Notes under the pieces: generated by a model
What the model was told of the DNA's origin: nothing
The model's input: only the letters and a program-made list of their open reading frames with translations
Database searches by the model: none
Shown here: positions 1 to 64,000 of the stretch, piece by piece
Numbering within the stretch: position 1 is the stretch's first letter
Layout of the letters: each line of letters starts with the position of its first letter
Assembly (NCBI GenBank): GCA_002269645.1
Contig: NIVC01000301.1
Location: forward strand, 604,460-668,459
Reading direction: 5' to 3'
DNA length: 64,000 bases
Origin: Macrostomum lignano
Lineage: Eukaryota
Position numbers and translations under genes: made by a program

Positions 1-76
1 CGGTAGCAGATCTTTGCCGGAGAATTCCTTCTTCTCCTTGTTCAGCAGCGTCAGGTCGATGGGCTTGATCGGCATC
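1..76 (-). CDS. Partial coding exon of an unidentified gene running off the left end (MPIKPIDLTLLNKEKKEFSGKDLLP...)
   Basis: Minus strand: acceptor-like ctcaaacag|g then ATG at 75-73. The frame is open with strongly GC3-biased codons (ccg atc aag ccc atc gac ctg acg ctg ctg aac aag gag aag aag), like the real exons in this window. No recognisable homology. Confidence 0.35.
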
Positions 77-589
77 CTGTTTGAGCGGATTTCCAGGCTT
101 TTCAGGGAGGCAGGTGAGGAGCAGGAGAGATGCCAAGGCGGCTGTGTCCAGTCCCGACAGTTCAACAATATATTATGCCAGACAAGCGAGGGAAGAGTTG
201 CCATTGGTAACAAACTGCCGAGAGGGGTATGCAGGCTGTACGCCAAATGTACATTTGGACTGATGGGGGAGAGGGGAGGGACAGAGAATGCAGAGTACGT
301 ACTGCAGTTTTCACGCACTCCGGTGTCGAGTGGCCTGCGCGCACTGGTCGGTCCAGTAGGGGGGGTAGAATGAGCTGCAGTCTCATGGGAAGAGAATTTT
401 TTCTCCCAAGAGAGAATCAAATCGATTTCCAAAGCACATCGCAATGCACTGCAATACATGTATTTTAACAAATGGAAAATTCCACAAAGCGACGTGGCTA
501 GATCGTGTCGCCATCATGAGTCACTGAACTGGGATTTTTTTATTGCATGCGTTTGTGCAAAATATTACATGCACTTTTAATCAACTTCG

Positions 590-1075
590 GCCCGACCACA
601 GACTACAGAAATGAATTTATTCCCCACATAGGCCTGGCCATAAACTACGGAAACGAATTTATTCCCCACATGGACCCGGCCATAGACTACAGAAACGAAT
701 TTATTCCCCACATAGTCCCGGCCATAGACTACAGAAACGAATTTATTCCCCACATAGTCCCGGCCATAGACTACAGAAACGAATTTATTCCCCACATAGT
801 CCCGGCCATAGACTACAGAAACGAATTTATTCCCCACATAGTCCCGGCCATAGACTACAGAAACGAATTTATTCCCCACATAGGCCCGGCCATAGACTAC
901 AGAAACGAATTTATTCCCCACATAGGCCCGGCCATAGACTACAGAAACGAATTTATTCCCCACATAGTCCCGGCCATAGACTACAGAAACGAATTTATTC
1001 CCCACATAGGCCCGGCCATAGACTACAGAAATGAATTTATTCCCCACATAGACCTGTGCATAGATTACAGAAAAC
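590..1075. repeat. 42-bp minisatellite (GACTACAGAAACGAATTTATTCCCCACATAGTCCCGGCCATA), about 11 copies
   Basis: Direct tandem periodicity; explains the DYRNEFIPHIVPAI ORF. Confidence 0.95.
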
Positions 1076-1563
1076 AAATGTAATCTTTCTTTGGAATTGA
1101 ATTCAATCGAAGTTCTTGTACGGTTTAATTTAGAATTCAAATTTGTTTAAAATTCAGGGCGAAATGGTTTATTGCATAACTAATGTGCCAGTATATATTA
1201 GCATTGTTCAAGCGACCTTTGTGCCTGATGAGCAGCAAAGACTAGTCTGCATAAGGCATCATCTTCAATATCTCTCGTAGAATCAATCTGGTTGGCTCGG
1301 AAGCAGCAACCGCACCGGAATGTTAACACATCGGGGACCTCCCTGAGACCCGGCGAGTTCAATGATCCCCGATCATTGCCAAATAAATAACAAGGGCACT
1401 CGCCAGCCAAGACCGATTTAGGATTGAGAAATCCAGTCAAAACTAGCAATACAAATTGATTTAAAATTGCCAGTTCGGTAGCGCAGCTCGGTGTCAATAT
1501 ATTTAGGCTAGCAGAAATGCTCAGGCTCGAGTAACGGTCGATCATCAAGAGGCAATTCGCACT

Positions 1564-4500
1564 TCACCTGCCCCTGCCACCGCCGCCTTTCCGCTTGCCG
1601 CCCTTCCGGTTCGTCAGCTTGTTCCGCTCGCGAGTTATGCGCGCCTTCACAATCTGCTCCACGCTTTTGCGCTCCGACTGCTGCTGCCCACCTTTCTTTC
1701 CTGGGCGGCCGCCTGGCGCCGCCGCTGCTGCTGCCGCCGCGGCCGCTGTAGGACCGTGCCGCTTACGCTGCAGACCCAGGACGCGCATGCCGCCACGGCC
1801 ACCGCCGCCTCCCCGACCTTCTCCGTCGCTGCCGGCGCCGTCATCGTCAGCGCCGTCCTCGCCGCCGCCTCCTAGCGCCTCCGCATCGCCGCCGCCGATA
1901 TCGGGGTTCCGCTTGCGCCACTTGGCGTAGCGGTCGGTCTTGTAGGAGGCCGGCACCAGCTGGCCGCTCTCCGTCCGCACCATCAGCCGCTTGGCCGCCG
2001 ACGGGCCGCCGCCGGCCGCCGAATCTGCCGACACGAACTTCTTCCGCTTTCGGTCCCAGATCCGACCGCCGGCGCCCGGCGCCCGTCCGCCGCGGCGCAT
2101 CTGGTCGGTCTCATCAGCCAGGATGTCCATACTGTGCCGCTGCAGGTCCTGCGCCAAGCCGCGCTCCGTCGCCGCCGTGGCCTCGTCGCGGGTGTACGGC
2201 ATGAAGAAGCCGCCGGCGCCGCTGGCTTTGATGTCGCCGCTGTCGGCGCCGTCTGCGTTGGATCCGGTTGCGACCGCCGCCGCCTCCCGTTTGCCTCCGC
2301 CACGCAGTGCGGCATCAAGCCAGCCGGCCGGCCGCTTCTGAGTCTTGGCCTGCAGATACAAAAATGCGATCAATACTACTCAAAACAGAAAGTAAGTAGT
2401 GTAGAAAAGATTGGAAATACTGATAAACACCGCGGCCCTCACCTTTTCAATGACTCGACGATTCTTTTGTCGGAATTTTTGCATCACCTCGGCAACAGCG
2501 GCCGGTGCGTTCTTCGTCTCGAACACCGTGGCCCGGGCTCGGTAAGCTCTGCGGGGCGGGCTCTGCTTGGTTAATAGTGCCGGACACTCACTCTGACACT
2601 GACGGACACTCACCCAGACACTGGCCGGACACTCGCCATGACACTGACGGACACCAACCCAGACACTGGCCGGACACTAACCCAGACACTGGCCGGACAC
2701 TCACCCAGACACTGGCCGGACACTAACCCAGACACTGACGGACACTAACCCAGACACTGGCCGGACACTCACCCAGACACTGGCCGGACACTCACCCAGA
2801 CACTGGCCGGAAACTCACCCAGACACTGGCCGGACACTAACCCAGACACTGGCCGGACACTCACCCAGACACTGGCCGGAAACTCACCCAGACACTGGCC
2901 GGACACTCACCCCGACACCGTTCTGAAAGCCCGCAGCTCACCTGATCTGCTTAAGCACATCATCCTTGGCGCTGGTTAGCTCCGCAAACATCGGGTGCGG
3001 CTGCAGGTCGAGCTGGCCGGTCCGTCGGGCCTCCTTGCACTTGGCCACCGCCTGCCGGCTGGCGCCCGGCCTTGACCGGACATAGTGCTCCATGGCGCGC
3101 TTGGCGCAATCCAGCTGGGCGCGCAAATCGGCGCTGATGTCGTGTCGATGCCGGCACCAATCAGCGAATTCTTCCACGGCGGCGGCGGGCACGCAGCCGA
3201 CCAGGTCGCCGGGTTCGTCCGGCTGAATCGGCGGTTCGCCCGGCGCCGCGCGGAGGTAGCGAAGGCGCCTGGCGCCGAGGAACAACTCAAGGTCGAACAG
3301 GTAGGCCAGCTCGTCTGGCGCCAGCAGCGACACGGCGCGGCCCGGCCGGCCGGCTCGAGCAACCCGGCCAACCCGGTGGACGAAGAGCTTCTCCCTGGGC
3401 GGGAAGTGAAAATTCACGACGTTGTTGAGGCGCGGCAGGTCGAGGCCGCGGGCGGCCAGGTCGGTGGTGACAAGGACGTGCCGCTCGCCGCACCGGAAGT
3501 TGGCAGCGTGAATCCGACGGGCCGCCGGGTCCAGGGAGGAGTACAGGTAGGTCACCGAGATGCTGGCGTCCTGGGATAGCACCTGGGGGGTGCGGGGTGT
3601 TGAGCTGGTTCTTGAGCACTTTTATCATAGGCAAATGTGAGACGAAATTGATCAATAAAAAGCCTGAGAGATCCTTGCTAATTGCCAGCACATTAAAAAT
3701 CCCAGATCGCGAACCTGATATAGCCACTCCACGTGGTGCTTAGTGGCCACGAACACAATGGTGAGCTCCTGGCCCTTCAGCGCCGTGTGCAGCAGGTGCA
3801 GCAGCACCGGCAGTTTGTCTTCGTCGCGGCACAGCAGGAAGCTGGCGGTCAGCTGGTCGGACAGCTTGGCGTCCAGGTCCAGACGGACCAGCAGGGGGTC
3901 GGACAGGCCGGCCCTGGCGAACTCGGCCACCGACTGCGGCAGGGTGGCGCTGAACAGCAGCGTCTGGCGCTGGGTTGGCAGCCGGCTGAGCAGCAGCTGC
4001 AGCTGCTCCTGGAAGCCCAGCTCGAATAGGCGGTCGCATTCGTCCAGCACCAGGATCTCCACCTTGCTCAGCCTGCGGTCGGGCGGGAGCGGGATTTGAG
4101 TTGGGACTTGCAGTGGGATTCCTACCTTAGGGATTGGGACTCTCACCATAGGGATTGTGATTCTTACCTTAGGGATTGGGATTCTCACCATAGGGATTGG
4201 GATTCTTACCTTAGGGATTGGGATTCTTACCTTAGGGATTGGGATTCTTACCATAGGGATTGGGATTCTTACCTTAGGGATTGGGATTCTTTCCTTAGGG
4301 ATTGGGATTCTCACCAAAGGGATTGGGATTCTTACCTTAGGGATTGGGATTCTTACCCGATGGATTGGGATTCTTACCCGATGGATTGGGATTCTCACCA
4401 TAAGAATTGGGATTCTTACCATAGGGATTAGGATTCTACAATAGGGTTTGGGATTCTTAACTTAGGGATCAAGATTCTACAATAGGGATTGGGATTCTCC

Positions 4501-5286
4501 CCTTAGAGATAGGGATTGTTACTATAGGCATTAGGATTCTTACCTTAGGGATTGGGATTCTCACCATAAGAATTGGGATTCTTACCATAGGGATTAGGAT
4601 TCTACAATAAGGTTTGGGATTCTTAACTTAGGGATCAAGATTCTACAATAGGGATTGGGATTCTCCCCTTAGAGATTGGGATTCTTACCTTAGGGATTGG
4701 GATTCTTACCATAGGAGTTGGGATTCCTAAATTACTTTAGACATAAACAAAACCTGAGCAGGTCTCACTTGGCGTCCATCTCAGTGAGCAGGTGCAGCAG
4801 CCGGCCCGGACAGGCCACAACAATGTCCGGATTGCTGTGCAGGGCGCTGAACTGCCGCTCCATGCTGTCGCCGCCCAGCACCAGAGCCACGGTGAGGTCG
4901 GTGAAGCGGCCCAGGGCCCGGCAGAAGTCCAGAGTCTGCAGCGCGAGCTCCCGGGTCGGGCTGAGCACCAGAGCTCGGGCGCCGTTGCACTGGTGAGCCC
5001 GCAGGCGCTCCAGCAGCGGCACCAGGAAGGCGGCGGTCTTGCCAGAGCCGGTGCGCGCCATGGCGACGACATCCCTGCCGGCCAGGATGTGCGGCATGGT
5101 CTTGCGCTGGATCGGGGTGGGCACCCGGTAGCCTTTGCGCACGATGCCCTTGTACACTGGCGCCGACAGGCCCAGCGACTGGAAGCCACCGGACTTCCGC
5201 TGCTTCCGATTCCGGCTGGCGATGGCCGAGCGGGACTCCGCCCGCTCCGCCGACAAGGCGGCGTCCTCAACGACTGCCGGGGTCGA
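1564..5286 (-). CDS. DDX54: ATP-dependent RNA helicase DDX54/DBP10 (5 coding exons; start codon unresolved)
   Basis: Exons 5286-4769, 4072-3715, 3582-2942, 2548-2443 and 2349-1564 join in frame via GT-AG introns (2409 nt). Motifs: Q motif (SGGFQSLGL...[11 protein letters not shown]), [17 protein letters not shown], motif [32 protein letters not shown], and the DBP10-type C-terminus (WDRKRKKFV...[20 protein letters not shown]). Candidate AATAAA at 1173-1168. Confidence 0.93.
2579..2918. repeat. 23-bp intronic minisatellite (GGACACTCACCCAGACACTGGCC)
   Basis: Tandem periodicity inside DDX54 intron 2941-2549. Confidence 0.9.
4101..4716. repeat. 21-bp intronic minisatellite (TAGGGATTGGGATTCTTACCT)
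   Basis: Tandem periodicity inside DDX54 intron 4768-4073. Confidence 0.92.
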
Positions 5287-5324
5287 CTGCGGGCGGCGGT
5301 AAAGTGCATCGATAATCCAGCAGG

Positions 5325-5785
5325 GAGTTGGGGTAATCCGGTAGTGGGTTGGAGTAATCAAGTGGGTGGGTTGGGGTAATCCGGTAGGGGTTTGGGTAAT
5401 CCGCAAGGGGGTTGGGGTAATCTAGTGGGTGGGTTGGGGTAATCCGGTAGAGGGTTGGAGTAATCCGGTAGAGGGTTGGGGTAATCCGGTAGGGGGTTGG
5501 GGTAATCCGGTAGGGGGTTGGGGTAATCCGGTAGGGTTTTGGGGTAATCCGGAAGGGGGTTGGGGTAATCCGGTAGGGGGTTGGGGTAATCCGGTAGGGG
5601 GTTGGGGTAATCCGGTAGGGGGTTGGGGTAATCTGGTAGGGGGTTGGGGTAATCCGGTAGGGGGTTGGGGTAATCTGGTAGGGGGTTGGGGTAATCCGGT
5701 AGGGGGTTGGGGTAATCCGGTAGGGGGTTGGGGTAATCCGGTAGGGTTTTGGGGTAATCCGGCAGGGGGTTGGGGTAATCCGGAA
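5325..5785. repeat. 21-bp G-rich minisatellite (GGGGTAATCCGGTAGGGGGTT)
   Basis: Tandem periodicity just upstream of the first DDX54 coding acceptor. Confidence 0.92.
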
Positions 5786-6136
5786 GAGATTGAGAATTGG
5801 GGCACTAGGAACAATCCTTATGGCACGCAAGACCATCAGTGGTTAATGAAACCACTAAAGGATTAAGACAGCAATAAAAAGTCCAATTAAAGCAGCAAAC
5901 AGCTGACTAAACAGCAACGGTAACTCTTGAATAAGACCTAAGATTCACGGGTTTATTGAATTACTCGCAAAGCATACATTAGTACAAAAATAGACCAAGT
6001 AAAAATGCAGCTGCGCTTATAAATTGAAGCGAAAAACAGACGAGCAAAAATGTAAATTGCAAAAGAAACAAAAATGCAGGGGGGCTGACAGACCCCCTTA
6101 AAAATAATATAAATACAGATAGAGAGCGGCAGGTGG

Positions 6137-8118
6137 TCACGTGAACAGATCGTCAAACAGACGGTCAGCCTGGGAGGCGCTGTCGCCAGCATTAGAGGCC
6201 TGCCCCTGAAATCCGACACGACCTCCCCGACCGGTGGACTTCGCCTTCCGCCGCGACTCGCCGATTCCGTCATTGGCGTCGTCCTCGGCCTCCAGCAAGT
6301 CGAAGACGCTGCCGTGGCCGCCGCCGTCGCTGCCACTGCCGGCAATCTTTCTGGTGTCTTCGGTGCTGACGGAGCCGCCGCTGATGCCGCCGCCGCTGTC
6401 GCGGGCAACAAGCCGAGTGATGAGCGGCGATCTGGCGGCCAACGAGCCCGACGCCTGCTGGCTGACCGACCGAGCAGCAGCCGACTTGGCAACGAAGCGC
6501 TTGAAGTTCGGAACCACCCGGCCGCGCCACACGGCCTGGTTGGGCCCGGCGGGGGAGGCGGCGGGCTGCGGCGTCAGCGGCTTCGGCTTGGCGGAGATCA
6601 GCGACCGCTTGTTGACGCGCATGTAGCGCGGCTCCTCGGCGGCCAGGGGGAACTCGCTGAGGGTCAGCTCGGCGGCAGGTGGCTTGCGCAGCGACTGCTT
6701 GTCTGGCGGCGCTGGACCGATGTTTGTCTTCACCTCGGATAGTGGCGCCAGCAGTGGTGCCGGCTTTGGCGCCGGCTTCTCCGGAGAGTCGGCGGCTGTT
6801 TTGCTGAAGTACTGCAGCATGCTGGCCTGTCGCTTGGCCTGCGGAGCAGCGGCGTCCGACGGTTCGCCTTTGCGCCGCCGGCTGCCGGCCAGGCCGACCG
6901 ACTCGTTGGCTGCCGGCTTCTTCACCGGTGACGGCGACTGGCTGCACAGGCGCTTCGGTGCCGGCCTCGGGGCCGCCGGTTCCACAGCGGGGCTGCTGCC
7001 ATCGTCCGCGAATAGCGACAGAATGCCGCGGCCAGCGACTCCGCTTTCGGTTCCGCTTCCGGCTTCGTTTTTGACTTCCCCTTTGTCGCAGCCGTCGGCC
7101 GCACTGGCCGATGCCGACGGAGCTTCGGACAGTCGTGGCCGGCGCCTGTCCGGCTGGACGCATTCGGCGTCGACCTCGCTAGCAATAGCTATGGACGAAC
7201 GCTTGCGCGGTTGCTGCTGTGGCTGCTGCTGCTGCTCGGAGGCCTGGGTGGAGGTGTCCAGCAGGCTGGGGTCGCAGGGGGCGCACGGGTTGCAGACCAG
7301 GTCGGTGCGGCAGGCCAGCACGGCCCAGCAGATCTCCAGCTCCAGCACTGGCCGGCGGCTCGCAGACCTCAGGAGGCTGAAGACCCGCCCGGTCCAGTCC
7401 GAGTACGCGGGGCCGGCCGAGGCCGACCGGACAACCAGGACGGTGTCATCCGCCAAATCGGCCAGCTGCAGGCCGACGGCGAGCAGCGCTGACTCCGAGT
7501 GGGCGGCCAAGGCGACTCCTCCGGCCGCCTGGACGATGTCGCCGAACCGGCCGAGGCCGTCCGGACGAAGGAAACAGCAGCGCCGGCCGGACAGCAGGCG
7601 GCGTCGCTTCGGCTGGGGTCCAAAGTCGACGCTGTCGGCCAGCGGGCCGGACAGCAGGGCGGCCTCGGACACGGCCGGCCGAAATCGCTCGGGAAGTGGG
7701 GGCGGTTGGCCGGCCTGGACAGCCGCGGCCAGGTGGGTGAGAAAGTCGGGCAGCACGGGAGCGGCCAGGTGCAGCAGGCCGAGCACCAGCTTGGCCGTCA
7801 CGGTCAGCCGCGGCATCACCAGCAGGTCGGCGCCGTCTCTGGCGTCGTCCACCACCCGGCCGCCGAGCCGCTGCAGCGTTGTGGTGGCCGTCTGCCGGCT
7901 GGCCTCGCTTAGCGCTGAGAAGCAGACTCGGAGGCCTTGGCGCCTGAGGCGGCAGACCGCGCCCAGGCTAGGGTCGGAGTCCCCGAATTCCAGCTGATCG
8001 CCCGGCCTGGCGGGGAAGGCGAATGCGGCGAAATCAATAACAGACAGACAGCCGGACAGACAGACAGACAGTCAGACAGACAGCCGGACAGACAGACAGA
8101 CAGTCAGACAGACAGCCG

Positions 8119-8162
<44 letters not shown>

Positions 8163-8195
8163 TACAGACAGACAGACAGACAGACAGACACCCGA

Positions 8196-8246
<51 letters not shown>

Positions 8247-8251
8247 CCCGA

Positions 8252-8302
<51 letters not shown>

Positions 8303-8324
8303 TACAGACAGACAGACACCCCGA

Positions 8325-8355
<31 letters not shown>

Positions 8356-8356
8356 T

Positions 8357-8403
<47 letters not shown>

Positions 8404-8571
8404 GCCGGACAGACAGCAGCTGTAACAGACAGACAGCCAGACAGACAGACAGACAGCCGGACAGACAGACAGACAGCCGGACAGACAGCAGCTGTGACAG
8501 ACAGACAGACAGACAGCCAGACAGGCAGGCAGACAGCCGGACAGACAGACAGCCGGACAGACAGACAGCCG

Positions 8572-8603
<32 letters not shown>

Positions 8604-8604
8604 T

Positions 8605-8643
<39 letters not shown>

Positions 8644-8980
8644 TCCAGACAGACAGACAGACAGCCGGACAGACAGCAGCTGTGACAGACCCATAAAACA
8701 GTTCACAGACTCACCGAACGGTGACCCCGGCGGGCCCGGCAGGCGCGGCATCGCAGCCGTTGACGCGGGTGCCGTACCGGGAGGCCAGGTCAGCCAGTAT
8801 GAGCAAGCCCGGCTCCGGGCCCGGCCGGAGCTCGGCGTGCACCCGGCTGACGGACTTGCAGTCCAGGTGCAGCTGCACTTTGCTCTTCAGGCGGCCGATA
8901 TGGGCCCGGCTGCCCGGCTGGTCCATGGGCGGCAGGTAGAGGCACCGGTCCGACTCCTGCAGTTCCAGGTACCACAGCAT
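6137..8980 (-). CDS. NBN: Nibrin / NBS1 (MRN complex subunit), 2 exons, about 711 aa
   Basis: Exons 8980-8715 and 8006-6137 join in frame (cg|gtgagt ... ccag|g). N-terminal FHA (IGR...SVSRVHA...DLASRYGTRVNG), tandem BRCT-like region (LQRLGGRVV...LLVMPRLTVTAKLVLGLL...PVLELEICWAVL), Mre11-binding-like VPNFKRF, and acidic C-terminal DRLFDDLFT resembling the ATM-binding tail. AATAAA at 5957-5952. Confidence 0.85.
8041..8690. repeat. (CAGA)n microsatellite with variants, filling the NBN intron
   Basis: Direct sequence. Confidence 0.95.
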
Positions 8981-9139
8981 GGCCGGTGGAATGCTGAAGA
9001 GTGCGGCAGGTCGCTTCAAGTTAGTGCGGAGGACTACCATTGGCTAGACCGATGGGCACAGCATCCGGGGATTAAAAGATGAAGGACGGGTGGCCGAATC
9101 AGATTGAAATATGCAGATTTTAGGGACAGGATCTATGTT

Positions 9140-9219
9140 TCTATCTACCTATTTATCCATCTATCATCAATCAATCAATCAATCTATCTATCTACCTACC
9201 TACCTATCTATCTATCTAC

Positions 9220-9250
<31 letters not shown>

Positions 9251-9299
9251 CCTACCTATCTATCTATCTACCTATCTATCTATCTATCTATCTATCTAC

Positions 9300-9338
<39 letters not shown>

Positions 9339-9359
9339 CCTACCTATCTATCTATCTAC

Positions 9360-9412
<53 letters not shown>

Positions 9413-9531
9413 ATCAATCTATCTATCTATCATCAATCTATCTATCTATCTATCTATCTATCTGTCTATCTATCTATCTATCTATCTACCTATCTATCTA
9501 TCTATCTATCTATATATCTATCTACCTATTG

Positions 9532-9568
<37 letters not shown>

Positions 9569-9580
9569 CCTATCTAATCG

Positions 9581-9643
<63 letters not shown>

Positions 9644-9700
9644 CATCTATCTATCTATCTACCTATCTATCCATCTATCTATCTATCATCAATCTATCCA
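9140..9700. repeat. (TATC)n microsatellite
   Basis: Direct sequence. Confidence 0.95.
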
Positions 9701-10094
9701 ATGAAAGAACCAAAGCTTCGCACGCACAGTTCTTATCAATTAAAAATCGCTGAACAGCTGTCAGTTTATTAGCATAAATTTGGCGTAAAATGCGACACCC
9801 AATTAATACAAACGGATTAGCAGAGACAGAGCACAAAGACACACGAGTTGCCCATAGAAATTTGATTTTAAAATTGTATACAAACTTGTCATTCGATTTG
9901 TAAATGTGAATTTAATACGAAAAATGCGATTAGTTAAGAAATATTAATTGCTGATTGCAAATATTTTATGTAGGATACGGATGATATACTAGTAAAATGA
10001 TTCCGGTAATGCTCGCATGCCATACTCAATACTGTGAGTAGAAAGCCAGGATTTTTTTAGTCTGGCTGAAAAGAGGATTTTGGAATTGAGATAT

Positions 10095-10565
10095 CGGGAT
10101 CTCATAGTCAAACTGGCATCCCATGATCAGACTGAGATCTCATGATCAGACTGGGATCTCATAGTCAGACTGGGATCTCATGGTCAGACTGGGATCTCAT
10201 GGTCAGACTGGGATCTCATAGTCAGACTGGGATCTCATAGTCAGACTGGGATCTCATAGTCAGACTGGGATCTCATAGTCAAACTGGGATCCCATGATCA
10301 GACTGAGATCTCATGGTCAGACTGGGATCTCATAGTCAGACTGGGATCTCATGGTCAGACTAGGATCTCATAGTCAGACTGGGATCTCATGGTCAGACTG
10401 GGATCTCATAGTCAGACTGGGATCTCATAGTCAGACTGGGATCTCATAGTCAGACTGGGATCTCATAGTCAGACTGGGATCTCATAGTCAAACTGGGATC
10501 TCATGGTCAGACTGGGATCTCATGGTCAGACTAGGATCTCATGATCATACTGGGATCTCATGGTG
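10095..10565. repeat. 20-bp minisatellite (GTCAGACTGGGATCTCATAG)
   Basis: Tandem periodicity. Confidence 0.92.
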
Positions 10566-10638
10566 CCTGGATTTACAGGAGTTGGGATCTGGGATAATTC
10601 CACAGTCTATTTATTGTTAACCTTGTCAGCCGAAATCG

Positions 10639-13589
10639 CTACACCTGGGTGGTGAGCAGCCGCAGCAGGTGCTCCTCAATAGCCAGCTGGGCCTGCCGGG
10701 CCCCCTTCCTGGTGCACAGGGCGTAGGCGTTGAGCCGGTCGGCATTCTCAGCGTAGAGGTCCGCGCCCCAGCGCAGCAGCTTAGCCACGCAGTCGGAGTG
10801 GTTGTTGTAGGCGGAGTACATCAGGGCGGTGTTGTACAGCTCGTCGCTCTGATTCACATCGGCGCCGGCTCGCAGCAGGTGCTCAACAATGTCCGAATGG
10901 CCGTAGCAGGCAGCCAGCAGCAGGCCGCTCTCGCCATTGTCGGCTGTGAGGTTCAATGAGGCGCCTTTGTACAGCAGCAGCTCCACGGTTGGCGTCTGGC
11001 CGTTGGCGCAGGCCCAGAGCAGCGGGCTGAAGCCTTTTTGGTCCTGCTGGTCCAGGTCCAGGCCGGGCCGGTTCATGCGCTCCTGCGGGCACGGCGGGCT
11101 GGGCTGGCGCTAGGGGACTCCGAGTCTTTGAAGGGATTGTGAAGGGATAATTGAAGGGATTGTGAAGGGATAATTGAAGGTATTGTGAAGGGATAATTGA
11201 AGGTATTGTGAAGGGATATTTGAAGGGATTGGGAAGGGATATCTGAAGGGATTGGGAAGGGATATTTGAAGGGATTGGGAAGGGATATTTGAAGGGATTA
11301 TGGAGGGATAATTGAAGGGATTGCGAAGGGATAACTGGTGGATTGGAAAGGGATAACTAAAGGGATTGCAAAGGGATAACTGGTGGATTGCGAAGGGATA
11401 ACTGGTGGATTGGGAAGGGATAATTAAAAGGATTGTGGAGGGATTGTGAAGGGATAATTGAAGGTATTGTGAAGGGATAATTGAAGGTATTGTGAAGGGA
11501 TAATTGAAGGTATTGTGAAGGTGCTCCAATGGTGCTCCGCGCGTACAACGTGCCTGAGCAGCTGATCTCCGCCGTCATGGCGATGTACCGTGATACGACA
11601 GCTGCTGTGACAACACCGGACGGCCTATCGGACTCCTTTGAGACATCCTCCGGAGTGCTTCAGGGAGATACGCTGGCGCCGTTTCTGTTCGTCCTGGTGC
11701 TTGACTGGGTGCTGCGGACTGCTCTTCCTACCGACGACGACGGTTTTCTGCTGCAGCGACGCGTGGGTCGACGTCAACCGGAGAAGCGGCTCAGCGTGCT
11801 TGGCTACGCCGACGACCTCGCCCTGCTGTCCTCGACCGTCGAGGGCGCCCAACGGCAGCTGGACAGGCTGGTTGCCGTTGCGGCGAGTGTCGGCCTGGTG
11901 GTCAACACGCAGAAGACCGTTGTGCTCTGCGTGCCGGACGACATCGAGGCTGCAATATTTTGCCGAGGCGCTGACGGGCAGGCGACCGAACTCCCGCGAT
12001 GTCAGCAGTTCGTCTACCTCGGCGGTCTAGTTCCAGACGCTCGCGAGGACCTGCGACGCCGCCGCGGGCTTGCCTGGGCTGCCTTTCGTTCTGTGAGGGC
12101 AGTCCTGCAGTCCGAGGCCCTACCGGACCGCCAGAGGGCGGCGCTGTTCCAGGCGGTAATCGAGACCGTCCTGCTGTACAACGCCGAGACCTGGACGCTG
12201 ACGGACTCACTCGAACAGCAAGTCGATGCGGCGCACGCTGGTCTGCTGCGCGCCGCCTTCAACATCGGCGTCGAGCGAGTCACCAACGCGGCACTCTATC
12301 GCCGCGCTGGCCTGCCACGTCCAAGTGATCTACTGCGCCGTCGGCGACTCCAGCTCGCAGGCCATCTCATCCGCGCCGAGTCGTACTGCCCACAGCCGGT
12401 GCAGGAGGTGCTGCTGCTCACGCTGCAGGCACCCTACCGGCGAGGTCAAGCGCGAACTCGGCGTTATGTCGACTGTCTGCTGGCTGACGCCGGCGCCCCG
12501 GACACTGCCGGTGGCGCGGCCTTTGTTCGCGCCCAAGCCATGAAGCGCGCCCTGTGACGCTGACTTTTACCATCATGACAGCGTATTTTGTTGTTGTTGT
12601 TGTTGAAGGGATAATTGAAGGTATTGTGAAGGGATAATTGAAGGGATTGTGAAGGGATAATTGAAGGTATTGTGAAGGGATAATTGAAGGTATTGTGAAG
12701 GGATAATTGAAGGTATTGTGAAGGGATAATTGAAGGTATTGTGAAGGGATAATTGAAGGTATTGTGAAGGGATAATTGAAGGTATTGTGAAGGGATAATT
12801 GAAGGTATTGTGAAGGGATAATTGAAGGTATTGTGAAGGGATAATTAAAGGTATTGTGAAGGGATAATTGAAGGGATTGTGAAGGATTGAAGGGATTGTG
12901 AAGAGATAATTGAAGGGATTGTGAAGGGATAATTGAAGGTATTGTGAAGGGATAATTGAAGGTATTGTGAAGGGATAATTGAAGGTATTGTGAAGGGATG
13001 AGGGAACAGACTGAGAATGAAACAATTGAGCAGGTTGTGGAGAGAATAGTGGATCATTGTGGAGAAAAACGGAAGGGAAAGGTTGCGACAGGCCGCCAAA
13101 AAGGTTAAAAATAGACTCCTCAAAGGCAGGCAGACTCACCTGCAGCAGGTTGAGCTCGCCCTGGGCAGCCAGCTGGTGAAGCGTGAGCTCCCTGACTTCA
13201 AACTGGGCGGTGGTCTGGATATTCCGGCGCTGCACGTTGGTCAGCACTGTGCTGATCTTGTTTGGCGACCGGCCCTTCTGCGGCGGCTGCTGCTGCTGCT
13301 GCGCCTGGGAAACTGGCTGATGAGGCAGTGGCGGAGTCTGCTGCGTCTGCAGCTGCTGCTGATGGTGCGGCGGTTGCATCATGCCGAAGTGAAACACGGG
13401 CCCCATTGATGCAGCAGGGGAGCTATGAGCTGCCTTTGTGCCACCGCCGCCACCGCCCATGAGCTGCTGCTGTTGAAGGCGGTGGGCAGCCGCTGCAGCC
13501 GCCATCTGATGCTGCTGCTGCTGCTGGTAGGCAGCTGAGATCGAGTGGTGCTGCGAGTGCGGCTGCTGCAACAGCACAGGATCAGGCAT
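10639..13589 (-). CDS. RFXANK: RFXANK/ANKRA2-family ankyrin repeat protein, 2 coding exons, about 297 aa
   Basis: Exons 13589-13140 and 11082-10639 (cag|gtgagt ... ccgcag|gag). SPNKISTVLTNVQRRN...LTLHQLAAQGELNLLQ followed by ankyrin repeats (GFSPLLWACANG, GESGLLLAACYG, YNTALMYSAYNNH) and C-terminal IEEHLLRLL match the RFXANK/ANKRA2 family. The N-terminus is Q/H/A-rich. Invertebrates typically have one co-orthologue of RFXANK and ANKRA2, so the symbol is approximate. Confidence 0.85.
11128..13000. repeat. 23-bp minisatellite (TGAAGGGATAATTGAAGGTATTG) at 11128-11520 and 12606-13000, split by the LINE insertion
   Basis: The same unit lies on both sides of the retroelement. Confidence 0.92.
11521..12605 (+). 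mobile_element. 5'-truncated non-LTR retrotransposon (RTE-like LINE), C-terminal part of reverse transcriptase
   Basis: Uninterrupted ORF 11529-12557 with RT motifs GVLQGDTLAPFLF, YADD, GLVVNTQKT, FVYLG and ETVLLYNAETWTL. Short 3' UTR ending in a (TTG)n tail (to 12605). Flanks share AAGGGATAATTGAAGGTATTGTGAAG (11495-11520 and 12606-12631), a candidate TSD that is ambiguous because the target is a tandem array. Confidence 0.9.
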
Positions 13590-13616
13590 AGGGCTGCGGC
13601 TCTTCCTCATTACTCG

Positions 13617-14765
13617 CTCAAGAGTTCCGATCCCAACCCCAGATCCTCACTCAAGAGTCCCGATCCCAACCCCAGATCCTCACTCAAGAGTCCCAATCCC
13701 AACCCCAGATCCTCACTCAAGAGTCCCGATCCCAATCCCAGATCCTCACTTAAGAGTCCCGATCCCAACCCCAGATCCTCACTCAAGAGTCCCAATCCCA
13801 ACCCCAGATCCTCACTCAAGAGTCCCAATCCCAACCCCAGATCCTCACTCAAGAGTCCCAATCCCAACCCCAGATCCTCACTCAAGAGTCCCAATCCCAA
13901 CCCCAGATCCTCAGTGAAGAGTCCCGATCCCAACCCCAGATCCTCACTCAAGAGTCCCAATCCCAACCCCAGATCCTCACTCAAGAGTCCCGACCCCAAC
14001 CTCGGATCCTCACTCAAGAGTCCCGATCCCAACCCCAGATCCTCACTCAAGAGTCCCGATCCCAATCCCAGATCCTCACTCAAGAGTCCCGATCCCAATT
14101 CCAGATCCTCACTCAAGAGTCCCAATCCCAACCCCAGATCCTCACTCAAGAGTCCCGACCCCAACCTCGGATCCTCACTCAAGAGTCCCAATCCCAACCC
14201 CAGATCCTCACTCAAGAGTCCCGATCCCAATCCCAGATCCTCACTCAAGAGTCCCGATCCCAATTCCAGATCCTCACTCAAGAGTCCCAATCCCAACCCC
14301 AGATCCTCACTCGAGAGTCCCGATCCCAATCCCAGATCCTCACTCAAGAGTCCCGATCCCAACCCCAGATCCTCACTCGAGAGTCCCGATCCCAATCCCA
14401 GATCCTCACTCAAGAGTCCCGATCCCAACCCCAGATCCTCACTCGAGAGTCCCGACCCCAACCCCAGATCCTCACTCAAGAGTCCCAATCCCAACCCCAG
14501 ATCCTCACTCAAGAGTCCCGATCCCAACCCCAGATCCTCACTCAAGAGTCCCGATCCCAATCCCAGATCCTCACTCAAGAGTCCCGATCCCAACTTCATA
14601 TCCTCACTCAAGAGTCCCAATCCCAACCCCAGATCCTCACTCAAGAGTCCCGATCCCAATCCCAGATCCTCACTCAAGAGTCCCGATCCCAACTTCATAT
14701 CCTCACTCAAGAGTCCCGATCCCAACTTCATATCCTCACTCGAGAGTCCCGATCCCAACCTCGGA
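13617..14765. repeat. 33-bp minisatellite (TCCTCACTCAAGAGTCCCGATCCCAACCCCAGA), about 34 copies
   Basis: Tandem periodicity; explains the SSLKSPDPNPR ORF. Lies upstream of the RFXANK ATG (5' intron or outron). Confidence 0.95.
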
Positions 14766-15195
14766 TCAATAGTATAACCTGAATCTCGACCTTAAATTCT
14801 TACTTAAGTCAGGATCCAATCAAATTACACTAGCAACACAATAATAATTTACTTCAGTTATCAATCAACAGAAATCAGGTAAATAAAGCACAGAACCGAT
14901 TACGCACACAAAACAGAAACCGAATGACAGGATCAGAAACTTATTGTCACCTGCGCCAAATAGCAAACAGCAGGGCTTGGCGGGGTGAGGAATTTCGATA
15001 AACAGAAGAAGCCACCAAACACTGAAAGCGATAAATAAATTTCTAAACAGAGCAGACAGTTGACAGCCAATTAGCTGCAAAAAAACAACTCTAAAACAAC
15101 AAATACGAAATGAAAAAGTAAGACAGGTAGATGGGATTCGAGCGATTAATTATGAGAGGCAAAAGTAGGACCATCAAAAAACAAGAAGGGAAGTC

Positions 15196-15615
15196 AGTGA
15201 AGGGATGATTGCAGGGTCAGTGAAGGGATGATTGAAGGGTCAGTGAAGTGATGATTGAAGGGTCAGTGAAGTGATGATTGCAGGGTCAGTGAAGGGATGA
15301 TTGAATGGTCAGTGAAGTGATGATTGCAGGGTCAGTGAAGGGATTATTGCAGGGTCAGTGAAGGGATAATTGAAGGGTCAGTGAAGTGATGATTGAAGGG
15401 TCAGTGAAGTGATGATTCAAGGGTCAGTGAAGTGATGATTGCAGGGTCAGTGAAGTGATGATTGCAGGGTCAGTGAAGGGATGATTGAAGGGTCAGTGAA
15501 GTGATGATTGCAGGGTCAGTGAAGGGATGATTGAAGGGTCAGTGAAGTGATGATTGCAGGGTCAGTGAAGGGATGATTGAAGGGTCAGTGAAGTGATGAT
15601 TGAAGGTCAGTGAAT
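15196..15615. repeat. 23-bp minisatellite (TGAAGGGATGATTGAAGGGTCAG), related to the 11128-13000 array
   Basis: Tandem periodicity; shares TGAAGGGATRATTGAAGG with that array. Confidence 0.9.
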
Positions 15616-15751
15616 GCACCGATGGGGTCAGTGCAGGGAGAGAAACAGCTGACTGTAACACACTGGAGAAAGGCTATTACAGATTGCACTATTGTGCCGC
15701 ATTGAAATTTGCTCCAAGCAAAGTTCTCCCCGGAGGCATCAGGCCAGGCTT

Positions 15752-16078
15752 TTACTTGTCCTTCTTGTTCTGCTTCCGGCCCTGCTGCTTGCTGCCGGTT
15801 TCAGCCTCGCCAGTGGCCGCGGCGGGCCGCACCGGCTGCCAGCGCAGCTGACTACGCCGGTACATGGGCCAGGGCGGCAGGGTGAGCAGGGCGGACAGGG
15901 CAAAGCCGGCGGCTAGGATGAGCACAGTCTGCGAGAACTGCTGGCAGATGTAGCCCCAGGCTAACCCAGCCAGGCCAAATATTGCCAGTACAAACTGGAA
16001 GGTGCGCTCGGCCCTGCGCTGGCCTTCAAAGTCCATGTGGGTGGGGATGCGGCTGGTCAGGTCAGTGAGAAACTTCAT
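15752..16078 (-). CDS. SPCS1: Signal peptidase complex subunit 1 (SPC12), single exon, 108 aa
   Basis: Signature HMDFEGQRRAE, two hydrophobic segments, GYICQQFSQTV and LTLPPWPMYRRSQLRWQP. Confidence 0.95.
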   Translation of the reverse strand: MKFLTDLTSRIPTHMDFEGQRRAERTFQFVLAIFGLAGLAWGYICQQFSQTVLILAAGFALSALLTLPPWPMYRRSQLRWQPVRPAAATGEAETGSKQQGRKQNKKDK

Positions 16079-16208
16079 TGTTGAGGCTTGGTGAGGGGAC
16101 GCTTAGCGCTGCAATATTGGATGCCGCATGGTAACAAGCATGAAGTGCGCCAAGTGGTTTGGACCTCAAAGAACTCGCATACACATAGCACAAGACTAGG
16201 CTGAACCG

Positions 16209-18200
16209 CATATTAAACCCTTATAAACTATTTTGCCTCCCTCTAAGGAACCAAGTATGCCTAGCAATGAAAGTCAAAAGGCTAATTATCTAGTATATTA
16301 AAAACATAAAGGTTTTGTCACATTGTCAAAAGGTATTAACTATTTTTATTAGGATTATATATAAATATTAATTTATTTGTAGAATTTTCTAAAAAGACAA
16401 TTTTTGTGTCAATTATATTCTAGTTTTTAAGTCCAAAAATAATTAGTTATCAATATCTATTTATCTATTTCAAAAATTTCTATATTTATAAAAATATATA
16501 TATTTCAATACAATAATTACCATTAATGGCATACTTTATTATCTTTATTAAATTCCTTTGCAAAATGCTTTGCATAAAAGTTTGTCATTAAAAATGCTTT
16601 ATAATTTAGGCCTAGCATATAATAAAAAAACCAAGATTTCTTCATGAAACATTGTCTTTATAATAACCATTTCTAATTCTTTATATATAACTAGGAAAGG
16701 AAATTTTGTTTTTAAAGGAATATTGTCAATAAAAATTACTTACTCCAATATTAAACATTTGATAAAACTCTATGGCATTCTTATACTACCTTTAGGAATA
16801 AATAACTTGATCTTAAAAATATAAGATAATTAATCAAGCCATATCTAAAAAACATGAGGATTCCACATATATGGACATATAAAATATGGAGGTTTTAGAT
16901 AGGGAGATGCTTTAATGGGGATTGATTTTTTATAAACTTAATAGAGACAGGCATCTATTAAAAATTAAGTATATAAATTTCTAGACCTTGGGGATAGGGT
17001 AGATGACTAAGAGGTAAAGAATTGGACCATGAGAAATAAAGGATTTTAAGATAGAGAAATACTTTATATAGATTAATTTTATACATCTAAACTTTAGCAA
17101 ATGGATTGGGATTTGTTAAAAATTATGTAGCCTTATATAAAATATATAAATGTTTAGACCTTTAAGAATATAAGATAAAAGGCTAGCTTAGAACATAAAT
17201 GACTTTTTAGAATATTACTCACTATGTTATTTTTCACTATACCTTATTGTACCATGGTTATAGATCTTTAATTTGTTATAGTTAAGCCTGAACTTATGCT
17301 ATTTATAGATATTTTTATACTATAGCTAGCTTTTTAAGCTGTCTTTTAACTAGCTTGCAACTTTTACAAATTAACCAGGTGCAAAACCTATATTCTATAC
17401 TACTATTACTACAATATAGTATACTTTTATATACTTTTAGCTATTTTTTATTCTTTTTAAAGTTTAAAAAAAAGTTTTTAAAAAGAAAATTGGAAATATT
17501 ATATACACCTAAGGTTTAGGAAGTACTAACAGATAGTAAAATATAAAACAAAATTATACATATAAATAAATACAATTACAAAATGACCATAGATTATGAT
17601 GATATTAATTAAGGCCTAGTAAAAATTGTTTTACTAATCTAATCATCAAAAGGACTAAAATTGTCTATATAATACCAAACAGTCTAAGTTTTTATTAGAG
17701 AAATTTAATTTGAGAGCAAAAAAACACTTAAGTAGGGCTTATTATTAAGAGATATACTATTTACTTTACTAGGCCTAAGAAACAAATTTAAATTTTCTTT
17801 TAAAAAATATCTTGAGAAAGTTCAATGTAACGGTTCAGTGCTAGGCTATGCCTATAGAGACAAAAGTCTCACAACTGCAATAATTTTACACGCCTAAATT
17901 TAATCATAAAACACAAATACTAGACTGCAAACACTAGTCCTATTACCAATAAAAAAGAAAATGACTTGTCTCATTGCTAATTTGCCTTAATTTTGGCAAA
18001 AGAAACTCTAAGTCTAGTATTGCCTATCAGGGGCAAATTATTTAAAAAAATCTATTTTCTGATTACTAGGCCTAGCTAGACACAGACTCGAGGCCTCGAG
18101 CTAGATATCAAAATGGAAAAAGTAGAATAGTTAGCTAGGCCTAGCTATCCCCTATGCTGATATACTAAACTAAGCCTGTAAAAACTAAAAAATTGAAATC
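16209..18200. other. AT-rich, CpG-depleted island between the divergent SPCS1 and calcyphosin-like genes
   Basis: No CG dinucleotide found by eye between 16209 and 17830. Abundant TA, CTAG and TAGGCCTA. Confidence 0.75.
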
Positions 18201-19278
18201 CGAAAATGGATAATTGTATATTTGGCCAGAACTGAAAATAACCTTTGTCTTCCGGGCATCAAACAAACCCATCGATCCAACCCGCCCGTCTATAGTTAGC
18301 AAGCATACCCGAATTTGGGATTTTGTTAAATTCGTAGAACGTGTTATAATTCAAATGTGGTTTTTTGCTAGCAAATTAAAACTAAACATTGCTTTTTCTA
18401 TTATAACTACCTTGAAATTTTTTGTCTAATGTAAATAAAAAAATAAAAACTAAAAATTGGTTTACTTTCACTCTGAAATCTATTTTTATTATTCTACTCT
18501 TTGAGCTTTCGATATTTATAAAACATATATTTAAAATTCTGAAGTCGTCTGGAATTCTTTCGCTTTTTAGTATTAAATGCACTCATTGATTAATTATTAG
18601 TTTTTTTTCAACAATCTTAAAAGCCCGTCTTTTAATTAAAAAGATGTCATTTCATTTTGGTTTCAATCCAAATCGCTTTGAAACTTCAACTGTTTGTTCA
18701 GTGTTTTATATTCAGCTGCAAGAATTATCATCTGTTATAGTTATAGCCAGAAGCCAGACCCAGCCAGATCCACAATGTATGATTTTACTTGCTTAAAATA
18801 GCTTGGACCCTGTCGGATTCGAAACTAGTTAAAATTAACCAAATTTTGCATCCATAATCTTTTAGTTTTTATGTACTACATTTTACCATATTGTTTTTTG
18901 ATAAATCCATTCCAGAATTGGCCCATTTGTACCTATAATATCATTCAATATCATATCAATCATTTTTCAATTTTTCCAGTAGGTCTACTTTTATTCATGC
19001 ACTAGTGATTTTTTGAATCTATGGTCCTAGAGAACAAAATCGTTTTTTTATTTGATTACAAGTTACTTTAAATAAAGGCATAATATGCTTAACTGTATCT
19101 TTTAACTTTTGTAAGCTTTTTTTAGTCTGCTAAGACACTAAATCACCACTGACTTTCAAAAAAAACACAACACTTGCTTTTATTGAGGGTACACATAGAT
19201 GGACTAATTTTATTGACCAATCTATTGATTATTCTCTAATTTTGCATTAATCCTTTTCAGCCAGCACTAGCCTAAACA

Positions 19279-23645
<4,367 letters not shown>

Positions 23646-25189
23646 GCGACCGTTGAGGCCCCCCATGGCAACACCGATTTCCTCGAACTGAATCTTGCTT
23701 ATTTAAACAACTCTTATCTAGATATAAAATTACCTAGCGCTTAATTTTTAATTCACAAATTTTTTTATCTATTAACTAAGGCCCAGCTACTGTTAGTAGT
23801 CTAGAAAGTATTTTATTCGCTTTCTGCGTTCCGCAACCTGACATGCCGAGGGAAAAGATTTTGTCATGGACAGCTAAAGCAAAACGTTGCAAATTGCATT
23901 AACAAGATTGGAAGATACTTTGAGTTTAATTTTCCGCGAGATTTGTTTCGAGGCTTCACTCTTATTATTAAAAGTTTATTTATTCAACTTGTGTGAAGTG
24001 ACGCCGACAGAGTTAAGAACTGATTTATGCTTTGTCTCACGTTATTCCCTGTAATACTGTTAGTAGGCTGTGTTGTGCAGGAAATTCTCAGCAAAGTAGA
24101 GATAGTTCCGCATTCGCTATTTAGTTGATATTGCAAGATATAGCGATATTGTGTTTCGTTTTTTGAGTCCGCTAGCTTAGCCGATTGCTAATGAATAATT
24201 AATGAGCATTTCACTTGCTTTGAAGACCGGCCCAGGGGCAATTTCAGTTTCTGACTATTTGACTGCAATTTTATCAGCTTTTTTTATTTAACCAACTGCT
24301 CAGTGTGTTATTAATTTTAAATCGGTGCGCTGCAATGACGTCATTTTGTCTTCAAATTCAAACCAATCTTAAATCGTGTTTTTAATACTCCTTATATAAA
24401 AAGTTGTCTCGACCGTTTTTAAATTGGCGCGTATTTTAAATACTGAGTTGTGTGATTTGTTTTACCACAGCACTCTTATCGTTTGTTATACTTACCGTTT
24501 GTTTTAATCTTTGGAATTTGAAATTGTTAAGTGGGATTTTCTCCGATTTTTTAGAGTTTCTTAGGAGGGCATCAGAGGTTGAACTTTAAAAAATGATATT
24601 TTTACAAGTATTTCTACACTTACTACCTGCAACTGGCTACTCGCAGTAAGTATTAAGACATTTTCGGTTGATTCTTTTTCCAGCACGCAACTTCGGTGTG
24701 GGGTGTCCGCGCAATGTCTGCCGTTTTCTTTAATTTTTCTCGCCCACTGGCGCACAACAGCCCCCCTGGCGCTCCTCTCAGCCCTCCGTTTTCCTCGGAA
24801 ATGCCATGCTTGTTTATTGTTTATTCATTAACTTTTTTTTTAATCAATATCTATTTATCTTACCCCGCATGGATATGTCAATGCAATATGCTGACTGCAC
24901 GAGACAGGCATGTGTAGGCAAATTGCAAGCAGGATGACCCACTGGATGGGAACTGCAGCGTGCTGAGCTAACAAAGCCTGGCTTTGCAATTTACAAACCT
25001 CTCGAATAAACTGTCACTCGGCCGCCCCTATCAGCCACCGCCAGCTTCAGCTGGTCTTAACATTGTGTTTCTTCTGCAACTTTGCTTGCTTTTTCGCTTC
25101 AAAGCAAATTTAAAAATGAATTGAAATGCTCACTGACTTTTGGTCTTTCAGTGCTTTTCATTGACGGAATGAGAGATTTTCTGGAATAT

Positions 25190-26095
25190 GAAATGAGGGA
25201 GCTGGAATGGGGGAGCTGGAATGAGGGAGCTGGAATGAGCGAGCTGGAATGAGGGAGCTGGAATGGGGGAGCTGGAATGAGGGAGCTGGAATGAGGGAGC
25301 TGGAATGGGGGAGCTGGAATGGGGGAGCTGGAATAAGGGAGCTGGAATAAGGGAGCTGGAATGAGGGAGCTGGAATGAGGGAGCTGGAATGAGGGAGCTG
25401 GAATGAGGGAGCTGGAATGAGGGAGCTGGAATGAGGGAGCTGGAATGAGGAATCTATAATGAGGGTACTGGAATGAGGGAACTGGAATGAGGGAGCTGGA
25501 ATAAGGGAACTGGAATGAGGGAGCTGGAATGATGGAACTGGAATGATGAGCTGGAATGAGGGAACTGGAATGATGAGCTGGAATGAGGGAACTTGAATGA
25601 GGGAGCTGGAATGAAGGAACTTGAATGAGGGAGCTGGAATGAGGGAACTGGAATGAGGAATCTGGAATGAGGGGGAACTGGAATGAGGGAACTGGAATGA
25701 GGGAGCTGGAATGAGGGAACTGGAATGAGGGAGCTGAAATGAGGAATCTGGAATGAGGGAACTGGAATGAGGAATCTGGAATGAGGAAACTGGAATGATG
25801 AGCTGGAATGAGGGAACTTGAATGAGGGAGCTGGAATGAAGGAACTTGAATGAGGGAGCTGGAATGAGGGAACTGGAATGAGGAATCTGGAATGAGGGGG
25901 AACTGGAATGAGGGAACTGGAATGAGGGAGCTGGAATGAGGGAACTGGAATGAGGGAGCTGAAATGAGGAATCTGGAATGAGGGAACTGGAATGAGGAAT
26001 CTGGAATGAGGAAACTGGAATGAGGGAGCTGGAATGAGGGAACTTGAATGAGGGAACTGGAATGAGGAAGCTGCATGGGAAACTGGAATGGAGGA
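25190..26095. repeat. 15-bp purine-rich minisatellite (GAGCTGGAATGAGGG) with higher-order duplication
   Basis: Tandem periodicity; the block of variants recurs. Confidence 0.92.
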
Positions 26096-26756
26096 GCTGG
26101 AACCTGGAATTACTACCTTGTATCTGGTGTCTGTTGCCTTTATTTTAAGGACCAGATATCACAGAATTTTCATGGATGGGTCATGCATATACGAGTAATA
26201 GGCATCACGTGATCTGGGAGCTCTGTGGCCCTGGTTATTATGTCTTTTTATCTTTGTATTAAGCTTTGCCTCAAATTCGACGAACTTGGCTCGAACTCGC
26301 GTGCCGAGCTGGGCCGCAGCTCGCGGCCTGCCCTGCCTCTATTAGGCAAGCTCATAATAATCTGCTTCCTGCCGGCCCGAGAATTGTAAGAACTGTTGGG
26401 GGCCGCCAGCACGGCATGCGGGGGAGAGGCGCTCTGATGAAAGGAAGCCCGCCGCCCGGCCCGGCGGAATGGGAGGGGATGGGGCAGAGAGGCTGGAGCA
26501 GCATGAAGGCTTCTCGGTGATTAAAAGAAGCCCCCCCCCATCTCATCGCAGCCGGACTGAGCGGCTCGAGGCTTGCCGGGGCGGGGAGTTCAGTGTGTAA
26601 ATCGCTGCTTGCGAAAGCAGGAGGCCCGGGGAACTTGAAGCCAAAACCGAAAATTTGGATTCGAAAGGGAGCTAACGGGAAAATAAAAATACCGGATTAA
26701 GAAGTTGCGTCCAACTTTTGAGATGACGAGAACTGTGTTTTCCAAACAGTTCCCAC

Positions 26757-27257
26757 AGATCCCAGATCCCGAGGATCCCAGATCCCGAGGATCCCAGATC
26801 CCGAGGATCCCAGATCCCGAGGATCCCAGATCCCGAGGATCCCAGATCCGAGGATCCCAGATCCCGAGGATCCCAGATCCCGAGGATCCCAGATCCCGAG
26901 GATCCCAGATCCCGAGGATCCCAGATCCCGAGGATCCCAGATCCCGAGGATCCCAGATCCCGAGGATCCCAGATCCGAGGATCCCAGATCCCGAGGATCC
27001 CAGATCCGAGGATCCCAGATCCCGAGGATCCCAGATCCCGAGGATCCCAGATCCCGAGGATCCCAGATCCCGAGGATCCCAGATCCCGAGGATCCCAGAT
27101 CCCGAGGATCCCAGATCCCGAGGATCCCAGATCCCGAGGATCCCAGATCCCGAGGATCCCAGATCCGAGGATCCCAGATCCCGAGGATCCCAGATCCCGA
27201 GGATCCCAGATCCGAGGATCACAGATCCGAGGATCCCAGATCCCGAGGATCCCAGGA
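26757..27257. repeat. 16-bp minisatellite (GATCCCAGATCCCGAG)
   Basis: Tandem periodicity. Confidence 0.95.
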
Positions 27258-27690
27258 TGCACATTCGAGCCGGCCTCTGATTCCACGAGCTGCGCTCACA
27301 GAAACTTGGCTCTCTACGCCGAGTTCAAATCAGGCAAAGCAAACTCGGGCCCGAAAGGCTGAGGTGACTGAGGTGGGGGCAATCGAGTTAGGCGGGGCGG
27401 GGACGCTGAGATTTGCGCCGCTGCCATCTGGGCGGCCCACCTCATGACCGAAGGCGACACTCCTTTCTCTCCTGCATCCTTTCGCCGCAAGTCCCGTCAA
27501 CCCCCCCCCCACATCCCAGCAGCAGCCGACTTTCCCCGCGGGGCTTCGAACTGCGCGGATTCTTGAGGCGAAATCCCGGCCAACTCAGGTCGGGCTTCAT
27601 TTGCCTGGCTGAGTTGGGCGTGGGGGGCAGAGAAATTAATTGGGGAGGCAGACACTCGACGGACCGTTCGATCTGCAATCAAAACTAACT

Positions 27691-28602
27691 GGGATCTTTG
27701 AATCCTGGGATATTTGAATCCTGGGATCTTTGAATCCTGGGATCTTTGAATCCTGGGATCTTTGAATCCTGGGATCTTTGAATCCTGGTATCTTTGAATC
27801 CTGGGATCTTTGAATCCTGGGATCTTTGAATCCTGGTATCTTTGAATCCTGGGATCTTTGAATCCTGGGATCTTTGAATCCTGGTATCTTTAAATCCTGG
27901 GATCTTTGAATCCGGGGATCTTTGAATCCGGGGATCTTTGAATCCTGGGATCTTTGAATCCTGGGATCTTTGAATCCTGGTATCTTTAAATCCTGAGATC
28001 TTTGAATCCTGGGATCTTTGAATCCGGGGATCTTTGAATCCTGGGATCTTTGAATCCTGGGATCTTTGAATCCTGGGATCTTTGAATCCTGGGATCTTTG
28101 AATCCTGGGATCTTTGAATCCTGGTATCTTTGAATCCTGGGATCTTTGAATCCTGGGATCTTTGAATCCTGGGATCTTTGAATCCTGGTATCTTTAAATC
28201 CTGGGATCTTTGAATCCGGGGATCTTTGAATCCGGGGATCTTTGAATCCTGGGATCTTTGAATCCTGGGATCTTTGAATCCTGGTATCTTTAAATCCTGG
28301 GATCTTTGAATCCTGGTATCTTTGAATCCTGGTATCTTTGAATCCTGGGATCTTTGAATCCTGGGATCTTTGAATCCTGGGATCTTTGAATCCTGGGATC
28401 TTTGAATCCTGGGATCTTTGAATCCGGGGATCTTTGAATCCTGGGATCTTTGAATCCTGGTATCTTTGAATCCTGGTATCTTTGAATCCTGGTATCTTTG
28501 AATCCTGGGATCTTTGAATCCTGGGATTTTTTGGGATCGTGGGATCTTTGGGATCCTGGGATCTTTGAATCCTGGGATCTTTGAATCCTGGGATCTGGGA
28601 TC
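27691..28602. repeat. 16-bp minisatellite (GGGATCTTTGAATCCT)
   Basis: Tandem periodicity. Confidence 0.95.
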
Positions 28603-29631
28603 CTACAACAAACACGTGTCACTTCGGATCTGTAACTACTGGTGTTTGGTACCTGTGACCCAATATTAGCTTCAGTCTAAAGCTACTCACTATTGAGTTT
28701 TAGTCAGCTATTCTCTCTCTTCCCAGGCACCTCCGGCCTCCCAACCATCCCAGTCATGCTGTTTGTGGATCCGAAAAACTTGCTTCCCAAAACGCTCGCC
28801 TCGGATGTCAACAGGAGCTGCTGGCGGGAAAGTTGAAGGCGGTGAGAAAGAAGGGTATGAGGGGGGGGAACAGACCGGGCAAAACGCTTGGCGGCTCTCT
28901 CGAGCAGCTCGGAGAGGACTCAAACAGAGCGAAATCCCTTTGTAGCCGCCGCTCCCCCCCAGTCAGTCCTACCCTGCATGCCACTCTGCACTCTCAGGGT
29001 AACCTGTCCCCGCCCTGAGCCCTGGTTGCGGTGAATTACCCCAAGTAGATGGGGGAGCGGAGGGGGAAACCCAGTCTGAGTCTGGCACTCTCCTTCGCTC
29101 TCCCGTCTGTCATGATCAATTTTCATTGGCAAGATTTCTCGCGAAGTAACGACTGAGGCCCAGCTGCCCCGTCGCCAAGTGGCCTGCAGGACGGGGGAGA
29201 CAATGCGGAGCGGAGGCCGCCAACCTTTAGTGGCCTTTTTGCGATCCCAACGAAGAAGGAAGCGGTCTGACTTGGGAAGGAAACGGGCCCACAAAGGCCC
29301 TCAGCGTCTCGCCCAGTTGCTACGGGAGCAACCCCCGTGCACCGCCTCCTGGAATCCCTGGCTGAGCCGGGGCTGAGCCACACAGCTGCAATCTCCATAG
29401 GCCCCAATCTCGCTGTCTGCTTAAATCAATTTTGTGCAGTACGGGCCTCATCCTGTGACAGGTATCTCGTCCGGCTCATGCGGGCTGCGGCAGCTCTGCA
29501 GCCAGCCTTCAATATACCAGTAACTGAATCTTGCCGCGTGTTTGTCTACTGGGCCTGTGAGACTTTTTTCACGCCGTCAAACACGGAACTCGCTGCATGC
29601 GAAATGTACTTTGCCTTCGCTTTCCGCCGCT

Positions 29632-30210
29632 TTTCACCTCCCTCCTTCCTCACCTTCATCTCTCCCCTTCCTCACCTTCATCTCCCTCCTTCCTCACCTT
29701 CATCTTCCTCCTTCCTCACCTTCATCTCCCCCTTCCTCACCTTCATCTCCCTCCTTCCTCACCTTCATCTCCCTCCTTCCTCACCTTCATCTCCCCTTCC
29801 TCACCTTCATCTCCCCCCTTCCTCACCTTCATCCCCCCTTCTTCACCTTCATCTCCCCTTCCTCACCTTCATCTCCCCCCTTCCTCACCTTCATCCCCCT
29901 TCCTCACCTTTATCTCCCCCTTCCTCACCTTCATCCCCCCTTCCTCACCTTCATCCCCCTTCCTCACCTTCATCTTCCCTTCCTCACCTTCATCCCCCCT
30001 TCTTCACCTTCATCTCCCCTTCCTCACCTTCATCTCCCTCCTTCCTCACCTTCATCTCCCCTTCCTCACCTTCATCTCCCCTTCCTCACCTTCATCCCCC
30101 TTCCTCACCTTCATCCCCTCTTCCTCACCTTCATCCCCCCTTCCTCACCTTCATCCCCCCTTCCTCACCTTCATCCTCCCTTCCTCACCTTCATCCCCCC
30201 TTCCTCACTC
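29632..30210. repeat. About 20-bp pyrimidine-only minisatellite (CCTTCCTCACCTTCATCTCCC)
   Basis: Tandem periodicity. Confidence 0.9.
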
Positions 30211-30221
30211 TCCATCTCCAT

Positions 30222-30293
30222 TCTGCACTTGGAATCGAGCCTGGGCCGCTGGCACATAAGAGCACCGCGCTCGACCACTGGGCTACGGCTCCC
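30222..30293 (-). mobile_element. Degenerate tRNA-derived sequence (SINE head or tRNA pseudogene)
   Basis: Reverse complement reads GGAGCCGTAGCCCAGTGGTCGAGCGCGGTGCTCTTATGTGCCAGCGGCCCAGGCTCGATTCC, with an A-box (TAGCCCAGTGG) and a near B-box (GGCTCGATTCC) at tRNA spacing. The acceptor stem does not close. Confidence 0.5.
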
Positions 30294-31494
30294 ACCAGAT
30301 CCTTGTGCTTAGATCAAGTGCTTATATTGTTTTTGTGTTTATGATTGCCTGCGTTTATGAATTCTTTTGTTTATGATCGCTTGTGTTTATGATCGCTTGT
30401 GTTTGTGATCGCTTGTGTTTATGATCGCTTGTGCTTATGATCGCTAGTGTTTACATCCATTGGGTTTAATGCATGATTACTTGTGTTTAGATCCCTAGTG
30501 TAAGCGGGTATTTTCTGCCCAGAAATATTGATCAAACGGTAGTGCTCCGCTGCAGGCCGGTTCTCTCCGATACTGGCGGGCAGCCGCGGCACCTGGAGCG
30601 GAAAGCGACGCTTCGCGGCTCTCGGTGACTAAGAAACGAGGCTCAAAGCCGATTATTGATGTAACCGCCCTTGTCGCCCGTCCGCTCCGCGGGGAGGCGA
30701 ACGCATGACCAGAGGGGGCAATGACCGTAGGCTGCCTATGACCGGGCAATGACCTGACGGACCTCCAGCACCAGACTGTCCCGCTTACATGATTGATAGC
30801 TTTGGTAGCGCTTTCGTGACCAGAGGGCCAAGGACCCACATGGACCCCACCTGTAGCCAAGGTGCAATAGTTGGTCACTCGGTCAGAGCATGACGGATCG
30901 CTAGAGACCGCTCTGACACGCCGCCGGCTTTGGAAGTCTTCTTGGAGTCGGGGTAGCAGATGGAGCCTCCTGATTGGCCAGCCACGTCAGCCAATCGCGA
31001 GCTCCGACTCACAGCGGGCACTGCATCGCTCGCGCCGTGTCGGCGCCGCCCGATTGAAGAGATGGAGAGATGGAGCAGAGAAGCTGGGAGGGTGGCGATG
31101 AACCGCTGGGCGCCAGTGGGGTAAAGCAGGAGAGAGAGGCAGGGGAGGAGGCGAGGAGCACCTCCTGCAATTTAAGAAGAATCCCGAGGCGGCCCAGCCT
31201 CCTCATCCCCGCCCCATCCCTACAGGTTGACCTTGGTTGCTAGGCTGCTTGGTTGACATAATTCGGAATTATCAATTTTGCTAACAGCGGGACTCGGCAA
31301 AGTCCTTTCGACCAGTTCGGTTAGAGTTCGACAGCAATTGGGGCAACAAAGCAGTGAAGCAGCTCCAGTGACTGAGGCCGGGCCAGGAGAGCCATGGGGG
31401 CCAGCCGTCCACCTGAGGTGAGTCGCGAGGGGTCCGGTAGAGATTTAGAGATTTCTGAGTTGTTCTCATGTGTAACATTGGTGACAGTTACAGA

Positions 31495-32455
31495 AATCTC
31501 TGTGACTGTAGGGATCTCTGTGACTGTATGGATCTCTGTGACTGTAGGGATCTCTGTGACTGTAGGGATGTCTGGGACTGTATGGATCTCTGGGACTGTA
31601 TGGATCTCTGGGACTGTATGGATCTCTGTGAATGTCGGGATCTCTGTGACTGTAGGGATCTCTGTGACTGTATGGATCTCTGTGACTGTATGGATCTCTG
31701 GGACTGTATGGATCTCTGTGAATGTCGGATCTCTGTGACTGTAGGGATCTCTGTGACTGTAGGGATCTCTGTGCTGGGATCCTGCTGTCCTCAACTGTCG
31801 AGGGCGCCTAGCGACAGCTCGACAAGCTAGTTGTTGTTGCGGCGAGTGTCGGCCTGGTGGTCAACACGCAGAAAACCTTCGTGCTCTGCGACATCGAGGT
31901 TGCGATCGAGGGGCAGATAGACAGGCGACGGAGCTTTTGCGCTGTCAGCAGTTCATCTACCTTGGCGATCTGGTTCTTGACATCTGCGAGGATCTGCGGC
32001 GTTGCCGTGGGCCTGACTGGGCTGTCATTCGTTCTGTGAAGGCTGTCCTGCAGTCCGAGGCCCTACAAGCATCGCTGAGGTCGGCGCTGTTCCAAGCGGT
32101 GGTCAAGACCGTCCAGTGTCAGGCGTTCCAGGCAGTGCTGGGATCTGTGAGACTGCTGAGATCTGTGAGACTGCTGGGATCTGTGAGACTGCTGGGATCT
32201 GTGAGACTGCTGGGATCTGTGAGACTGCTGGGATCTGTGAGACTGCTGGGATCTGTGAGACTGCTGGATCTGTGAGACTGCTGGGATCTCTGGGACTGCT
32301 AAGATCTCTGGGACTGCTGGGATCTGTGAGACTGCCGGGATCTCTCGGACAGCTGGGATCTGTGAGACTGCTGGGATCTCTGGGTCTGCTGGGATCTCTG
32401 GGACTGCTGGATCTCTGGGACTGCTGGGATCTCTGGGACTGGGATCTGTGAGACT
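31495..32455. repeat. Two related 18-bp minisatellites (GGATCTCTGTGACTGTAK at 31495-31775; GGGATCTGTGAGACTGCT at 32138-32455)
   Basis: Tandem periodicity; the two arrays flank the degraded LINE fragment. Confidence 0.88.
31781..32113 (+). mobile_element. Degraded internal fragment of the same RTE-like LINE family as 11521-12605
   Basis: Colinear with about 11821-12175 (e.g. shared GTTGCGGCGAGTGTCGGCCTGGTGGTCAACACGCAGAA and GTCCTGCAGTCCGAGGCCCTAC), with many substitutions, indels and a stop. Confidence 0.85.
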
Positions 32456-32811
32456 GCCGGGGTGCCTGTATCTTGAAGCACTTTTGTTCTCTAATATGCT
32501 CGTGGCATTCCTATTTTAGAGTTTACGATATCCTTTGACGTCGCTCCCTTTTCCCTACGATACCTTTAAACCGCCTCATCAAAGTGATTGATTCGTATTT
32601 TCGCTTTACAAGCCGGATAAGCCTCTGATAAGCAGCCAGTCATCCAGCATGCATTAATTTCCTGAGCTCATGCCCAGAGCCCACTTCTTTGCTGCTTTTG
32701 TATCCGAAGCGGGGCTTCGGCCGAGCTCATTACTAATTAATTAATGAAGCTCTGACACTGAAGAAATGTACTTGCAGCCGTTGCATCCTGTAGTACTCTG
32801 CTTAATTCATC

Positions 32812-32834
32812 TTAGATAGATAGATGGATAGATG

Positions 32835-32901
<67 letters not shown>

Positions 32902-32938
32902 GGATAGATAGATAGATGGATAGATAGATAGATAGATG

Positions 32939-33025
<87 letters not shown>

Positions 33026-33058
33026 GGATAGATAGATGGATAGATAGATGGATAGATA
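32812..33058. repeat. (GATA)n microsatellite
   Basis: Direct sequence. Confidence 0.95.
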
Positions 33059-33618
33059 CGCTAGCAGACGGACAGGCAGTCCAGCTAACATGGAACTCAT
33101 GTAATCTAGGAAAATATCATAAAACACACTCTGGGCAGGAAGTGGGCGGAGAGCGAGGGCCACCGACAGAAGATAAATTTATCGAAAGGCGAGATCCCGG
33201 GAGGTGCCGCCGCAAACACTGGCCTCATTATCTGAGCGCGGGCCAGAGTGTTGCCGGCCCGCGGGGGGGAGACGGCAATCAGTCCGACCCCTTTATGGAT
33301 CCCCTGCCCAGACAGAGGCTCCCTTTCGCCTTCTTCTCTTTCTATTTTGTGCCGGGGCGGACTCCGGCCGGGACTCTTGCCCTGGGCTGCCGGAGCTCCT
33401 CTCTGCCGAGCCCCCGGGGAGGCTGCATGGCCGAAAGTTGCAGAGTGGCGTGCCTTGGCCCGGCTGCTGAACTGGCCAAGTGCTGCAAAGTCTGCGGTCG
33501 TGTTGTTCCTTCTCGCTTGTTCTCCGGCTCTCTCGCGGTCTCCTAGCGGGCTTTCCTTTTCTAAATTAGTAAAGTAATTCATGCCTATAACAACTTCTTC
33601 GTTTCGTTTCGCATATCC

Positions 33619-34077
33619 GCGTCACGTGACTTTCGCCTTCAGAGCCGTGCAGAATGGAATCGATGCGCCTACTAGATTCAAGTTCGCTTCCTGGACTATC
33701 TTCCAGTCACGTGATAATAGAATGTACATTTTACGACCCGGTCCAGTCACCTGATAATAGAGTATAACCATACGACCAGTTCTAATCACGTGATGATGGA
33801 ATGTACATTTAGGACCCGATCTAGTCACGTGATAATAGAATGTACATCCTAGGATCAATTCTACTCACGTGATAAAAACAATGTACAATTTAGGACCCGG
33901 TCCAGTCATGTGATAATAGAATGTAAACCTTACGACCAGTTCTAATCACGTGATGATAGAATGTACATTTTAGGATCCAGTCTAGTCACGTGATAAAAAG
34001 AATGTACATTTTAGGACCCGGTCTAGTCACGTGATAATGGAATGTACATCTTGCGACCCAATCTAGTCACGTGACGC
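33619..34077. repeat. About 40-bp minisatellite with a CACGTG E-box in nearly every unit
   Basis: Unit is roughly CACGTGATAATAGAATGTACATTTTAGGACCCGGTCTAGT. Nine intact CACGTG and two variants. Confidence 0.88.
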
Positions 34078-34785
34078 ATTGCCTACGCTACCGCATATCA
34101 GACTTCGGCCCAGTCAAGCAGATCAGACTGCATCTCTCGGAGGCGCGCAGTCAGCACAACTGACTCCCTCAGAACTCGAGTTCCGTTTCCGCCTCTTTCT
34201 GTTCCCCGTCCGTCCGGCCGGCCTGGACAAAGGCGGTCCCGGTCGTAGACGGGAGGCCGATCCGACCGCTACGCATCTGGCTGTTTTACGAGCTACGCTA
34301 CACCCCGCTGCGGCAGCTCAGGCCCAGCCGGCTTCCCCGTCTCTGCCCGCCCAGCTGCTGCTTTCTCTCCTTCCTCTTCTAGGAGATGTTTTCAAACTTA
34401 GCGCTCTGCAGTTGCTGGAGAAGAGGGAGTGGGCGCCGCCGATCTCAGTCAATAAGTTCAGTGCGCCAAAATGATTGCTACTCATTTTCCCAGCTTCGCC
34501 GATCCGCAATCCCAACCTCCGAGTTCCGATCCGCGACCCGGCTGGGGATGGAGGAAATCATGGGGTAATGGGAGCGGAGTCAGGGGAAATCCAAACTGCA
34601 GCAGTGCTTAACGGATTCCAGCTGCTCCGCTGTGTAACGCGGTTTCTGTGGCGAGTTCCCCGCTGCGGTCTGAGCTGCAATACTTAAGAGATTTCATTCC
34701 TCATGTGCGTTGAGAATTTTGCCTTGACCCGGGAATTGAGGGGGGGGGCTACTCTGTAGGAGAAAGTTACCGACTAAAATTGGGA

Positions 34786-35085
34786 GTGAGCAGTGAGCAA
34801 TGAGTGAGCAGTGAGTGAGCAGTGAGCAGTGAGCAGTGAGTGAGCAGTGAGCAGTGAGTGAGCAGTGAGCAGTGAGTGAGCAGTGAGCAGTGAGCAGTGA
34901 GTGAGCAGTGAGCAGTGAGTGAGCAGTGAGCAGTGAGCAGTGAGTGAGCAGTGAGCAGTGAGCAGTGAGTGAGCAGTGAGCAGTGAGCAGTGAGCAGTGA
35001 GCAGTGAGTGAGCAGTGAGCAGTGAGTGAGCTGTGAGCAGTGAGTGAGCAGTGAGCAGTGAGTGAGCAGTGAGCAGTGAGCAGTG
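34786..35085. repeat. (GAGCAGT/GAGT)n compound microsatellite
   Basis: Direct sequence. Confidence 0.92.
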
Positions 35086-35684
35086 CGCAATGAGCCGTTA
35101 TAGCCAGTTTGCAACGCAGAAAAGTAGTCAAGTCTGCTCTCAAGGTCCCGCAGTGAATTTTAGATTTGCGCTCATCAGCGAAAGCGGTGTTGCCGGGCAC
35201 AACCGGAGAAGCGGGTGGCAGCTGTCCCTGGCGCGACATCCGCATCAATCTTGGCCAGACAGCCAGCCCTCCCGCCGTCAGGTCTGTCTGCTTGGCCTCA
35301 GTTTTCTATTAGCAATTGTCAATCTCTCCAGAGCGGGGGCTCCACCTTTGCATTAATGGGATGGGGAGACGCCCTGCCTTTCAGGCTAAATGCGGGCGAT
35401 AATTCGCTGGGTTGTGAGTGAAGCCAGAGGTCCCGGGATCGATTCCTCGCCGCTGGTCGATCGCAGCGGCAACAATTTGCGCCCGTCTGTTGCCTCGGCT
35501 CCACCCCCACCCCCCAGCTGAGCCAAATCAGCCTCATTGTTTGCCACCCTCTCCGCGAACTCCAAGTTCTTGGAGCTTTGGCCTGGGGTCAATGCGTACA
35601 TCCTCTTCCTCTGCCCTGCCCTCCTCTCTGCTCCACTCTCCGCTGTCCATCAAGTCAGGGGATAGAAGAAGTAGGTAGAGAATT

Positions 35685-36180
35685 AGATATGGAGAGAGAT
35701 GCACAAATAGGGAAGTAGACAGAGAAGTAGATATGGAGGTAAATGCACAAATAGGAAAGTAGACAGAGAAGTAGATATGGAGGTAAATGCACAAATAGGG
35801 AAGTAGACAGAGAAGTAGATATGGAGGTAAATGCACAAATAGGAAAGTAGACAGAGAAGTAGATATGGAGGTAAATGCACAAATAGGAAAGTAGACAGAG
35901 AAGTAGATATGGAGGTAAATGCACAAATAGGAAAGTAGACAGAGAAGTAGATATGGAGGTAAATGCACAAATAGGAAAGTAGACAGAGAAGTAGATATGG
36001 AGGTAAATGCACAAATAGGAAAGTAGACAGAGAAGTAGATATGGAGGTAAATGCACAAATAGGAAAGTAGACAGGGAGGTAGATATTGAGGGAGATGCGC
36101 TGATGGAAAAGTAGGCAGAGAAGTAGATATGGAGGGAGATGCGCTGATGGAGAAGTAGGCAGAGAAGTAGACAGGAAGTG
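35685..36180. repeat. 44-bp minisatellite (GAGAAGTAGATATGGAGGTAAATGCACAAATAGGAAAGTAGACA)
   Basis: Tandem periodicity. Confidence 0.92.
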
Positions 36181-36667
36181 GGCCACATGAATATGAGGCT
36201 GTGAGTCTCCCAGACTGACCCCGCGCTCCCGATCCCAAAAATGCCGCCTACGCTGCCTCGCGGGCTCTGCTGCATGCATTTAATGAACAATTTGGATGCA
36301 GAGGCAGCTCAGCCTCCCCTCTTCTCCCTTGATCCCCTCGCAACACGTGGCTTCACCCCCCCCCGATTCTGTACTCGACATCAGCCCCAGGCTGCAGCAT
36401 CCCTATTCTCCGTTTCCATCGCTCACTCCGGTGTATTAATTATTCCGTCCTGCCTGGGACCGGGCGTTGCTCGTCTCGATGCTCGCAGCTCCCCAGCACC
36501 AAGCACCAGCCTCTGATTAATGCCCGCCAGCAGTCTACCGGCTATGAAACATTAATTGCGAATTTCGACTTGCTGGGGTGGCGGGTTTCCGCTCACCTCC
36601 GCGTCTGCTGTCTATCAAAGAACTGTCTGCGGCTCAGCGCTTGGAATGCGATGCTTGAATGTTTGAA

Positions 36668-37398
<731 letters not shown>

Positions 37399-39084
37399 GC
37401 TACCTAGAACAGCCAATAGGCTGCTCATCCGGCAGCAGATGGGGAGCTGGGAATTTACGGCCCCAGCGGGAAGCAGCAGCAACAGCAGCTTTCATTGCAG
37501 GCAGCCGCACCCCTCAGCCTCCGGATCGGGATTCTTCCCAGCCGAATTCACCCCGCAGCTGCAGTCCGATCGGCTCCGTCATTTCAAATGCCATTAACGC
37601 GCCAAGCCTGGCGGGCCCCACCAACAGGCCGCCTTTTGTCCCCGCGCTCTCACCGCCTCATTCCAATTGATTTGCCCAGCAACCCCAGGGTTCCCCATGG
37701 AGACGGCGTATTGTCTGGCAGACAATGCCGATCTGGAGATTTATTATCGCATCCCAAATCCCCGACATCCCTTTGTTCCCGGTTTAATCAGCGATCAGCC
37801 TCTCTCTGCCTTGCGTCTGCTTTCTTCATCTCCGGGGAGTGCAAAACTCCGGGAGGTGTCGGTCTCTGGGGAGGGAGTTTTACAGTCCCCAGACCAGTGG
37901 CTCGAAGTTAAGCAGAGTCGGACGGGGTTAGTACTATAAGCGAGGACCATAGGAAGTCAGTTAACCACCCAGCCCGCCAGCTTCGAATTGCCCAATCAGC
38001 GGTACTGCAAGAGGCGGAGACTCACGAAATCTGCCAGCTCAATCTGCGGATTCGATAAGTGGCTCGGCAACCCCTCCTCAGCCCAGCATCCCAGCTGCCT
38101 CATCCATCACCCGGGCCGGCTGAATGGATTAATTAGCACAGCAATCGGTTGCTGGGGGGGGGGGGCAATTCGAATCGCATATTTACCTACGGACTGCCCG
38201 TGTGTGCTCAGATCTTGCGTGCGCCCGGCGGGGCCTCACCAGCGGTTCCGTTATTCATTTTCATTTCTGTCATTGGCCAGGGGCCCAGCCTCCGTCATCG
38301 CCTCCTGCAGCTGCCGGGGAGGCCGCCCTGTTTGCCGAATGAACGAACCTCTGAGATTGCGAGCAGAAGGAGACCAGGAGAAATGAGGGGAGGGAGTCAC
38401 ACATTGAGCTGCCTGGCTCTCCTTAAAAGTACATATCGTCTAGGTTTGATCCTCCCTTTGAAGTAGCCGGTTGGCTCAGAAACGGGCAGTTGACGAGAAC
38501 AGCACTAAGTTTTATTTCCCCACTGCCAAGGTCCAACTTCGAAATGCCTCCAATAAATAAAATGAGTAGAAAATTCAAAAGAATTTGCGCACTGCTGGGG
38601 CGGTGGGCTCAGGCAGGAAAAAATGTGCTCCATTTTTGAGCCGAGAGGCCCCGCCAGATTTGGCAATCTATAATGCATAAAGTGAGGAGAAGAGAGGGGG
38701 ACTCGCAGGTCTCATACAGGCTTAGTGGCATTAGGCGGTGTCCTAATTGAAAGTTAATTGACTCTGCAGAGAGGGGAACAGTGCAGGGATTGGCGGCGAT
38801 CCAGGCGACAGAGACTGTAGTCAATATGCCCGGGGAGAAAAAGTGAAAAGATTTTTGAGCAGCTTAAGTGGGAATAAATTGCATTCTGCACTCGGGATGA
38901 CTGACTGCTGCTTTATCAGGCGGATGAATGAAAATTGTCATTTCGCAATAAAATTCCGTGCAAGCAGCAGACATTCTATTTTTAGTAAAAGATAGTTCCC
39001 TCTGGTGTGAAGTCAAGTCATACTCAGTGACTTCACTGGCGAATCTGCACCTCATGAGCCACCCTGTTTATCTCGCTTCAGCTA

Positions 39085-39480
39085 AAGTAGACACCCACCT
39101 CACTCCCTCCCTGTTCAACGAGTTCAATTAGACATCCACCTCACTCCCTCCCTGTTCAATGAGTTCAAGTAGACACCCACCTCACCCCTCCCTGCTCAAT
39201 GAGTTCAATTAGACATCCACCTCACTCCCTCCCTGTTCAACGAGTTCAATTAGACATCCACCTCACTCCCTCCCTGTTCAACGAGTTCAACTAGACACCC
39301 ACCTCACCCCTCCCTGTTCAATGAGTTCAATTAGACATCCACCTCACTCCCTCCCTGTTCAACGAGTTCAACTAGACACCCACCTCACCCCTCCCTGTTC
39401 AATGAGTTCAATTAGACACCCACCTCACCCCCTCCTTGCTCAATGAGTTCAACTAGACACCCACCCCACTCCCTGCCCAA
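39085..39480. repeat. About 41-bp minisatellite (TAGACAYCCACCTCACTCCCTCCCTGTTCAAYGAGTTCAAY)
   Basis: Tandem periodicity. Confidence 0.88.
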
Positions 39481-39704
39481 TCAGATTCAACAAGACGCCT
39501 ACCGTAAACATACGACTCAACTTGATAAGTTAAACTTTTAAAAATTTCAGCAGCGGCACCGCTGACAAATGTCGGATGCCGCAGGCGGCCAAGACCGGCG
39601 GCCCAGTGGCGGCCTGACTGATTGAGGCGGCCGCCTAAAATCGTTGATTACCTGAATTCCCCTCCCCCTCCTACACAAAAATATCCCCCACAACGCCGGC
39701 CTTG

Positions 39705-63948
<24,244 letters not shown>

Positions 63949-64000
63949 GTTCGTCACAGTTTGCGGTTGAGTTTAGATCGGCACAGATTCAGGATAACAA

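Follow-up and report, generated by a model that had tools for sequence, protein, structure and literature searches.

On the minus strand of the window, the 64-kb stretch of the Macrostomum lignano genome that was analyzed, a gene for the DEAD-box helicase DDX54 was found with five coding exons. DDX54 is an essential, universally conserved helicase of ribosome biogenesis. The predicted product has profile matches to DEAD (PF00270; 1.1e-50), Helicase_C (PF00271; 5.6e-23), and DBP10CT (NUC160) (PF08147; 3.2e-15), and with the full-length protein as the query of a protein database, DDX54 was the best named match across animals. The protein is 100% identical to PAA86580.1 (BOX15_Mlig020098g2, partial). 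All of its introns are GT-AG, several of them are occupied by minisatellites, and its four donors match 4 to 6 of 7 consensus positions. Upstream on the same strand lie a gene for nibrin (NBN), identified by profile matches to FHA and NIBRIN_BRCT_II domains, and an ankyrin-repeat gene; a redoxin/peroxiredoxin-like gene lies downstream. The coordinates of these features are collected in Table 1.

Table 1. Features of the DDX54 locus in window coordinates (scaffold NIVC01000301.1 position = 604459 + window coordinate); a slash marks a splice boundary
Feature	Position	Strand	Remarks
DDX54 gene	5286-4769, 4072-3715, 3582-2942, 2548-2443, 2349-1564	minus	Five coding exons, stop codon included
DDX54 coding exon 1	4769..5286	minus	Phase 0; STPAVVED...EMDAK; GGFQ and Q motifs and motif I
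DDX54 donors		minus	CAA/GTGAGA, CAG/GTTCGC, CAG/GTGAGC, AAG/GTGAGG
DDX54 exon 1 acceptor, ccgcccgcag	5287..5296	minus	AG 5288-5287; proposed spliced-leader trans-splice site; scaffold position 609745
Out-of-frame ATG	5307..5309	minus	21 nt upstream of the acceptor; opens an alternative-frame ORF through the rest of exon 1
In-frame stop TAG	5422..5424	minus	Upstream limit of the exon 1 frame; no ATG between TAG and acceptor
21-bp tandem array	5313..5783	minus	Sense unit CCGGATTACCCCAACCCCCTA; 22.4 copies, 88% matches; most of the putative outron/intercistronic spacer
Candidate micro-exon	5832..5856	minus	AG 5856-5855, tggtttcattaaccactg, ATG 5836-5834, GT 5833-5832
AATAAA, NBN poly(A) signal	5952..5957	minus	Downstream of the NBN stop codon
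NBN coding region	6137..8980	minus	ATG 8980-8978, stop 6139-6137; (ACAG)n array in one intron
Acceptor upstream of NBN, ctcttcag	8994..9001	minus	First exon base 8993; position 6292 in genomic copy L003
Ankyrin-repeat gene	13565-10639	minus	Upstream of NBN; 1719-4645 in genomic copy L003
Reverse-transcriptase-like open frame	11508-12554	plus	349 codons, YADD motif; inside an intron of the ankyrin-repeat gene
Redoxin/peroxiredoxin-like gene	5' end ~150, remainder beyond window	minus	15095 in genomic copy L001, 15134 in L003
Voltage-gated cation channel exons	~54200-61000	plus	Interrupted by long (ACAG)n-type arrays
Repeat arrays	591-1073, 2579-2918, 4114-4726, 5313-5783, 8040-8676, 9131-9698, 10096-10561, 11128-11521		Many more up to 63 kb
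Paralogous DDX54 sites	NIVC01000272.1, NIVC01001427.1		Two further genomic copies

Tandem arrays are a general feature of this DNA: minisatellites or microsatellites with periods of 4, 19, 21, 23, and 42 occur in nearly every intron and intergenic spacer, and their lengths differ among paralogous copies. They also interrupt the exons of a voltage-gated cation channel gene far from DDX54. The open frame with reverse-transcriptase likeness inside the ankyrin-repeat gene is probably a retroelement insertion.

Three genomic copies of DDX54 (L001, L002, and L003) are present in assembly GCA_002269645.1. L003 is the window copy, identical to the window at every base over 15,283 nt. The gene is 3468, 4495, and 3720 bp long in the three copies; in each, the 802-codon frame, the clean GT-AG introns, and all helicase domains are intact.

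Exon 1 begins, as the initial annotation had it, directly behind an acceptor (ccgcccgcag/TCG, with ACC CCG following; first base, 5286) and in phase 0, and no ATG stands ahead of the Q motif; reading of the frame confirmed both points for the window copy and found the Q motif equally unpreceded by ATG in L001 and L002. The first in-frame methionine encoded in the genome lies in KTMPHIL, past the Q motif GYRVPTPIQ, again in all three copies. It is residue 65 if a methionine contributed by a spliced leader (SL) is counted as residue 1, and it falls inside the DEAD domain. The last seven bases of the acceptor, cccgcag, also end the acceptor of intron 3, and CCGCAG as a whole resembles the cis acceptors of the same gene while differing from [T/C]TNCAG, the top trans-splice acceptor motif in M. 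lignano (PMC8629364).

That the missing start codon marks a pseudogene, or an artefact of assembly or annotation, is extremely improbable. Earlier UniProt models of the locus based on the ML2 assembly are indeed faulty, with frameshifts and fusions of NBN to DDX54, but the frame, the introns, and the helicase domains are intact in three independent genomic copies that share the same 5' structure. We excluded this explanation because there are three intact copies.

Comparison with orthologues indicated how much of the N terminus is absent from the exon. In the alignment, 32 residues precede GGFQ in M. lignano exon 1, compared with 29 to 32, methionine included, in Clonorchis, Heterobilharzia, Taenia, Rodentolepis, and Anoplocephala, and 32 to 34 in several other animals. 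Both the length of this segment and its NRK-KKSGGFQ motif are conserved across animals, and the methionine of the orthologues is aligned with the residue that opens the M. lignano exon. Since only the methionine is missing, a longer upstream coding exon is unnecessary.

M. lignano possesses a single 35-nt SL, CGGTCTCTTACTGCGAAGACTCAATTTATTGCATG, which ends in ATG and is followed by GTAAG in the 109-bp SL RNA gene; SL trans-splicing affects about 30% of genes, and operons contain about 15% (PMC8629364). The general expectation that a flatworm SL exon ends in AUG thus proved correct for this host. An Rfam scan of the whole 64-kb window detected no SL RNA or other RNA family, and the 3' half of the SL has no match in the window at up to three mismatches; the SL gene is located elsewhere in the genome.

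Joining of the SL to exon 1 in silico gives ...TTGCATG/TCGACC, in which the SL AUG occupies nucleotides 33 to 35, is the first AUG, and opens in frame an ORF of 803 codons. The prediction that trans-splicing at 5286 would yield M-STPAVVED in frame is therefore supported by the in silico junction, and also by the 5'-partial gene models described below and by the N-terminal length of the orthologues. Taken together, these indirect lines of sequence evidence support well that the start codon of DDX54 is most likely supplied by the trans-spliced leader RNA.

The context of the SL AUG on this mRNA is weak, with U at -3 and U at +4. Later AUGs fall at nucleotides 225 (in frame, Met65), 250 (out of frame), and 261 of the joined mRNA, and Met65 has a better context (aagaccATGc). 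Initiation at Met65 or at a non-AUG codon, which would give a truncated or N-terminally different helicase, could draw on this difference and on the apparent bypassing of the SL AUG on the NBN mRNA (see below). Against it, the 32 upstream residues keep their length and the NRK-KKSGGFQ motif throughout the animals compared, and a start at Met65 would remove the GGFQ and Q motifs together with the first residues of the DEAD domain. These elements are needed for ATP binding in DEAD-box proteins. As the principal source of the protein, such a start is quite unlikely. Because its context is weak and the same AUG would be skipped on NBN, initiation at the SL AUG is perhaps inefficient, and its use on DDX54 may be partial, with some initiation at Met65.

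The public gene models agree with trans-splicing at the exon 1 acceptor. For the Mlig_3_7 annotation, SL-trimmed reads were mapped, transcriptional units were "cut" at SL peaks by TBONE, and ORFs were called with TransDecoder (PMC5730564). The three NCBI proteins from the locus, PAA68056, PAA86580, and PAA85936 (Mlig020098 g1, g2, and g3), are all partial, lack methionine, and begin with STPAVV, STPAVV, and TPAVV, respectively. In two copies, the annotated coding sequence starts at the first base past the AG; in the window copy (g3), the start is shifted 3 nt downstream. A 5'-partial ORF in TransDecoder starts no more than 2 bases from the 5' end of the transcript; therefore, the annotated DDX54 transcripts begin at the acceptor, the outcome expected of a TBONE cut at an SL peak. 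An older ML2-based model starts with QSTPAVV, likewise without methionine. Two other ML2-based UniProt entries, A0A1I8IU19 and A0A1I8FG00, fuse NBN and DDX54 through the 21-bp array with frameshifted stretches; these fusions are prediction or assembly artefacts and not real fusion proteins.

The label "partial" in the M. lignano annotation denotes an ORF that is open to the 5' end of its transcript, and SL sites are indicated only by starts located at an acceptor. The coding sequences of the downstream redoxin/peroxiredoxin-like gene are also 5'-partial, with starts that do not lie at an AG. Searches of the protein database with N-terminal DDX54 queries of 293 and 111 aa returned no M. lignano transcript fragments starting with M-STPAVV; the best matches of these queries came from cestodes and other animals, none exceeding 72% identity, and M. 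lignano entries were matched by the full-length query only. The protein cluster of DDX54 contains NCBI and UniRef members and no transcript assemblies, and the gene identifier Mlig020098 is absent from the accessible supplements of the M. lignano papers and in full-text search.

Most of the spacer between NBN and DDX54 consists of the 21-bp array. Three elements of this spacer had been described in the initial annotation and were found where expected: the G-rich array ahead of exon 1, which is G-rich on the plus strand and 49% C on the sense strand; the AATAAA downstream of NBN; and, about 100 nt past this signal, cctttag/tggtttcattaaccactgATG/gtcttg, a candidate micro-exon with an ATG and a weak donor. 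The array contains neither GT nor ATG on the sense strand, and it comprises 27, 13, and 22 units in the three genomic copies. On the plus strand it is rich in GGGGGTTGGGG, and G-quadruplexes might form there. We also considered the array as coding sequence, given that it is open in three frames within units and that A0A1I8IU19 reads through it. This was rejected because the unit number varies, the exon 1 frame meets a stop without an ATG in each copy, and the orthologues lack such a segment.

The DDX54 acceptor lies 665 nt beyond the NBN AATAAA, or 202 nt beyond it after subtraction of the array, and the latter value is the same in all three copies. The variable unit number beside a constant nonrepeat distance indicates that the array is a fast-evolving spacer. 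It has been reported that the spacers of M. lignano operons are inflated by repeats and that repeat-adjusted distances have their maximum frequency near 100 bp, 1 kb being the threshold applied (PMC8629364), and the adjusted distance found here thus lies within the published operon range. With both genes on the same strand, 202 nt of adjusted distance between them, and the inferred trans-splicing of DDX54, NBN is likely the upstream gene of an operon that includes DDX54.

A conventional first exon carrying the ATG was sought in this spacer. Only four sense-strand ATGs occur between the NBN stop codon and the DDX54 acceptor, and only three combinations of ATG and GT are in phase: ATG5979...cga/GTAATT, ATG5836/GTCTTG, and ATG5836...att/GTTCCT. 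GT[G/A]AG, present at about 65% of M. lignano donor regions (PMC8629364), is missing from all three of these donors, and the 850-nt intergenic region is free of GTRAG donors in every genomic copy. This absence was rejected as a statistical argument for an outron, the probability of finding none being about 0.09 to 0.33; a donor-poor spacer with a GT-free array fits an outron, but the absence of GTRAG alone is not significant.

The first of the cis alternatives is a first exon or micro-exon ending in the ATG at 5836-5834 and joined to 5286 across a 546-nt intron that is mostly array. It would produce the same M-STPAVVED through the junction of ACCACTGATG with TCGACCCCGG, and we regard it as unlikely to be the main source of the start codon. 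The phase is correct, the ATG/GT is present in all three copies, the 5286 acceptor is cis-like, and weak donors are used in M. lignano, such as the CAG/GTTCGC of DDX54 intron 2. Against this stands the donor itself, ATG/GTCTTG, which matches 2 of 7 consensus positions, the poorest of the three candidates, and lacks GT[G/A]AG. The exon is found in none of four gene models, all of which lack methionine, and as an internal exon it would need a further exon upstream. With the NBN poly(A) signal only about 100 nt upstream, a promoter would be required inside the NBN 3' UTR. Conservation of ATG/GTCTTG among the three copies was considered as a test and is uninformative, since the flanking sequences share about 99% identity. 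The earlier suggestion that a micro-exon route may coexist with trans-splicing is the one part of the initial proposal that was not supported, given the worst donor of the candidates and its absence from the gene models; a minor isoform of this kind is possible.

The second cis alternative has the best donor among the three in-phase options, with 4 of 7 consensus positions. Here, an exon within the NBN 3' UTR, with ATG 5979-5977 and the donor cga/GTAATT at 5964, would be spliced to exon 1 (predicted junction, GCTTTGCGA to TCGACCCC, also given by GCTTTGCGA joined to TCGACCCCGG) and would produce MYALR-STPAVV. It is very improbable: the exon is missing from all gene models, its additional residues have no counterpart in the orthologues, the NBN AATAAA would fall in an intron of DDX54, and transcription would have to start inside the NBN 3' UTR.

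NBN itself bears a similar mark at its 5' end. The coding sequence of NBN in the window copy is 5'-partial and starts 1 nt past ctcttcag, which is probably a second SL site given this adjacency, and NBN appears to be trans-spliced at ctcttcag/C. On such an NBN mRNA, the SL AUG would stand in the +1 frame, 16 nt before the NBN ATG, and would open an overlapping ORF of 68 codons. The same leader AUG would consequently be skipped on NBN and used on DDX54. The coding sequence of the ankyrin-repeat gene is also 5'-partial and starts directly after tgttgcag, and both this acceptor and that of NBN fit the [T/C]TNCAG motif. Together with NBN and DDX54, the ankyrin-repeat gene may make up an operon of three genes. 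On the ankyrin-repeat gene the SL AUG would be in frame (M-QPHSQHH...), and the gene's own ATG follows 20 codons downstream, an arrangement that allows two N-terminal isoforms. In L001, the annotation of this gene begins only at a much later ATG (145 aa).

For leader-supplied initiation on DDX54, we envisage the following sequence of steps. A polycistronic pre-mRNA would carry DDX54, probably NBN, and perhaps the ankyrin-repeat gene too, and cleavage would take place at the poly(A) site of NBN. The 35-nt SL would then be attached to the acceptor at 5286, and the outron, with the 21-bp array and the out-of-frame ATG, would be discarded. The predicted junction joins ...ATTTATTGCATG to TCGACCCCGGCAG, or, as a 30-mer, CAATTTATTGCATG to TCGACCCCGGCAGTCG. 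In the resulting mRNA, the terminal AUG of the leader would directly precede TCG ACC CCG and, as the first AUG of the mature mRNA, would begin a reading frame of 803 codons behind a 5' UTR of 32 nt. We infer the SL junction at exactly 5286, initiation at the SL AUG, and membership in an operon from the features of the locus described above. As regards the history of the gene, we lean slightly toward a DDX54 start that depends wholly on trans-splicing in the three copies, with the acceptor lying at the position of the orthologues' methionine and the genomic start codon replaced by the leader AUG in evolution.

Several consequences would follow. The locus is noteworthy in that an essential helicase has no genomic start codon in any of three copies, the acceptor coincides exactly with the ancestral start, and NBN would have to ignore the same AUG. 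Each of the three public M. lignano DDX54 proteins flagged as partial is complete once the leader AUG is added, which accounts for the flag, and if this situation is widespread, a considerable fraction of the "partial" proteins of this species is actually complete. In that case, conserved genes like DDX54 would need trans-splicing to complete their coding sequence, and this step could be a point of control. Whole-SL trimming deletes real start codons, which is a practical warning for the annotation of species that trans-splice. M. lignano is a transgenesis-ready flatworm, so SL AUG initiation is easy to test there, and DDX54 offers a clean case for measuring the efficiency of an SL AUG in weak context and its skipping on mRNAs like that of NBN.

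The mechanism proposed here is already known, and no new one is revealed; the species and the gene are new. The 3'-terminal AUG of the SL of Schistosoma mansoni has been shown to serve as initiator methionine (Cheng, Cohen, Ndegwa & Davis 2006, J Biol Chem 281:733; PMC9851317), and it is in frame in 28% of trans-spliced transcripts, with more than 40 cDNAs that need it (PMC9851317, citing Cheng et al.). Within Macrostomum, Wiberg et al. (2023; PMC10468722), working on two other species, regarded the ATG at the end of the SL as a start codon and did not trim it, so that annotation would not suffer. In the searched text of PMC5730564 and PMC8629364, a start at the SL AUG is not discussed.

DDX54 resembles the operonic genes of M. 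lignano (Wudarski et al. 2017, PMC5730564; Ustyantsev & Berezikov 2021, PMC8629364) in having a same-strand neighbor, a start at an acceptor, and a repeat-inflated spacer whose adjusted length of 202 nt is below 1 kb, although its CCGCAG acceptor is unlike the top trans-splice motif of this species (PMC8629364). It is like the slORFs recovered with slORFfinder (PMC9851317) in that the predicted ORF exists only on the trans-spliced mRNA and has its start codon in the SL. However, the slORFs of that work use near-cognate NUG codons and are described from nematodes, Oikopleura, and trypanosomes, while the DDX54 start would be a canonical AUG that opens the main conserved ORF. Genes with an ATG-only first coding exon likewise have a phase 0 junction right after the ATG and would give the same protein, but they need an upstream promoter and a usable donor, and the sole such donor at DDX54 is very weak and occurs in no gene model. 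The closest likeness is to the Schistosoma mRNAs that start at the SL AUG, in which, as at DDX54, the acceptor lies directly at the ORF start, the AUG of the SL exon is in frame, and the mRNA has no usable AUG of its own. DDX54 differs from the Schistosoma case in its host, a free-living macrostomorph with a different 35-nt SL, in encoding an essential conserved helicase, and in its three paralogous copies; for Schistosoma, initiation at the SL AUG has been put to an experimental test, and for DDX54 of M. lignano it is predicted. Judged by the features that can be compared, DDX54 would belong with the SL-AUG-initiated mRNAs of Schistosoma.
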